Shown: one piece after another, positions 1 through 60,953 of the stretch
How the letters are laid out: the number at the start of each line of letters is the position of its first letter
Position numbering within the stretch: position 1 is the stretch's first letter
The notes under the pieces: generated by a model
Seen by the model: only the letters and a program-made list of their open reading frames with translations
Told to the model about the DNA's origin: nothing
Database searches by the model: none
Made by a program: the position numbers and the translations under genes
Source of the DNA: Ignavibacteria bacterium
GTDB taxonomy: Bacteria; Bacteroidota; Ignavibacteria; Ignavibacteriales; SURF-24
Assembly (NCBI GenBank): GCA_037140715.1
Contig: JBAXDX010000002.1
Location: forward strand, 1 to 60,953
Direction of reading: 5' to 3'
Length of the DNA stretch: 60,953 nucleotides

Positions 1-2
1 TG

Positions 3-170
3 GGCAAAAAGACGTTCGATGACATGTCCTGCACCTGCAGGATAGGCAAAAAGACTCTCTATGACCCAATCCGTAAGTGCGGATTGACCCGTTTAAGGCT
101 TTATGGCATACTCTGCACCTGGCCATTGACCCGTTTAAGGCTCTATGACATACTTCGCACCTGGGAAGTA
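3..170. repeat. Tandem array of four ~42-nt units: two of type ggcaaaaagac..atgac.., two of type gacccgtttaaggctYtatgRcatact..gcacctgg. A partial fifth unit starts at 231
   Basis: Direct reading: units start at 3, 45, 86 and 128 (period 41-42 nt), and units 3 and 4 differ at only a few positions. ORF 24..302 is open only because of the repeat. Confidence 0.7.
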
Positions 171-445
171 TGTCATAGAAAGTTTTTTTTGTCAAATGAC
201 AATTGCCGTTCAGACAAAATTACATTTCCTGACCCGTTTCAGGGTGTGCTCCGGTATAAAATTATATTAAACGGGTATATGACAAATGCCCCTTTTGAAT
301 GACAATCTGTCATACATCCACAATTCATCTTCGCAAAATGATATTCCTTTCTCGCAGTATAACAATTCCGGGAAGCAATATATGAAACAGGACTAAAAAT
401 ATGTTTTGTGCATATCCGTTCAAAAACATATTAACTCAATTCCTG

Positions 446-1126
446 TTAATACGCATCAGGAGCAATATAAAAAGCGACTAAAATGAAATGCGACAGGCAG
501 CCGAGTATAACAAACAGATGCCATATTTCATGGAATCCGAAGACACCCGGGAACAGGTCCGGTTTCTTTAATACATAGATTATGGCACCCGCTGTAAAGA
601 ACAATCCGCCAAGTAATAACCAGAACAACGCACTGGCAGGGAACGACTTTAATATCTCGCTAACTGCCATAACAGATAACCAACCCATTAGCAGATAAAT
701 ACCTGTGGAAAGCCTGCGCGGTGCATTAATAATAAATATTTTAACCGTTACACCTGCAATAGCAATAAGCCAGATGACAGTAAGCATCCCCCACTGCCAG
801 AAGCCTCTGAAATAAAACAGACATATCGGAGTGTATGTGCCGGCAATTTGTATAAAAATTGCCGAATGATCCAGCTTCCGCAGTCTTTTTTTTATCTCAT
901 CTCCGCGATTAACCAAATGATAAACCGCACTGGAGGTAAACATAAAGACAAGAGAAAAGCCATAGACATATAATGATATTCTTTTGGTCAGGTTGCCCGT
1001 TCCCGTGAATATTAATACAGCCATTCCGGCTAAAGATAATACTGCCGCAAACAGATGCGTCAGTCCGCTTACAGGTTCCCGCATTTTATTTAACATAATT
1101 CTCTGATGAAATATTATATCATCCAT
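446..1126 (-). CDS. Hemolysin III / PAQR family integral membrane protein
   Basis: Multi-TM profile with motifs SGLTHLFAAVLS, SSAVYH, LDHSAIFIQIAGTYTP and GFHEIWHLFVILG..HF, typical of Hly-III/YplQ. The ORF-track start at 1174 is a TTG. The ATG at 1126 (MDDIIFHQ..), preceded by AGGGA, is preferred but not proven. Confidence 0.85.
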   Translation of the reverse strand: MDDIIFHQRIMLNKMREPVSGLTHLFAAVLSLAGMAVLIFTGTGNLTKRISLYVYGFSLVFMFTSSAVYHLVNRGDEIKKRLRKLDHSAIFIQIAGTYTPICLFYFRGFWQWGMLTVIWLIAIAGVTVKIFIINAPRRLSTGIYLLMGWLSVMAVSEILKSFPASALFWLLLGGLFFTAGAIIYVLKKPDLFPGVFGFHEIWHLFVILGCLSHFILVAFYIAPDAY

Positions 1127-1215
1127 GGCATAATCATTTCCCTTGAAGCAGAGCATGATTAAGAAAATTAACAATTATCATTTTATGGAGTTTTCGGGCA
1201 GGTTAAGAGAGCGGA

Positions 1216-1923
1216 TTAAAGCCAGTCGCCACCCTGGATAGATTCGCGGATTTCTTCAATGCGCTTTTGGTAAGCTGCTCTGTCCTTGGGCGATGCTTTT
1301 GGAAGCAACTCCTCATAGACCTTTAGTGCTTCCTTAAAGTGCCCCTGTGAAATGTAAACTTTAGCCATTGATTCCGATACAATTGGCTTTTGAACCGGTT
1401 TAGCCCTTTCTTCCGTTGGAATCTCAGGTATAGATTCATTCTGTTCCGGAATAATCCGGGCTGTCCTTAGTTTCTTCTCGATTTCTTCAGGAGTATCGTC
1501 TGTCGAAGTATTCTTATGTAGCTCAGGTTTTGCATCTTCTTTTATAATTTCCTTCAGATTATCCTGAAAAAATGCCACGCGGCGGCTTTGGGTAAAGCTG
1601 GTATTTTTATTTCTGTAATTTTCAATCTCGCGTATATAGTAGTTAAGCGTTTCAGGCGAGTTGATAAGATTTATGCCTTTGCGGAAGGATTCTTCGGCAA
1701 GATCGTACTTCTCTGTCATAGTGTAAACTTTACCAAGTAGTATATGTGCGGTAGGATAATTAGGAAAAATCTTAAGTCCGCTTTTAAGTATTTCGACAGC
1801 CTTGCTAAAATTCTCTTTTGAAGCAGCCTGACTTGCTGCGCGAATAAAAAGAGGACTGGCGTTGTCATGTTCATATATCAACGTCAGCTTATCTTCATAA
1901 ATATCTTTACTGTACCTGGTCAA
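1216..1923 (-). CDS. TPR-repeat protein
   Basis: TPR-like helices near both ends (AVEILKSGLKIFPNYPTAHILLGKVY; MAKVYISQGHFKEALKVYEELL) flank a charged linker. TTG start lies 13 nt after the upstream GT2 stop. Confidence 0.6.
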   Translation of the reverse strand: MTRYSKDIYEDKLTLIYEHDNASPLFIRAASQAASKENFSKAVEILKSGLKIFPNYPTAHILLGKVYTMTEKYDLAEESFRKGINLINSPETLNYYIREIENYRNKNTSFTQSRRVAFFQDNLKEIIKEDAKPELHKNTSTDDTPEEIEKKLRTARIIPEQNESIPEIPTEERAKPVQKPIVSESMAKVYISQGHFKEALKVYEELLPKASPKDRAAYQKRIEEIRESIQGGDWL

Positions 1924-1936
1924 AATTCAAACTCTT

Positions 1937-3400
1937 TTATTTTTTTGCGTAAACACTCTTAAGGGACATGGACGAAACGAAAGCAAAGCCGAGAAAGAAT
2001 AACAAATGGAAGGGCAGAGCAGCGATTTCCATAAAATAAATTGCAGCGACAACACCTACAAAGCAGTAAGCAGCTAATGTCAACTCGACATAAACAGATA
2101 TATCAACCTTTCTTTTTGCTCTGTAGTTCGGATTTACCTGCGCGGCAGCCGGCTGGTCTGTTCCGTCTTTCTTTACCTTTGGCGTGCGGACAAATTCGCT
2201 CTTTCTGTTTAACAGACCTTCAATAACCGCTCTTGAATTATTTACAGCAAAGCCCATACTGCCTGCCATAAACAATGGAAATAAGGCTATCTTCTTTCTC
2301 CAGTCGGTATGAATATCTTTCTGTGAATATAAATAGAACAGGAATGAGCTGATAAAAGCAAGAATGAATATTGACATACTGTTAAAGAATGCGTCATGCG
2401 GGCCACTGTTCTTAATAAAGACAAGCGGAACATTAAGAATACCTGCAAGAAGAATAAACGGGAAAGCCAGATTGCTTGATAAATGAAATGTACAGTGAAG
2501 CTTAATTCTCAAAGGCACATCCGACTTCCAAACCTGAGGCAGTAATTTCTTTGCTGTTTCAATATGACCTTTTGTCCATCTGAATTGCTGAGCCTTGAGT
2601 GCATTAATTTCGTCCGGAAGCTCAGCCGGAGTGGTAAAGTCTCTCAGGTAAACAAACTTCCAGCCTTTAAGCTGAGCGCGGTAACTGAGGTCAAGGTCTT
2701 CGGCTAATGTGTCGCCCTGCCAGTTGCCCGCGTCTTCGATACATTCCCTTTTCCAGACACCGCCAGTCCCGTTGAAAGTAATAAAGAAGCCGGCTTTATT
2801 TCTTACACTCTGTTCAATTACAAAGTGGCCGTCAAGGGCAAGCGCCTGAACTTTTGTAAGCAGCGATGACTCGCTGTTGGCATGTCCCCATCTTGTCTGC
2901 ACCATACCGATCTTAGGTTTGTTAAAGAACCTGAGTGTTTTTCGCAGGAAGTTGGGAGTAGGCATAAAGTCTGCATCAAAAATCGCGATGTAGTCACCTT
3001 TGGCAATCTTCAGACCTTCCAGAAGAGCGCCAGCCTTAAAACCCTGACGGGAGTTTCTTCTTATATGATGGATATCGAAGCCAAGCTCCCGCTTTTCCTT
3101 TACAAGTCTTTCCACAAGCGCGGTAGTTTCATCGGTGGAATCATCCAGCACCTGGATTTCCAGAAGCTCCTTCGGATACTCAATCTTGCAGACACATTCA
3201 ATCAGGCGTTCGATTACGAATAATTCGTTATATAATGGAAGCTGAATGGTAACTTTTTTGTCTTCCTTGAAATCCTTATTCTCCTGCGGCTTATTCTTGG
3301 CATAGCGGTTATGATAGAAAAGCATAATGAACCCATGACTGGCAAAAATCAGAAGAATTGAAAGGGAAATGAAATAAGAAATGAGCACCAGATCGTCCAT
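1937..3400 (-). CDS. Processive family-2 glycosyltransferase (cellulose synthase / CslA-like)
   Basis: N-terminal TM helix, then DDSTDET, FDADF and the QQFRWTKG (QxxRW) motif, followed by several C-terminal TM helices. Confidence 0.85.
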   Translation of the reverse strand: MDDLVLISYFISLSILLIFASHGFIMLFYHNRYAKNKPQENKDFKEDKKVTIQLPLYNELFVIERLIECVCKIEYPKELLEIQVLDDSTDETTALVERLVKEKRELGFDIHHIRRNSRQGFKAGALLEGLKIAKGDYIAIFDADFMPTPNFLRKTLRFFNKPKIGMVQTRWGHANSESSLLTKVQALALDGHFVIEQSVRNKAGFFITFNGTGGVWKRECIEDAGNWQGDTLAEDLDLSYRAQLKGWKFVYLRDFTTPAELPDEINALKAQQFRWTKGHIETAKKLLPQVWKSDVPLRIKLHCTFHLSSNLAFPFILLAGILNVPLVFIKNSGPHDAFFNSMSIFILAFISSFLFYLYSQKDIHTDWRKKIALFPLFMAGSMGFAVNNSRAVIEGLLNRKSEFVRTPKVKKDGTDQPAAAQVNPNYRAKRKVDISVYVELTLAAYCFVGVVAAIYFMEIAALPFHLLFFLGFAFVSSMSLKSVYAKK

Positions 3401-3422
3401 AATTTATCCTGTATGTTTTTCA

Positions 3423-4049
3423 TTACCAGTTTGATACTGTTCCAATTAATATATCATCTGAAATCCTGTCGGCTGTCTCGTCAATTGCCTTATTACGATT
3501 GGCAACTACACCGCCGCCGGATTCATAATTTGCATAGCCGGAGTAAGATTTCTCTGAAATCGTTCTCTTTTTAACCGTGTCCTTAAATAAAACCTTTACA
3601 CCGATAGTAATCCTTTTACCGGAAACATTTTCATTGCCCTGTCCTCCGCTAATTATCGTGGGGGCATCGTTGAAGGAAACAATCGTACATTCCAAAAGCG
3701 CGTTGGCATTTATTCTGTCGCTGACCTGAAGCGTATTATCCTCAACAAACCTGGTTGTTAGTTTATCCTTCAGTATTTCTCTTAGTCTCAGCTCACCGTT
3801 TCCGCTTTTATCCTCAAAAGCAGGAATAAAAACTGTCTTTAAGTGAGGAGGTACCGAAGCACCGGTAAAAGAATAAAAACAACCGGTAAAGTTAGTGTTT
3901 GTAGTAACAACAAACAATAGCAGGAGCACTGACTGATTAAGACAAGAGCGCCGGCACAGGCTCAGGGCATTCCCTAAAGTCAGTATCCTTCTTAATTGAT
4001 TAAGATGAATCCGAATTTTGTCCCTGAGCTTTAGAAGTTTATATATCAT
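3423..4049 (-). CDS. Lipoprotein, possibly LptE-like
   Basis: Lipobox-like ..NFTGC followed by a ~150-aa soluble domain (KTVFIPAFEDKSG.., ALLECTIVSF) reminiscent of LptE. The ATG at 4049 overlaps the upstream gene stop by 11 nt (ATGATATATAA). Family assignment is from memory only. Confidence 0.4.
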   Translation of the reverse strand: MIYKLLKLRDKIRIHLNQLRRILTLGNALSLCRRSCLNQSVLLLLFVVTTNTNFTGCFYSFTGASVPPHLKTVFIPAFEDKSGNGELRLREILKDKLTTRFVEDNTLQVSDRINANALLECTIVSFNDAPTIISGGQGNENVSGKRITIGVKVLFKDTVKKRTISEKSYSGYANYESGGGVVANRNKAIDETADRISDDILIGTVSNW

Positions 4050-5208
4050 ATTCCTGCATTTTCCGGTATAGAGTTCTTTCACTTATGCCGAGCATCTTAG
4101 CTGCCTGTTTTTTATTGCCTTTTGAATAATTCAGAGCATTTTTAATAGCTTCCCTTTCCACAGTTTCAAAGGGCAGAACTTCGCTTACCTCGGCGCGGAC
4201 AGATTCATTGCTTATCTCCTGAGTATTCTTAAAAACCAACTGTTTCAGGTCAAGCAGGTCCTTCTTTATTTCAATCAAAGCGCGGTAAATCATCTCCCTG
4301 TCAACATCCTCCGGTGAGCGGTGCAGATGGACGGGCAGATTCCGGTTATCCTTAACTTCATCATGCGACTGAAACATGAAATAAAATGATTCCACATCCA
4401 GAATACCCGAACGGCTTAAAGCAATTGCTGTTTCAATAGTGTTTTTCAGCTCTCTTATATTGCCTGGCCAGTTATAATTTATCAGCATCTCGCGCGCTTC
4501 ATTAGTAATCAGAGGCGGAGGGATGTTGTTGTTTTTTGAATAGTGATTAAGGAAGTAATCGACAAGCTCATTTATATCCTCGCGCCTTTTTCTCAGCGGA
4601 GGAATGTTTAAGGAAACAGCTTTGAGCCTGAAATACAAATCCTCTCTGAAACGCTTTGCGTCAACTTCCTTCTGGAGGTCTTTATTTGTGGCCGCTATAA
4701 TCCTTACATCAACTTTGGTGAGTGTTTCACTGCCAATTCTCATAAATTCTTTAGTCTCAAGGACGCGAAGCAGCCTGACCTGTGTCGTCAGCGGCATTTC
4801 TGCAATCTCATCCAGAAAGAGTGTGCCACCATCAGCAATTTCAAAATACCCTTTGCGGTTATCAACCGCCCCGGTGAATGCGCCTTTTTTATGTCCGAAT
4901 AACTCGCTTTCAAGTATCCCTTCGGGAATAGCGCCGCAGTTCACACTTACCAGACGCTCTGCACTTCTTTTACTGTAACCATGAATTGCCTGGGCAAATA
5001 CCTCCTTGCCAACGCCACTTTCGCCATAGATAAGTACAGAAATATCAGACTGTGCCACCTGCATCGTTATATCTACAAGATCACGTATTTCTTTGGACTT
5101 ACCAACAATACGGAATTCTTTTTGAAAATTCTCGATTGAGACTGCCTTTGTATTTGTGTTGCTAAAATAAGCAAATTTATTCATGCCAAATGTACTGATT
5201 TTTTTCAT
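4039..5208 (-). CDS. Sigma-54-dependent transcriptional activator (bEBP) without an N-terminal sensory domain
   Basis: AAA+ core with Walker A GESGVGKE, the GAFTGA loop (KKGAFTGA) and ELFGH. C-terminal Fis-type HTH (AAKMLGISERTLYRKM). Only ~30 residues precede the AAA+ module. Confidence 0.9.
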   Translation of the reverse strand: MKKISTFGMNKFAYFSNTNTKAVSIENFQKEFRIVGKSKEIRDLVDITMQVAQSDISVLIYGESGVGKEVFAQAIHGYSKRSAERLVSVNCGAIPEGILESELFGHKKGAFTGAVDNRKGYFEIADGGTLFLDEIAEMPLTTQVRLLRVLETKEFMRIGSETLTKVDVRIIAATNKDLQKEVDAKRFREDLYFRLKAVSLNIPPLRKRREDINELVDYFLNHYSKNNNIPPPLITNEAREMLINYNWPGNIRELKNTIETAIALSRSGILDVESFYFMFQSHDEVKDNRNLPVHLHRSPEDVDREMIYRALIEIKKDLLDLKQLVFKNTQEISNESVRAEVSEVLPFETVEREAIKNALNYSKGNKKQAAKMLGISERTLYRKMQEYDI

Positions 5209-5248
5209 ATAATAGAGAATAAAAAATCCCGCTTACCGGAGTTCAGCT

Positions 5249-5980
5249 TTATTTTTCATCTAAAGGTATTACTCTGCCGTTTAATTTATAACGTTCATTT
5301 ATCTGAAGAAGCACCGCACGGGCTTCGTCTTCAGTTACAAAGCTGCCTACGTTCAGCACATTCAGAGTTGTTCCCGCTACATTTTTCTGTTTAATATCTG
5401 AAGTATATCCTTCCGCTACAAATGAATTCTTTATGCGCTGAGCGTTGATTAAATTAATGAACGCGCCCGCCTGAATAGTAAATTTTGGTTCCGCTTTCAG
5501 ATGCGATGGCTTTACCTCCGGCTTTGGAAGTTCTATTTGCGTATCATTGCCTGCCCGAATTTCGGCATCTGTTTTTTTTTCAGCCAGCGAAATATAAGGG
5601 GAGTCAGGGTAATTTTTCTTAAGCCTGTCGAGATATGCCCTGGATGTTGTGTAAAGCCCCTGTGCATAATAGTAAGAATATATCTTATATATAGAAGCTC
5701 CGGCATATCTTGATTGAGGGTATCGGTCCATTATGACCGAGTATTTTGAAACAGCTTCATTGGCATCGGTAGTCAGCAAAGCATCGAGATACAGAACAGA
5801 AGGGTCTTTCGGATGTTCCTTGAAAAGCGTTTGAAGAGCTTCTTTAGCCCTTGCCGTTTCGCCAGATTCAATCAACCTTAATTGCTGATTAATATAGACT
5901 TCCTGAGCAAAACCCGTGAACTGCATGAGAAACAGCTGGAACATTAAAGCAAAAAATATTTTCGAAAATGAAAAGTCCAT
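5249..5980 (-). CDS. Secreted TPR plus SPOR-domain protein
   Basis: Signal peptide (..FTGFAQE), TPR-like middle region, and a C-terminal SPOR-like segment FTIQAGAFINLINAQRIKNSF..VGSFVTEDEARAVL. Confidence 0.7.
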   Translation of the reverse strand: MDFSFSKIFFALMFQLFLMQFTGFAQEVYINQQLRLIESGETARAKEALQTLFKEHPKDPSVLYLDALLTTDANEAVSKYSVIMDRYPQSRYAGASIYKIYSYYYAQGLYTTSRAYLDRLKKNYPDSPYISLAEKKTDAEIRAGNDTQIELPKPEVKPSHLKAEPKFTIQAGAFINLINAQRIKNSFVAEGYTSDIKQKNVAGTTLNVLNVGSFVTEDEARAVLLQINERYKLNGRVIPLDEK

Positions 5981-6039
5981 AGATTGATTACACCCCTTCT
6001 ATCCTGAATGAATTATGATTCGGCGAAGAAACAGGTAAC

Positions 6040-7365
6040 TTAAACATCCACACCCTGCTCTGTCACATCTCCGAACAACGTACCTGAAGTTGCACCTTTT
6101 ATCCTGACTTTAATGTAACTGCCTTCACTTACATTCTCAGAGACCGGAAAAACAACGACCTTGTTTGAATCAGTCCTGCCAGCCATAAACTTATCAGACT
6201 TCCTGCTAAAGCCTTCCACAAGTGCGCACTCTTCCCTGCCAATTAATGTCTGATTAATATCATAAGAAATCTGTTGCTGAAGGTCTATAATCTCAGTCAG
6301 ACGCTTAGTTTTATCCGCTTCTGGCACATCATCCTCCATCTTATAAGCTTTAGTTCCCTCGCGTGGAGAATATTTGAACATATACGCGCCATCATAGCGG
6401 ACTTTACGCATAATATCGAGCGTCATAAGATGGTCATCATAAGTTTCGGTAGGGAAGCCTGAAATTATATCAGTCGAAAAACTGACACCCGGGATAATCT
6501 TCCTGGCTTTTTCTATCAGGCTCATGTATTCTTCTATCGTATAATTGCGGTTCATCAGTTCAAGAATTCTTGTGGAACCCGACTGAACAGGCAGATGGAT
6601 ATATTTGCAGATATTATCATGTGTGGCAATAGTATATAGAAGTTTCTCGGATAAGTCCTTCGGGTGAGAAGTAGTAAAGCGTATGCGCATAAGCGGGTCA
6701 GCTTTGGCGCATAAGTCCAGAAGATCGGCAAAGTCAAAGTTTTTATCATTATATGAGTTAACGTTCTGTCCGAGAAGCGTAACCTCGCGAAAACCTCTGG
6801 ATGAAAGCTCTCTTAGTTCAGATACTATTGAAGAAAGGTCCCGGCTCCGTTCGCGTCCGCGTGTAAATGGGACAACGCAGAAAGTACAGAACTTATCACA
6901 GCCACGCATAACAGAAATCCATGCCTGCAGTCCGTCCTCACGATAAGGAATAATATCCTCATAAGTTTCCGCGCGGGAAAGCTTAACGCCAATGCCCTTG
7001 CCGCCACTAAAGGCCATGTCGAGAAACTCAGGCAGCCGGCGATATTCGTCCGGCCCGACTACGATATCCACGATTTTCTTTTCCTCTATCAAATCCTTCT
7101 TCAGCCTTTCAGCCATACAACCCAAAATACCTACTATAAGCTCAGGTTTAGATAACTTGAGATTCTTAAAATTACCGAGACGTCCATATATCCTTTGCTC
7201 GGCATTCTCGCGCACACTGCAAGTATTTAATAAAACCACGCCGGCTTTATCTACATCTTTAGTTATCTGATAACCTCGGCTGTTAAGTATGCCCATTACT
7301 ATTTCGGTATCAGCCAGGTTCATCTGGCAGCCGTAGGTTTCAATATATATATTATTATTAGACAT
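6040..7365 (-). CDS. miaB: tRNA-2-methylthio-N6-dimethylallyladenosine synthase
   Basis: N-terminal YIETYGCQMN, radical-SAM CDKFCTFCVVP, TRAM-like C-terminus. The ATG at 7365 gives the canonical N-terminus. The ORF-track start at 7410 is a TTG. Confidence 0.9.
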   Translation of the reverse strand: MSNNNIYIETYGCQMNLADTEIVMGILNSRGYQITKDVDKAGVVLLNTCSVRENAEQRIYGRLGNFKNLKLSKPELIVGILGCMAERLKKDLIEEKKIVDIVVGPDEYRRLPEFLDMAFSGGKGIGVKLSRAETYEDIIPYREDGLQAWISVMRGCDKFCTFCVVPFTRGRERSRDLSSIVSELRELSSRGFREVTLLGQNVNSYNDKNFDFADLLDLCAKADPLMRIRFTTSHPKDLSEKLLYTIATHDNICKYIHLPVQSGSTRILELMNRNYTIEEYMSLIEKARKIIPGVSFSTDIISGFPTETYDDHLMTLDIMRKVRYDGAYMFKYSPREGTKAYKMEDDVPEADKTKRLTEIIDLQQQISYDINQTLIGREECALVEGFSRKSDKFMAGRTDSNKVVVFPVSENVSEGSYIKVRIKGATSGTLFGDVTEQGVDV

Positions 7366-7586
7366 TATATCCTTTACATTCGTGAAACTAATATAAAGAT
7401 TAAAATGCAACCATTCAACGAAATGGGTATATATAATTGGGACTTTTCATAATCAATATTCACTTTATCTAAAGCGGATATGATTAACAGGGAAATAATT
7501 CTCTTATAGTTTTCATTCCAATTACTAAACTCTATTTCCATTTTTGTATATTTGACTCATAACTTTAACAATATTATGGAATAACT

Positions 7587-8573
7587 ATGGCTGAAATTAA
7601 ATTATTACAACAGATAAGGGAAAGGGCTTCTAAAAGAAAGAAAACAATCGTACTCCCTGAATCGCATGATGAAAGAGTATTGAAAGCTGCCGAAGTAATA
7701 ACGAAAGATGGTATCGCAAGTGTAGTAATTCTCGGAAATGAAGATAAGATAAGAGAAGATGCAAAGAACTCAGGTGTTAATCTCCAGGGTGTCAGAATAA
7801 TCGACCCTGAAAAATCAGAGAAGCTAAGCGATTTCGCTAATATTTTCTACAATATGCGCAAACAGAAAGGGAAGGAAATTCCAGCCGAAACAGCCCGCAA
7901 TACGATGAAACGTGATATTTTCTTTGGCGCGATGATGCTGAAAGAAGGAATGGTCGATGGTTCGGTTTCAGGTTCAACGGCAACTACTGCCGATGTAATG
8001 AGAGCTTCAATTCAAGTGGTTGGAATGCCCGAAGGTATCTCGATTGTTTCAAGCTTTTTCTTAATGGCTTTCCCGGATAAGGTTTTTAGCTTTGCCGACT
8101 GTGCTGTAAACCCGGAGCCTGATGTTCAGCAGCTTGCCGACATTGCTATTTCAACGGCGGATAATCACAAGAAACTAACGGGCGAAGAAGCTTATGTCGC
8201 AATGCTGTCATTCTCAACAAAAGGCAGCGCAAAGCATAAACTGGTAGATCAGGTAGTCGAAGCGACTAAAATAGCGCAGGCAAAACGCCCCGATTTAAAC
8301 ATCGATGGCGATCTTCAGTTTGATGCGGCGATTGTCGCAGGTGTAGGAGAGAAGAAAGCTCCCGGCAGTACCGTTGCGGGAAGAGCTAACGTGCTTGTTT
8401 TTCCCGATCTTAACTCTGGCAATATCGGCTATAAGATTGCTCAGAGGCTTGGCGGTGCAGAAGCTATCGGTCCGGTAAGCCAGGGACTGAGCAAACCATT
8501 CTTTGACCTTAGCCGCGGTTGTAGTGTTGATGATATCGTAAATACGGTGGCTATTGCTGTGCTCATGGCGTAG
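7587..8573 (+). CDS. pta: Phosphate acetyltransferase (short form)
   Basis: 328 aa, IVLPESHDERVLKAA, SGSTATTADV, FPDLNSGNIGYKIAQRLGGAEAIGP, characteristic of Pta. Confidence 0.9.
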   Translation: MAEIKLLQQIRERASKRKKTIVLPESHDERVLKAAEVITKDGIASVVILGNEDKIREDAKNSGVNLQGVRIIDPEKSEKLSDFANIFYNMRKQKGKEIPAETARNTMKRDIFFGAMMLKEGMVDGSVSGSTATTADVMRASIQVVGMPEGISIVSSFFLMAFPDKVFSFADCAVNPEPDVQQLADIAISTADNHKKLTGEEAYVAMLSFSTKGSAKHKLVDQVVEATKIAQAKRPDLNIDGDLQFDAAIVAGVGEKKAPGSTVAGRANVLVFPDLNSGNIGYKIAQRLGGAEAIGPVSQGLSKPFFDLSRGCSVDDIVNTVAIAVLMA

Positions 8574-8677
8574 GGGGTCTGTGCTTTTCATAATCTTACT
8601 CATTCCTCCTTTTTAAGCGATTATGAGTATGATTATGATTAAGACAGGGATTTGCCGGTCATACAGTTCTTTAGTTT

Positions 8678-10216
8678 CTATTCAACGTCAATCCTGACGT
8701 GCACCCTTGGTTTAGGAGGTCTGTCGAAAATGACAGCCATTTCCTTATACTGACCGGCAATATCAGGCGGAACCATATCCCAGGTAAATCTCCATGTCCA
8801 GTTGCCACCCGGTTTACCCGGTAAGTTCATTCTGGCTTCAGCTCCGAGGTTTAGAATATCCTGCATCGGAATGACAACCATATTGGCGACTGTGGCATAA
8901 GCGGCACGGATGATTTGTAAAGTTATTCCCTCAACCGTTCCGAAGTAACCAAGGTATTTCTGAGCAAATGAATAAATGTCGCTCTTATTATCGAGCAGGG
9001 CATTCTCAAAAAACCCGCGCGTTGTATCGTTATCATGAGAACCGGTGTGGACGATGCAATTGCGCGTCAGGTTATGCGGCAGGAACTTATTCTCCATGCT
9101 GGTTCCGAAGGCAAACTGAAGAATCTTAATGCCCGGGAAATTAAACGCATCGCGCAGTTCTTCAACTGACTTAGTGATAATGCCAAGGTCTTCGGCAATT
9201 ATGGGGAGTTCTCCAAGATGCTTCTTTACAGTTTCAAAGAAGCTGACACCAGGGCCTTTCACCCAGCGACCTTTAACCGCCGTTTCAGCATCGCCGGGGA
9301 TTTCCCAAAAAGCATCAAAACCACGGAAGTGATCAATCCTTATGAAATCAGTCATACTTAACAGATGAGATATTCTGTTTCGCCACCATTTAAAATCATC
9401 CTTTGCCATCTCATCCCATCGGTAGAGCGGATTGCCCCATAGTTGTCCTGTCGTACTGAAGTAATCCGGCGGCACACCGGCAACAGTCAAAAGCTTTCCT
9501 TTTTCATTAACAGTAAAGAAAGCCTTATTTGCCCAGAGGTCGGCACTGTCATAAGCAATAAAAATAGGCAGGTCACCAATAATCTTAATATGTTTTGAAT
9601 TAGCGTACTTCTTAAGAGCTGTCCATTGCTTTAGGAACTGATACTGGATAAACTTATGAAAACTGATATCATCGCTGAGTTTCTCCGTCCATTCCTTAAC
9701 TGCGTCAGGTTTTCTGAAAGCGATATCTTCCGGCCATTGCGTCCAGAGCGCTCCGCCATGAAACGCCTTTGATGCTGCAAAGAGGGCATAGTCATCAAGC
9801 CACGACTGATTTTTCTCGCAGAATTTATAGAAGTCATTCTTTTCAGACTTAGGAATTTCCCTGAACTTTTGATAAGCCTGACCAAGAAGCGAATGCTTAT
9901 AGTTAATAAGTGGTCCGAAATCTATCCGCGAGGTATTAAAATCGGGGACGTTTTCTATATCTTTCTGTTCGAGCAATCGCTCATCGAGCAGGAGCTGAGG
10001 GCTGATTAGGAGCGGATTGCCCGCGAATGCTGATAAACACTGGTAAGGACTGTCGCCATAACCTGTCGGACCTAAAGGGAATACCTGCCAAAGTCTGTGT
10101 CCGGAAGCTTCAAGGAAATCGACAAATTTATAAGCCTCGTGTCCAAGGTCTCCGATGCCATATTTGCCAGGTAAAGAAGCCGGATGCAATAAAACGCCGG
10201 CTGAACGATCAATCAT
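8678..10216 (-). CDS. malQ: 4-alpha-glucanotransferase (GH77 amylomaltase)
   Basis: GVLLHPASLPGKYGIGDLG, SPYQCLSAFAGNPLLI, RIDHFRGF, IIAEDLG, TGSHDNDT motifs of MalQ. Confidence 0.9.
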   Translation of the reverse strand: MIDRSAGVLLHPASLPGKYGIGDLGHEAYKFVDFLEASGHRLWQVFPLGPTGYGDSPYQCLSAFAGNPLLISPQLLLDERLLEQKDIENVPDFNTSRIDFGPLINYKHSLLGQAYQKFREIPKSEKNDFYKFCEKNQSWLDDYALFAASKAFHGGALWTQWPEDIAFRKPDAVKEWTEKLSDDISFHKFIQYQFLKQWTALKKYANSKHIKIIGDLPIFIAYDSADLWANKAFFTVNEKGKLLTVAGVPPDYFSTTGQLWGNPLYRWDEMAKDDFKWWRNRISHLLSMTDFIRIDHFRGFDAFWEIPGDAETAVKGRWVKGPGVSFFETVKKHLGELPIIAEDLGIITKSVEELRDAFNFPGIKILQFAFGTSMENKFLPHNLTRNCIVHTGSHDNDTTRGFFENALLDNKSDIYSFAQKYLGYFGTVEGITLQIIRAAYATVANMVVIPMQDILNLGAEARMNLPGKPGGNWTWRFTWDMVPPDIAGQYKEMAVIFDRPPKPRVHVRIDVE

Positions 10217-10290
10217 ATATGTTGCCTTTGATTTGGGGTATTAAATTTTATGGGTGTCAAATTACGAAAAATAATTATCTTAGCTATGAT

Positions 10291-10400
10291 CTGTGTGATT
10301 TTATATGATAACACAATCAGCATGCAATGAATCATAATCCATTGCACGCCGTCATTTCTCATTGCAGAGAATTATAATCCATTGCACGTTATCATTTCCT
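10291..10400. repeat. Left half of a family-A element fused to 20-nt GCAATG units (family B), one in plus orientation and about three in minus
   Basis: 10291-10338 matches 27214-27290 and 10454-10500 (ctgtgatt..tatatgataaYRcaatcagcatg.aatgaatcata). 10341-10400 is the reverse complement of the units at 60491-60610. TGCAATG (10323-10329) and CATTGCA (10340-10346) form a hairpin with a 10-nt loop. Confidence 0.75.
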
Positions 10401-10453
10401 ATTACTTAACTTATTGTTACGCAAATTCATCAGAACTATAATTTGTGTGATCC

Positions 10454-10567
10454 CTGTGATTTATATGATAATGCAAATCAATATGAAATAAATCATACCA
10501 GCCTGATCAGCATAAAATGAATCATGGTTAATCATTTAATCATAAGAATCATAGTTCTGACATTTTT
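10454..10567 (+). repeat. Family-A dispersed intergenic element (AATCAT/ATGATT-rich, ~110 nt)
   Basis: Aligns by eye with 27214-27320. The shared 3' end is aagaatcatagttctgaYattttt. Contains five AATCAT-type words. Confidence 0.75.
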
Positions 10568-10720
10568 GTGTAATTGAGACAGGTTAATAAGGGGACGCAA
10601 TTCATCTGATTATGCAGTCCTTAAAGATGCAAACTTTTTATTTTTTATTTATATAGATAAAATGTTTTTGATAATTGAAAAAATTAATTATTTTGGTCAA
10701 CAAATTTTAACGCCCTCCTT

Positions 10721-10748
10721 ATTATATTAACGACCGTTATAAATTTAA
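10721..10748 (-). promoter_or_regulatory. Promoter-like module on the minus strand (TTAAAT-16 nt-TATAAT) with palindrome TAACG-N2-CGTTA in the spacer. Copy 1 of 2
   Basis: An 18-nt exact match (tatattaacgaccgttat, 10723-10740 = 53371-53388) extends to ~33 nt with 3 mismatches. The hexamers fall at identical positions in both copies. Confidence 0.45.
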
Positions 10749-10933
10749 CTTTATATAAGCGCGCAAGCATAGTGTTGCATGGGATGAATTATTATATTAT
10801 GCTTCCTTCCTCCATGTATTCATGCGATATTTATTCTGGTGATAAGTGTAGAGGGTTCTTTACTAATCGAAAATTTATATCCTGCTGTTAAAAGGGATAT
10901 CTTTAATATAAACACAAGTTTTGGAGCGATAAG

Positions 10934-13900
10934 ATGAATATCAACAGATTATTTACAAAAAATGGAGAAGATGCGTTTTCCTCCATTGAGTTTATCAAGC
11001 GTACAAGCGAAATAAAGAATCCTGATGGTTCTGTAGTATTCCGCATGGAAGATATCGTGGTTCCATCAGGCTGGTCGCAGGTGGCTTCGGATATTATTGC
11101 GCAGAAGTATTTCCGTAAAGCGGGCATTCCAAAGCTCCTTATTAAGAATAATGAAGAAAATGTGCCGGAATGGCTTCAGCCTTCTGTCGCCGATACTGAA
11201 AAACTTGAGCATCTGCCTGAAAATGAGAGATATACGGGCGAAACAGATTCACGGCAGGTATTCGAACGCCTTGCCGGCTGTTGGACCTACTGGGGATGGA
11301 AATCGAATTACTTCAACAGCGAGGCAGATGCCAAGGCTTTTTATGATGAAATAATTTATATGCTTGCCAGTCAGATGTCGGCTCCTAATTCGCCTCAGTG
11401 GTTTAATACCGGATTGCATTGGGCTTACGGAATTACAGGACCTTCCCAAGGTCATTTTTATGTGGATAACGTAACAGGCAGACTTACTGTGTCAGGCGAT
11501 GCTTATACGCATCCCCAGCCACATGCGTGTTTCATACAGTCCATAAAGGATGATCTTGTAAACGAAGGCGGTATTATGGACCTTTGGGTAAGAGAAGCGA
11601 GGTTGTTTAAGTATGGATCAGGTACCGGTTCAAATTTCTCAGGTATCCGCGGAGTTAACGAGCCTTTAAGTGGCGGCGGAAAATCTTCAGGTCTTATGTC
11701 ATTCCTAAGAATCGGAGACCGCTCGGCAGGTGCAATTAAATCAGGCGGAACAACGAGACGCGCTGCCAAAATGATTACACTCGATATGGATCATCCTGAT
11801 ATCGAAGAATATATTAACTGGAAGGTTACTGAAGAACAGAAGGTAGCCTCGATGGTTACCGGCTCCAGGCTGTGTAATTATCATCTGAATAGAATTATGC
11901 AGGCCTGCTTTGAAGAACATTCCGAAAATAACAGGTTCAATAAGAAATTAAATCTGAGGCTGAGAACTGCGGTTCTTGATGCGAGAAAATCGCTTGTCCC
12001 CGATAATTATATCGAACGCGTAATTCAGCTTGCACAACTCGGCTTTAAATCAATTGAATTTCCAATTTATGATACAGACTGGAATTCGGAGGCTTATGCA
12101 ACCGTATCAGGCCAGAATTCAAATAACTCTGTCAGAGTTACTAACCAGTTTATGGATGCTGTTATAACCGGTGACAACTGGAATCTCTACTGGAGAACTG
12201 AAAAAGAAAGGGCATCAAAAGAAGGAACGCCGCCTAAACCTATAAAAACCCTGAAGGCGAGGGATTTGTGGGAAGATATTGCTTATGCTGCATGGTCCTC
12301 AGCTGACCCTGGTTTACAGTATCATACAACAATTAATGAATGGCATACGTGTCCTCAGGACGGCGAGATTAAAGCTTCCAATCCATGCTCGGAATATATG
12401 TTCCTCGATGATACGGCATGCAACCTCGCATCGCTTAATCTTGTGAAGTTCTATGATGCCGATACACATAAGTTTGATATTGAAGCTTACCGCCATGCTT
12501 CGCGCCTCTGGACAATTGTACTTGAGCTTAGCGTGCTAATGGCTCAGTTTCCAAGCGTTGAAATTGCGCAGAAGAGTTATGAATACAGAACCTTAGGACT
12601 GGGGTATGCGAACCTCGGCAGTCTGCTGATGCTTCAGGGCATTCCTTATGACAGCGAATCCGCATTTGCTATCTGCGGCGCTCTTACAGGTATTATGCAC
12701 ATGACAGCTTATTCAACATCGGCTGAAATGGCGAAAGAACTTGGCGCGTTTGCCGCCTGTGAACGCAATAAGGAAAACATGCTTCGTGTTATCCGCAATC
12801 ACCGCAGGGCAGCTTACAATGTTCCAAATGAAGAATATGAAGAGCTTACAATTCATCCGCTGGGAATTAATCCGGATAGCTGTCCGCCCGATCTGTTGCA
12901 AGCTGCCAGAGAAGATGCCGACAAGGCTCTGGCGCAGGGAACTCTTTACGGGTTTAGAAATGCCCAGGTAACGGTTATCGCTCCTACCGGAACAATTGGT
13001 CTTGTAATGGACTGTGATACAACGGGCATCGAGCCGGATTTTGCGCTTGTGAAGTTTAAGAAACTTGCCGGTGGCGGGTATTTCAAAATTATAAATCAGT
13101 CAACTCCTCCGGCTCTGAAAAGGCTCGGATATAATCAGGAACAGGTTAGCGAAATTATTCAGTATGCCAAAGGCTCCGGAAGTCTGAAAAATTGTCCATA
13201 CATCAATCATGAATCGCTGAAAGCCAAAGGCTTTAATGATGAAATGCTCGACAGGCTCGAAGATGTGCTTCCTTCAGTTTTTGAGATTAGTTTTGCTTTT
13301 AACAAGTTTGTCCTCGGCGAAGAATACTGCATTAAAAGTCTTGGCTTTACAATAGAGCAGTTAAATGCTTGGGACTTTGATATGCTCTCAATGCTCGGAT
13401 TTTCAAAGCAGGAAATTGCGAAAGCCAATGATTATGTTTGTGGCACAATGACTATAGAAGGTGCACCGTTCTTAAAGCATGAACATTATCCGGTATTTGA
13501 CTGCGCAAGTACATGCGGCAAAAAAGGGAATAGGTTCATTAAGTCGGAGGCTCATATCAAAATGATGGCCGCGGCTCAGCCATTTATTTCAGGTGCTATT
13601 TCAAAAACAATTAATCTTCCCAATCATGCTACGATTGAAGATGTTAAGAGTGCTTACATGGAAAGCTGGAAATCCGGACTCAAGGCAAACGCTCTTTATC
13701 GCGATAATTCGAAGCTCTCCCAGCCATTGAACACAGTCGCAATCGAAGAATATGAAAGCATTGTTGAAGACAGGGAAGAAAATGATATAGTCAAAGTGGC
13801 TGAAAGAATTATTCACCGTTATATCGCCAAAAGAAGAAGACTTCCGGACAGAAGAACCGGTTATACGCAAAAGGCTAAAATTAACGGGCAGTCGGTTTAT

Positions 13901-14509
13901 ATCAGAACCGGAGAATATGATAATGGACAGCTTGGCGAAATCTTTATTGATATGCACCGGGAAGGCGCAGCTTTTAGAAGTCTTCTTAACTGCTTCGCTA
14001 TTGCAATCTCGCTTGGACTTCAGCATGGGGTTCCTCTTGAGGAATTTATCGATGCTTTTGTATTTACAAGGTTCGAACCGAGCGGTTTAGTAACAGGCAA
14101 TCAAAAAATAAAAATGTCAACCTCGGTAATTGACTACATTTTCCGCGAACTTGCGGTATCATACCTTGGACGCACAGACCTTGCTCACGTTAGTTCTGAC
14201 GAAATGATGTCAAGCGATTCAACCCAGCCTACAAGCAAGGTTTCCGCCGATGAGTTTGAAAGCGAGGAGCTTATTAGTGAAAGGATGATTGAACTGGATA
14301 AATTTGATGTTACGCGGATAAAGATGGAATCGGAAACTAAGGCAAAAACAGCGGGCGTCAGGCCTGACGGTCTGAATACAAAAATAAAAGAAGCAAGAGA
14401 AAAAGGTTACACCGGTGATGTCTGCGTGGAATGCGGTAGCTTGACAATGGTTCGTAACGGTACCTGTTTGAAATGTATGACATGTGGCTCAACGTCCGGC
14501 TGTAGTTAG
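10934..14509 (+). CDS. nrdJ: Adenosylcobalamin-dependent (class II) ribonucleoside reductase, long form with C-terminal zinc ribbon
   Basis: GSGTGSNFS, active-site [51 protein letters not shown]-terminal [19 protein letters not shown] lies 8 nt before the ATG. Confidence 0.92.
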
Positions 14510-14627
14510 TAGTATTTTATAGTAAGAATGAACAGAGCATGGAAGAATGGTTTTTGAATAATTATGTTTTTACGTTGATTTTCTAATATAAAAGCAATAA
14601 CTTCACAACCTTAATTGGGCGGTAATT

Positions 14628-15323
14628 TTGGAATCGATTAATATTATAAATGAAAAGATAAAGCTTTGTTGTCAGAAAGCGGGAAGAAATCCTTCTGAAG
14701 TAAAAATTATTGCTGTTTCAAAGAATACCGGGCTTGATTTAATTAATCAGGCTATAAGCGCCGGAATGAAAGATTTTGGCGAAAGTAAGGCGCGGGAACT
14801 ATCGGAAAAAACCGATGTTATTAATGCTGATATAAAATGGCACTTTCTAGGTCATTTACAGCGGAATAAAGTGAAAACTGTTGTGGAAATTGCTGAGTAT
14901 ATTCATTCGGTTGATTCAGTCAGGCTTGCTGAAGAAATAAACAGACAGGCTTTCGCTATAAATAAAATTCAGAAAATACTCTTAGAGATTAAAACATCCA
15001 GTGAAGTTGCAAAGTATGGTATTACCAGTGAAACTGAACTGATTGAAATAGCGGAATATTGTAAGTCCGCAGATAGTATCGAACTTGAAGGTCTTATGAC
15101 AATGGCACCATATACGGATGATATAAAAATAATCAGGAGAAGTTTTTCTGATTTACGTAATCTAAAAACTCTGTTAAACTTGCGGGGTTTTGACATTAAA
15201 GAACTATCTATGGGAATGACCGGAGATTATGAAACAGCTATCGAAGAAGGCTCAACGATGTTAAGATTAGGTTCGGCGATTTTTGGGAAAAGAGATTATT
15301 CAAGGAGCTGGAGGGAGCAATGA
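14628..15323 (+). CDS. yggS: PLP-binding homeostasis protein, YggS/YlmE family
   Basis: KIIAVSK, HFLGHLQRNKVK, LSMGMTGDYETAIEEGSTMLRLGSAIFG. TTG start. Confidence 0.85.
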   Translation: MESINIINEKIKLCCQKAGRNPSEVKIIAVSKNTGLDLINQAISAGMKDFGESKARELSEKTDVINADIKWHFLGHLQRNKVKTVVEIAEYIHSVDSVRLAEEINRQAFAINKIQKILLEIKTSSEVAKYGITSETELIEIAEYCKSADSIELEGLMTMAPYTDDIKIIRRSFSDLRNLKTLLNLRGFDIKELSMGMTGDYETAIEEGSTMLRLGSAIFGKRDYSRSWREQ

Positions 15324-15874
15324 AGTTTTCACCTCTAAATATTAAGGCACAGCAGTTTACAAAATCCATCAGAGGTTACAATATCGATGAAATTCATGCT
15401 TTTCTTGAAAAGCTTGCAGATGAATTTGAAAGCAGTAATTCTGAAAATGACTCGCTGAAAAAAGAGCTGGATAAGGCGAAAGATAAGCTGAACGAATACA
15501 GGACAATCGAGAAAAAACTTCAGGATACATTGCAGAATGCGAATGAATCTTCCTCAAAGATGGTTGTATCTGCCAGGAAACAGACGAGTCTGATGATAAA
15601 GGAAGCGGAAATGAAAGCAACTCAGATAGTTGAAAATGCAAGGGAGGACGCCAACAGAATCAGAAATGCGGTGGTAACATTAAAGGAAGAGAGAAATGTA
15701 ATTATCGCGAGAATTAAAGCCATGATTAGTGCTCAGTCAGGTCTTCTTGAAATGAAACTTGAAAATATTGAGAAAAATAAGAACCAGACAAAGAAATACA
15801 CAGAATCGGAAAGACATACAGGGAAAGAGAAACTCGATATTAATATTGAAGAAATAATAGGGAAACTTATATGA
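15320..15874 (+). CDS. divIVA: DivIVA-family coiled-coil protein
   Basis: N-terminus LNIKAQQFTKSIRGYNIDEIHAFLEKLADEFE followed by coiled coil. ATGA overlap with the yggS stop. Confidence 0.8.
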   Translation: MKFSPLNIKAQQFTKSIRGYNIDEIHAFLEKLADEFESSNSENDSLKKELDKAKDKLNEYRTIEKKLQDTLQNANESSSKMVVSARKQTSLMIKEAEMKATQIVENAREDANRIRNAVVTLKEERNVIIARIKAMISAQSGLLEMKLENIEKNKNQTKKYTESERHTGKEKLDINIEEIIGKLI

Positions 15875-16692
15875 CAGATACATTAGAAAAAATTGCCGAA
15901 ACTATTGAAGTAATCAGAACCAAAACAACCCACACTTATGAAGTTGGAATTATACTTGGCACCGGGCTTGGCGGGTTGGTTAAAGAAATTTCAATTGAAG
16001 CGGAAATTGATTACAGCGAACTGCCACATTTCCCGCTTTCAACTGTTGAATCTCATCAGGGAAAGCTTATTTTTGGAACTATTGGTGGCAAAAAAGTAGT
16101 AGCTATGCAGGGGCGCTTTCACTTTTATGAAGGCTATACAATGCAACAGATTACATATCCTGTCCGGGTAATGAAGTTCCTTGGTGTAAAGACTTTGCTT
16201 GTCTCTAACGCATGTGGTGGCATGAACCCAATATTCAGAAAAGGGGATATAATGATTATGTCTGATCATATAAATATGCTGGGTGATAATCCGTTAATAG
16301 GGAAAAATATTGATGAGCTTGGACCGAGATTCCCTGATATGAGCGAACCATACTGTCTAAAGCTGATTGAACTTGCCGAGCAGGTAGCTCTTGAAAATAA
16401 AATAAAAGTTCAGAAAGGTGTTTATGTCGCTGTCCCGGGTCCGAACCTCGAAACAAAAGCAGAGTACAGGTTTTTAAGAGCGATTGGTGCCGATGTTGTT
16501 GGAATGTCAACCGTACCTGAAAATATTGTGGCTAATCACATGGGTATGAAGGTACTCGGATTTAGCATTATAACAGATGAATGTTTTCCTGAATCGCTTA
16601 AGGCGGTGGATGTTTTAGAAATAATTGCTATTGCGATAAAAGCTGAACCTAAAATGACTTTAATAATGAAAGAAGTTATCAGGGAATTATGA
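15871..16692 (+). CDS. punA: Purine nucleoside phosphorylase (trimeric PNP/PunA type)
   Basis: GIILGTGLG, GRFHFYEGY, SNACGG, VGMSTVPE. ATGA overlap with the divIVA stop. Confidence 0.88.
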   Translation: MTDTLEKIAETIEVIRTKTTHTYEVGIILGTGLGGLVKEISIEAEIDYSELPHFPLSTVESHQGKLIFGTIGGKKVVAMQGRFHFYEGYTMQQITYPVRVMKFLGVKTLLVSNACGGMNPIFRKGDIMIMSDHINMLGDNPLIGKNIDELGPRFPDMSEPYCLKLIELAEQVALENKIKVQKGVYVAVPGPNLETKAEYRFLRAIGADVVGMSTVPENIVANHMGMKVLGFSIITDECFPESLKAVDVLEIIAIAIKAEPKMTLIMKEVIREL

Positions 16693-17306
16693 ACGAGAAG
16701 GGGAATAAACTATATTTTCTGACACCTCTGCTTCTATCGATTTTGATGGGAATATCAAATTTCCTGAATACAGATTTGTTTAAGTTTGGCGAGTTAAATT
16801 TCGCAGTCTGGTTTATATTGTCAGTATTTTCTTTCGCTTGTGGCTGGCTGATTAACAAAACATTAAACTGGAAATTCGGCGGACGAATTGTTTTTGCCGT
16901 TACTGTGGCTACAACAATTGTAAGCGTTTCGCTCATTTCATTTTTTAGGGAATATTTTGGATCGAGTGAGTTGCTTGCAGAAAATCTGATACTTTACAGT
17001 CTGAGAAACGCAGTTCTTGGCTGTATGGGATTTTTTGGTATGACCGTTGCCGAACTGCTCTCGCTTCAGAACCAGCTTGCAAATCAGGATATGAAGCTTG
17101 ATGCTTACGCTAAAATGGTGCTCGATGCAAAGAAGGAAGCTGAGCTGGAGCTAAAGAACGCGAGAATTAAATCTGACTTTATAATTAGGGAAGCAGAATT
17201 TCAGGCGAAAAGAACTCTCGATAAAAAGGAGAGAATAGAAAAAGAATTAAAAGAGTTTATACAAATAGAAAAAGAATTAATTAAAAAATATGAAGACGAT
17301 GATTAA
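16689..17306 (+). CDS. Membrane protein (about 4 TM helices) with a charged C-terminal coiled coil, function unknown
   Basis: Hydrophobic N-terminal two-thirds, then KKEAELELKNARIKSDFIIREAEFQAKR..KELKEFIQIEKELIKKYEDDD. ATGA overlap with the punA stop. Confidence 0.5.
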   Translation: MNEKGNKLYFLTPLLLSILMGISNFLNTDLFKFGELNFAVWFILSVFSFACGWLINKTLNWKFGGRIVFAVTVATTIVSVSLISFFREYFGSSELLAENLILYSLRNAVLGCMGFFGMTVAELLSLQNQLANQDMKLDAYAKMVLDAKKEAELELKNARIKSDFIIREAEFQAKRTLDKKERIEKELKEFIQIEKELIKKYEDDD

Positions 17307-17366
17307 ACTCATTGTTTTTACCAGTTATTAAATAAATTGAATTAAGGTCGGTAAGTAAAATTAGTT

Positions 17367-20300
17367 ATGTTTAAACAGAATCAGGAAAAGATAAACTATC
17401 CGGAAATAGAAGAAAAAATATTAGCCTTTTGGTATGAGAACAATATATTTGAAAAGAGTATAACATCAAGAAGTGGTTCTAAACCTTTTACATTTTATGA
17501 AGGACCTCCAACGGCTAATGGCAAGCCTGGAATTCATCACGTTATGGCAAGAACGCTGAAAGACCTTATCTGCCGTTACAAGACCCTCCAGGGTTATCAG
17601 GTACATAGAAAAGCCGGATGGGATACGCACGGACTCCCTGTTGAAATTGAGGTTGAAAAAGCTCTCGGCATAAAGAATAAAAGTGAAATTAAAGACTTCG
17701 GCGTTGAGAAATATAATAAAGCCTGCCGTGATTCAGTTTTTACTTATACCGATCTCTGGGAAAAGATGACAACCCGTATGGGTTACTGGCTGAAGCTTGA
17801 TAACGCTTATGTAACGTGTACTAATGATTATATCGAATCAGTATGGTGGGCGCTTAAAACATTATTTGACAAAGGACTGATTTATAAAGATTATAAAGTT
17901 GTTCCACAGGACCCAAAATCGGAAACAGTACTGTCATCCCATGAATTAGCATTGGGTTACAGGGAAACAAAGGATCCGTCTGTTTATGTATTAATGAAAC
18001 TCAGGGATTCTGAACTGGCTAAGAAAGATACTGTATATTTTCTTGTCTGGACGACAACGCCGTGGACGCTTATATCGAATGTGGCTCTTGCCGTAGGCCC
18101 TGAGATTGACTATGTTAAAATAAAGCTTAAGGATGAATATCTTATTCTTGCCAAGAGTCGCCTAAATGTAATTGAAGGCGAATATGAAATTATCTCTGAA
18201 TATAAGGGAAGCGATTTAGCAGGTCAGGAATATGAACAGCTCTTTAACTATGTTGCACCTGACAAAAAAGCATTCTACGTAATAGAAGCGGATTTTGTAA
18301 GTACTGAAGACGGCTCTGGTATTGTTCATATCGCTCCGGCATTTGGTGCAGATGATTATGAAATTTCAAAGAAGTATGGTCTGCCAATGCTTCAGCCTGT
18401 TACAAGAGGCGGATTGTTTACAGGGCAGGTAACTGATTTTGCAGGACAGTTTGTCAAAGATGCTGATAAAGGTATTATCATAAAGTTAAAGGAAATGGGC
18501 AGGCTCTTCAAGAAAGAGACTATTACGCACTCTTATCCGTTCAGTTGGCGCCATCAGGACGTGCCGATTATTTACTATGCCAGGGAGTCCTGGTTTATCA
18601 GGACTACTTCGATATCCGATAAAATGATACAGCTAAACAAAAAGATAAACTGGATCCCAACGGAAGTTGGTTCCGGCCGGTTTGGTAACTGGCTTGAAGA
18701 TAATAAAGACTGGGCATTGTCGCGTGACAGATTCTGGGCTACCCCGCTTCCAATCTGGGTAAGTGAAGACGGTGAATCGTTTGCAGTTGGCAGTATTGAG
18801 GAATTAAAGAAGGGCTTTATTGAAAAAGAGGGTAAGAGGATAAGTGTTAGCGAACTTGATGGTATCGATCTTCATAAGCCTTTTGTAGATGAAATATTCT
18901 TCGAAAAAGATGGCAGGAAATTTCAGCGCACGCCTGAACTGATTGATGTCTGGTTTGATTCAGGCTCGATGCCTTTCGCACAGTATCATTATCCTTTTGA
19001 AAATAAGGAACTATTTGAACAGAACTTCCCTTCAGATTTTATTTGCGAAGGTATCGACCAGACGCGCGGCTGGTTTTATACGATGCATGCGATTTCAACA
19101 ATGCTCTTTGAAGATATTGCGTATAAAAATGTAATTGTAAATGAGCTTATCTTGGATAAATATGGCATTAAGATGTCAAAATCCAAAGGCAATACAGTTG
19201 ATCCATTTAATCTGTTTGATAAATATGGTGCCGATGCTACCCGCTGGTATCTTGTTACAACAAGTCCGCCCTGGAAGCCGACACTCTTTGATGAAGAAGG
19301 TATTCTTGAAGTGCAGAGAAAGTTTTTCGGCACTTTGATAAATTCATATTCCTTCTTTGTTATGTATGCCAATATTGACAACTTTATTTTTAGTGAAGAT
19401 AATATAGCTTATGAGGAAAGACCGGAGATTGACAGATGGATTATCTCTAAACTCAGTTCTGTAGTTTCCGAATATAAAGAGCTGATGGACAGCTATGACG
19501 TAACAAAAGCAGCCAGACTTGTCTCATCATTTACGATTGATCAATTATCAAACTGGTATGTAAGGCGTTGCAGAAGAAGATTTTGGAAATCAGAGATGAA
19601 TAAGAATAAGATATCTGCATATCAGACGTTATATGAATGTCTTGTAACTATCTCTAAACTTACATCGCCATTCGCTCCCTTTATTGCTGAAGAGATTTAT
19701 GGAAATCTTAATTCAGTTTCGAAGAGAGAAGAGTGTGAATCTGTGCATCTTTCAGAATTTCCGACTCCCTCATATTTTGAGAAGGAACTTGAGGAGAAAA
19801 TGGACATTGCTCAAAGGGTTGTAACTATAACGCGTTCGATGAGAGCGAAATCTAATCTGAAGGTCAGACAGCCATTAAAGAAAATCATGGTTGCTGTTGA
19901 AAAATCAAAGAGAGATGCTGTACTTAAAATGCGGGAAGTTATTTTAGAAGAAGTGAATATAAAAGATCTAGTTGTTCTTGAAGATGATTCGGAAATAGTT
20001 AATAAATCCGCTAAGCCAAATTTCAAGGCAATCGGTCCTAAATATGGAAAAAAGGTTAACTTGGTAGCAAACGCAATTAAAGGACTTGGAAAGCATGAGA
20101 TTCAATCACTTGAACAAGGCGAAGAAGTAAAACTTAATATAAATGGCGAGGAAGTAATAATAACGCCTGGCGATGTTGAAATTATCAGTTCTGAAATTAC
20201 CGGCTGGCTGGTTGAAACCGAAGATGGAGTAACTGTCGCTGTTGATACTGAATTAAGTGAAAGTTTGGTCGCTGAAGGTTTGGCAAGAGAATTTGTTAAC

Positions 20301-20531
20301 AGAGTTCAAAATATGAGAAAAGATGCCGGGTTCGAAGTAACAGACAGAATTAATATTTATTTCTCAGGGAATGACAAACTGGCTAAAGCAGTTGGTTTAT
20401 TTAAAGATTACATTGCTAATGAAACCTTGGCTGACAATGTGGAACTCGGCAATGGAGCCAACGGTTTTTCCCAGGATTGGGAGATAGCCGAATATCAATG
20501 TTCAATTAATATAATGAGAACCGATAAGTAG
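17367..20531 (+). CDS. ileS: Isoleucine--tRNA ligase (type 2, long form)
   Basis: PPTANGKPGIHH (HIGH region), KMSKSKGN (KMSKS), WTTTPWT editing-domain motif, 1054 aa. Confidence 0.95.
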   Translation: MFKQNQEKINYPEIEEKILAFWYENNIFEKSITSRSGSKPFTFYEGPPTANGKPGIHHVMARTLKDLICRYKTLQGYQVHRKAGWDTHGLPVEIEVEKALGIKNKSEIKDFGVEKYNKACRDSVFTYTDLWEKMTTRMGYWLKLDNAYVTCTNDYIESVWWALKTLFDKGLIYKDYKVVPQDPKSETVLSSHELALGYRETKDPSVYVLMKLRDSELAKKDTVYFLVWTTTPWTLISNVALAVGPEIDYVKIKLKDEYLILAKSRLNVIEGEYEIISEYKGSDLAGQEYEQLFNYVAPDKKAFYVIEADFVSTEDGSGIVHIAPAFGADDYEISKKYGLPMLQPVTRGGLFTGQVTDFAGQFVKDADKGIIIKLKEMGRLFKKETITHSYPFSWRHQDVPIIYYARESWFIRTTSISDKMIQLNKKINWIPTEVGSGRFGNWLEDNKDWALSRDRFWATPLPIWVSEDGESFAVGSIEELKKGFIEKEGKRISVSELDGIDLHKPFVDEIFFEKDGRKFQRTPELIDVWFDSGSMPFAQYHYPFENKELFEQNFPSDFICEGIDQTRGWFYTMHAISTMLFEDIAYKNVIVNELILDKYGIKMSKSKGNTVDPFNLFDKYGADATRWYLVTTSPPWKPTLFDEEGILEVQRKFFGTLINSYSFFVMYANIDNFIFSEDNIAYEERPEIDRWIISKLSSVVSEYKELMDSYDVTKAARLVSSFTIDQLSNWYVRRCRRRFWKSEMNKNKISAYQTLYECLVTISKLTSPFAPFIAEEIYGNLNSVSKREECESVHLSEFPTPSYFEKELEEKMDIAQRVVTITRSMRAKSNLKVRQPLKKIMVAVEKSKRDAVLKMREVILEEVNIKDLVVLEDDSEIVNKSAKPNFKAIGPKYGKKVNLVANAIKGLGKHEIQSLEQGEEVKLNINGEEVIITPGDVEIISSEITGWLVETEDGVTVAVDTELSESLVAEGLAREFVNRVQNMRKDAGFEVTDRINIYFSGNDKLAKAVGLFKDYIANETLADNVELGNGANGFSQDWEIAEYQCSINIMRTDK

Positions 20532-20561
20532 TTCTATTTTTATAATTAGGAGGTAAAAAAA

Positions 20562-21419
20562 ATGGCAACAACCACCCCAAAAAAAAATGCTAAGAAAGCT
20601 GATACAGCTTCTGAAGCCGTGAAAACTGCCGCTGTAAAAAAAACAGATAAAAAAAACGCCGGCAAACCTGTTGAAGAAAAAGAAATTCCTAAGAAGAAAA
20701 ATGTTCCAGTTAAAGAAAAGGAAATTATGGAAAAGGGAACAGCTAAAAAGACCGATACTAAGTCAGGTATTACTCCCGCACCTGAGTCGGGAAATAAAAA
20801 AGAAACAACTAAAGAAGCAGAAGTAATAGAGACTGAAGTTAAAGATATCGCTGTATCTGCAAAAGGGAAAAAAAATGTGCAGGAAGAAAAACAGATTGTA
20901 GCAGAGAACATTATTACTCCGGATTTACCGGAAGCTGAAACTAATCCGCAGCATGAATATCCTTTGCCGATAGTTGAAATTACTTCGCCAAAGAAAAATG
21001 TTCGTAAAGTAAAGGGTTATTCAAAGGTGGAACTGGAAAATTTCAAAAAAATTATTCTTGAGAAACGCTCTGAGATAATCGATCAGCTTCAAAACCTCAG
21101 AGACCAGATGATGGACCCGGCCACAGGGCAGTATGTAAATGAGAACTCGCCATACTCGTTGCACATGGCTGAACAGGGTACAGATGCTATGGAAAGGGAG
21201 AAGGTTTTCCTCTGGGCCCAACGAGAGAATAAATTCCTTAGTTATCTTGAAGATGCGCTTCACAGAATTGAAAATGGTACTTACGGCATCTGCATTGACT
21301 GTATTGATGAGCCTCAGAATCTTTGTCCATCCTGTCCTTTAATTTCAAAGGAAAGATTGATAGCTGTTCCGCATAGCCAGTTATGTCTGCCAGTAAAGGC
21401 AAAACAGGAAAAATGGTAG
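20562..21419 (+). CDS. TraR/DksA-family C4 zinc-finger protein with a ~150-aa Lys/Glu/Thr-rich N-terminal extension
   Basis: C-terminal half: YSKVELENFKKIILEKR.., LEDALHRIENGTYGICIDC..CPSC..ISKERLIAVPHSQLC. It lies between ileS and lspA, as ylyA does in Bacillus. AGGAGG precedes the ATG. Confidence 0.75.
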   Translation: MATTTPKKNAKKADTASEAVKTAAVKKTDKKNAGKPVEEKEIPKKKNVPVKEKEIMEKGTAKKTDTKSGITPAPESGNKKETTKEAEVIETEVKDIAVSAKGKKNVQEEKQIVAENIITPDLPEAETNPQHEYPLPIVEITSPKKNVRKVKGYSKVELENFKKIILEKRSEIIDQLQNLRDQMMDPATGQYVNENSPYSLHMAEQGTDAMEREKVFLWAQRENKFLSYLEDALHRIENGTYGICIDCIDEPQNLCPSCPLISKERLIAVPHSQLCLPVKAKQEKW

Positions 21420-21518
21420 AATAGTATAAACAGCACCCGGAATTTTTATTGAGAGTATTATTTTTGGCTCTTAATAGTTCAGAGAATATTGAAAAATAAA
21501 TAATCATCGGACTTATGT

Positions 21519-22115
21519 GTGAGAGTATTAATAATAACTTTCTTTATCGTAATAGCTGACCAGTTTACTAAACTGCTGATTAAAGGTTATAACATTCCTT
21601 TCCTTAATATTCAGCATAAGGGTTTACTATACGGCGACAGGCATGACGTGCTTGGGCAGTTCTTAAGAATAACTTATATTGAAAACCCTGGTATGGCTTT
21701 CGGTATCGATTTCGGCGTGTCGTCAAAACTGTTCTTATCGCTATTCTCAGTATTTGCAAGCTTCGGTATTGTTTACTATCTCTATAAAATTCAGAAAGAA
21801 AGCATTGCCATTCGAGTTTCGCTTGCTGTAGTGCTTGGTGGCGCGATTGGCAATCTTATCGACAGAGTATTCTACGGCATTTTCTACGGATATGCTCCGC
21901 TTTTTTACGGTAAGGTAGTGGACTTTATCGATGTTGACTTTTTCACTATTAATCTTTTCGGCTATAGCTACGACCGCTGGCCGATTTTTAATGTCGCAGA
22001 TATGGCTGTTTCCATAGGTGTAATCTTGTTGTTATTCTTTACAGGTAAATCAACACCGATGCCCGTTGAGGGTGAAGCTCACTCAGTTTCAACTCAGGAA
22101 AACGAAAAGCCGTAA
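21519..22115 (+). CDS. lspA: Lipoprotein signal peptidase (signal peptidase II)
   Basis: IADQFTK, IENPGMAFG, GGAIGNLIDR, VVDFIDV.., WPIFNVADMAVSIG. GTG start. Confidence 0.88.
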   Translation: MRVLIITFFIVIADQFTKLLIKGYNIPFLNIQHKGLLYGDRHDVLGQFLRITYIENPGMAFGIDFGVSSKLFLSLFSVFASFGIVYYLYKIQKESIAIRVSLAVVLGGAIGNLIDRVFYGIFYGYAPLFYGKVVDFIDVDFFTINLFGYSYDRWPIFNVADMAVSIGVILLLFFTGKSTPMPVEGEAHSVSTQENEKP

Positions 22116-22121
22116 TAAAAT

Positions 22122-22171
22122 ATATCTGAATTATGATCCATTTCATTCTGACTGCGTTATCATATAATCAT
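22122..22171 (-). repeat. Family-A element, left half, inverted orientation
   Basis: The reverse complement reads atgattatatgataacgcagtcagaatgaaatggatcataattcagatat, matching 27243-27290. Confidence 0.7.
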
Positions 22172-22175
22172 ACTT

Positions 22176-22204
22176 TTGACATTTTTACGTAACATGAGTA
22201 AATA
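22176..22204 (+). promoter_or_regulatory. Sigma-70-like promoter candidate for rluD (TTGACA-17 nt-TAAATA)
   Basis: TTGACA at 22176-22181 and TAAATA at 22199-22204, 41 nt before the rluD ATG. It sits in a segment that resembles the 3' tail of family-A elements. Confidence 0.3.
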
Positions 22205-22244
22205 AAATCTCTATAAACTGCTAATTAAAAACCAGGACAATACA

Positions 22245-23225
22245 ATGACGGAACTGATCACAGAGAAAAAATATAATTTTGAAGTCCCGCCGGGTAAAAA
22301 AAAAGAAAGGATAGATGTTTTTATTACCAACCTGATTGAAAATGCTACACGATCTAAAATTCAGAAGCTTATCGAAGCCGGACTCGTTCTTGTAAATGGC
22401 AAAATTATAAAATCCAATCATAATATTTCTCCGCTTGATAACATCGATGTTTCCATACCGACTTCGCCCCGTCCTGAAAATACCGAAGCAGAAGATATCC
22501 CGCTTGATATTATTTACGAAGATGAATATTTTTTGATAGTTAACAAACCGGCCGGAATGGTAGCTCACCCGGCTTATGCAAACTATACAGGCACTCTTGT
22601 TAATGCGTTGCTTCATCATTCACAGAAGTTAAGTGATGTAAACGAACCCGGCCGTCCTGGTATTGTTCATAGGATAGATAAAGATACAAGCGGTATTCTT
22701 GTAGTTGCCAAAGACGATGTTACTCATGCCAGACTTGCAGTACAGTTTGCAAAGCACACTATTGAAAGGGAATATCAGGCTGTCTGCTGGGGTTTATTTA
22801 AGGAACCAGAGGGCGTTATTGGCAAGAACATTGCACGCTGTAAATCCGACCGCAAGAAATTCTGCGTTAGCGAGAATGAAGGTAAGACCGCGACTACATT
22901 ATTTTCGGTAATCGAAGAATTTGAGTTTGCCTCTCTTGTAAAACTTAATCTTAAGACTGGCAGAACTCATCAGCTAAGAGTTCACCTGTCGAGTATTAAT
23001 CATCCTATCTTTGGCGATGTAACCTACGGTGGCAATAAAATTGTTTATGGCGCAACTCTGCCCAAAATGAAAAACAGGATAGATAACCTGCTTGAAGCTA
23101 TGCCGCGTCAGGCGTTGCATGCAAAGACTCTTGGCTTTTATCACCCTTATACAAAGGAATTGGTAAGGTTTGACTCGCCCCTGCCCAAAGATATGCTTGA
23201 GCTTATAGAAAAACTCAGGAATTAA
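22245..23225 (+). CDS. rluD: 23S rRNA pseudouridine synthase, RluD/RluA family
   Basis: S4-like N-terminus (RIDVFITNL..SKIQKLIEAGLVLVNG), FLIVNKPAGMVAHP, HRIDKDTSGILVVAK, RTHQLRVH. Confidence 0.9.
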   Translation: MTELITEKKYNFEVPPGKKKERIDVFITNLIENATRSKIQKLIEAGLVLVNGKIIKSNHNISPLDNIDVSIPTSPRPENTEAEDIPLDIIYEDEYFLIVNKPAGMVAHPAYANYTGTLVNALLHHSQKLSDVNEPGRPGIVHRIDKDTSGILVVAKDDVTHARLAVQFAKHTIEREYQAVCWGLFKEPEGVIGKNIARCKSDRKKFCVSENEGKTATTLFSVIEEFEFASLVKLNLKTGRTHQLRVHLSSINHPIFGDVTYGGNKIVYGATLPKMKNRIDNLLEAMPRQALHAKTLGFYHPYTKELVRFDSPLPKDMLELIEKLRN

Positions 23226-24435
23226 CTCCCCAGACTGCCATAGCTTCTTCAAACGGTTTGAGCGCTCTTGGAACTGCTCCGTGCATATATGAAATCAGTA
23301 CGCCGTAATTAACAATCGGAATATCGAGCAGCTTAGCCTGATTAATTCTTACCTGCATAGCTCTTCGTGTAAGCATACAGCCTCCGCAGTGGACTATAAG
23401 CCTGTAGTCGGCAAGATTCTCCGGGAAATCTTCTCCGCCTTTAACTTCAATATCAAGGTCTTTCTTTGTATGAAGCCTAAGCCATCGCGGAATCTTTACC
23501 TTGCCGATATCATCTTCCCTGGCGTGATGCGAGCAGGATTCGGCAACCAGTACTTTATCTCCATTCTGTAACTCATCGACTCTCTTTAATCCGCGGACAA
23601 ATGTTGGCAGGTCTCCTTTATAGCGCGCCATAAGAATTGAAAATGTGGTAAGCGGAATTTCATCCGGCACATCCGCGGCTACTTTCATAATTGACTGACT
23701 GTCGGTAATGACAAGCTTGGGCGGCTCCTTTAGTTTATTTAATGCCGAACGTAGTTCCTTATCTTTGGTAACTATGCATATTGTATCGGAATCAAGCGCT
23801 TCCCTGATTGTCTGAACCTGTGGCAGTATAAGCCTGCCTTTGGGAGCACCAAGGTCAATCGGTACAACCAGTACGATTACATCCCCCTGTTTTACAAGGT
23901 CCGCAATGAGTGGTGGTTCAATTTCAACCGGAATAAGCTTTGCAATTTTCTCTTTTAGTTCCTTAATCCCGGTATTATCTAGGCACGAGACTTTAAAATG
24001 TTTTACAGGTATATGCTCTGCATCGTCAAGCAGGGATTTATTTATTCCGCGGTCAGTTTTGTTCAGAGCTATTACAAACGGTACATTTAATTTATTCAGG
24101 TTCTCAAAAAGATTCCTTTCCTTATCGCTCAGATTATCTGAAGCATCGAGAACTACGACTGCAAAATCAGCCGAGGCGAGTGCCTTTATAGTTTTGCTGA
24201 TCCTTTTCTCTCCGAGTTCGCCGGCATCGTCAATGCCTGCCGTATCAATTAAAACTACCGGACCGAAGGGAAGCAACTCCATTGCTTTTTTAACAGGGTC
24301 GGTCGTAGTGCCAGGAGTGTCGCTTACAATACAAAGGTCCTGTCCGATAAAAGCATTTACAAGCGAACTTTTTCCTGCGTTCCGTTTCCCGATAAATGCT
24401 ATATGCGTCCTTTCGGATTTTGGTGTGCTATTCAA
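23215..24435 (-). CDS. hydF: [FeFe]-hydrogenase H-cluster maturation GTPase
   Basis: G1 GKRNAGKSS, DTPGT, DTAG, NKTD. C-terminal cluster ligands ESCSHH ... VHCGGC (CxH...HCxxC). TTG start overlaps the upstream gene stop by 8 nt. Confidence 0.85.
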   Translation of the reverse strand: MNSTPKSERTHIAFIGKRNAGKSSLVNAFIGQDLCIVSDTPGTTTDPVKKAMELLPFGPVVLIDTAGIDDAGELGEKRISKTIKALASADFAVVVLDASDNLSDKERNLFENLNKLNVPFVIALNKTDRGINKSLLDDAEHIPVKHFKVSCLDNTGIKELKEKIAKLIPVEIEPPLIADLVKQGDVIVLVVPIDLGAPKGRLILPQVQTIREALDSDTICIVTKDKELRSALNKLKEPPKLVITDSQSIMKVAADVPDEIPLTTFSILMARYKGDLPTFVRGLKRVDELQNGDKVLVAESCSHHAREDDIGKVKIPRWLRLHTKKDLDIEVKGGEDFPENLADYRLIVHCGGCMLTRRAMQVRINQAKLLDIPIVNYGVLISYMHGAVPRALKPFEEAMAVWGVNS

Positions 24436-25837
24436 TTTCGATACCTAATCCTTTTGAAATAATACTGGAAAATTCAGTCTTTGGAAGTAATCCGCTTGTA
24501 ACTACCGCATTGATGAATGGAATTTTATGAGTTTCGGCGTATTTTACAACTTCTTCGACAGTCTCATAACCATACTCAGTAATAAACGATGCTGCCAGAG
24601 CAGTTGACTCGATAAGATTCTGTCTGCATTTGTCCGGATTTGCTTTTATACCCGCGATACATTTTTCCGCGAGCGTTAGATTTGTTTTGCCTAAGAGTTC
24701 AATCGATTTTAAGAAGATATGGCTTATCATTGGCAGAAAAGGATTCAGCTCCAGATGTCCCTGTGAAACAAGGTTTGAAATAATAACATCGTTACCTTTA
24801 ATAAGCTCGCCAATCTGAACGGCATGCTCTAAAATCACAGGATTAACCTTGCCGGGCATAATTGAAGAACCCGCCTGCATCGGAGGCAACGAGATTTCTC
24901 CGATGCCCCCTTTAGGTCCGCTGGATAAAAACCTCAAATCATTTGATATTTTGATAATAGACGTAGCTCCGGCTTTTATAAGCCCATGCACCTCAACAAA
25001 AACATCCATATTCTGCGTAACATCAATCAGGTCTTCACCTTTTGCAATCGGAAGCCCTGTTATTTTCTTTAGGATATTGTTTACACTAAGAACATAATTT
25101 CCTGAAGCTGTTACCGAATTGCCGACAGCCGTACCTCCGAGATTAACCGAACGCAGGCGTTCTTCGGCGTTATAAAGCCTCCAGCGGTCGCGTGCGATTG
25201 CCTGCGCATAAGCCCCAAACTCCTGACCGAGTGTAATCGGAACTGCATCCTGATACTCCGTGCGTCCAAGTTTCAGTATCGACTTAAATTCTGTCTCCTT
25301 TGCCTGAAGTGTACTCTGAAGCTTCGCGAATGAATCTGCCAGTTCTCTTAAAAGAAAAATTGAAGCAATCTTCAGAGCCGTAGGATATGTATCGTTTGTG
25401 GACTGCGACATATTTACTGTATCGAGCGGATGAACGGATGAATATTCGCCGTAATTTTTACCGAGGATTTTAAGCGCCGTATTCGCGATTATCTCATTAA
25501 CATTCATATTAAGCGAAGTGCCTGCTCCGCCCTGATACGGGTCAACAATAATTTTGGAATAAATTGAGTCCGATTCATGTTTAAGAGCAAGCTCCGTCTC
25601 ATCAAAAAGCTGATCTATTGCACCCTCGATTGCGTCATACTTTCCCTTAGACAGAAGTCCGCATTTTAAATTAGTCTCAGCCGCTGCCAGCTTCACCATC
25701 AGATACGCTTTTATAAGGTAAGGATTTATTTTTTCATTAGAAGAGGGAAAGTTAACTTTGCTCCGGTAAGCGTGAATGCCGTATAGGGCTTCATCCGGTA
25801 GCGAAACTTCTCCCAAAGAGTCTTTTTCTGTTCGCAT
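24428..25837 (-). CDS. Aspartate ammonia-lyase family protein (fumarase/aspartase class II superfamily)
   Basis: TQSTNDTYPTA and the signature GSSIMPGKVNP, 469 aa. Assignment to aspartase rather than fumarase is by overall resemblance only. Confidence 0.8.
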   Translation of the reverse strand: MRTEKDSLGEVSLPDEALYGIHAYRSKVNFPSSNEKINPYLIKAYLMVKLAAAETNLKCGLLSKGKYDAIEGAIDQLFDETELALKHESDSIYSKIIVDPYQGGAGTSLNMNVNEIIANTALKILGKNYGEYSSVHPLDTVNMSQSTNDTYPTALKIASIFLLRELADSFAKLQSTLQAKETEFKSILKLGRTEYQDAVPITLGQEFGAYAQAIARDRWRLYNAEERLRSVNLGGTAVGNSVTASGNYVLSVNNILKKITGLPIAKGEDLIDVTQNMDVFVEVHGLIKAGATSIIKISNDLRFLSSGPKGGIGEISLPPMQAGSSIMPGKVNPVILEHAVQIGELIKGNDVIISNLVSQGHLELNPFLPMISHIFLKSIELLGKTNLTLAEKCIAGIKANPDKCRQNLIESTALAASFITEYGYETVEEVVKYAETHKIPFINAVVTSGLLPKTEFSSIISKGLGIEIE

Positions 25838-25899
25838 CTTTATATAATTTCATAAAATACGAGAAATATTTTATTGAAATATACAAAAAAAAACCGCGC

Positions 25900-26590
25900 G
25901 AATTGTAGAATTCGGCATTATTAACATATTATAGCTAATTCATTATTCCATCTAAGCATCAGCAATTTTACAGAACAGACTAACATATATTTTGCTTTTG
26001 TGTAGCATTTTGATTTGATTCTTAATCCTGCCGGAAAATGCCTGAAAAGACTATTATAACCTCCTGCCGTAAAAGTTCCCTTTTTGGATTGTACATGTTG
26101 TTACCGTGGTACAAACTTCTCATAAGCTTTCCGGTAATCCGGGCATACTATCCCTTTCGAGTACTTCATGATTTTCGCCCGGAGCTTTTTGCCTGTTTCG
26201 GTGTACCTGGTACCAGCTTCGAAGCTGATGAACCTGTGCCCATTCCTGTCAACAGCAATCCGGATCCGGCAGAAGTTTTTTTTGACTATATATGTATGCA
26301 TTTCATCCGGTTTCTCTCCAAAGGACTTTATCCGGTTATATACAGCAACATGGCTGACATTTGAGATCCTTCCTGTGGAACGAAACCCGATGCCTTCCGG
26401 ATATAATATCAATGCCTCTTTTTTCATCCTGACCGGTTTGCCGGTCTGTTCAACAGTAAAGTGAAGGGCACAGTCTTTACAATAATATCTTTGTTTTGAT
26501 CTGACAATACCGTCCTTGCGGAAGTTTTTACTTAACTCCATTTTTGTTCCGCAACATAGATGGACTATCAGGAATTAACAATGTCAAAAA
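25900..26590 (-). mobile_element. Possible extent of the IS1-like remnant
   Basis: Imperfect inverted repeat attgtagaattc (25900-25911) versus the reverse complement of 26577-26588 (attgttaattc). The match is weak and no target duplication was seen. Confidence 0.3.
25921..26541 (-). pseudogene. IS1-family transposase, decayed: in-frame TAA at 26101-26103, N-terminal CxxC pair missing
   Basis: SKQRYYCKDCALHF (zinc finger), SNVSHVAVYNRIKSFG (HTH), RIRIAVDRNGHRFISFEAGTR (DDE region). Past the TAA the same frame continues for 59 codons, QHVQSKKGTFTAGGYNSLFRHFPAGLRIKSKCYTKAKYML.., matching the IS1 C-terminus. Confidence 0.75.
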
Positions 26591-26697
26591 ATGGATGCCC
26601 GTCAGGAATTGGGCGTATGTTTTTTCTAAATATCTCTGACTTTTGATTTTTTTCATTTATACAAAAATATTTACACTCTCCGTTTATCTCAATTAAT

Positions 26698-27096
26698 GGT
26701 TCGTTCAACTTGCCAGAAGCTTCGTTCATTTCAAATAATGCTTCGTTCAATTCGCCAGAAGCTTCGTTCAACTCGAATAATGGTTCGTTCATCTTGATAG
26801 AAGCTTCGCTCGACTCGATAGAAGCTTCGTTCATTTCAAATAATAGTTTGCTCGACTCGATAGAAGCTTCGTTCAACTCAAATAATGCTTCGTTCATTTC
26901 GATAGAAGCTTCGTTCAACTCGAATAATGCTTCGCTCGACTTGATAGAAGCTTCATTCAACTCGAATAATGCTTCGCTCGACTCGATAGAAGCTTCGTTC
27001 AACTCGAATAATGCTTCGCCCGACTTGATAGAAGCTTCGTTCATCTCGAATAATGGTTCGTTCGACTTGCCAGAAGCTTCGCTCAACTTGCCAGAA
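26698..27096. repeat. Satellite of 19 consecutive 21-nt units (GCTTCGYTCRAYTYGAWWRAA), alternating as a 42-nt higher-order unit
   Basis: Units start at 26698 + 21k with no phase slips. The array is open on both strands (ORFs 26568..27086 minus and 26710..27123 plus). Minus-strand reading gives heptads EALFELN/EASIESS. Confidence 0.9.
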
Positions 27097-27213
27097 GCCT
27101 CATTTTTGTCTGTTATTAAATAGGGAATGCTGTTTATTGCGAAAAATCAAACAATTAGTGGTATCAGCTCAATAATATATGACAATGCAAGCCATTAACT
27201 ACCTTCCTCTAAT

Positions 27214-27320
27214 CTGTGAAATCCGTTTAATCCGTGATTAGGATTATATGATAACGCAATCAGCATGAAATGAATCATAGTTAATTATCCAGTCATAAGA
27301 ATCATAGTTCTGATATTTTT
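27214..27320 (+). repeat. Family-A dispersed intergenic element, full copy
   Basis: ctgtgaaatccgtttaatccgtgattaggattatatgataacgcaatcagcatgaaatgaatcatagtt..aagaatcatagttctgatattttt. Matches 10454-10567, 10291-10338 and inverted 22122-22171. Confidence 0.75.
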
Positions 27321-27544
27321 ACATAACATAAGATAGTTATTTGACTTTATCAATGAAAGTCTTTAGTTTTGACCAGTATTATCAGTCATAACAATGCTTC
27401 CTACTGAAAAAGTTCTTCCATTTGCTAAAGCGGTAAATGAATTTAAAATACGATTTTGAATAAAACAGGAAAATATCTGCTGAATGCAGAGTACGGCAGA
27501 ACTGCCTGACTGCCACATAATAATTATATCTGGATTTTTGACTT

Positions 27545-29377
27545 ATGATTAAAAAACTGCTCCTTCTGTTTTTAATGGTTCTGCCGGTTAACAGTCATGC
27601 CCGGGAACTTTCAAAACTGCGGATTTCCGGTAAAGCCGAACGAATGCCGGGCGAACTGATTGACAGGGATGTCAGGGATATCAACGGAGAAGTCTGCGCA
27701 GGGATTATTGTAATAACGGATTTAACCGGCTTCGCTTATGCCTCCGGCAACAATATCGTAAAAATTAATTCCACTACCCCGGGCAAAGACTTTATTTTCC
27801 TTTCCCCGGGCGAACGCTTCCTGGAAATATTCTGCACAGGATTTGAACCAATGAAAATTATACTTAACAAGTATGGTATCAGATTAAACAGCGGAGAAGT
27901 CTGGCAGATTAAGGTTACAGGAGATAAAAAGCCCGATGTTTTCCCAATTAATATTATTACCGAACCCAAAGGTGCAGAGGTATTTATTGACAGTATATCC
28001 AAAGGAACCGGAACTACGTTCGAAACAAGTACAGGCGAACATTTCCTGCGGATTGAACTGAAAGGATATAAAATATTAGAAACTAAAATTGCAGTATCAA
28101 TAAAAAATATTTTATTTAATTATAAACTATCCGCCATAGAACAGGAAATAGTTGAAATACGCTCCTCACCAAACGATGCTACTATTTATCTGGATGGAAT
28201 TTCAGAGGGAATAACAGATAACCAGATATTCCGTTTCCCCGGTAACTATAAATTGCGGCTGACTAAGTCCGGCTATTTCGATGTTGAAAAGGAAATTGAA
28301 GTAAAGGAAGATACTGTAAACAGATTCCTTTTTGCACTTGTTAAAAATACGTCAACTTTGAAACTCGATATAACTCCTTCTGGCGCAGAGGTGGAAATTA
28401 ATAATAAAAATTACGGGAACGCAGGGGAAATAGAACTTGCACCGGGCAGTCATCAGCTTGTAATAAGGAAACCCGGATACAGAGAAGTAAAAAAAATAAT
28501 AACAATAGAGCTGAATCAGCCCGTTACAGAAACAATTACGCTTGAACCTGTAACCGGCAGTCTGCAGGTGAAAGTAACTCCTATTGAAGCTGAAGTAAAT
28601 TTGCTGAAAAATGGTAAGGTAATTGAAAACTGGAAAGGAGCCGGAACTATCAGGGACCTGATTATCGGGAGTTACGAGCTTGAAGCACAACTGGACGGCT
28701 ATGAAAAATGCACTAAAAGAATAGAACTGACTGAGGGCACAACAACAATGAAAGAGATGATATTAAAGGAATCCGGGATAATGATCCCTCCGGACTCAGG
28801 CTGTGATTCACAAATCACCTACGCAAATAAAATATATAACATAGTTAAAACAGGCAGTCAGTGCTGGTTAAAGGAAAACCTTGACACAGGTATAATGATA
28901 GATGGTAAACAGGACGCAGTCAATAATGGGAAAATCGAAAAGTATTGTTATGACAATGACCCTGATAATTGCGCAAAGTATGGCGGTTTATATCAGTGGA
29001 ATGAAGCTATGGCTTACAGCACAATACCCGGAACAAAAGGTATATGCCCTGATGGCTGGCATATCCCGACTAAAGCAGAGTACCAAACGTTAAAAGCAAC
29101 AGTCGAAGATGACGGTAACGCATTAAAAGCAGACAGACAAGGAATTGAAAACGGAGCAGGTACAAATACAAGCGGCTTTTCTGCATTGCTTGCGGGCTAC
29201 CGCTACTACAATGGTTTCTTCAGCAGTTTAGCAGGCTACACAAGTTACTGGAGTTCCACAGATTATAACACCACAGATGCATACTACATGTACTTATACA
29301 ACAATGACAGTAGCACCAGTATGTACAATTATAACAAAAATTATGGCTTTAGCATCAGATGCCTCAAAGATAATTAA
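27545..29377 (+). CDS. Secreted PEGA-repeat protein with a C-terminal FISUMP (Fibrobacter succinogenes major paralogous) domain, paralogue 1
   Basis: Signal peptide, a ~120-aa N-domain, and four PEGA-like modules (e.g. IITEPKGAEVFIDS..G, VEIRSSPNDATIYLDG). C-terminus: CWLKENLD..YCYDNDPDNCAKYGGLYQWNEAMA..ICPDGWHIPT..GFSALLAGYR..YWSST..GFSIRCLKD. Confidence 0.85.
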   Translation: MIKKLLLLFLMVLPVNSHARELSKLRISGKAERMPGELIDRDVRDINGEVCAGIIVITDLTGFAYASGNNIVKINSTTPGKDFIFLSPGERFLEIFCTGFEPMKIILNKYGIRLNSGEVWQIKVTGDKKPDVFPINIITEPKGAEVFIDSISKGTGTTFETSTGEHFLRIELKGYKILETKIAVSIKNILFNYKLSAIEQEIVEIRSSPNDATIYLDGISEGITDNQIFRFPGNYKLRLTKSGYFDVEKEIEVKEDTVNRFLFALVKNTSTLKLDITPSGAEVEINNKNYGNAGEIELAPGSHQLVIRKPGYREVKKIITIELNQPVTETITLEPVTGSLQVKVTPIEAEVNLLKNGKVIENWKGAGTIRDLIIGSYELEAQLDGYEKCTKRIELTEGTTTMKEMILKESGIMIPPDSGCDSQITYANKIYNIVKTGSQCWLKENLDTGIMIDGKQDAVNNGKIEKYCYDNDPDNCAKYGGLYQWNEAMAYSTIPGTKGICPDGWHIPTKAEYQTLKATVEDDGNALKADRQGIENGAGTNTSGFSALLAGYRYYNGFFSSLAGYTSYWSSTDYNTTDAYYMYLYNNDSSTSMYNYNKNYGFSIRCLKDN

Positions 29378-29468
29378 GCTGTTTAATTTTTAAGTTGACT
29401 GACACGGGCTTCAACCCCGCAAAAATGAAATAATAACATTTATCCAATTTAATCCATATTTTTAATTT

Positions 29469-31310
29469 ATGACAAAGAAACTAATCCTTCTGTTCTTAAT
29501 AGTTATGCTGGCGGACAACTGTCATGCCCAGGAACTTTCAAAACTGCGGATTTCCGGTAAAGCCGAACGAATGCCGGGCGAACTGATTGACAGGGATGTC
29601 AGGGATATCAACGGAGAAGTCTGCGCAGGGATTATTGTAATAACGGATTTAACCGGCTTCGCTTATGCCTCCGGCAACAATATCGTAAAAATTAATTCCA
29701 CTACCCCGGGCAAAGACTTTATTTTCCTTTCCCCGGGCGAACGCTTCCTGGAAATATTCTGCACAGGATTTGAACCAATGAAAATTATACTTAATGAGTA
29801 TGGTATCAGACTGCATAGTGGAGAAGTCTGGCAGATTAAGGTTACGGGAGATAAAAAGCCCGATGTTTTCCCAATTAATATTATTACCGAACCCAAAGGC
29901 GCAGAGGTATTTATTGACAGTATATCCAAAGGAACCGGGACTACATTCGAAACAAGCGCAGGCGAACATTTCCTGCGGTTTGAACTGAAAGGCTATAAGA
30001 CGTTAAAAACTAAAGTTACCATATCAACAAAGAATATTTTATTTAATTATAAACTATCCGCCATAGAACAGGAAATAGTTGAAATACGATCATCTCCAAA
30101 CGAAGCTTCTATTTATTTAGATGGAATTTCAGAAGGAACAACAGATAACCAGATATTCCGCTTCTCGGGTAAATATAAATTGCGACTGACTAAGTCCGGC
30201 TATTTTGATGTCGAAAAGGAAATCGAAGTAAAGGAAGAAGTCCCAAACAGATTCTTTTTCACACTTGTTAAAAATATGTCAACTTTGAAGCTGAATATAA
30301 TTCCTTCTGACGCAGAGGTGGAAATTAATAATAAAAATTACGGAGAAGCAAGGGAAATAGAACTTGCCCCAGGCAGTCATCAGCTTGTAATAAAGAAAAC
30401 CGGATACAGAGAATCAAGAGAAACAATAACACTCGCGCTAAATCAGCCTGCAACAAAAACAATTACGCTTGAACCTTTAACCGGCAGTTTACAGGTAAAA
30501 GTAACGCCAATTGAAGCTGAAGTAAATCTGTTGAAAAACGGACAGATAATTGAAAACTGGAAGGGTGCTAAAAATATCAGAAACCTGATTATCGGAAGTT
30601 ATGAGCTTGAAATAAGGCTGGATGGCTATGAAAAAAATACTAAAAATATAGAAATAAGAGAGGGCAGAACTACGGCTGAAGAGATAATATTAAAAAAAAC
30701 AGAGAAAATAATTCCCTTAACTTCAAACATTCCGGAATCATGCCCTCCAGTCATAAATTATGCGGGTAAAATATATAATATAGCTCAGATAGGCAGTCAG
30801 TTTTGGCTAAAAGAAAACCTTGATGTTGGAACAATGACAGATGTAAAACAAAATCAGAGCAACGATGGAAGAATAGAGAAGTATTGTTATAATAATGACC
30901 CGGGTAATTGCACAAAATATGGCGGTTTATATCAGTGGAATGAAGCTATGGCTTACAGCGCCGTGCCCAGAACGAAGGGTATCTGTCCGGCTGGCTGGCA
31001 TATACCAACCCAGTCAGAATTAAAAATATTGAAAACGTCAGTAAATGGCAGCGCATTAAAAGCAAAGGGACAAGGAACAGGCAGCGCGGCAGGCACAAAC
31101 ACAAGCGGTTTTTCTGCGTTGCTTGCCGGCTGCCGTTATAACTATGGGTACTTTTACTTTTTAGCCGACCAGACTTACTTCTGGAGTTCCACAGATTACT
31201 TTGACACTAATGCGTACTCCATGAACCTGATAGGAGATGACAAAAAAATCTATCTGAACGACTATGACAAGAGTTATGGCTTCAGTATCAGGTGCCTCAG
31301 GGATAATTAG
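29469..31310 (+). CDS. Secreted PEGA-repeat protein with a C-terminal FISUMP domain, paralogue 2
   Basis: Same architecture as 27545..29377. Nucleotides 29531-29794 are identical to 27604-27867, and identity falls towards the 3' end. Confidence 0.85.
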   Translation: MTKKLILLFLIVMLADNCHAQELSKLRISGKAERMPGELIDRDVRDINGEVCAGIIVITDLTGFAYASGNNIVKINSTTPGKDFIFLSPGERFLEIFCTGFEPMKIILNEYGIRLHSGEVWQIKVTGDKKPDVFPINIITEPKGAEVFIDSISKGTGTTFETSAGEHFLRFELKGYKTLKTKVTISTKNILFNYKLSAIEQEIVEIRSSPNEASIYLDGISEGTTDNQIFRFSGKYKLRLTKSGYFDVEKEIEVKEEVPNRFFFTLVKNMSTLKLNIIPSDAEVEINNKNYGEAREIELAPGSHQLVIKKTGYRESRETITLALNQPATKTITLEPLTGSLQVKVTPIEAEVNLLKNGQIIENWKGAKNIRNLIIGSYELEIRLDGYEKNTKNIEIREGRTTAEEIILKKTEKIIPLTSNIPESCPPVINYAGKIYNIAQIGSQFWLKENLDVGTMTDVKQNQSNDGRIEKYCYNNDPGNCTKYGGLYQWNEAMAYSAVPRTKGICPAGWHIPTQSELKILKTSVNGSALKAKGQGTGSAAGTNTSGFSALLAGCRYNYGYFYFLADQTYFWSSTDYFDTNAYSMNLIGDDKKIYLNDYDKSYGFSIRCLRDN

Positions 31311-31338
31311 ACTGCCGGTCAGCGCTGATTAGTTCTTT

Positions 31339-32607
31339 TTACTTTTTAATTGAAGAGTCAAGTATCGCAGCGAAAGCTTCGGAAATATTGCGTCTGTCGT
31401 ATTTCTTTATTACTTCCAAATTAGTCTTAAACGACTTTGCATTCCCAAAAAACCCGGAAGCCGAATCGTTATAATTAAAACACCTCCCTGCATTGGCATC
31501 CGTAAGTATCTCTCTGACCTCATCATTGTCATCACCGAAAGCAATGACAGGGCGGCCTGTTCTCAGATATTCGAAGAGCTTGCCCGGCACGTGGCGCTTT
31601 TCCGATGCGCATACAAGCAAATACGTTGCCCGGCTCATCTCCATCGCAGCTTCATCATAAGGAAGAAAGCCCAGATACTGAGTCCTGTCTTCCAGTCCCA
31701 GCTCTTTTAATGTCTGTTTTATTTGAGGTCCCACAGTCCCGATGAATTTTATTCGCAGATTTCGTCCCGAATCAATCTCGCTTTTAACTGTGCGCCAAAA
31801 ATTTGGCTGGTTCTGATAGTCAAATATATTGCCCGCGTGAAGGATCGTTTCCTCATCCGAATCAACAGACTCCGGTCTAAGACAGGAGAAACTTTCCTCA
31901 TTATAACCCCAGTAAAGCACGCTCGACTTCTCCTTCAGCCACGGATATTTTTTGATAAAATCTTCTTCGGTATTTCTTGTTACGAAAATAACACGGGAGG
32001 CTTCCCGCATAATGCTTCTTTCGAAATAGTTGTCAAGCATAAGCACAAGAAAATTCCTTTTGAAGTCCTTGTAATATACAATATCCACCCACGGATCAAT
32101 CAGCACCGGTATGTGCGGTATTTGAAATAACCGGCTTAAGCTCCTGCCAATAAGGTGTGTGCTGTGAGGCGGACCAATCGTAACAATTACTTGAGCATTA
32201 ATTTGCTTTAAGAACCGCCTGCCTTTAATAACACCCTGCCGGTACCAGCCGACTCTTGCGTCAGGCACGAAGAGATTCATCCTTATCCAGATTGATATGC
32301 GATGCTTCAGACTTTTGTTCATCTTTGATATTGTCTCTGAAGCCGTCAATGGTTCGGAGGAAGCCTTTCCGAGAAATTTCCGGTAAAAAGTAAACGGGTC
32401 AAAATACCCAGTCTTCAGGACTTCAAGCTTCGGATCAATTTCTTTTAACAGGCTCTCATCAACAGCCGAAAAGGTATCCTCACTTACGGTCATAACGGCG
32501 GGTTGCCAGCTAAACTCCGGCAGGTGTTTAATAATCTTAAGTGGCCAATGAAGCGTAGCTTTCCCCGATGGAGGCCAGTAGAATGTAATAAATAATACGT
32601 TTTTCAT
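31339..32607 (-). CDS. GT-B fold glycosyltransferase (GT4-like), paralogue of 49659..50939
   Basis: N-terminus VLFITFYWPPSG.. and C-terminal HVPGKLFEYLRTGRPVIAF (EX7E-like) mirror VLVIAYYFPPMG.. and TPGKLFEYFGARKPIIAC in the other gene. Confidence 0.65.
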   Translation of the reverse strand: MKNVLFITFYWPPSGKATLHWPLKIIKHLPEFSWQPAVMTVSEDTFSAVDESLLKEIDPKLEVLKTGYFDPFTFYRKFLGKASSEPLTASETISKMNKSLKHRISIWIRMNLFVPDARVGWYRQGVIKGRRFLKQINAQVIVTIGPPHSTHLIGRSLSRLFQIPHIPVLIDPWVDIVYYKDFKRNFLVLMLDNYFERSIMREASRVIFVTRNTEEDFIKKYPWLKEKSSVLYWGYNEESFSCLRPESVDSDEETILHAGNIFDYQNQPNFWRTVKSEIDSGRNLRIKFIGTVGPQIKQTLKELGLEDRTQYLGFLPYDEAAMEMSRATYLLVCASEKRHVPGKLFEYLRTGRPVIAFGDDNDEVREILTDANAGRCFNYNDSASGFFGNAKSFKTNLEVIKKYDRRNISEAFAAILDSSIKK

Positions 32608-32755
32608 TTTAACTGTCCATAAAAATAATGTGCAAATTTAACAAATTCCTTTTTAAGTAAGAATAAAAGTCCGCTGTATGTCTTTAATCTAACAATTATT
32701 GATTATTTTAGTGCAGATGATAAATCAAATTATAATTAGCGGAGAACAGGTACAA

Positions 32756-33919
32756 ATGGAACAGAATAAATCACACTTTTCGGCATCTACGGCATTCTTT
32801 ATTAATCTTATGGGCATAGTAGTAATTTTTATGTTGCTTAAAGAACTTTCCGAGATATTTGTTCCGCTCGTAATAGCATACTTCCTCTTTTTTGTCTTTA
32901 TGCCTTTGAACAACCTGCTTACAAAAAAGAAAATACCTCAGGCTGTGCAGATTGTAGTTGATCTGCTAATAATCATAATACTTTTTGGCGGAATATCATC
33001 TGTAATAATCGATTCATTCAGCCGTCTTGGACAGGAGTTGCCAGGTTATGAGACCAAGCTTAACGACATTGTTTCAAATACTGCGGCTTCCTTTGGCGTA
33101 AAGGACCCGCATTTCCTTAATTTCAGGATATCCAATGTTCTGACGGGACTTGATTACGGACTGCTTGCCGGCAATATATTCTCCTCTACATTTTCATTGA
33201 TCGGAACAATATTTTTCGTGCTTTTCTTCTTCATATTTGTTTTCACCGGACATACAAATATATACAAGGCTATTTGCAAACGATATCTTATAAGCCATAT
33301 TAACTCCACAGAACTAAATAAGACTCATAAAGAAAGAACAACCCTGACTGAAACTCCTGATAAAATGAAAACCGAAGAGATAATTACAGAAACAGAGGGT
33401 AATAACGAACTAAATAAGAAAAAAGAAATACTATTGCAGGATACGTTGCAGGAGATTACGAATCAGATACAGAAATATGTAACAGCTAAATTCGCTATCA
33501 GTCTCGCAGTAAGTATTTCAACCGGAATAGTCCTGTTGCTCTTTAAGGTTGATTTTGTAATTGTATGGTCAGTACTTACATTTTCGTTAAATTTTATTCC
33601 TAATATCGGATCTCTGATTGCCGTAGCGCTCCCTTTTCTGATAGCTCTTGTACAGTTTGGTTCCGCAGGATATGCTTTGATGATAGCTGCCATACTAATA
33701 ATCATTCATAACATATTCGGTAATATAATAGAACCTAAGATATTTGGACGCCGTCTGGGGTTAAATCCCCTTGTTATACTTCTTTCATTATTACTTTGGG
33801 GTTATATCTGGGGAATAGTCGGAGCACTTCTTTCCGTGCCGCTTACCGCTATTCTTAAAATTATAATATCCCGTTCCGATTCTCCCAATCTTCAGTTTAT
33901 CAGTGATTTGATGAGTTAA
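32756..33919 (+). CDS. AI-2E family transporter (PerM/UPF0118)
   Basis: Multi-TM protein with the conserved C-terminal region IPNIGSLIAV..FGNIIEPKIFGRRLGLNPLVILLSLLLWGYIWGIVGALLSVPLT. The ATG at 32756 is preceded by GGAGA. A ~50-aa charged insertion sits mid-protein. Confidence 0.85.
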   Translation: MEQNKSHFSASTAFFINLMGIVVIFMLLKELSEIFVPLVIAYFLFFVFMPLNNLLTKKKIPQAVQIVVDLLIIIILFGGISSVIIDSFSRLGQELPGYETKLNDIVSNTAASFGVKDPHFLNFRISNVLTGLDYGLLAGNIFSSTFSLIGTIFFVLFFFIFVFTGHTNIYKAICKRYLISHINSTELNKTHKERTTLTETPDKMKTEEIITETEGNNELNKKKEILLQDTLQEITNQIQKYVTAKFAISLAVSISTGIVLLLFKVDFVIVWSVLTFSLNFIPNIGSLIAVALPFLIALVQFGSAGYALMIAAILIIIHNIFGNIIEPKIFGRRLGLNPLVILLSLLLWGYIWGIVGALLSVPLTAILKIIISRSDSPNLQFISDLMS

Positions 33920-33988
33920 TCCATTTAATATTAAACTCCGCACCGGAAAGAAATAAAATAAGCCTGTCTTTTAGAAGCAATTGCAAAA

Positions 33989-35080
33989 TTATAGTTTGTC
34001 ATAGCTGAATATTTCTTTCCCTGTTACTTTCTGCCGCCAGTTGTACAGGTACTTTCCGCTTATCATCGTAATAACCATAAAAAAGACTCCCGCAATTACG
34101 TCAATCACGTAATGATATCTCAGGTAAACAGTTGCAAAGATTAACAGCGTACCGGCCGGAATTAGGAAATACTTCGATTTTACGTTAAATCTGAACGATA
34201 AATACATCACGATTAGTGTCATCTGAGTATGACCGCTCGGAAAAACATCTCTCTGAACTACTGCCTCCGGGTTGATTGTGCCATACGGAATAGATTCTCC
34301 GGTATTTATAGCTTCCCGTAAAAAATTAGTAATAAAAAGTCCCGGCAAATCGGTATTCATACCGGAAAAATCATGAAGCGCAAACCTTGGCCCGATTGCC
34401 GGCAAAAAGAAATAGCCGATATATGAAAGAAAGAACCCGTAAACCACAGCAAACAGACTAAAATCCAAAGCAGGTTTTCTATTCTGCATATAAAGATTAA
34501 TGCCCAGAATAACCGGAAGCACATAAAATGAAGTATAAGCAAACTGCAAAAGTTCAGTTAATAAAGGATTGGCTATTTTTTGAAGAACCACAGTTGCATC
34601 ACAGCCAAGCAGAAACCGGTCAGCTTTAATCAGCAGATAATCATAGTCATGCACCCTTATCGGCTTTATCATTAAATAAAGTTCTTTGAAGGTCAGAAGT
34701 ATAAGTGGCGCAAGATACCAGTAACGCAGGGAACTCCAGAATCTGCTTTTACCTGTCTCATCATTTTTTGCCATAAGCAGTACTAAAGAAATCACTCCCA
34801 TGTTAACAATAATCAAAATGAACCATTCATTTACTCTTGAATAAAAAATAACATTAAGCAATGTCAGGAAAAGATAGAACCCGATAACTATTATATCAGT
34901 AATGCTGAGCTTCAACAGGAACGCTTCACCGGCTTTTTTCGCATTGTGGAATGTAAACACCAGACTGCCTCTTCCAGAAATTTTGTCGTTTGTTATTTCA
35001 ATTTTGTCAATTTGCGATTGGCGTTTACGTCTGTTTTTTTGCATCTTTGTTTCACCTTTTGGGTTGTTTATTTTTATCAT
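33989..35080 (-). CDS. PAP2-superfamily membrane protein (lipid phosphatase / phosphotransferase-like)
   Basis: Multi-TM protein with PAP2 motifs FPSGHTQM and LRYHYVIDVIAG. Confidence 0.7.
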   Translation of the reverse strand: MIKINNPKGETKMQKNRRKRQSQIDKIEITNDKISGRGSLVFTFHNAKKAGEAFLLKLSITDIIVIGFYLFLTLLNVIFYSRVNEWFILIIVNMGVISLVLLMAKNDETGKSRFWSSLRYWYLAPLILLTFKELYLMIKPIRVHDYDYLLIKADRFLLGCDATVVLQKIANPLLTELLQFAYTSFYVLPVILGINLYMQNRKPALDFSLFAVVYGFFLSYIGYFFLPAIGPRFALHDFSGMNTDLPGLFITNFLREAINTGESIPYGTINPEAVVQRDVFPSGHTQMTLIVMYLSFRFNVKSKYFLIPAGTLLIFATVYLRYHYVIDVIAGVFFMVITMISGKYLYNWRQKVTGKEIFSYDKL

Positions 35081-35231
35081 TTAATCTTACAAATGTAATA
35101 TTTTTATAGCGCTTTAAACACCTGAAAGTTTTTTTATTTTGGTTTATCGCTCAATTCACGTTCTAATATAGCAGACGCGATAACAAATTGAAAAGGCTGT
35201 TTTCGAAAACAAAGAAGTTAAGGGAGATAAA

Positions 35232-35813
35232 TTGAAAGAAATCATTTTTGCATCCGGCAATAAGGGAAAAATTGCAGAAGTAAAAGGTATTTTCAGCGGA
35301 ACGGATTATCAAATTATTTCATTATATGACCTCGGAGCTGTCCCTGATATAATTGAAGACGGGGATACATTCGAAGAAAATGCGAAGATTAAGGCTAAGT
35401 TCATATTTGATATTTATAAACGCCCGGTTATCGCAGATGATTCGGGACTGACGGTCGAACAATTACATGGCGCCCCCGGAGTTTATTCAGCCAGATATGC
35501 CGGAGAAAATTGCACTTACCTGGATAATAATTTAAAGCTTATTAATGCTCTTAAAGATTTACCTGACCCTCACAAAGCCAAATTCGTTTGCTGTGCGGTT
35601 TATCTCGATAATAAAAATTATTATCATCAGACAGGCGAACTGTCAGGCAGGATTATTTCAGAGTTAAAAGGCTCAAACGGTTTTGGTTATGACCCCGTAT
35701 TTATCGCAGACAGATTTGAACAGACACTTGCAGAAATGGACAGTAGTCAAAAAAATAAGATGAGTCACCGTGCATTAGCTTTTAACAAGCTTAAAGAAGT
35801 ACTTATAAAGTAG
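35232..35813 (+). CDS. rdgB: dITP/XTP pyrophosphatase (RdgB/HAM1 family)
   Basis: IIFASGNKGKIAE, ADDSGL.V..L.GAPGVYSARYAG, GSNGFGYDPVF, SHRALAF. TTG start. Confidence 0.9.
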   Translation: MKEIIFASGNKGKIAEVKGIFSGTDYQIISLYDLGAVPDIIEDGDTFEENAKIKAKFIFDIYKRPVIADDSGLTVEQLHGAPGVYSARYAGENCTYLDNNLKLINALKDLPDPHKAKFVCCAVYLDNKNYYHQTGELSGRIISELKGSNGFGYDPVFIADRFEQTLAEMDSSQKNKMSHRALAFNKLKEVLIK

Positions 35814-35846
35814 GATTGTTATAGGGCAAAGATAATTATCGGCGTT

Positions 35847-36527
35847 TTACTTCGTTGCTATAACTACCTGAACCAAACCAAAAGTCAGAGAATACGATTT
35901 GACATTGCTGTAGCCTGCCTTATTAAATAAATCAATAAGTTTTACATTTTTATCAAACTCCTCAACGGAATCCGGCAAATAAGTATAGGCATCCTTATCC
36001 CTGGAAATTATTCTGCCAATCAATGGCAGTACGCGCTTGAAATATATCTGATAAAGATGTCTGAGAACAGGATTAGCAGGAAGCCTGAATTCCAGTATTG
36101 TCGTCTTGCCGCCAGATTTCAGAATACGATAGAATGACTCAAGGGATTTAGGGATATCGTAAAAATTCCTGACTCCGAAAGCGACAGTAATATTTGTTAT
36201 TGAATCAGCCTTAACCGGACAGTACTCGGCAACCATCTGAATAATATTCCCTTTAGAAAAGTCAGCTTTATTGTAAAAAAGCTTCAGCATTTCACGGGAT
36301 AAATCCGCGCCGAAAATTTTCCTTACGCCCATCTTACGCGCCGTAATGGCAAAATCGCCAGTACCGCAGGCTACATCAAGTAAGATAGCGTCTTTCTTTA
36401 TTCCTGTAAGATTAAGAGCGCGTTTACGCCAGTAAATGTCCAATCCAAAGCTAAGGAGATGGTTTAAAAGATCATACCTGAATGCAATTGCATCGAACAT
36501 TTTTCGTACCTGGTTCTTTTTATTCAT
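35847..36527 (-). CDS. ubiE: Demethylmenaquinone / ubiquinone C-methyltransferase
   Basis: VRKMFDAIAFRYDLLNHLLSFGLDIYWR, SAM motif LDVACGTGD, FGVRN, typical of UbiE/MenG. Confidence 0.88.
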   Translation of the reverse strand: MNKKNQVRKMFDAIAFRYDLLNHLLSFGLDIYWRKRALNLTGIKKDAILLDVACGTGDFAITARKMGVRKIFGADLSREMLKLFYNKADFSKGNIIQMVAEYCPVKADSITNITVAFGVRNFYDIPKSLESFYRILKSGGKTTILEFRLPANPVLRHLYQIYFKRVLPLIGRIISRDKDAYTYLPDSVEEFDKNVKLIDLFNKAGYSNVKSYSLTFGLVQVVIATK

Positions 36528-37402
36528 TATAGTCCAATCTGCATAGCTAAACCGCCGCCGTATGGGGTAAATGAAGGATATAAAAGTAAAGTCTGGTTTT
36601 CCTTATCTCCCGTTTCGCCATAATTCACAATCGCCCTGCCGACAAATGTCCCTATCGAAGCACCTATTATAGTATCTGATACCCAGTGTTTATCATCATA
36701 AATCCTCTGAAATACCGTAAGACCCGCAAGTCCGTATAATCCTATTGAAGCATAAAGATTATCAATTCTGGAAGCAAGAACAGATGAGACAGCAAAAGCT
36801 ACAGTTGCGTGCCCCGAAGGAAGCGAGGTGGTTTCTGTCTTAAATTGAAAACCCCTGTAGTGGGACGCTCCTTCATCTGTATAAGGTCTGCTCCTGCCTA
36901 TTACACTCTTTGATACTATAGTTATTATTCCTGCATAAACAAGCGTTTCAAAAAGCATTCTGCCGGTTTCTCTTACTTCATTATTGCCTGAAACCAGCCC
37001 GCCTGCATAAGCTAACCCTGAGATTATCGCTCCCGCATAAGCTTCTCCATAGGTTTTTCCTAAAATTGAAATATTATCTAACGTATGCGTGTGATTGCGA
37101 AGAGCTATATCCCTTATATTATTATCTGCCAGGAAAGCCAGCGCGGAACCGCCTATAACCGCGCCAAACGTCAGCCAGTTATCTGCCTTAAAATGTAGAG
37201 GAGCGCTGGCGAGCCTTGAACCATCATTCACCGCATAATTAAAATCGCTCTTAATCAAAATAGGGATTTTATTTTTCGTCATCTTTACTGATACGCTGTC
37301 ATTATTTCCCTGTGCATAAATATGACAACTGCCGCCGATCAATATGAAGAAGCTCAGTTGAAAAAACATACACATCATTGTAGCCGATAAATATTTCACC
37401 AT
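36527..37402 (-). CDS. Secreted or membrane PAP2-family phosphatase
   Basis: Signal peptide from the ATG at 37402. Complete PAP2 triad KSVIGRSRPY, LPSGHATVAF, QRIYDDKHWVSD. Confidence 0.75.
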   Translation of the reverse strand: MVKYLSATMMCMFFQLSFFILIGGSCHIYAQGNNDSVSVKMTKNKIPILIKSDFNYAVNDGSRLASAPLHFKADNWLTFGAVIGGSALAFLADNNIRDIALRNHTHTLDNISILGKTYGEAYAGAIISGLAYAGGLVSGNNEVRETGRMLFETLVYAGIITIVSKSVIGRSRPYTDEGASHYRGFQFKTETTSLPSGHATVAFAVSSVLASRIDNLYASIGLYGLAGLTVFQRIYDDKHWVSDTIIGASIGTFVGRAIVNYGETGDKENQTLLLYPSFTPYGGGLAMQIGL

Positions 37403-37422
37403 GATATTCTCTCCTGTTGATA

Positions 37423-37797
37423 TTATAAAAATTTCCCTGTCGCGGTGCCGGCCCAGGCCGACACAAGACAAACAACCGTAGTTCCCAATATATTAGCAAT
37501 CCCATAAAAATAATTTCCTTCCTGCAAAAGAGTTATAGTCTCAAAGCTGAAGGTTGAATATGTAGTCAGTCCGCCTAAGAATCCGACAGTAAGAAACATT
37601 CTCAGACCAGGGATAATGGCAAATCCTGCCTCGAAAAAAGTCATTAAAAATCCAATGAGAAAGCATCCGATTATGTTTACCGTTAATGTGCCATAAGGAA
37701 ATCCGGTTCCCATATAATGCGCAATTATTCCGGAAAGCCAGTAGCGGGTAACAGCTCCAATACCGCCCCCGATAAAAACAATAATAGCGTATTTCAA
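37423..37797 (-). CDS. crcB: Fluoride ion channel CrcB/FluC
   Basis: ~124 aa, FIGGGIGAVTRYWLS, GTLTVNIIGCFLIG, GFLGGLTTYSTF. TTG start at 37797 is preceded by GGAGA. The ORF-track start at 37899 would add an implausible 34 residues. Confidence 0.85.
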   Translation of the reverse strand: MKYAIIVFIGGGIGAVTRYWLSGIIAHYMGTGFPYGTLTVNIIGCFLIGFLMTFFEAGFAIIPGLRMFLTVGFLGGLTTYSTFSFETITLLQEGNYFYGIANILGTTVVCLVSAWAGTATGKFL

Positions 37798-38436
37798 TAT
37801 TTCTCCATATTGCACGAAGTTATACAGGGTGTTTAGATCGTTGTAAAAACAAAATCTAAGATTAAGGGATAAAAATAAACGGCTCAAAATGCGGGACAAA
37901 AGTGCAAAAAAGCAGACGTAAACACAAGTTACAAATTAATAAAATCGGGATAATGTTATAATTCGTTAAAAATGTCAGGGTGAAGACTCTTTAAGAATGT
38001 CAGTAAATAAGCCGGTTCAGAACCATCGGGTAGAAAGTGTGACATGAAAGAATATCTGACAATGAGCAAAAAAGAACAGAACCGGATGGCAGTAGCAATC
38101 AGACACATTCCAGCCCCTGTTTGTTGCCGGAGCTGACAACTAAAAGAAAAACTTGTCGTACACCTGGCAGAATTTAAGAACAAACTCAGAATTCCCCCTT
38201 GATGCGGGCTTCGCTTTTTTGATTCTCTGGCACAGGTATTCAAATTTGGATGCTTTTTTAACAAATTAAGCATAATATTATCAGATATTTTATTATTTTG
38301 CAGGTGAATTATTTAATACTTCTTTCTTCTGAATAAAAAAGATCTGGCGGGTATCGGGAACCAATCTTCTCCGGTCTTAATTTATCTATAGTAAGAAATT
38401 CAGTTTTGTTTTTATTATTAAAATTTCGAGTGAGCA

Positions 38437-40224
38437 ATGTCAATTTCAAGTGAACATAAATTCCATATACCCATTTTAGGGCTTGGATTTTCAATAGATA
38501 CACCGGTAAAAGTAGCAAAGTATGGGATATCATCAGTACTGTCGATAGGAAACGATGATCTTCTCGAAAGAATGCGCGCATATTATTTATCAAAGTCTGA
38601 TAGTCCCTATATTCCAATTGCCGAAAAGGAAGAAGATTCAAGAGCCAAAAGAGTTACAGCATATCTTAACATGGTATTTCAAATAGTAAAGCATCAGTTC
38701 GAAGTTTTGAAAAATTCCGAGTTTAACGCGGGTAGCGAGATTAGTAAATATCTCGAAATGTTGCCCGAATTTTCTGTATTAAAAATTAAATACAGAGAAA
38801 TGCTTGCTTCAAAGGATCAGAATGTTATTCAAAAGTTGCAACAATGGCTCCGTGAGAATATTAAACCCGGTTCAATTGATGTAAATATTATGACAAAACT
38901 GGATAAAGTAAATTATAAGTCCAACGGAGAAGCTCTCTCTGTTGAATACAACGATGCACACGCCGCCCTCAGAGGCTTTGCAAGAAGCGATTTATCAGGC
39001 TCAATCGTCCTCTCCGCCGGTATGAATCCGCGTTTGTTCAGCTACATGGAAAATCTTACTGAGTTTCATCCTGATTCTGAAGGGAACTTTAATAAGAAAT
39101 TAATCATTAAAGTAAGTGACTTCCGTTCTGCTATTATACAAGGAAAATTTTTAGCAAAGAAAGGGCTTTGGGTTTCAGAATACCGTATTGAATCAGGACT
39201 AAACTGTGGCGGACACGCGTTTGCTACCGATGGATACCTCTTAGGCCCTATTTTAGAGGAATTTAAGAACAGGAAAAGCGAACTATCAGCTTCTATTGGC
39301 GAAGTATATATTCAGGCAATGAGAAAAAAAAGCAGAATCATAGAGGCGGATAAACTTCAAATTGATATTACAGTACAGGGTGGAGTTGGTAAATCTACAG
39401 AGCAGGAGTTTTTGATACGTTATTTCGGTGTTCAATCGGTAGGATGGGGTTCCCCTTTCCTGTTAGTTCCTGAAGTAATGAATGTTGATGAAGTAACTCT
39501 GCAAAAATTATCCGAAGCAGGCGAAAATGATATTTACCTAAGCGGAACTTCACCGCTCGGAGTTCCTTTTTATAATTTAAGAAACAGCACTAAAGAATTA
39601 GAAAAGAAAGACAGAATCGATAGAGGTAAGTTCGGCAGTCCGTGCACACAAAATTTCCTTAAGTTCAATACAGAATTCACGGAAAGACCGATATGTACTG
39701 CATCGATTGAATTTCAGAAGAAAAAGATGAAGCAACTGCTGGAGAGGAACCTTCCGCCTGAAGAATATGAAAAAGAATCGGAAAAAATATTGGAAAAGGA
39801 ATGCCTCTGCGAAGGTCTGACCTGTGTGGCTCTTATTGTAAATGATATTCTGAATAGTAAAAAAAGCAGTGCTGTAACAGTTTGTCCTGGTCCTAATCTG
39901 GCATATTTCTCAAAAATATCCACACTTAAGGAAATGGTAGATCATATCTATGGCAGAATAAACCTGATAACTGATCCAAATCGTCCAAATATGTTCATCA
40001 AAGAACTGAACATATATATCGATTATTTCCATAAGCTAATTGAAGATAATATTAAGCCATTTTCAGATCATACAGAAAAATTCATAAAAACATTCAGGGA
40101 GAACCTGATAAATGGAATTAACTATTATAAGAAATTAATCCCGCATATTATTGAAGAACCTGAAAAGACAAGGGAAACGATGATCAGCCAGTTATCAACC
40201 ATGGAACAGAAGATACTTCAATAA
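38437..40224 (+). CDS. Uncharacterised 595-aa protein. The N-terminal ~400 aa may be an NMO/FabK/PfaD-like FMN TIM barrel, followed by a Cys-rich, helical C-terminal extension
   Basis: IPILGLGFSIDTPVKVAKYGISSVLSI (compare PIIQAPM..ST.ELA.AVS.AGGLG), RIESGLNCGGHAF (compare E(S/A)GGH), ITVQGGVGKSTEQEFLIRYFGVQSVGWGSPFLLVPE (compare V.AAGGI......A..LGA..V..GT.FL...E). Cysteines: SPCTQ, PICTAS, ECLCEGLTC, VCPGP. Family call is from memory and tentative. The CDS itself is well supported by length. Confidence 0.5.
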   Translation: MSISSEHKFHIPILGLGFSIDTPVKVAKYGISSVLSIGNDDLLERMRAYYLSKSDSPYIPIAEKEEDSRAKRVTAYLNMVFQIVKHQFEVLKNSEFNAGSEISKYLEMLPEFSVLKIKYREMLASKDQNVIQKLQQWLRENIKPGSIDVNIMTKLDKVNYKSNGEALSVEYNDAHAALRGFARSDLSGSIVLSAGMNPRLFSYMENLTEFHPDSEGNFNKKLIIKVSDFRSAIIQGKFLAKKGLWVSEYRIESGLNCGGHAFATDGYLLGPILEEFKNRKSELSASIGEVYIQAMRKKSRIIEADKLQIDITVQGGVGKSTEQEFLIRYFGVQSVGWGSPFLLVPEVMNVDEVTLQKLSEAGENDIYLSGTSPLGVPFYNLRNSTKELEKKDRIDRGKFGSPCTQNFLKFNTEFTERPICTASIEFQKKKMKQLLERNLPPEEYEKESEKILEKECLCEGLTCVALIVNDILNSKKSSAVTVCPGPNLAYFSKISTLKEMVDHIYGRINLITDPNRPNMFIKELNIYIDYFHKLIEDNIKPFSDHTEKFIKTFRENLINGINYYKKLIPHIIEEPEKTRETMISQLSTMEQKILQ

Positions 40225-40296
40225 CTTTATTCATTCATTTTGAAATTAAACGGTAATATCTGATAAAAACTAATAACAAACATAAGGAGAATAGTC

Positions 40297-40563
40297 ATGG
40301 TTAACAGCGTACTCGGAACAACTTCAAGCCAGTTACAGAGCCAGGTTTACTCAGCCGAACAAAAGAAAAGTGCACAAAAAACTGTCGAGACTACAAGTCC
40401 GAAAGTAATAGAAGCTCAAAATGATTTAGCCAAAAAGCTGATTGATATGATGAACGATAAAACATCCGGTAGCGCCAGCCAGGATAAGGTTACCGATTTC
40501 GTTAATAACCTGAAAAGCTCGCTTGATTCAGATCAGGGAATGATGGTAGACCGGAAGGCTTAA
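40297..40563 (+). CDS. Small hydrophilic protein (88 aa), unknown function
   Basis: Strong AAGGAGA lies 7 nt before the ATG. Ser/Gln/Lys-rich with no TM segment. Followed by a hairpin terminator. Confidence 0.5.
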   Translation: MVNSVLGTTSSQLQSQVYSAEQKKSAQKTVETTSPKVIEAQNDLAKKLIDMMNDKTSGSASQDKVTDFVNNLKSSLDSDQGMMVDRKA

Positions 40564-40691
40564 TAGTAAAAAGAGATATTTATAATACCTCCGTTTTTGA
40601 CTGACTGACCACGTTTGCCAACAAGTAGTAGTAACAAGATAACTCTTAGTGGAAATAGATTCGACTAAGACCCTCTCCGTTCATAAAACAT

Positions 40692-40715
40692 AAAAGCCAA
40701 CTCACGTTGGCTTTT
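40692..40715. terminator. Bidirectional rho-independent terminator between converging genes
   Basis: aaaagccaac-tcac-gttggctttt: 10-bp stem, 4-nt loop, A-run on one side and T-run on the other. Lies between the 40563 (+) and 40758 (-) gene ends. Confidence 0.65.
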
Positions 40716-40757
40716 ATAAAATTCATTCTTTTTGATTGTATAGTCATAAAACTTTGT

Positions 40758-41831
40758 TTACAAGACAGCCTTATTGACAACATCAGCAATTTTTTCAAGC
40801 GGAGAGATTATATCAGCATAACCTCCGTCAACAACTGCCTTAGGCATACCATAAACTACACAGCTCTCCTCGTCCTGTGCAATTACATAACCACCTATTC
40901 CCTTCAATTCTTTAAGAGCTTCATAACCATCTTTCCCCATGCCGGTCATAATTATACCCAGCGTACTCTTTCCATAAACTTTGACAACAGAATTTACCAT
41001 TACATCAACTGCCGGGCGGTGAAGTGTATCTCCCGGTTTTTCAGAAATATCAATTACATTGCTACCGAGTCCGGATTTATGAACCGTCATGTGGAATCCA
41101 CCTGGAGCAAGATATACCACTCCATTTTTAATAACATCATTATGTTCGGCTTCTTTTACCTCAAGCTCGCTCATACTGTTTAAACGGTCAGCAAGCGACT
41201 TGGTAAACTTAGGAGGCATGTGCTGAACAATAAACATCGGGCAATTAATATTTTTCGATATCTTTGGAATAACTTTCTGAAGCGACATTGGTCCGCCCGT
41301 GGATACTCCAAGAACGATTGCCTTATAACCAATCCTCGGTAATGAGCTTAAAGGCGCAGATGCGAATGAAACCGGTCTGCTTTCAGACGGACCTGTCTGC
41401 ACCTTTCTTAAACGCAATTGAACAGCACGTTGCCTGACAATTGCCTTGACTCTCTTAATTAAGTCCTCTTTTATCTTTATAATATTAACACTAACATAAG
41501 ACAATTCTTTTGGTATGAAATCAACTGCACCTAATTCAAGAGCCCTAAGTGTAGCCTCGGCACCTTCGGTTGTAACCGAACTTACCATTATTACAGAGGT
41601 AGGACATTCAGACATAATTTTACCAAGCGCCGTCAGACCATCCATCCGTGGCATCTCAACGTCCAGAGTTACAATATCAGGTTTAAGAGCTTTTATGAGA
41701 TTGAACCCTTCAAGTCCATCCCTTGCCGTACCAATGACTTCTATTTCCGGATCAGATTCAAGCATAATAGAAAGAGACTTTCTCATGAATGCCGAATCAT
41801 CAACAACGATTGCCCTGATTTTATTAATCAA
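40758..41831 (-). CDS. cheB: Chemotaxis response regulator protein-glutamate methylesterase
   Basis: Receiver domain (VDDSAFMR..DVEMPRMDG), then GVSTGGP and GMGKDG..IAQDEESCVVYGMP. 4-nt overlap with the cheA stop. Confidence 0.92.
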   Translation of the reverse strand: MINKIRAIVVDDSAFMRKSLSIMLESDPEIEVIGTARDGLEGFNLIKALKPDIVTLDVEMPRMDGLTALGKIMSECPTSVIMVSSVTTEGAEATLRALELGAVDFIPKELSYVSVNIIKIKEDLIKRVKAIVRQRAVQLRLRKVQTGPSESRPVSFASAPLSSLPRIGYKAIVLGVSTGGPMSLQKVIPKISKNINCPMFIVQHMPPKFTKSLADRLNSMSELEVKEAEHNDVIKNGVVYLAPGGFHMTVHKSGLGSNVIDISEKPGDTLHRPAVDVMVNSVVKVYGKSTLGIIMTGMGKDGYEALKELKGIGGYVIAQDEESCVVYGMPKAVVDGGYADIISPLEKIADVVNKAVL

Positions 41832-43642
41832 ACTTCTTCCGTTAAATTATTTATTAATTCACCAACATCTATAATCATTACAACCTTGCCATCCCCCATA
41901 ATTGTCGAGCCGGCAATCCCCTGTATATTGCCAAGGTAGTTACCGAGAGACTTGATAACTACTTCCTTTTGTCCAACTAGCTCATCTACCCTTACACCAA
42001 ACCTCTTTTCAGCAATACCTACAATAACAACATACTGCCATTTATTGCTGTTCTCGTCAAAATTATCCGCATAAAGCATTTTATCGATTCTAAGAAGCGG
42101 AAGCACGCTGTCCCTTATCCTGATTACTTCATCCTGATTAATTGTCTTTATCTCATCATTGGAAACCCTGACAACTTCCACAACGGAATTAAGCGGAATA
42201 ACCACAGTTTCGGTATTTACCTTGACCAGCAATCCCTGAATAATTGCAAGCGTAAGGGGAAGTTTAATTATAATCTTTGTACCCTGATCGATTACAGATT
42301 CAACATTTATTAAACCACGCAGCTTAGTTACATTTGTCTTAACAACATCCATCCCAACGCCACGGCCTGAAACGTTTGTTACAATATCATTGGTAGAAAA
42401 TCCTGGAAGGAAAATTAGATTATATACTTCCTGTCTGGAGAGTTCAGATGCCTTTTCCTTTGTAAGCAGACCCTTGGCAATAGCTTTTTCTTTCAACAAA
42501 TCAGGATTAATGCCCTTACCATCATCCTCAATAGTAATGATTATGTTATTGCCTTCATGCTCAGCTGAAAGAGTAACCGTACCCTGCGGATTTTTCCCTT
42601 TCTGTATTCGCACATCAGGCATCTCGACTCCATGATCAACCGAGTTACGAATAAGATGGACTAAAGGATCATTTATCTCTTCAATTAGTGTTTTATCCAG
42701 TTCTGTCTCTTCACCATTTATTACAAGCTGAATATCTTTCTTCAGATCTTTACTCAAATCCCTGACTATTCTTGGGAAGCGGTTAAATACCTTCCCGATT
42801 TTAATCATTCTTGTTTTCATGACTGCAAGCTGAAGCTCGGTAGTCATCAGGTCTATCTGTTTGGAAGCTTCAGCCAGGTCGCGTGATAACTTTGTACCTT
42901 CATACTCCAAAGCTACTTCGGCATTTACCTGGGCAAGACGATTTCTGCCAAGTACAAGTTCGGAAACAATATTAAGCAACTCATTAAGACGCTCAACATC
43001 AACACGTATTGTATTATCAGTCTGCTTTGCAATGGGTTTATTATCAATATCTTTATCTTTATTCATGCCGATGTGTGCAACCTTTACAGCCAGAACTAAT
43101 TCCGGCTCTTCATCTGACTCATCCTGATGTTCTGTTCCAATGTCAGGAGCGGAGTTTTCCAGTTTAATTTCTGTTTGTGCATGGATCACAACAGGCTTTG
43201 GAACTGATTCCGTTTTGATCCCTGTTTCGAGTTCTTTTGAAATTCTTTCGAGCATATCTAACGTATCATCAATATCAACATCTTCATTTTTATTAGTCTC
43301 AATAGACGATACAAGACTTTTCATTTTGTCATAAGCCGCAAGTATGCCATCCATAACATCATTAGTAAGCTTTGCTTCCCTCTTACGAAGCTTGTTCAAT
43401 ATATCCTCGCCCCTGTGAGTTACCTTAGTAAGGCGGTCCAGTCCCAAAAATCCCGAGGTGCCTTTAACCGTGTGAAATGATCTGAAAATAGAATTAAGAA
43501 GATCAATATCTTCCGATTTTTTTTCAATCTCAACTAGTTCTAAATCCAGCTTCTCAAGTATCTCCTTGGTTTCAACAATAAAACTTTCAAAGATTTCCTT
43601 CATTTCCGGATCATTTAACAACTGATGAAGTTCTGATTCCAT
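41828..43642 (-). CDS. cheA: Chemotaxis histidine kinase
   Basis: Hpt FRSFHTVKGTSGFLG, HATPase HLIRNSVDHG, DDGKGI, GRGVGMDVV, and a C-terminal CheW-like domain. Confidence 0.92.
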   Translation of the reverse strand: MESELHQLLNDPEMKEIFESFIVETKEILEKLDLELVEIEKKSEDIDLLNSIFRSFHTVKGTSGFLGLDRLTKVTHRGEDILNKLRKREAKLTNDVMDGILAAYDKMKSLVSSIETNKNEDVDIDDTLDMLERISKELETGIKTESVPKPVVIHAQTEIKLENSAPDIGTEHQDESDEEPELVLAVKVAHIGMNKDKDIDNKPIAKQTDNTIRVDVERLNELLNIVSELVLGRNRLAQVNAEVALEYEGTKLSRDLAEASKQIDLMTTELQLAVMKTRMIKIGKVFNRFPRIVRDLSKDLKKDIQLVINGEETELDKTLIEEINDPLVHLIRNSVDHGVEMPDVRIQKGKNPQGTVTLSAEHEGNNIIITIEDDGKGINPDLLKEKAIAKGLLTKEKASELSRQEVYNLIFLPGFSTNDIVTNVSGRGVGMDVVKTNVTKLRGLINVESVIDQGTKIIIKLPLTLAIIQGLLVKVNTETVVIPLNSVVEVVRVSNDEIKTINQDEVIRIRDSVLPLLRIDKMLYADNFDENSNKWQYVVIVGIAEKRFGVRVDELVGQKEVVIKSLGNYLGNIQGIAGSTIMGDGKVVMIIDVGELINNLTEEV

Positions 43643-43692
43643 ATAACTTAATATTTAGGGTTTCAATTAATAAAAAAACAGACGCATTTAAT

Positions 43693-44460
43693 TTAAGAGA
43701 ATAATTTATCTATTTCATCCTGCGAGGCTTTCATATTTTCTTTCTGAACTAAATCATTGATCATATCCTGACGGTCAGAAGACTTGTCATAAGAAGCATT
43801 TGGGTCAAACGTAGCCCCTTCAGGCGCGGTAAAATTAACGGGAGGACCAGGCAACGCTGGCGATTTTAGGTCAGCATCGTCAATATCACGTATTAGTTTC
43901 GCCAGACGATCTTGTACTGATTCAATCAGATGAGTAACAGATGCAAGTTGTTGCGATGTTATATCCTGAACCTGAAGGGATAATGTAATATTATATGTAT
44001 CATCCTTAATCTTCGGAAAATACTGAATTATATTACCGATTGAGTCAATAGTAATATTAGCTTCATTATACTGTTTTAACAATTCTCCAGCCTCAGGATT
44101 ACCTGCCAGCAAAATGGAAAGCTTTTCGTAAATTTCGTTCTTTTTATTTTCAGTAGAAATAAGTTCTTTAAGCAAAGATTCAATATTATTCAGGCTATTT
44201 GATATTACATCGACAAGGTCGAGAATTTCCGTTGTAGCCAGCTCGGTAGCATTAGTAACATTACTTATCTGGTCTGTGGCCCTTGGGATTTTGGCTGTAC
44301 TTTCAGCTATCGAATGGTTGATATTCTCAAGTAACGGCCCGGTATCCTGCATAAAATCTACAAGGCTCTGAAGTACCGGAACTATTTTTTGTCCATACTG
44401 AAACAAGGCCTTGATGTCACTTAATTTTTCAAAAAGCTGCGACATATTAATATTTTTCAT
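43693..44460 (-). CDS. cheZ: CheZ-like CheY-P phosphatase
   Basis: LSLQVQDITSQQL carries the D-x3-Q catalytic spacing of E. coli CheZ (FQDLTGQ). C-terminal ASQDEIDKLFS resembles the CheY-binding tail ASQDQVDDLLDSLGF. Sits between cheY and cheA. Confidence 0.65.
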   Translation of the reverse strand: MKNINMSQLFEKLSDIKALFQYGQKIVPVLQSLVDFMQDTGPLLENINHSIAESTAKIPRATDQISNVTNATELATTEILDLVDVISNSLNNIESLLKELISTENKKNEIYEKLSILLAGNPEAGELLKQYNEANITIDSIGNIIQYFPKIKDDTYNITLSLQVQDITSQQLASVTHLIESVQDRLAKLIRDIDDADLKSPALPGPPVNFTAPEGATFDPNASYDKSSDRQDMINDLVQKENMKASQDEIDKLFS

Positions 44461-44469
44461 TCTTTTTAC

Positions 44470-44850
44470 CTATTGAACATGAGCTAAAATTTGATCTATT
44501 TTTTCTTTTAATATCTGCGGTGTAAATGGTTTTATAATATAATTGTTTACCTTAGCCTGAAGAGCTTCGATAATGTCTTCCTTAATACCGCGCGTGGTAA
44601 CCATAAGGATAGGCATTTTCATATACTTTGCATCCGCTCTCATTGCCTTTGTCAATTCCAGCCCTGTAAAAACGGGCATATTCCAATCTGTGATTACAAA
44701 ACTAATGGTATCATCGGCTGCAAGTTTTGCAAGCGCGTCTTTTCCGTCAACGGCCTCTACGATACTGTCATAACCCAGATTCTTTAGTGAATTGGCGACG
44801 ATTCTTCTCATAGTACCAGAATCATCTACCACAAGAAATTTCATGGACAT
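44470..44850 (-). CDS. cheY: Chemotaxis response regulator CheY
   Basis: Single receiver domain: VVDDSGTMRR, DWNMP, VTTRG, IIKPF. Confidence 0.88.
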   Translation of the reverse strand: MSMKFLVVDDSGTMRRIVANSLKNLGYDSIVEAVDGKDALAKLAADDTISFVITDWNMPVFTGLELTKAMRADAKYMKMPILMVTTRGIKEDIIEALQAKVNNYIIKPFTPQILKEKIDQILAHVQ

Positions 44851-44858
44851 ATATTACC

Positions 44859-45224
44859 TCAATTTAAATATTTAGAAACTTCGTAATGTATTCTTTTCGG
44901 GTCGAAAGGTTTTATAAGATAACTGCTTGCTCCATAACTCATTCCCTTTTCTATTTCTTCACTTCCTGATAAAGAAGAAAGAATAATTATAGGAATATCT
45001 TTATATTCCTCGTTACCCTTTATAGTCTTGATTAATTCAAACCCATCCATGTTTGGCATGTTAAGATCTGTTATAACCAGATCAATCCTGCTTGATGGCA
45101 ATTTCTCCAAAGCTTCCATTCCATCGCAAGCAGAAATTACTTCAAAGCCATGCATAGTTAAGGAAAATGAAATAAATTTTCTTATCGTAGGAGAATCATC
45201 CGCAATTAAAATGACTTTTTTCAT
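44859..45224 (-). CDS. Second single-domain CheY-like response regulator
   Basis: IADDSPTIRK, TDLNMPNMDG, ILSS, YLIKPF. Confidence 0.8.
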   Translation of the reverse strand: MKKVILIADDSPTIRKFISFSLTMHGFEVISACDGMEALEKLPSSRIDLVITDLNMPNMDGFELIKTIKGNEEYKDIPIIILSSLSGSEEIEKGMSYGASSYLIKPFDPKRIHYEVSKYLN

Positions 45225-45234
45225 TCTATTTTAT

Positions 45235-46143
45235 TTACTCCTTTTTGTAACCAATAGTTTTAGGATAGCTGACCAACTTAAAGGCTTTCGATATTCCATG
45301 AAGCGTTTCTGAATAACCGATAAACAAATATCCGCCTTTATAAAGTGAATTGTAAATGTGCGAAACTACTTTTATCTTGGATTTAACATCAAAGTAAATT
45401 AGTACGTTGGCACAGTAAATTATATCAAAGTTGAGCATTGCCTTCATGCTTAGATCATCATAAAGATTTAACAGTTTAAAGGTAACCATGCTCTTAATAT
45501 TTGGATCAATTTCGTATGTATTGCCAGATGTCTTGAAATATTTTTTCAGGTAATACGGAGGTGTATTGCGTATCGAATAATCTCTGTATAATCCTTTCTT
45601 TGCCGTATCAATCATCGCCTGATTAATATCGGTGCCTACAATCTCAAACTCAAGCCCCTGATACTTTGGTTTTACAAGATCTGTCAGAGTCATGGCAATT
45701 GAATAAGCTTCCTCGCCCGATGAAGATGCCGCACTCCAAATCCTGATTCTCTTTTTGTTGACTTTATTCGGACTGTTCACAATCTCAGGTATAATCGAAG
45801 TTACCAAGGCATCAAGTTGTGGCTGATTTCTGAAGAAAAAAGTCTCATTGATCGTAATAGCTTCGTAAAGATAGCGCAACTCGGGCTGCCGGTTTGGATG
45901 ATATTTAATGTAATCTAAATATGCATCAAATGAATCAAGCCCTAAAAAGCCAATTCGCTTCTGAAGCCTGCTCTCCATTAAATATTTCTTGTTATCTTGG
46001 AAATAAATACCGCATATATCGTAAATATATTTACGCCAGGTTTCAAATGTTTTATCAGAAAGCACTATCTGACTTCTACCAGAAAATGTAAACCCTTCAC
46101 CTGGTTGAGTGTTTTGCATATCCATATTTGGTAAATCGCTCAT
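45235..46143 (-). CDS. cheR: Chemotaxis protein methyltransferase
   Basis: INETFFFRN, RIWSAASSSGEEAYSIAM, IYCANVLIYFD, GGYLFIGYSE. Confidence 0.9.
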   Translation of the reverse strand: MSDLPNMDMQNTQPGEGFTFSGRSQIVLSDKTFETWRKYIYDICGIYFQDNKKYLMESRLQKRIGFLGLDSFDAYLDYIKYHPNRQPELRYLYEAITINETFFFRNQPQLDALVTSIIPEIVNSPNKVNKKRIRIWSAASSSGEEAYSIAMTLTDLVKPKYQGLEFEIVGTDINQAMIDTAKKGLYRDYSIRNTPPYYLKKYFKTSGNTYEIDPNIKSMVTFKLLNLYDDLSMKAMLNFDIIYCANVLIYFDVKSKIKVVSHIYNSLYKGGYLFIGYSETLHGISKAFKLVSYPKTIGYKKE

Positions 46144-46163
46144 ATTTAATCAGCTCTGTTTTC

Positions 46164-47552
46164 TTAGTTAGTAATTCTGCGTTGACTTAATGCCCAGTTA
46201 GCTCTTTCTCTGACCATTTCATCAGGGTCATTAGCCAACTTTTTAATTACTTCATCTATTTTTTCACCGGGTCGGCTCTCTATCATCTCAAGTACTTTCA
46301 TCCGGTTCCAGATATTATCATCTTCAACCATAGTATCTAAAAATATAAGTGCAAATTCAAGGTTTATAATAAATAATAACTCATAAGATGATTTTCTGAT
46401 TTCTTCATCAGGATTATCAAAACACAAGGTAAAGGAATCGCTTAAATTCCGCTTATCTATTTCGCTTAGATGGTCAAGGCTTTTACCGTTGAAGTCAACC
46501 ATATCCTTTAACAGCCATAACAGGTTCTTCAGATTACCCGGTTTTTCCCTAATAAGCACAGCAAGTTTGTGATAAATAATTTTTGCGAATTCAAAAAATG
46601 CCGGACGAATATTTTTATCAATCTCGATGTCCTCTCCATATATATGAAGAAGCGCATCCATAATATCCTTATCGTCAAAGACAGAAATTAAACTGGTAGC
46701 AGCTATCTTATATTTTATTTCAGCTTCCATCAGGGTATATAGAATAGAATTTTTTATATTTTCATCAAATGGAATATCAAGCCCGAGCCTTTCTTTCATC
46801 ATACATAATGAAGAAATAATCGGCCAAATAATCGGACCGGTAATTTTTGTAAGTTCTGATAATAGAAAATAAAATGTGCCTTCGTTACCTATCGAACCAA
46901 AACTTTCTATAATTGAAAATTTCGTAAGGTCGTCTTCTACATAGTATTTGTCCATGATAAAATGAAGAGCTTCCTGTGATTCCATTTTGCCGAAAGCTTC
47001 AATTATTGTAGGACGGTAAAGCTCGTTTTCTTCATAGATTTTTATCAGTTCAGGAATAGCCGGCTGATATTTAATATTGCCTAAAGCCTCAAGACATGAA
47101 AGAATAACATTGTCGTTCGTGTTTGTTCTCAAAACATCAAGTATCTTTGATACTGGTTTTTCTTTTCCGATAAGCCCGAGCAGATCAATTATAAACTTCT
47201 TGCAGTCGTCATTGCCCAGCTCTATACTGGCTTCCATCTCATCAATACTGTTCTCCCCGATTCTTAAGAGAACTTCACCTGCAAGATTTCTGATGCCGAT
47301 TTCAGAAGATGAAACAAGCGGGACAATAAACTTTGGAATTAAAGGATTACCGTTAAAAATAAGCGTAAGCGAAACAGCATCCCTGACGCCTTTATCTTCA
47401 TCAGAAAGCATCTGGCAGAGTATCCTGACGGTTTCTTCGTCAAGCTCTTTATTCATAAAATCTTCGACTATCGACCTGCGCTCTGAAGGATTTTCCGATT
47501 TCAGGGCTTTTATTTCACTTTCAGTTAAAACAGTTGAAATACTCATCCTCAT
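46164..47552 (-). CDS. HEAT-repeat protein, first gene of the che operon
   Basis: Repeated ~30-aa helical units with D..VR..A...LG-type signatures (DKGVRDAVSLTL, EIGIRNLAGEVL, DPDEMVRERANWAL). 20 nt upstream of cheR. Confidence 0.65.
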   Translation of the reverse strand: MRMSISTVLTESEIKALKSENPSERRSIVEDFMNKELDEETVRILCQMLSDEDKGVRDAVSLTLIFNGNPLIPKFIVPLVSSSEIGIRNLAGEVLLRIGENSIDEMEASIELGNDDCKKFIIDLLGLIGKEKPVSKILDVLRTNTNDNVILSCLEALGNIKYQPAIPELIKIYEENELYRPTIIEAFGKMESQEALHFIMDKYYVEDDLTKFSIIESFGSIGNEGTFYFLLSELTKITGPIIWPIISSLCMMKERLGLDIPFDENIKNSILYTLMEAEIKYKIAATSLISVFDDKDIMDALLHIYGEDIEIDKNIRPAFFEFAKIIYHKLAVLIREKPGNLKNLLWLLKDMVDFNGKSLDHLSEIDKRNLSDSFTLCFDNPDEEIRKSSYELLFIINLEFALIFLDTMVEDDNIWNRMKVLEMIESRPGEKIDEVIKKLANDPDEMVRERANWALSQRRITN

Positions 47553-48377
47553 GACCTTTTTTCGGTTGAAAAATATTATATATAGAAAAGCTAATTATTT
47601 AAAACTTATCTTCGTTGCCTTCATTAGATAAGTCAAAACTTTTTTGGTATTCAGTCAAAATAAATTTATTAGAATACAAAATACTACTCTGCTTATTTAA
47701 ATGCCATAATATAGCATGAAATTTCGAAATATTATCAGACATTATTGGGTGTACGACAAATTTCCATCTTAATTATACTCATTTTTGCTGTTATACAGGC
47801 GAAGTCCCGTTACAGACCTGCCAAAGATTTTACCAGAGAAGTGTATTCAGAATCTATAAGGTTACTGGTTAACAGCGTAAAACCCGTCTTACGTTCCTGC
47901 ATTATTAATACAATTACCAGAAAGGCTCTTTCCCGTCCATAAATGGCATATTTTATTTCGGAACAGGTTTGGTGAATTGCAGAAATCGCCTGTGTACTAA
48001 AAAAAGCTTAGTATGGAAATAATTGCGCCCGATAAATTTCCCTTCAGGCATAATAAAATGCCATTTTCTGCTTTCCCATTCTGTATCATTCTTTTATTGA
48101 AGGAAATTTGTAGTACACTCCATGAAAGTTTTCATCCCGATTAATTCTTTATTCCATTTGATAATCTGTAATGATGCTGAGTATATACGATTTTAAAGTA
48201 CTGCTTTGAATATCTGAGATATATTATCTGGCAAAATCTTATGCTGGTATGGTACTATAATAATAGTTTAATTCTTTGTAGATGAGTATTTCGAATGGAA
48301 ACAAGCAGGATATCACGAAGACAGATAATTATCCGTCCTGATAAACGTGATATGAAATTAAATGGGAAGGGATTGGA

Positions 48378-49658
48378 TTATGACTTCTTAAAACCCTTGT
48401 CGGCTATATCTGTCCTGTAATAAATATTGTCAAAATATATTTTACGAAGGGCTTTATATGCCTTTTCCTTACATAGTTGCAGATTATTCTCAGATGTTAC
48501 AGCAGTTACACCCAGTACTCTTCCGCCATCGGTAACTATCTTACCGTCAATCTTTTTAGTACCTGCGTGAAAAACAATGGCTTCATCATGAACATCATCG
48601 AGACCTGATATTTCAAAGCCTTTTTCATATTTATCAGGATAGCCCTCCGAAGCAGCGACAACGCAGACGGCAGCTCCGCCATTGTATGAAACAGAAGTCT
48701 TATCAACATCGCCTTTAGCCGCTGATGATAACAACTGCAAAAAATCGCCTTCGAGCAGAGGCAAAACGGACTGAGTCTCAGGGTCGCCGAAGCGGCAGTT
48801 AAATTCAACTACTTTTGGTCCATTGGGTGTAAGCATTATTCCGCAGTAGAGACACCCATTAAATTTCCTGCCTTCGCCGTTAAGAGCATCTAAAGTCGGG
48901 CGAATGATATTTACTTCAATTTCATTTAATATTTCGTGGGTTACAATTGGAGCAGGGGCATAAGCACCCATGCCACCGGTATTCTTGCCGGTATCATTAT
49001 CCCCTATTCTCTTATGATCCTGAGCAGAGGGCAGGCAGATAAAGTTTTTACCATCCGTAACTGCAAAAATAGAAGCTTCCTGACCAGTCATAAATTCTTC
49101 GATTACAATAGTCTCGCCCGCCTCGCCAAACAACGCATCCTCAAAGCACTCGGAAAGAGCATCTTTAGCTTCCTGAAATGACTGACATATAAGTACGCCC
49201 TTGCCGGCAGCAAGTCCGGAGGCTTTAATAACCGCAGGATATTTAATAAAAGAAATATGCTCGACAGCTTTGGGATATTCCGATTTAGTAAATATCTCAA
49301 ACCCGGCCGTAGGGATATTATATTTAAGCATAAGTTTTTTGGCAAAAGCCTTATCGCCTTCAATCATAGCGGCATCTTTGCCGGGACCGAAAACGTTTAT
49401 TTCATGCCTGCGAAGAATGTCGGCTAAACCATTTACAAGCGGGACTTCGGGACCTATGACGACAAGTTCAATAGCGTTTGAGATACAAAAATCAACGACA
49501 GCCTGATCATCATTAATATTAAGACTGACATTTTCTCCAAATGCCTCAGTACCAGGGTTGCCGGGTACAAGAAACAACTTTGTAAGCAATTTGCTTTGGC
49601 TGATCTTGTAAGCCATTGCATTTTCTCTTCCACCCGAACCAATTAAAACAACATTCAT
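48378..49658 (-). CDS. purD: Phosphoribosylamine--glycine ligase
   Basis: MNVVLIGSGGRENA, ATP-grasp VIKASGLAAGKGV, EFNCRFGDPE, GGRVLGVTA. Confidence 0.93.
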   Translation of the reverse strand: MNVVLIGSGGRENAMAYKISQSKLLTKLFLVPGNPGTEAFGENVSLNINDDQAVVDFCISNAIELVVIGPEVPLVNGLADILRRHEINVFGPGKDAAMIEGDKAFAKKLMLKYNIPTAGFEIFTKSEYPKAVEHISFIKYPAVIKASGLAAGKGVLICQSFQEAKDALSECFEDALFGEAGETIVIEEFMTGQEASIFAVTDGKNFICLPSAQDHKRIGDNDTGKNTGGMGAYAPAPIVTHEILNEIEVNIIRPTLDALNGEGRKFNGCLYCGIMLTPNGPKVVEFNCRFGDPETQSVLPLLEGDFLQLLSSAAKGDVDKTSVSYNGGAAVCVVAASEGYPDKYEKGFEISGLDDVHDEAIVFHAGTKKIDGKIVTDGGRVLGVTAVTSENNLQLCKEKAYKALRKIYFDNIYYRTDIADKGFKKS

Positions 49659-50939
49659 CTATATTGCCTTTATATAAAACTGGAAACTTTTGAGCATCTG
49701 TTCAGTCTGAACTTCACGGTCATGCTTAACGACAAATTCTTCATTAGGCTTTGGGAGTTTGCCTTCCCTATAAAGCCCGTGAACACGAATAATAGTATTT
49801 TTTATCTCATCAATATCAGCAGGCTTAGTAATAAAAGTCGCACCATATTCCTGGCAGGCCGACTTAGCCGCACCTTCCGGCACACATGCAATAATCGGTT
49901 TTCGCGCACCGAAATATTCAAACAATTTGCCCGGTGTAATAGTATCGGCATTTTTCTTATCACCAACCATAAGCCAGAGGACATCGCTTGAAACAATTCT
50001 AACAACCGCCTCATTATGATCGAGATATCCGTAATCCCTTACATAAGCCTGAAGTCCGAGCTTGTCAACCAGCTTTACATTTTCTCTTCTGAATTCGCCG
50101 ATAAAGTGGAGTTCTATATTTTCTGCAATATCCGGTCTTTCATAAGTCAGTTTCCTGAAAGCCTGAAGAAAATACTTAGGTGTAATAAACTCATAAAATG
50201 TACCTGAGTAAGTAAGCCTCATTTTATTATTGCCTTTGGGAATAGGAGTGATATTTTCAAAATCCTCCTTATCATATCCATGCGGAATAATCATAATATC
50301 TTCAAAAGTCAGGAAGCGGAAGGTATTTAGAAGTTTTTCTTTTATTTTACGGTTTACCGCAATCACCTTGTCAGCTACCCTAAGAGCTTTATACTCCAGC
50401 TTTTTGTGGAGATACGAATGATAAGGCGTAAGATTAAAGGCAAACTGGTTGCCAGTCCATAAGTCGCGGTAATCGACAAAGAGTGCGATATCAAACCATT
50501 TGCTTAACCGCGCAGCAACTGAAAAAGTTGAGAAAGGCGGGATAGAGACAAAAATTATATCGAACTCCTCTTTTTTAAGGAGTTCCTTAGCAACTTTGTA
50601 TGCTTTATTTGACCAGGAGATTTTATTATCAGGGATAAAAAAAGTTTTACTGATATTGTTTAAAGTCTTTATCACAATTTCCGCGGACATTTTGAAATTC
50701 TTTTTACTCCTTGCCAGAGAATAAGGATCGTTTGCCTCAACACGGATAACTCTGATTTCAGACTCTTCAACTTCCTTCAACAGCGAATTGTCATGGGCGA
50801 AGTAACTGGTTTTACCCGTAGTAATTACGGTAGGCTCCCAGTTATATTTTCTCATATACTTGACAAACTTTGTAACCCGCTGTACACCGCTAAGACCCAT
50901 AGGAGGAAAATAATAAGCAATCACCAGTACTTTGAACAT
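49659..50939 (-). CDS. GT-B fold glycosyltransferase (GT4-like), paralogue of 31339..32607
   Basis: See 31339..32607. Its stop codon directly abuts the purD start. Confidence 0.65.
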   Translation of the reverse strand: MFKVLVIAYYFPPMGLSGVQRVTKFVKYMRKYNWEPTVITTGKTSYFAHDNSLLKEVEESEIRVIRVEANDPYSLARSKKNFKMSAEIVIKTLNNISKTFFIPDNKISWSNKAYKVAKELLKKEEFDIIFVSIPPFSTFSVAARLSKWFDIALFVDYRDLWTGNQFAFNLTPYHSYLHKKLEYKALRVADKVIAVNRKIKEKLLNTFRFLTFEDIMIIPHGYDKEDFENITPIPKGNNKMRLTYSGTFYEFITPKYFLQAFRKLTYERPDIAENIELHFIGEFRRENVKLVDKLGLQAYVRDYGYLDHNEAVVRIVSSDVLWLMVGDKKNADTITPGKLFEYFGARKPIIACVPEGAAKSACQEYGATFITKPADIDEIKNTIIRVHGLYREGKLPKPNEEFVVKHDREVQTEQMLKSFQFYIKAI

Positions 50940-50999
50940 TTTGACCTATCGATGGTTTTCAGAATATAACCCAGTAACCTGAACAAAAATCATCCGCAG

Positions 51000-52466
51000 C
51001 TATGAATGATAGTTAGGAGCCTCATCGGTAATAATAACATCATGCGGATGACTTTCCCTTAGACCTGCAACAGACATTTTGATAAACCGGGCGTTTTCCT
51101 TCAGTTCAGAAATATTTGCTGTACCACAGTATCCCATGGCAGCTTTAAGTCCGCCAATAAACTGATAAATCGTTTCTGAGAGCGGACCTTTGAAAGGTAC
51201 TCTTCCCTCAACACCTTCGGGGACGAGTTTCTTAATATCCTCCTCAATATCCTGAAAGTACCGGTCGCTGCTTCCTTTTTTCATAGCGCCAAGCGATCCC
51301 ATACCACGGTAAACCTTAAAACTGCGTCCTTCGAACAGAACGGTTTCTCCCGGAGTTTCTTCGACACCAGCGAACATACCGCCAATCATAACCGTATCGG
51401 CTCCAGCCGCAATTGCCTTTGGAACATCGCCCGTCTGTTTGATCCCGCCATCGGCGACAATCGGAATGCCCTTGCCTTTAATTTCATTATAAACATTCAT
51501 CACAGCAGAAATTTGTGGCACGCCAACGCCTGCAATAACGCGCGTGGTGCAAATTGAACCAGCGCCAATTCCTACCTTTACTGCATCAACTCCGGCTTCA
51601 ATTAAGTCCAGAGCAGCTTCACCTGTAACAATATTACCGGCAATAAGCTGTGCATACTTAAATTTCCCTCGTAATTCTTTAATCATTTTAATCACGCCAA
51701 CGGAATGACCGTGAGCCGTATCGACCACAATGACATCCGCACCCGCGTTAAGCAATACCTCGGTACGCTCGATAGTATCAGCTGTAACGCCAACGCCACC
51801 GCCAACCCTTAATCGTCCATGCTCATCTTTGCAGGCGTTAGGATATTTCTTCTTTTTCTGGATATCCTTAAATGTAATCAAACCTTTAAGGTAACCCTGA
51901 GCATCAACGATAGGAAGCTTTTCAATTTTATGGTTCTGCAGAATTTTCTCAGCCATCTTAAGGTCTGTGCCAATGGGAGCCGTAATCAGGTTTTCCTTAG
52001 TCATAAGATCTTTTACCTTAAGCGAGAGGTTCGGCTCAAAGCGAAGATCGCGATTAGTCAGAATACCGATAAGCTTATTGGAATCATCAACAATAGGAAT
52101 ACCGGAAATTTGATATTTATCCATGAGGACAAGAGCATCTTCGACAGTTTTGTCAGAAGAAAGCGTTATCGGGTTCATAATCATGCCGCTTTCCGAACGT
52201 TTAACCAAATCAATTTCTTCTGCCTGGCGGTCAATGGTCATATTCTTATGGATAATACCAATACCTCCCTGTCCTGCCATTGCAATAGCCATCTGGCTCT
52301 CGGTAACCGTGTCCATAGCGGCAGACAATAGCGGGATGTACAATTTAATTTCAGTAGTAAGTTGTGAAACAATTTCAACTTCTCTTGGCAGAACCGAAGA
52401 TTTCGCGGGAACCAGAAGTATATCATCAAATGTTAATCCCTCATAAATAATCTTATCGGTGCTCAT
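51000..52466 (-). CDS. guaB: IMP dehydrogenase
   Basis: [12 protein letters not shown], tandem CBS domains, catalytic [25 protein letters not shown]. The ATG at 52466 gives the canonical N-terminus. Confidence 0.93.
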
Positions 52467-52686
52467 ATATCCCCCTGTTTTTATGAAAAAGCTCACGCGA
52501 GGCGGTCATATTTACCCGGCAAAGCTTTAAAGTTGTGAATAATCAACGCCGGTGAATCTTTCCATGACTTAAAAAAAACATTCAAATTACTTCTGCTAAG
52601 ATAATTAAATCACCCGATGCAAAGCAACCGATATTTTCGGAGAATATTTTAACAGAGGAACTGAGAATATATCTTTAACCAAAAAC

Positions 52687-53313
52687 TCATGTCTCAGAAC
52701 TAATAACTGATTCAATTGCTATTTTGATAATATCGTAATTAAATCCTTTGGATAAAAGATAACTATAGATTTTCTGCTGAAGTTTCTGCTTTTCCAGATT
52801 GCGGACTTTGAGGGATTTAAGTTTTTTTTGAGCGATTTTGCATGCCTGATCAACCTGTTCTGTGTCAGAACTATCGCTAAGAACTAATTCAATAATATCC
52901 TTAGAAATGCCTTTCGCTTTGAGTTCCATTATGATGCGGTTTATACCAAGGGAGTTGCGGTTTGTTTTTTCGGATGTAAAATCGCGGGCAAATTTTTCAT
53001 CGTTGAGATAATTATTTTCTTTCAGGTTGCAGATTACATTGTTTACCAGCTCTGCGTCATATTTTTTAGCTAAAAGTTTTCTTTCCAGCTCCTTAGCTGA
53101 ATGCAACCGGCATCCAAGAAAGCGGAAAGCAGATTCCTTAACATAAAAAAACTGATTCTGCCTGATTAGCGAATCCCTCGTCTTTTCGTCCAGCCCGTCA
53201 TCTTTCCTTAGGGAATTCTTCAGAAACACTTCATAGCGAAGAATCAGTTTTTCATCATTATCAAACTGAATATGTACGCTGTCTTTAATTTTCGAAATTT
53301 TTGTGATTATCAT
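52687..53313 (-). CDS. recX: Regulatory protein RecX
   Basis: ~200-aa all-helical protein with three repeats and RecX-like strings (SAKELERKLLAKKYDAELVNNVICNLKENNYLNDEKFARDF). No recA is adjacent. Confidence 0.65.
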   Translation of the reverse strand: MIITKISKIKDSVHIQFDNDEKLILRYEVFLKNSLRKDDGLDEKTRDSLIRQNQFFYVKESAFRFLGCRLHSAKELERKLLAKKYDAELVNNVICNLKENNYLNDEKFARDFTSEKTNRNSLGINRIIMELKAKGISKDIIELVLSDSSDTEQVDQACKIAQKKLKSLKVRNLEKQKLQQKIYSYLLSKGFNYDIIKIAIESVISSET

Positions 53314-53368
53314 GCGGTGAGATATAGTAAGTCTGTTAATGTGTCACTTCAGTTGATTGTCCTGCCAT

Positions 53369-53396
53369 GTATATATTAACGACCGTTATGAATTCA
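53369..53396 (-). promoter_or_regulatory. recX promoter candidate (TTGAAT-16 nt-TATATA) with palindrome TAACG-N2-CGTTA in the spacer. Copy 2 of 2
   Basis: Same module as 10721-10748. The -10 element lies ~55 nt upstream of the recX ATG. Confidence 0.5.
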
Positions 53397-53479
53397 ACCT
53401 TTAGAACACATTAGCGAAGGAACCATTATATCATCCATTCTACGATATTTCAGGTTAAATTTATCCCGCCTTGCAGTTT

Positions 53480-54094
53480 CTATTCGAAGGGTTGCCGGAT
53501 AATTGTTTTCATTTTTGCAGGGTCGGCTTTTCTTGGATCGCTCAGATAAATTTCATGATGAAATCCGCGAAGACTGTGTCCATTTTCCTTTATAAAATTA
53601 TGCAGTTTAAGTATAGTGGGAGTTTCATCCGAATAAGGACCAATATGCATAATTTGCGCACATCGGCCTTCATGATAATTTTCGAAGCGGACTTCCTTGA
53701 TTGCTTCAATTTGCTTTTTAGCATAAGCGGTAACAGAAGCTTTTTCCACATCGGCAGTATTAATAAATTCCGGTTGCATAATCATAAGAGTCCATTTCCA
53801 TGCGGATTTATCCTCAATAGAAAATAACTTCATATCATCGCACCACCAAAGACCTTCGAGAGGTGGCACTACATAGTCAGGGAGAGCCGGCACCTCTTTT
53901 TTACACATAAATTTAAGGGTATAGGCGACTGAATAGAGGGATTCAACGCAATTATTGAATTTTTCGGAGTTGTTCGGGTCGCCATTACCATTAATCATCA
54001 GATAATTCATGCAGGGGACATCTACTTCTACAACGTTCTTAACCGGAGGATTAAACAACTCTGCATATTGTTTCTTCATATCAATTTTTGTCAT
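53480..54094 (-). CDS. GyrI-like small-molecule-binding domain protein
   Basis: Start ..KKQYAELFNPP.., MNYLMINGNGDPN, SVAYTLKF, WKWTLMIMQPEFI, EGRCAQIMHIGPY, typical of this family as I recall it. Confidence 0.55.
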   Translation of the reverse strand: MTKIDMKKQYAELFNPPVKNVVEVDVPCMNYLMINGNGDPNNSEKFNNCVESLYSVAYTLKFMCKKEVPALPDYVVPPLEGLWWCDDMKLFSIEDKSAWKWTLMIMQPEFINTADVEKASVTAYAKKQIEAIKEVRFENYHEGRCAQIMHIGPYSDETPTILKLHNFIKENGHSLRGFHHEIYLSDPRKADPAKMKTIIRQPFE

Positions 54095-54099
54095 ATCGA

Positions 54100-54507
54100 T
54101 TATTTTACCCCTCTTTCAATCAGAAACGGGCTGTATTTTTTATCAACTACACAGATGTGATGAATAAGCCAGTCCCTGAGAAAATTTATAATTTCAATAG
54201 AAACGATAGAGCTACCTGTAAGAAACCTTCCCTGATAGTCCAGTACTTTAGAGACAAACAACTGGTGTTCTCTTTTATGTCCGGCAGTATCAGGGTAATC
54301 AAACTGGGCGAAATATTTTTCTTCGAGAGTAAAATGAGTCTGAGTATATTTAATCAGGTTTTGAATAATAATACTAAGAGCTTCTTTAGCTTTGCCGGCT
54401 TTCATGGCTTCATGAAGTTCGTTAATATAATTGACCAGCTTTTTATGCTGATTATCAATTTCATTAATTCCGACAGAGTATCGTTGATTCCAGTTTATAA
54501 AAGGCAT
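54100..54507 (-). CDS. Bacteriohemerythrin
   Basis: MPFINWNQRYSVGINEIDNQHKKLV, HFTLEEKYF, YPD...HKREH, WLIHHI..D (His/Asp/Glu iron ligands). AGGGA lies 5 nt before the ATG at 54507. Confidence 0.85.
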   Translation of the reverse strand: MPFINWNQRYSVGINEIDNQHKKLVNYINELHEAMKAGKAKEALSIIIQNLIKYTQTHFTLEEKYFAQFDYPDTAGHKREHQLFVSKVLDYQGRFLTGSSIVSIEIINFLRDWLIHHICVVDKKYSPFLIERGVK

Positions 54508-54811
54508 AATTTCCCTCATAGATTAGTTGAATAAATTCATAAAAAAAATGTTTTAATTATAACCTGCCGGCATCCTCGTTTAATAAATGCGGATTATCGT
54601 CCATTCCTGTAACCTGTTTGGTAATAGATTTTATGCAAGTCTAAATAAATCGGCTGACTAATATAACTTCAATCCCAAATCAAAACAACAGAGATAAAAA
54701 ATAAGCCGGTGTGTCGCGCTAAATAATGCCTGACAGAATAAAAAAAAGAAAGAGACAAAGAAAATATGTTGTTTCACTCTTTACTTCTTATCGTGTATGG
54801 ATAAGAAATTC

Positions 54812-56284
54812 TCAAAATCTGTAAGTAACGGTAAATATCATATTGCGGGATTTGATATCCTGATTCGTACGGGACACATTTACTCCATAATTATCGCCGA
54901 TATCTTTCCACCAGCCGTAAGCATAAGCAATATCAAAGGCAAAGGATTCATCGGCAAGGAATCCGAGTCCGCCGGTAATATACTTCTTATCATAGTCTGA
55001 GACATTCTGATCCGAAATATATGGCGAAGGGTTCATCATAAATCCAGCCCTGACTCTTAAATCAATTTCCGGAATTGTATATTCAGCACCGAGATTGTAA
55101 TTAACAACTCCGCGGAACTGTTCTTTAATATCTTTATTATTCAGAGCCATCAACATGGAACTTAGTCCGCCTGTAAATTCCATCCCGGTATAATCGATAT
55201 AAGAAATACCGGCGCTTACAACTGCTCCCTTATAGTTAAAAGCCGCCCCGCATGAAAAAATATAAGGAGTTAAAATGTCATATTCGGAGCTGCTTTCAAA
55301 GGGATTATTAAGACTAATCACCTGTCCGTCTGCAAATTCACTTCGGCCGGTAACGGTATAATTTTCCTTAATTATATAATGCGCAGGGAATTTAATATTT
55401 CCGCCAATCCTGAGTCCGTACTCCCTGTATTTATTCATCTGATATAAAAAGCCGATATTTGCATCCCAGCCTGATATATCCCAATTAAGAATATCATTAA
55501 AATAAAAGAGTCTGAACCCGCGCGTTGTAATATCGCCCGGATCAGTCTGTATATTTCGGTAAACATTCTTAGTATCTTCTTCATAATAATCGCGGGTTCT
55601 GCTATAATCACCTGAATAGACATTCAGCGTTGCTCCAACAAAAACATTAGGAGCCACCTCAGATGCACCTGAAAAAGCCCACTTGCCGATACTGCCTTTT
55701 GAAAGTGTAGTCCCGTCCTGATTTAATTTACCGTTAATAGGCGTGTTGTCACCTGTTGAATCAGTAAGATACAGATAATACGGCAGATCGCGCGGACCTA
55801 AAAGAGACTGGATCATCGAAGTATTGCCGCTATTGTAACCATTGAAATTTACAGCTCCGTTAAAATCCTTATCCTTATTATAGCCAATGGCAAAAACAAG
55901 ACTGCCCCTCAGGGTCGGAAATGGAAAGGCAAAGCTTAAATTATCAAGCTTTGTCGTACTGTTAGAATAATTCGTCTTCACACCGCCAGAATAATCAGCG
56001 CCTGATCCGGAAAGCGATGTAGAATTATTAAATTTAGAATAAAACATTCCGCCTGCGAACTCCATTCTTTTAATCAGTGCAAAACCTGCGGGATTAAAAG
56101 AAGAGGCTGAAAAGTCATCGCTTAATGCCGTATAAGCATTACCCATACCCAAAGCACGGGCATTTGAAGCAAGACCGGGTTCAGAAAGCCTTAAAGCATC
56201 ACCCGCGTTTTGCGCAAAAATATCAGATGCAATAAGAGCTAAAAGGGAAAGAACAAGAACCATTGTTTTCTTTAAAGCATGCAT
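54812..56284 (-). CDS. Outer-membrane beta-barrel protein (FadL/PorV/UPF0164-like)
   Basis: Signal peptide ..IFAQ, N-terminal ARALGMGNAYTALSDDFSASSFNPAG, alternating-hydrophobic strands throughout, C-terminal FTVTYRF. Confidence 0.75.
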   Translation of the reverse strand: MHALKKTMVLVLSLLALIASDIFAQNAGDALRLSEPGLASNARALGMGNAYTALSDDFSASSFNPAGFALIKRMEFAGGMFYSKFNNSTSLSGSGADYSGGVKTNYSNSTTKLDNLSFAFPFPTLRGSLVFAIGYNKDKDFNGAVNFNGYNSGNTSMIQSLLGPRDLPYYLYLTDSTGDNTPINGKLNQDGTTLSKGSIGKWAFSGASEVAPNVFVGATLNVYSGDYSRTRDYYEEDTKNVYRNIQTDPGDITTRGFRLFYFNDILNWDISGWDANIGFLYQMNKYREYGLRIGGNIKFPAHYIIKENYTVTGRSEFADGQVISLNNPFESSSEYDILTPYIFSCGAAFNYKGAVVSAGISYIDYTGMEFTGGLSSMLMALNNKDIKEQFRGVVNYNLGAEYTIPEIDLRVRAGFMMNPSPYISDQNVSDYDKKYITGGLGFLADESFAFDIAYAYGWWKDIGDNYGVNVSRTNQDIKSRNMIFTVTYRF

Positions 56285-56287
56285 TAA

Positions 56288-56989
56288 TTATCTCCTGCCT
56301 GAATTTGTTGTTCTGCTGCCGTCATTACTGCGGGCATTAGAATCGCCCGATGAACTTTTGCTGTTATCCTCGCGGCTTTTGGTACTATTCTTATCGTTGC
56401 TCTTTACGGCTTCATTTGATTTTGAAGTATCGCCTGAACTGCTGCCACTACTGTTACTATGACTTACAGAAGTCGGGGGGAAATATGTAGTTGTAGTCCG
56501 GGTAGTAGCTTCTGAACGGCTACCGTCTGATGTTCTTGCGCGTCCATCATACTGACCGGCTGATTTGTCGCCTGTACCGGGATTAGAGACAGAAACAGTT
56601 GGCGGAGCTACATTATGCCACCATGGTCTGTTATAAAAATAACCGTAACTTCCGTAGTACGTGCTTCCATAATAAGGGGCAGAATAGCCACTCACATAAT
56701 ATCCTGAGCCGGAATTACCGGGGTCATTATATTCAGAATTATAATCTTCATCATTCTGAGAATAAGTCTCGGCCGGTTCAGCATTCGTATCTGTTTTTTT
56801 TACATAATCATTATTTGATTTATTGTTATGGCAACTGTTACAATCATCGTAAAAGAAAACCTTTTGTGAGATTGTATAACCATTTTTATCTGTCTTTTCA
56901 ACATTCGGATGCTGAATCATTGTGTAGCATCCTGAGAACATTATGAAAAGAAGAACTGCGAAACTAAAAATCAGACTTCCTGTTTTCAT
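56288..56989 (-). CDS. Low-complexity lipoprotein: Gly/Tyr/Ser-rich core, Ser/Thr/Asn/Arg-rich tail
   Basis: Lipobox FSGC. Core GSGYYVSGYSAPYYGSTYYGSYGYFYNRPWWHN. Tail rich in S/T/N/R/D/K, ending NSGRR. 3 nt upstream of the barrel gene. Confidence 0.7.
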   Translation of the reverse strand: MKTGSLIFSFAVLLFIMFSGCYTMIQHPNVEKTDKNGYTISQKVFFYDDCNSCHNNKSNNDYVKKTDTNAEPAETYSQNDEDYNSEYNDPGNSGSGYYVSGYSAPYYGSTYYGSYGYFYNRPWWHNVAPPTVSVSNPGTGDKSAGQYDGRARTSDGSRSEATTRTTTTYFPPTSVSHSNSSGSSSGDTSKSNEAVKSNDKNSTKSREDNSKSSSGDSNARSNDGSRTTNSGRR

Positions 56990-56995
56990 GATTTT

Positions 56996-58042
56996 CTACC
57001 TGCTTCTTTTGTTATTATCATTACTACTGCTTCTGCCGGCATCATCGTTTCTGCTGTTTCGCGACTGCGGAGCCGGAGTACTGCTTCTCTGCTCTGCCGA
57101 TGGTCTTTCATATACCGGGGCAGGATTTCGTCCCGGCTGTTGCGCCGGATTGTAATTAACATTTCTTCTCTCGCGATTATCCATACGGCTGTGTCTCTGA
57201 TCTCCCGCGTCTCTATTCTGACCATTCCCTGGTTTTTCATAAATAACTCGGGGTTGCTGTCTGCGTCTGACCTCAGACTGACGTTCGTTCCTGTTGTTTG
57301 AATTTGCTCCGGAATCTGGCTTGTAATTCCTGTTTTCGGAAGAAGCATCCCTCTGCCTGGATTTCTGTTCAACAGCACGCCTGCTAACGGCATTTCCTCT
57401 TTGAGTTACAACATCATGACGCTGACGGGTAGTTCCTCCTGAGCCGGAGATAAGCGGATTAGCTATACTGCCTCCTCTTGGGGAAGTTAATAAATCTCTT
57501 CTTCTTGAAGTGTATGCTCCCCTGCCGCCATCATTATTCCTGAGACGTGTTATATCATTTGCGTGATGCTTCCCGCCATAGCCGCCGGAGTATCCGTAAT
57601 TATGACTTCCGTAATAACCCCCGCCCCAGTAATTATAACCATAGTAATGATTGTAAAATGGATAAAAGTCAGCGGAGTAAAACGGGTCAAAAGAACAATA
57701 ATTGTCATACCAGTACGGGTTATAATATCCAAAACCAATACCGGTAGTCAGTCCGGGCTGATAGCCGCCATAATATCTTCTGTAAAAAGGACGGTAATAA
57801 TATCCATCATCATAATTATCGTACGCTGAGCCGCCCTGATAAGACTGATTGTTATCGGCATAGCCGGCGGTATCCTGTCCGGTCTGGTCATCCGAGTAGC
57901 GGTCATTTGTTTCGTAACCCCTGTTTTTATCATAATCACGTTCAGCCCTGTAACCGCGAGTCGAAAGCTGCGTATAACAGCCATAGAAATTACCAAATCC
58001 CGCCAGCAAAGCTAAAAACATAATTCGTTTTAATATTTTCAT
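56996..58042 (-). CDS. Low-complexity lipoprotein: Gly/Tyr/Asn-rich core, Arg/Asn/Ser/Gln-rich tail
   Basis: Lipobox FYGC. Core YYRPFYRRYYGGYQPG..GFGYYNPYWYDNY..YGYNYWGGGYYGSHNYGYSGGYGG. ~170-aa basic tail ending NNKRSR. AGAGGGG precedes the ATG. Confidence 0.7.
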   Translation of the reverse strand: MKILKRIMFLALLAGFGNFYGCYTQLSTRGYRAERDYDKNRGYETNDRYSDDQTGQDTAGYADNNQSYQGGSAYDNYDDGYYYRPFYRRYYGGYQPGLTTGIGFGYYNPYWYDNYCSFDPFYSADFYPFYNHYYGYNYWGGGYYGSHNYGYSGGYGGKHHANDITRLRNNDGGRGAYTSRRRDLLTSPRGGSIANPLISGSGGTTRQRHDVVTQRGNAVSRRAVEQKSRQRDASSENRNYKPDSGANSNNRNERQSEVRRRQQPRVIYEKPGNGQNRDAGDQRHSRMDNRERRNVNYNPAQQPGRNPAPVYERPSAEQRSSTPAPQSRNSRNDDAGRSSSNDNNKRSR

Positions 58043-58086
58043 ATAACTACCCCTCTTAGAATTCTATTACTTCCTGTCAAAAAAAA

Positions 58087-58101
58087 ACAATTAATGTGCC
58101 C
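58087..58101 (-). promoter_or_regulatory. Sigma-54-like -24/-12 element upstream of the lipoprotein operon
   Basis: The minus strand reads GGGCAC-ATTAA-TTGT, against consensus TGGCAC-N5-TTGC. GG-N10 spacing is correct, but the -12 GC is GT. Lies ~45 nt before the ATG at 58042. Confidence 0.25.
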
Positions 58102-58253
58102 TGTTTATTCCCTTATTTCAGAGAAAAAACACATATATGTTTATTATTGTGTCCGATTGAGCGCACTATTGTGTACTAAAAACCGGACATTCTTTTTAAC
58201 TCTGAATTTTTAGCATCAACTGTTTATTGTCAGGAGTTCTTTATTTTTCAAAT

Positions 58254-58646
58254 TTATGCGGCATTGGGCTGAATTGATATTTCAATGAGCGATGGCATAA
58301 GAGAATATTCTGATTTTATTCGCACAGTAATTTTTCCCGGCATATCTTTGGCTTTCAGCGTTAAGATTCCATTATCAATATCATTTTGAATTATCTCAAC
58401 TAAATCGACACCCTCGACAATTTGAAATTCAGCCGGGGATTTTCTAAATGGCACTCTGTTCCCGAATGAGTTCAGCGGAATGACTTCTATTATAGAAGTT
58501 GATTTGTTATCAGCAAATAAGACAACATCTGAGACTTTAAACGAAACTTCATAAATATTAAACATGTACTGCCATAAAGTGAAAATGACGACACATATTA
58601 TACCCGAGATTAAAATCAGTTGTGGCACTTTTGAATTTGTAAACAT
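58254..58646 (-). CDS. Membrane-anchored small protein with an Ig-like beta-rich ectodomain, unknown function
   Basis: One N-terminal TM helix (QLILISGIICVVIFTLW), then ~95 aa of beta-strand-like sequence (IIEVIPLN.., ILTLKAKDMPGKITVRIKS). Confidence 0.5.
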   Translation of the reverse strand: MFTNSKVPQLILISGIICVVIFTLWQYMFNIYEVSFKVSDVVLFADNKSTSIIEVIPLNSFGNRVPFRKSPAEFQIVEGVDLVEIIQNDIDNGILTLKAKDMPGKITVRIKSEYSLMPSLIEISIQPNAA

Positions 58647-58670
58647 TGTTTTTCTAACTTAGTGTAAAAA

Positions 58671-60098
58671 CTATTCCGGTTTCATCTTCTTATATATTGT
58701 TTTTTCTTTCTGATCCTGCAAAACCACGCCGAGCTTCTTTAATTCATCACGTATCTCGTCTGAAAGAGGATAATTTTTCTGTTGTTTTGCTTTGATTCTT
58801 ATGGAAATCAGCAGTTCGATTAGTTCATGCTCAAGCGGCAGACTATTTTCCGCGTCTGTTTTCGTTGTTTCCATATTTACTATACCGAGTACATCCTGTG
58901 CAGTTTTAGCCATGAATTCTTTAGCCTTCTCAAAAAAGTTCAGACCTGGGGATAAGTTCTCGGTAACATACTTATTTACTTCCCTTACAAAGTCAAAAAT
59001 AACCGCACATGCCTGCGGAGTATTAAAATCATCATCCATAGCTTTCCCGAAGGCTTCGTAGAAACTGACAAAGTTAAACCCTGTTAACGTTGCCTGAATT
59101 TCGCCGGCTGACTTTAATCCGCTGTTAATCTTTTCAGCCAGGTTAGTTATTTTTTCCAGTCCTTTCTGAGCACTGCTTAACATTTCCCCGGTAAAATTAA
59201 GCGGACCGGCATAATGCGTCTGAATAAAAAACATTCTGACCGTTTCGGCGGAATATTTATCAAGTATTTCCCTTGCTGTAAGGAAATTTCCAAGTGACTT
59301 CGCCATTTTTTCGTTCTGAATATTAAGAAAGCCGAAATGCAGCCAGTAATTAACAAACTTACGACCCGTTGAGGCCTCGCTCTGAGCTATTTCATTTTCA
59401 TGATGAGGAAAGATAAGGTCGCTTCCGCCGGCGTGGATATCGATTGTTTCTCCAAAATGCTTCATACTCATTGCAGAGCACTCGATATGCCAGCCCGGGC
59501 GGCCTTTTCCCCAGGGACTTTCCCAGTACGGTTCCCCTTCTTTGGCTTTCTTCCAGAGTAAAAAATCAAGCGGGTTTTTCTTTTCATCGTTAATCTCAAC
59601 GCGCGCGCCGGACTCAAGTTCGTCAATTTTCTTTCCGCTAAGCCTTCCGTAACCGGTAAAGCGGTTAACATCATAAAACACGCTGCCGTTAACACTATAT
59701 GCAAATCCTTTTTCCTCCAGCGTTTTTATTAACTCAATAATATCACTTATATGTTCGGTAGCTTTTGGATAGAAGTCAGCTTTTTTAATATTAAGTCTGC
59801 CCGAATCCTCTAAAAATGCTTTTATATATTTCTCGGAAATTGCGCCCGCGTCCTGATGTTCATTGTTCGATTTACGGATAATCTTATCATCGATGTCTGT
59901 AAGATTCATCGCGAACAATACATTATAACCTTTGTACTCAAGATAACGTCTGATAATATCCGCCATTGTAAATGAACGGGCATTGCCGATATGAAACAAG
60001 TCATAAACGGTCGGACCGCATACATACATAGTTACATTTGGCGGATTTATTGGCAGGAATTCTTCTTTCTTTTTCGTTAATGTGTTATAAATCTGCAT
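58671..60098 (-). CDS. cysS: Cysteine--tRNA ligase
   Basis: MYVCGPTVYDLFHIGNAR (HIGH), GWHIECS, FPHHENE, KMAKSLGN (KMSKS). Confidence 0.94.
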   Translation of the reverse strand: MQIYNTLTKKKEEFLPINPPNVTMYVCGPTVYDLFHIGNARSFTMADIIRRYLEYKGYNVLFAMNLTDIDDKIIRKSNNEHQDAGAISEKYIKAFLEDSGRLNIKKADFYPKATEHISDIIELIKTLEEKGFAYSVNGSVFYDVNRFTGYGRLSGKKIDELESGARVEINDEKKNPLDFLLWKKAKEGEPYWESPWGKGRPGWHIECSAMSMKHFGETIDIHAGGSDLIFPHHENEIAQSEASTGRKFVNYWLHFGFLNIQNEKMAKSLGNFLTAREILDKYSAETVRMFFIQTHYAGPLNFTGEMLSSAQKGLEKITNLAEKINSGLKSAGEIQATLTGFNFVSFYEAFGKAMDDDFNTPQACAVIFDFVREVNKYVTENLSPGLNFFEKAKEFMAKTAQDVLGIVNMETTKTDAENSLPLEHELIELLISIRIKAKQQKNYPLSDEIRDELKKLGVVLQDQKEKTIYKKMKPE

Positions 60099-60210
60099 AA
60101 GTCATCCCATATATCTTTAACTGAGGTTTTTCTATTACTGCAAAATTAATAATTATTCAGGAAAAATTGTGGAAATTCTTTTCGGAGGCAGCTCTTCTTC
60201 GCACCAATAA

Positions 60211-60252
60211 CCAATGCTGTCAGGTTAACAATCATATTGCGCTCTTACAGGA
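60211..60252 (+). repeat. Family-C 42-nt direct repeat, copy 1 (ccaatgctgtcaggttaaca..catattgcgcYcttRcagg)
   Basis: Matches 60899-60939 with a 1-nt indel and a few substitutions. A third partial copy (aaatgctgtcagg) lies at 60807-60819. Confidence 0.7.
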
Positions 60253-60349
60253 CAATTGTTTAATGCCGGTTTCGTGGCGGTTATGTACCGGTTTAAAAGC
60301 TGAAGAGTAATGAGCAGGTAAAATAATGACAAAAAACAGCATGTCATAT

Positions 60350-60630
60350 TACACAATGAATTATTGTGTCTCACAATAAGAAATGATGCCTTGCAACGGA
60401 TTATAATTTTGTGCAATGGAAAATGACGGCGCGCAATGAATTATAATTCTATGAAATGAGAAATAACGGGAAGAAATGGATTATGAATTTCGTGCAATGG
60501 AAAATAATTCTCTGCAATGAGAAATGACGGCGTGCAATGGAAAATGACGGCGTGCAATGGATTATAATTCTCTGCAATGAGAAATGACGGCGTGCAATGG
60601 ATTATGACGGCGTGCAATGGAAAATGACAG
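60350..60630 (+). repeat. Family-B array: 14 consecutive 20-nt units (NNTGCAATGGAWWATRAYKG)
   Basis: Units are in register from 60350 (one unit is 21 nt). The last seven (60491-60630) are near-identical and organised as a 60-nt higher-order repeat. There are no spacers. Confidence 0.9.
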
Positions 60631-60682
60631 CACCGGGACAACAGGCATACTGACGTTTAGATTATATTGTCCGGACTGTGTT

Positions 60683-60775
60683 CTTGTGATTATGATGATT
60701 TTTATGAGTTGGCATTTTCTTCCGGGAAATCATTTTAATCACAGGAATCATAGTTCTGAATCACGGATTACACGG
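60683..60775 (+). repeat. Degenerate family-A-like element
   Basis: cttgtgattatgatgattttt.. ..aatcattttaatcacaggaatcatagttctgaatcacgg shares gaatcatagttctga with 10547-10561 and 27297-27311. Confidence 0.5.
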
Positions 60776-60898
60776 ATAAGGGCAAAGGAATATGAGTGAA
60801 TCAGATAAATGCTGTCAGGCGAGCCTGTCAGAACAAAAAGCTGATTTGACAAATTCGTGGCGTGCTTAAAGAAAAACTGTCAGTCCAGGGCATTCCCC

Positions 60899-60939
60899 CA
60901 ATGCTGTCAGGTTAACACCATATTGCGCCCTTGCAGGGC
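60899..60939 (+). repeat. Family-C direct repeat, copy 2 (at the window edge)
   Basis: See 60211-60252. Confidence 0.7.
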
Positions 60940-60953
60940 TTATGGATTTTTAT

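Follow-up and report, generated by a model that had tools for sequence, protein, structure and literature searches.

What are two low-complexity lipoproteins and an outer-membrane barrel doing side by side in an Ignavibacteria genome, and do they belong together at all? We addressed this question for a DNA stretch of 60,953 nucleotides (hereafter the window), in which three minus-strand genes lie close together and code for LP1 (56996..58042, 348 aa), LP2 (56288..56989, 233 aa) and the barrel (54812..56284, 490 aa). The gaps between them measure 6 nt (LP1-LP2) and 3 nt (LP2-barrel), as given in a preliminary description of this DNA (ORFs 58042->56996, 56989->56288 and 56284->54812), and the conservation of the trio as a unit, for which a test was suggested there, is borne out by its relatives. 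LP1, with or without LP2, precedes the barrel in about 40 Ignavibacteria loci, and the LP1-barrel order is also kept in distant lineages of 54-60% GC (L049, L053/L054, L056); we found 48 orthologous loci for the barrel, and every locus with enough sequence, spanning 30-61% GC, has the LP1 gene as the immediate upstream neighbour of the barrel gene. The LP2 gene is interposed in some clades only, being present in Ignavibacterium-like and window-like clades and absent from Melioribacter-like loci. Throughout the recovered Ignavibacteria loci the module adjoins cysS, in a housekeeping neighbourhood, while the genes 3' of the barrel vary between clades, so that the operon most likely ends after the barrel gene. 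A weak terminator-like hairpin (TTCTTATC-CATACAC-GATAAGAA; 54785..54807, minus strand) lies 5 nt beyond the stop codon of the barrel gene. T-rich sequence occurs further downstream, and 292 nt separate the hairpin from the next gene; this hairpin was absent from the output of a consensus terminator scan. Judged from sequence, the trio is a real, widely conserved and uncharacterised envelope operon of Ignavibacteria-type bacteria.

Taking as criterion a lipobox ([LVI][ASTG][GA]C) that closes an N-terminal signal peptide, we found both elements in LP1 and LP2. The signal peptide of LP1 (residues 1-21) ends in FYGC-YTQ, with Cys22 (GNFYG-C22) predicted to be lipidated, and that of LP2 in FSGC-YTM, with Cys21 (IMFSG-C21) at the corresponding position, in agreement with the preliminary description. 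The acidic stretch and the ensuing aromatic core described there also proved correct: in LP1, residues 22-78 carry a net charge of -5 (D 16%) and residues 79-157 form a Tyr/Gly/Phe/Trp core (Y/F/W 41%, G 22%), while in LP2 the acidic block (21-93; N 16%, D 11%) has a net charge of -7 and the core (94-127; Y/F/W 38%) contains the motif YYGxYGYFYxxPWW. Of the long basic tails claimed for both proteins, only that of LP1 (158-348; net +20, R 18%, C-terminus KRSR) was confirmed; the LP2 tail (128-233, ending RSNDGSRTTNSGRR) is Ser/Thr-rich and weakly basic (+4). Both proteins are of low complexity, again as described. AlphaFold2 modelling of LP1 gave a pLDDT of 46.7, and beyond the signal peptide the chain is predicted to be disordered throughout; no β-strand was predicted, at a confidence too low to exclude one.

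Neither lipoprotein matched a family in Pfam, NCBIfam or the PDB, consistent with the earlier failure to place them in a named family. A first homologue search yielded 27 LP1 homologues, and a profile search extended this to 1208 clusters at E<=1e-3, 420 of them at E<=1e-10. The most conserved motif of this family is CYTQ, right after the lipidation site, and other position-specific motifs are kept as well. C-Y/F-T follows the lipobox in 135 of 139 representatives, mostly as CYTQ[LVIF], and the G-C lipobox junction is likewise kept in 135 of 139, whereas none of 22 other lipoprotein-like ORFs from the same loci has a CYT start (they begin with CS, CT, CA, CQ or CC). The acidic-aromatic-basic block order recurs in 146 of 147 members, 116 of 150 have a C-terminal Arg, and Arg is preferred to Lys (mean R/(R+K) 0.73). 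With such position-specific motifs, above all CYTQ, these lipoproteins are more than odd in composition. LP1 and LP2 belong to a true family outside the named ones, and LP2 is a short paralogue of LP1.

How is the operon switched on? Measured against the sigma-54 consensus TGGCAC-N5-TTGC, in which GG and GC have a fixed spacing and a fixed upstream place, a candidate -24/-12 element is present on the minus strand at 58087..58100 (58100->58087; GGCACATTAATTGT, i.e. GGCAC-ATTAA-TTGT). A sigma-54-like motif had been noted here before, at about 45 nt from the LP1 start; the motif stands, but the distance to the ATG is 58 nt. It is the sole such match within the window, although a single match is not significant taken alone, since at least one was present in 43 of 100 window shuffles. 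Across loci, 39 of 40 have GG[CT]-N7-TTG between -60 and -38 relative to the LP1 start, whereas shuffles gave 0.21 on average and 2 at most. The full GG-N10-GC is present in 20 of the 40 best matches, and in L056 too; canonical variants are GGCTCGATATTTGC in the Ignavibacterium clade, TGGCATGTCGTTTGC in L056 and TGGCACCATTATTGT in L052. The last -12 base is T, not C, in the window as well as in the Melioribacter-like clade, and many lineages, the window included, have TTGT or TTGA instead of TTGC at -12, which counts against control by sigma-54. The window itself encodes a sigma-54 activator at 4039-5208, so this genome likely uses sigma-54, and in one distant lineage (L053/L054) a gene for an NtrC-type response regulator/sigma-54 activator lies directly upstream of the module. 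Two direct repeats, TACACAAT (58175-58168) and GACACAAT (58153-58146), lie 5' of the -24 element at a distance of 46-88 nt and may form an upstream activator site (58146..58177, minus strand). With a strict pattern, a related GTACA-N17-[TG][AG]TACA was detected around -133 in 15 of the 40 orthologous loci. Looser variants of the GTACA-type repeat are visible in further loci. Going by the conserved motif, a sigma-54-type promoter appears to switch the operon on.

The barrel displays the hallmarks previously ascribed to it, namely a signal peptide (about 1-24), an ARALGMGNAYTALSDD...FNPAG motif and a C-terminal ...TVTYRF. Its N-terminal hatch is conserved (QNxxDALRLS...ARALGMGNAY...FNPAG), with N64-P65-A66-G67 invariant. 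The protein matches PF03349, the Pfam family of the FadL/TodX/TbuX channels (E 1e-13, with a score of 51 bits where 29.7 is the cut-off), to which the precomputed assignment of its homologues also leads. AlphaFold2 (pLDDT 86.9) predicted short N-terminal helices followed by about 14 strands, the last comprising residues 473-489 of 490, and orthologues terminate alike. In a Foldseek search of this model, ranks 1-3 were BamG chains (9hiv_F, 9hjm_F and 9n2d_B; E 1e-22 to 4e-18), with 9hiv_F at E 9.7e-23 and a target-normalised TM-score of 0.72, followed by FadL and TodX (E 1e-17 to 1e-14), while PorV (8gl6_F) matched weakly (E 2e-7, TM 0.38-0.49). Among NCBIfam models, BamG (NF053685, an equivalog) reached 41 of the 250 bits set as its cut-off, and PorV_fam 40.6 of 90; in the barrels of relatives, the BamG model is best or second-best at 39-69 bits, alternating with PorV/PorQ. 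Similarity to PorV_fam and to the PorV chain 6h3i_F lies in the ARALGMGxA...NPA region, but the curated scores of the PorV/PorQ models (NF033709, NF033710, NF033711) were not reached and the match was confined to this N-terminal motif. As modelled, the protein belongs among the 14-strand, hatch-bearing barrels of the FadL superfamily, with BamG as its nearest match and PorV/PorQ next.

Known FadL-superfamily barrels serve either in protein docking or in the passage of small hydrophobic molecules. We tentatively favour the first of these functions and regard it as plausible that the operon is a sigma-54-controlled envelope module of Ignavibacteria-type bacteria of the FCB group, in which one or two disordered CYTQ lipoproteins are paired with a cognate barrel of the BamG/PorV branch. 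LP1 and LP2 would be exported and then lipidated at the lipobox Cys, and the co-encoded barrel would hold their near-invariant lipidated N-terminus (C-Y-T-Q-hydrophobic), a docking step that we propose from gene adjacency and by analogy with BamG and BamH. In that complex, BamH inserts its conserved lipidated N-terminus like a wedge into the FadL-like BamG, with the acyl chains alongside (PMC12578637, PMC12611786); the module resembles it in combining a FadL-superfamily 14-strand barrel with an adjoining lipoprotein gene, and in that no part of the lipoprotein is more conserved than its extreme N-terminus. PorV and PorQ, the shuttle and anchor barrels of type IX secretion, likewise belong to an FCB-specific, protein-binding FadL branch and share the ARALGMGxA...NPA region, although scores fall below cut-off and structural similarity is weak; LP1 and LP2 have Arg-rich ends (KRSR, GRR) instead of a folded domain, which by eye do not resemble the C-terminal signal domain of that system. 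The barrel has kept its FadL-type hatch complete, NPA motif included, and may therefore transport small molecules instead.

Once tethered, the chains would be tri-block polyampholytes, acidic at first, then Tyr/Trp/Gly-rich and finally Arg-rich. Going by composition, they might associate with one another by Tyr-Arg and aromatic contacts, or attach to polyanions or surfaces, and could in this way build up a layer of sticky or gel-like character at the outer membrane. FUS-like eukaryotic proteins, which combine a Tyr-rich prion-like domain with an Arg-rich RGG domain, offer a functional analogy only: like LP1, they join Tyr/Gly/Ser/Asn-rich and Arg-rich blocks in one disordered chain and prefer Arg over Lys, but there is no homology, the LP family being bacterial, predicted to be lipid-anchored in the envelope and endowed with an additional acidic N-terminal block. 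The barrel might place the chains either on the cell surface or in the periplasm. [quoted passage not shown] Transcription from the conserved -24/-12 promoter would depend on an enhancer-binding activator, and the module would therefore be made on a signal.

Alternatively, the barrel could be the true BamG of this lineage, BamG being an essential, FadL-like component of the BAM machinery in the FCB group, with LP1 and LP2 replacing BamH as lineage-specific accessory lipoproteins of that machinery in outer-membrane protein biogenesis. The Foldseek ranking, headed by the BamG of three species, points in this direction, as do the BamG model being the best NCBIfam hit for several family barrels and the ubiquity of the module in recovered Ignavibacteria loci, in housekeeping surroundings beside cysS. 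Moreover, the locus tags of bamG and bamH follow directly on one another in members of several FCB phyla, I. album included, and bamG2-bamH2 is a putative operon (PMC12578637, PMC12611786). Even so, we consider this assignment unlikely. At 39-69 bits, the barrels of the family remain far under the 250-bit cut-off, and PDB searches with sequence profiles of the barrel recovered no BamG chain. BamG is distinguished from FadL by a conserved N-terminal extension of ~10-12 residues that threads the lateral opening; when aligned on the NPA motif, the mature, highly conserved QNxxDALRLS N-terminus is several residues longer than that of the FadL homologue 3dwo and about equal to PorV. Published BamG proteins are further extended at a conserved C-terminus, which contacts BamD with its last residues (PMC12611786, PMC12578637), whereas our barrel, in sequence and in the AlphaFold2 model, stops at ...YRF, and its orthologues end alike. 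Unlike BamH, a folded, elongated surface lipoprotein, LP1 and LP2 are Tyr/Arg-rich chains, predicted for LP1 to be disordered, that lack its fold and any sequence similarity to it; against the PDB, as single sequences and as profiles (E<=10), they returned low-complexity noise only and no BamH chain. Finally, the published I. album pair (IALB_1455/IALB_1454) could not be placed at the LP1-barrel locus, and a sigma-54-type promoter, which sets the LP1/LP2/barrel operon apart from BamG-BamH, would, being inducible, be odd for an essential housekeeping subunit.

Somewhat less probable still is that the barrel simply imports hydrophobic or aromatic compounds, as FadL/TodX-type channels ordinarily do, and that the lipoproteins capture substrates for it or condition the envelope. 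The PF03349 match, the predicted hatch domain with its invariant NPAG motif and the strong structural matches to FadL and TodX all agree with such a function, and FadL-family genes such as tbuX and xylN belong to operons under sigma-54/NtrC-type control. However, the closest models and structures are the docking members BamG and PorV/PorQ rather than transporters, no catabolic genes are linked to the module, and its downstream neighbours are clade-dependent. In addition, the barrel is always paired with a disordered lipoprotein, and we know of no FadL/TodX transporter system with a strict, family-wide pairing with a CYTQ lipoprotein.

The preliminary description had drawn an analogy with curli (CsgA/B-CsgG) and Fap, in which low-complexity proteins would be amyloid subunits secreted through their own barrel. 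The aromatic, Gly- and Asn-rich cores do resemble amyloid-prone or prion-like sequences, and, as in those systems, the low-complexity proteins are encoded together with an outer-membrane barrel. This analogy nevertheless found no support, and we regard such a system as very improbable: both lipoproteins are predicted to be lipid-anchored rather than freely secreted, no β-rich repeat was predicted (within the limits of the LP1 model given above), and none of the three proteins has a curli or Fap match in Pfam. The barrel is of the plugged 14-strand FadL type instead of a CsgG or FapF pore; neither of these is among the 50 Foldseek matches listed, where non-FadL barrels score weakly (TM-score mostly below 0.4), and to our knowledge no FadL-superfamily member secretes amyloid subunits. 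By its predicted FadL-superfamily fold with a hatch, the barrel is not a secretion pore of generic or curli/Fap type. A last reading, in which the barrel would be the sole gene and LP1 and LP2 chance ORFs of low-complexity DNA, has almost nothing to commend it beyond the extreme composition of these two and their overlap with several alternative-frame ORFs. Full-length homologues number in the hundreds and, across genomes of 30-61% GC, agree in start, lipobox, order of motifs and C-terminus; a Shine-Dalgarno sequence is also present, as is close coupling to the following gene.

A clade-specific feature of LP2 deserves mention. Residues 50-54 form a CxxCH motif (CNSCH; 56828..56842, minus strand), for which heme or metal binding would be speculation. 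Pfam and NCBIfam searches with LP2 returned no cytochrome family, and a match to a tetraheme cytochrome in the PDB was insignificant (E 1.5). In the LP2 alignment, the motif sits in an insert of ~50 residues that is restricted to the clade of the window and missing from LP2 sequences outside it, and FYDDCxSCH is aligned in the window sequence, L001, L015 and L042 and found likewise in P0029, that is, in the five clade members examined.

The three minus-strand ORFs of the operon, which encode the lipoproteins LP1 (348 aa; 58042→56996) and LP2 (233 aa; 56989→56288) and a barrel protein (490 aa; 56284→54812), are separated by gaps of 6 and 3 nt and lie exactly where the preliminary description had placed them; the lipoprotein signals that it had read in both upstream products, FYG/CYTQ in LP1 and FSG/CYTM in LP2, were recovered as well. 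After a gap of 292 nt, a hemerythrin-domain gene (54100-54519) and, beyond it, a GyrI-like gene (53480-54094) follow on the same strand as the barrel gene. As neither occurred among the 13 relatives for which the genes beyond the barrel were inspected by eye, both probably lie outside the operon. Rfam returned no RNA families in 53400-58800, and consensus scans for sigma-70 promoters and terminators stayed at background level.

Searches with LP1 and LP2 against Pfam, NCBIfam and PDB chains, using single sequences as well as profiles, yielded low-complexity noise alone, bearing out the earlier statement that the lipoproteins belong to no named family. Despite this absence of a named match, the two proteins form, judged by their sequences, a genuine family, which, on the evidence of the libraries and literature searched, has been neither named nor characterised. 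The LP1 profile collected 1208 clusters at E<=1e-3, 420 at E<=1e-10 and 73 at E<=1e-30 (clusters at 50% identity), and among the matches listed most of the best-scoring ones span nearly the full length. The LP1 alignment is characterized by GCYTQ[LV]A, Y-R-(R/K)-Y-[FY]-W-G-Y-[YH]-P-S, YYDPWYW, YKYRxNxxxR[LI]RNxxGxRG, SY[NS]PP and, at the C-terminus, ...SGRR(R). LP2, with GCYT[VI], YYGxYGxYYxxPWW, [IV]RNxxGxR and ...RNxGxRNSGxGRR, shares this motif scheme and is therefore a shortened paralogue of LP1. The lipobox is followed by C-[YF]-T in 135 of 139 further representatives, mostly as CYTQ[LVIF]. CYT was rejected as a feature common to the lipoproteins of these genomes in general, since none of the 22 other lipoprotein-like ORFs of the same loci starts in this way (they begin CS, CT, CA, CQ or CC); the tag is specific to the LP1/LP2 family.

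The acidic stretch, aromatic core and basic tail that had been proposed for both lipoproteins are all present in LP1, where block composition gives an acidic segment at residues 22-78 (net charge -5), an aromatic core at 79-157 (41% Y/F/W, 22% G) and an Arg-rich tail at 158-348 (net charge +20, 18% R). The block order recurs in LP2, whose tail, however, is rich in Ser/Thr and only weakly basic (+4), so that the scheme applies to it in part. Across the family, the acidic-aromatic-basic order recurs in 146 of 147 full-length members. Tyr/Asn richness as an AT-bias artefact was rejected, since the family ranges from 30 to 61% GC and persists at 55-61%. AlphaFold2, run with a 26-sequence alignment, yielded no fold for LP1 beyond the signal-peptide helix (mean pLDDT 46.7; below 50 at 282 of 348 residues), and the protein is predicted to be disordered. 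Arg outweighs Lys in the family, and 116 of 150 members carry a terminal Arg. The final codons of LP2, GGC AGG AGA TAA (G-R-R-stop; 56285-56300, minus strand), include AGGAG, the barrel gene's Shine-Dalgarno sequence, and the end of LP1, AGA AGC AGG TAG (56990-57005, minus strand), provides a weaker one for LP2. With Shine-Dalgarno sequences inside the last codons, the conservation of C-terminal Arg may be partly constrained by translational coupling, although RRR ends persist also where a wider gap seems to precede the next gene (~25-50 nt, as estimated from match coordinates).

Relatives of the barrel were found at 48 loci in species-representative genomes, which are mostly named Ignavibacteriales, Ignavibacteriaceae or Melioribacteraceae and include the cultured Rosettibacter, Stygiobacter and Melioribacter; a few are named otherwise (Bacteroidota/Bacteroidetes, Bacillota). 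Bacillota, Syntrophomonadaceae or Acidobacteriota also appear as MAG labels on the module-bearing contigs L001 (JBLNEL010000278.1), P0007 and P0008, where they probably represent binning or labelling errors. In the ~40 loci with sufficient upstream DNA, the gene order is cysS, often a ~127-aa membrane protein, a ~257-aa signal-peptide OMP, LP1, LP2 and the barrel, with LP2 missing in the Melioribacter-like clade. Downstream of the barrel, gene content varies by clade, and the window itself keeps the gene for the ~127-aa protein and lacks that for the 257-aa OMP; the constant core therefore consists of LP1 and the barrel, between which LP2 may or may not be present. Even in distant LP1 relatives (54-60% GC; loci L049, L053/L054 and L056), a PF03349 barrel comes directly next, so that conservation of the trio as a unit is upheld by a common order in ~40 loci and by the persistence of LP1 followed by the barrel in these lineages. 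No barrel paralogue was found within the window.

A sigma-54-type promoter candidate, GGCACATTAATTGT (58100→58087, minus strand), lies 58 nt before the LP1 ATG. Taken alone, this match is not significant, as 43 of 100 shuffles give one. Among related loci, however, GG[CT]-N7-TTG occurs at -60 to -38 in 39 of 40 cases (shuffles: mean 0.21, maximum 2), within intergenic DNA that is otherwise unalignable. The Ignavibacterium clade carries AGGCTCGATATTTGCA, with the full GG-N10-GC, the window and the Melioribacter clade a GGCA[CT]AATTTTTGT-like form with TTGT at -12, and the distant lineages TGGCATGTCGTTTGC (L056), TGGCACCATTATTGT (L052) and TGGCATTGAAGTTGT (L049). Comparative conservation of the -24/-12 motif thus supports the promoter suggested previously, with the non-consensus base at -12 as a caveat, and expression of the operon appears to be sigma-54-controlled. 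A second element, GTACA-N17-TACA near -133, present in the window as TACACAAT/GACACAAT (58175-58146, minus strand), is positioned where an activator site would be expected and is a candidate for one. Immediately 5' of LP1, loci L053 and L054 (~55% GC lineage, GCA_025450675.1) harbor the gene of an NtrC-type response regulator/sigma-54 activator with receiver, sigma-54 interaction and HTH_8 domains (L053:6361-7821, L054:1734-3194); in this lineage, a gene for a PAS-rich hybrid histidine kinase (977-3202) lies ~3 kb farther upstream, with three genes between. The window encodes a sigma-54 activator without receiver or sensor domain (4039-5208, minus strand), for which no link to the LP operon was found. 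This apparently unregulated enhancer-binding protein sits amid outer-membrane biogenesis genes in a miaB-activator-lptE cluster (3423-7410), together with MiaB (6040-7410), a TPR/SPOR protein with weak similarity to BamD/YfiO (5249-5980) and an LptE-like protein (3423-4082), all on the minus strand.

The barrel exceeds the Pfam threshold of PF03349 (FadL/TodX) and is a new member of the known FadL superfamily. Its most conserved region is the mature N-terminus, QNxxDALRLSxPGLxSxARALGMGNAYxxLSDDxSAxxFNPAG, and AlphaFold2 predicts an N-terminal hatch and a ~14-stranded barrel (pLDDT 86.9, pTM 0.83). In a Foldseek search of the PDB, this model ranked BamG of B. thetaiotaomicron first (9hiv_F; E 1e-22, TM 0.72), and BamG of P. 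gingivalis (9hjm_F) and F. johnsoniae (9n2d_B) completed the top three, followed by E. coli FadL and TodX and, far lower, PorV (E 2e-7). Sequence profiles of the barrel retrieved no BamG chains from the PDB, only weak matches to FadL, TodX and PorV. The best NCBIfam models, BamG (41 bits, cut-off 250) and PorV/PorQ (40.6 bits, cut-off 90), both stayed below their cut-offs; on the BamG model, distant-lineage barrels reach 39-69 bits, with nearly full-length coverage in three, and PorV/PorQ comes first for two of six.

BamG, a barrel of the FadL family, is bound to BamA, and the surface lipoprotein BamH has its conserved lipidated N-terminus wedged into or around BamG, with the acyl chains at the barrel interface (PMC12611786, PMC12578637). 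This pairing, recognised only in 2025, forms the core of the Bacteroidota-type BAM machine. BamG2-BamH2 constitute a putative operon, bamG and bamH of I. album have consecutive locus tags (IALB_1455/1454), as in several other FCB phyla, and PorV is a further FadL homologue acting as a protein-binding barrel (PMC12611786, PMC12578637). The fold ranking, the BamG model as a top NCBIfam match, the adjoining lipoprotein gene and the conservation of the module across the class would all suit a true BamG accompanied by LP1 and LP2 as lineage-specific accessory lipoproteins, yet we consider this unlikely. The scores fall far short of the equivalog cut-off, and the barrel ends at its terminal strand (...TYRF), lacking the conserved C-terminal extension that touches BamD in published BamG proteins (PMC12611786, PMC12578637). 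Moreover, the partner lipoproteins have no BamH-like fold or sequence and no acidic export signal after their Cys, and the candidate promoter is of an inducible type. No BamH-like gene is present 3' of the barrel. The I. album type-strain genome is not among the 48 loci and a text search for IALB_1455/1454 found nothing; in view of the points against BamG and of this missing mapping, we file the barrel as BamG/PorV-like. Were it nevertheless the BamG of the Ignavibacteria, the accessory subunits of BAM would prove much more plastic than has been assumed. Since BamG and PorV bind proteins, the nearest known relatives of the barrel dock proteins and are not small-molecule transporters; a FadL-type uptake channel, with LP1 and LP2 as accessories, fits the superfamily assignment and seems to us a rather poor prospect.

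Alongside the gene structure, lipoprotein signals, family motifs, predicted disorder, barrel fold, strict gene pairing and conserved -24/-12 motif described above, we favor a docking model, plausible though short of probable, in which, on the analogy of BamG-BamH, the barrel would hold the lipidated CYTQ N-termini. Once tethered in this way, the tri-block chains would bind one another through Tyr/Arg and aromatic contacts, or else attach to polyanions or surfaces, and expression would be induced via an enhancer-binding protein. As LP1 and LP2 carry no Bacteroidota export signal, they would more likely face the periplasm, unless their exposure is brought about by the barrel itself. Curli-like secretion of the two proteins, an analogy raised by the preliminary description, is highly improbable, and that they are spurious ORFs is practically excluded beside a family of this extent.

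What is new here, within the recently recognised barrel-lipoprotein theme, is that a disordered CYTQ lipoprotein occurs together with a BamG/PorV-like barrel and a sigma-54-type promoter. The locus represents a second large branch of this FadL-like theme (>1200 clusters at 50% identity), in which the partner is not a folded scaffold but a disordered Tyr/Arg-rich lipoprotein with a near-invariant CYTQ tag at its lipid anchor. The finding is robust and broad, while the function is what we infer from it. Whether the docking model or the BamG reading is right, a context is assigned to a large family so far annotated as 'hypothetical protein'. If the docking model holds, it would provide a simple code by which barrels of the FadL type recognise the N-termini of lipoproteins, and diderm envelopes would have a first case of a layer built from tethered, disordered 'sticker' proteins.

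LP2 of the window contains a CxxCH motif (residues 50-54; 56828-56842, minus strand) inside a ~50-residue insert with a conserved FYDDCxSCH, which occurs in the window's clade alone (the window, L001, L015, L042 and P0029) and is missing from other LP2 sequences; judging by the motif, it may be a heme-c or metal site. The same clade has a specific His after the LP2 anchor (CYTxI[QE]HP). At its most speculative, and quite improbably as a whole, LP1 and LP2 could be membrane-tethered, phase-separating or gel-forming polyampholytes with Tyr-rich and Arg-rich blocks as 'stickers' and the acidic head as regulator; the BamG-like barrel would hold their lipidated CYTQ ends and nucleate assembly of an inducible protein layer, adhesive or selective, that would coat the outer membrane throughout an entire bacterial class, as the equivalent in bacterial envelopes of FUS-like condensates or FG-nucleoporin gels, with CxxCH adding a heme/metal centre to the aromatic-rich matrix in the window's clade.

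Several neighbours recur around the module. The ~257-aa OMP gene, absent from 58043-58253 and the rest of the window, lies just 5' of the LP1 promoter in nearly all related loci (L042:4535-5326, L009:5322-6098) and is also present in the distant L052 and L055; its product is weakly similar to the YjbH N-terminus and OMP_b-brl. Between cysS and the module, the window encodes a 130-aa protein that has a single membrane helix at its N-terminus and matches no family (58254-58646, minus strand), whose gene is kept in many loci and absent from the Melioribacter-like clade. A RimK-like ATP-grasp gene (~300 aa), not found within the window, stays near the module elsewhere (L009:3961-4875, L042:10700-11617 and equivalents). 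In the Ignavibacterium clade this gene is located upstream of the module; in Melioribacter-like and window-like clades it is found downstream and is encoded on the opposite strand. Upstream of cysS, at 60381-60628, lies a tandem array of ~12 copies of the 20-nt unit CGTGCAATGGAAAATGACGG (periods 40 and 60 also scored), the translation of which accounts for the repetitive short ORFs listed there.
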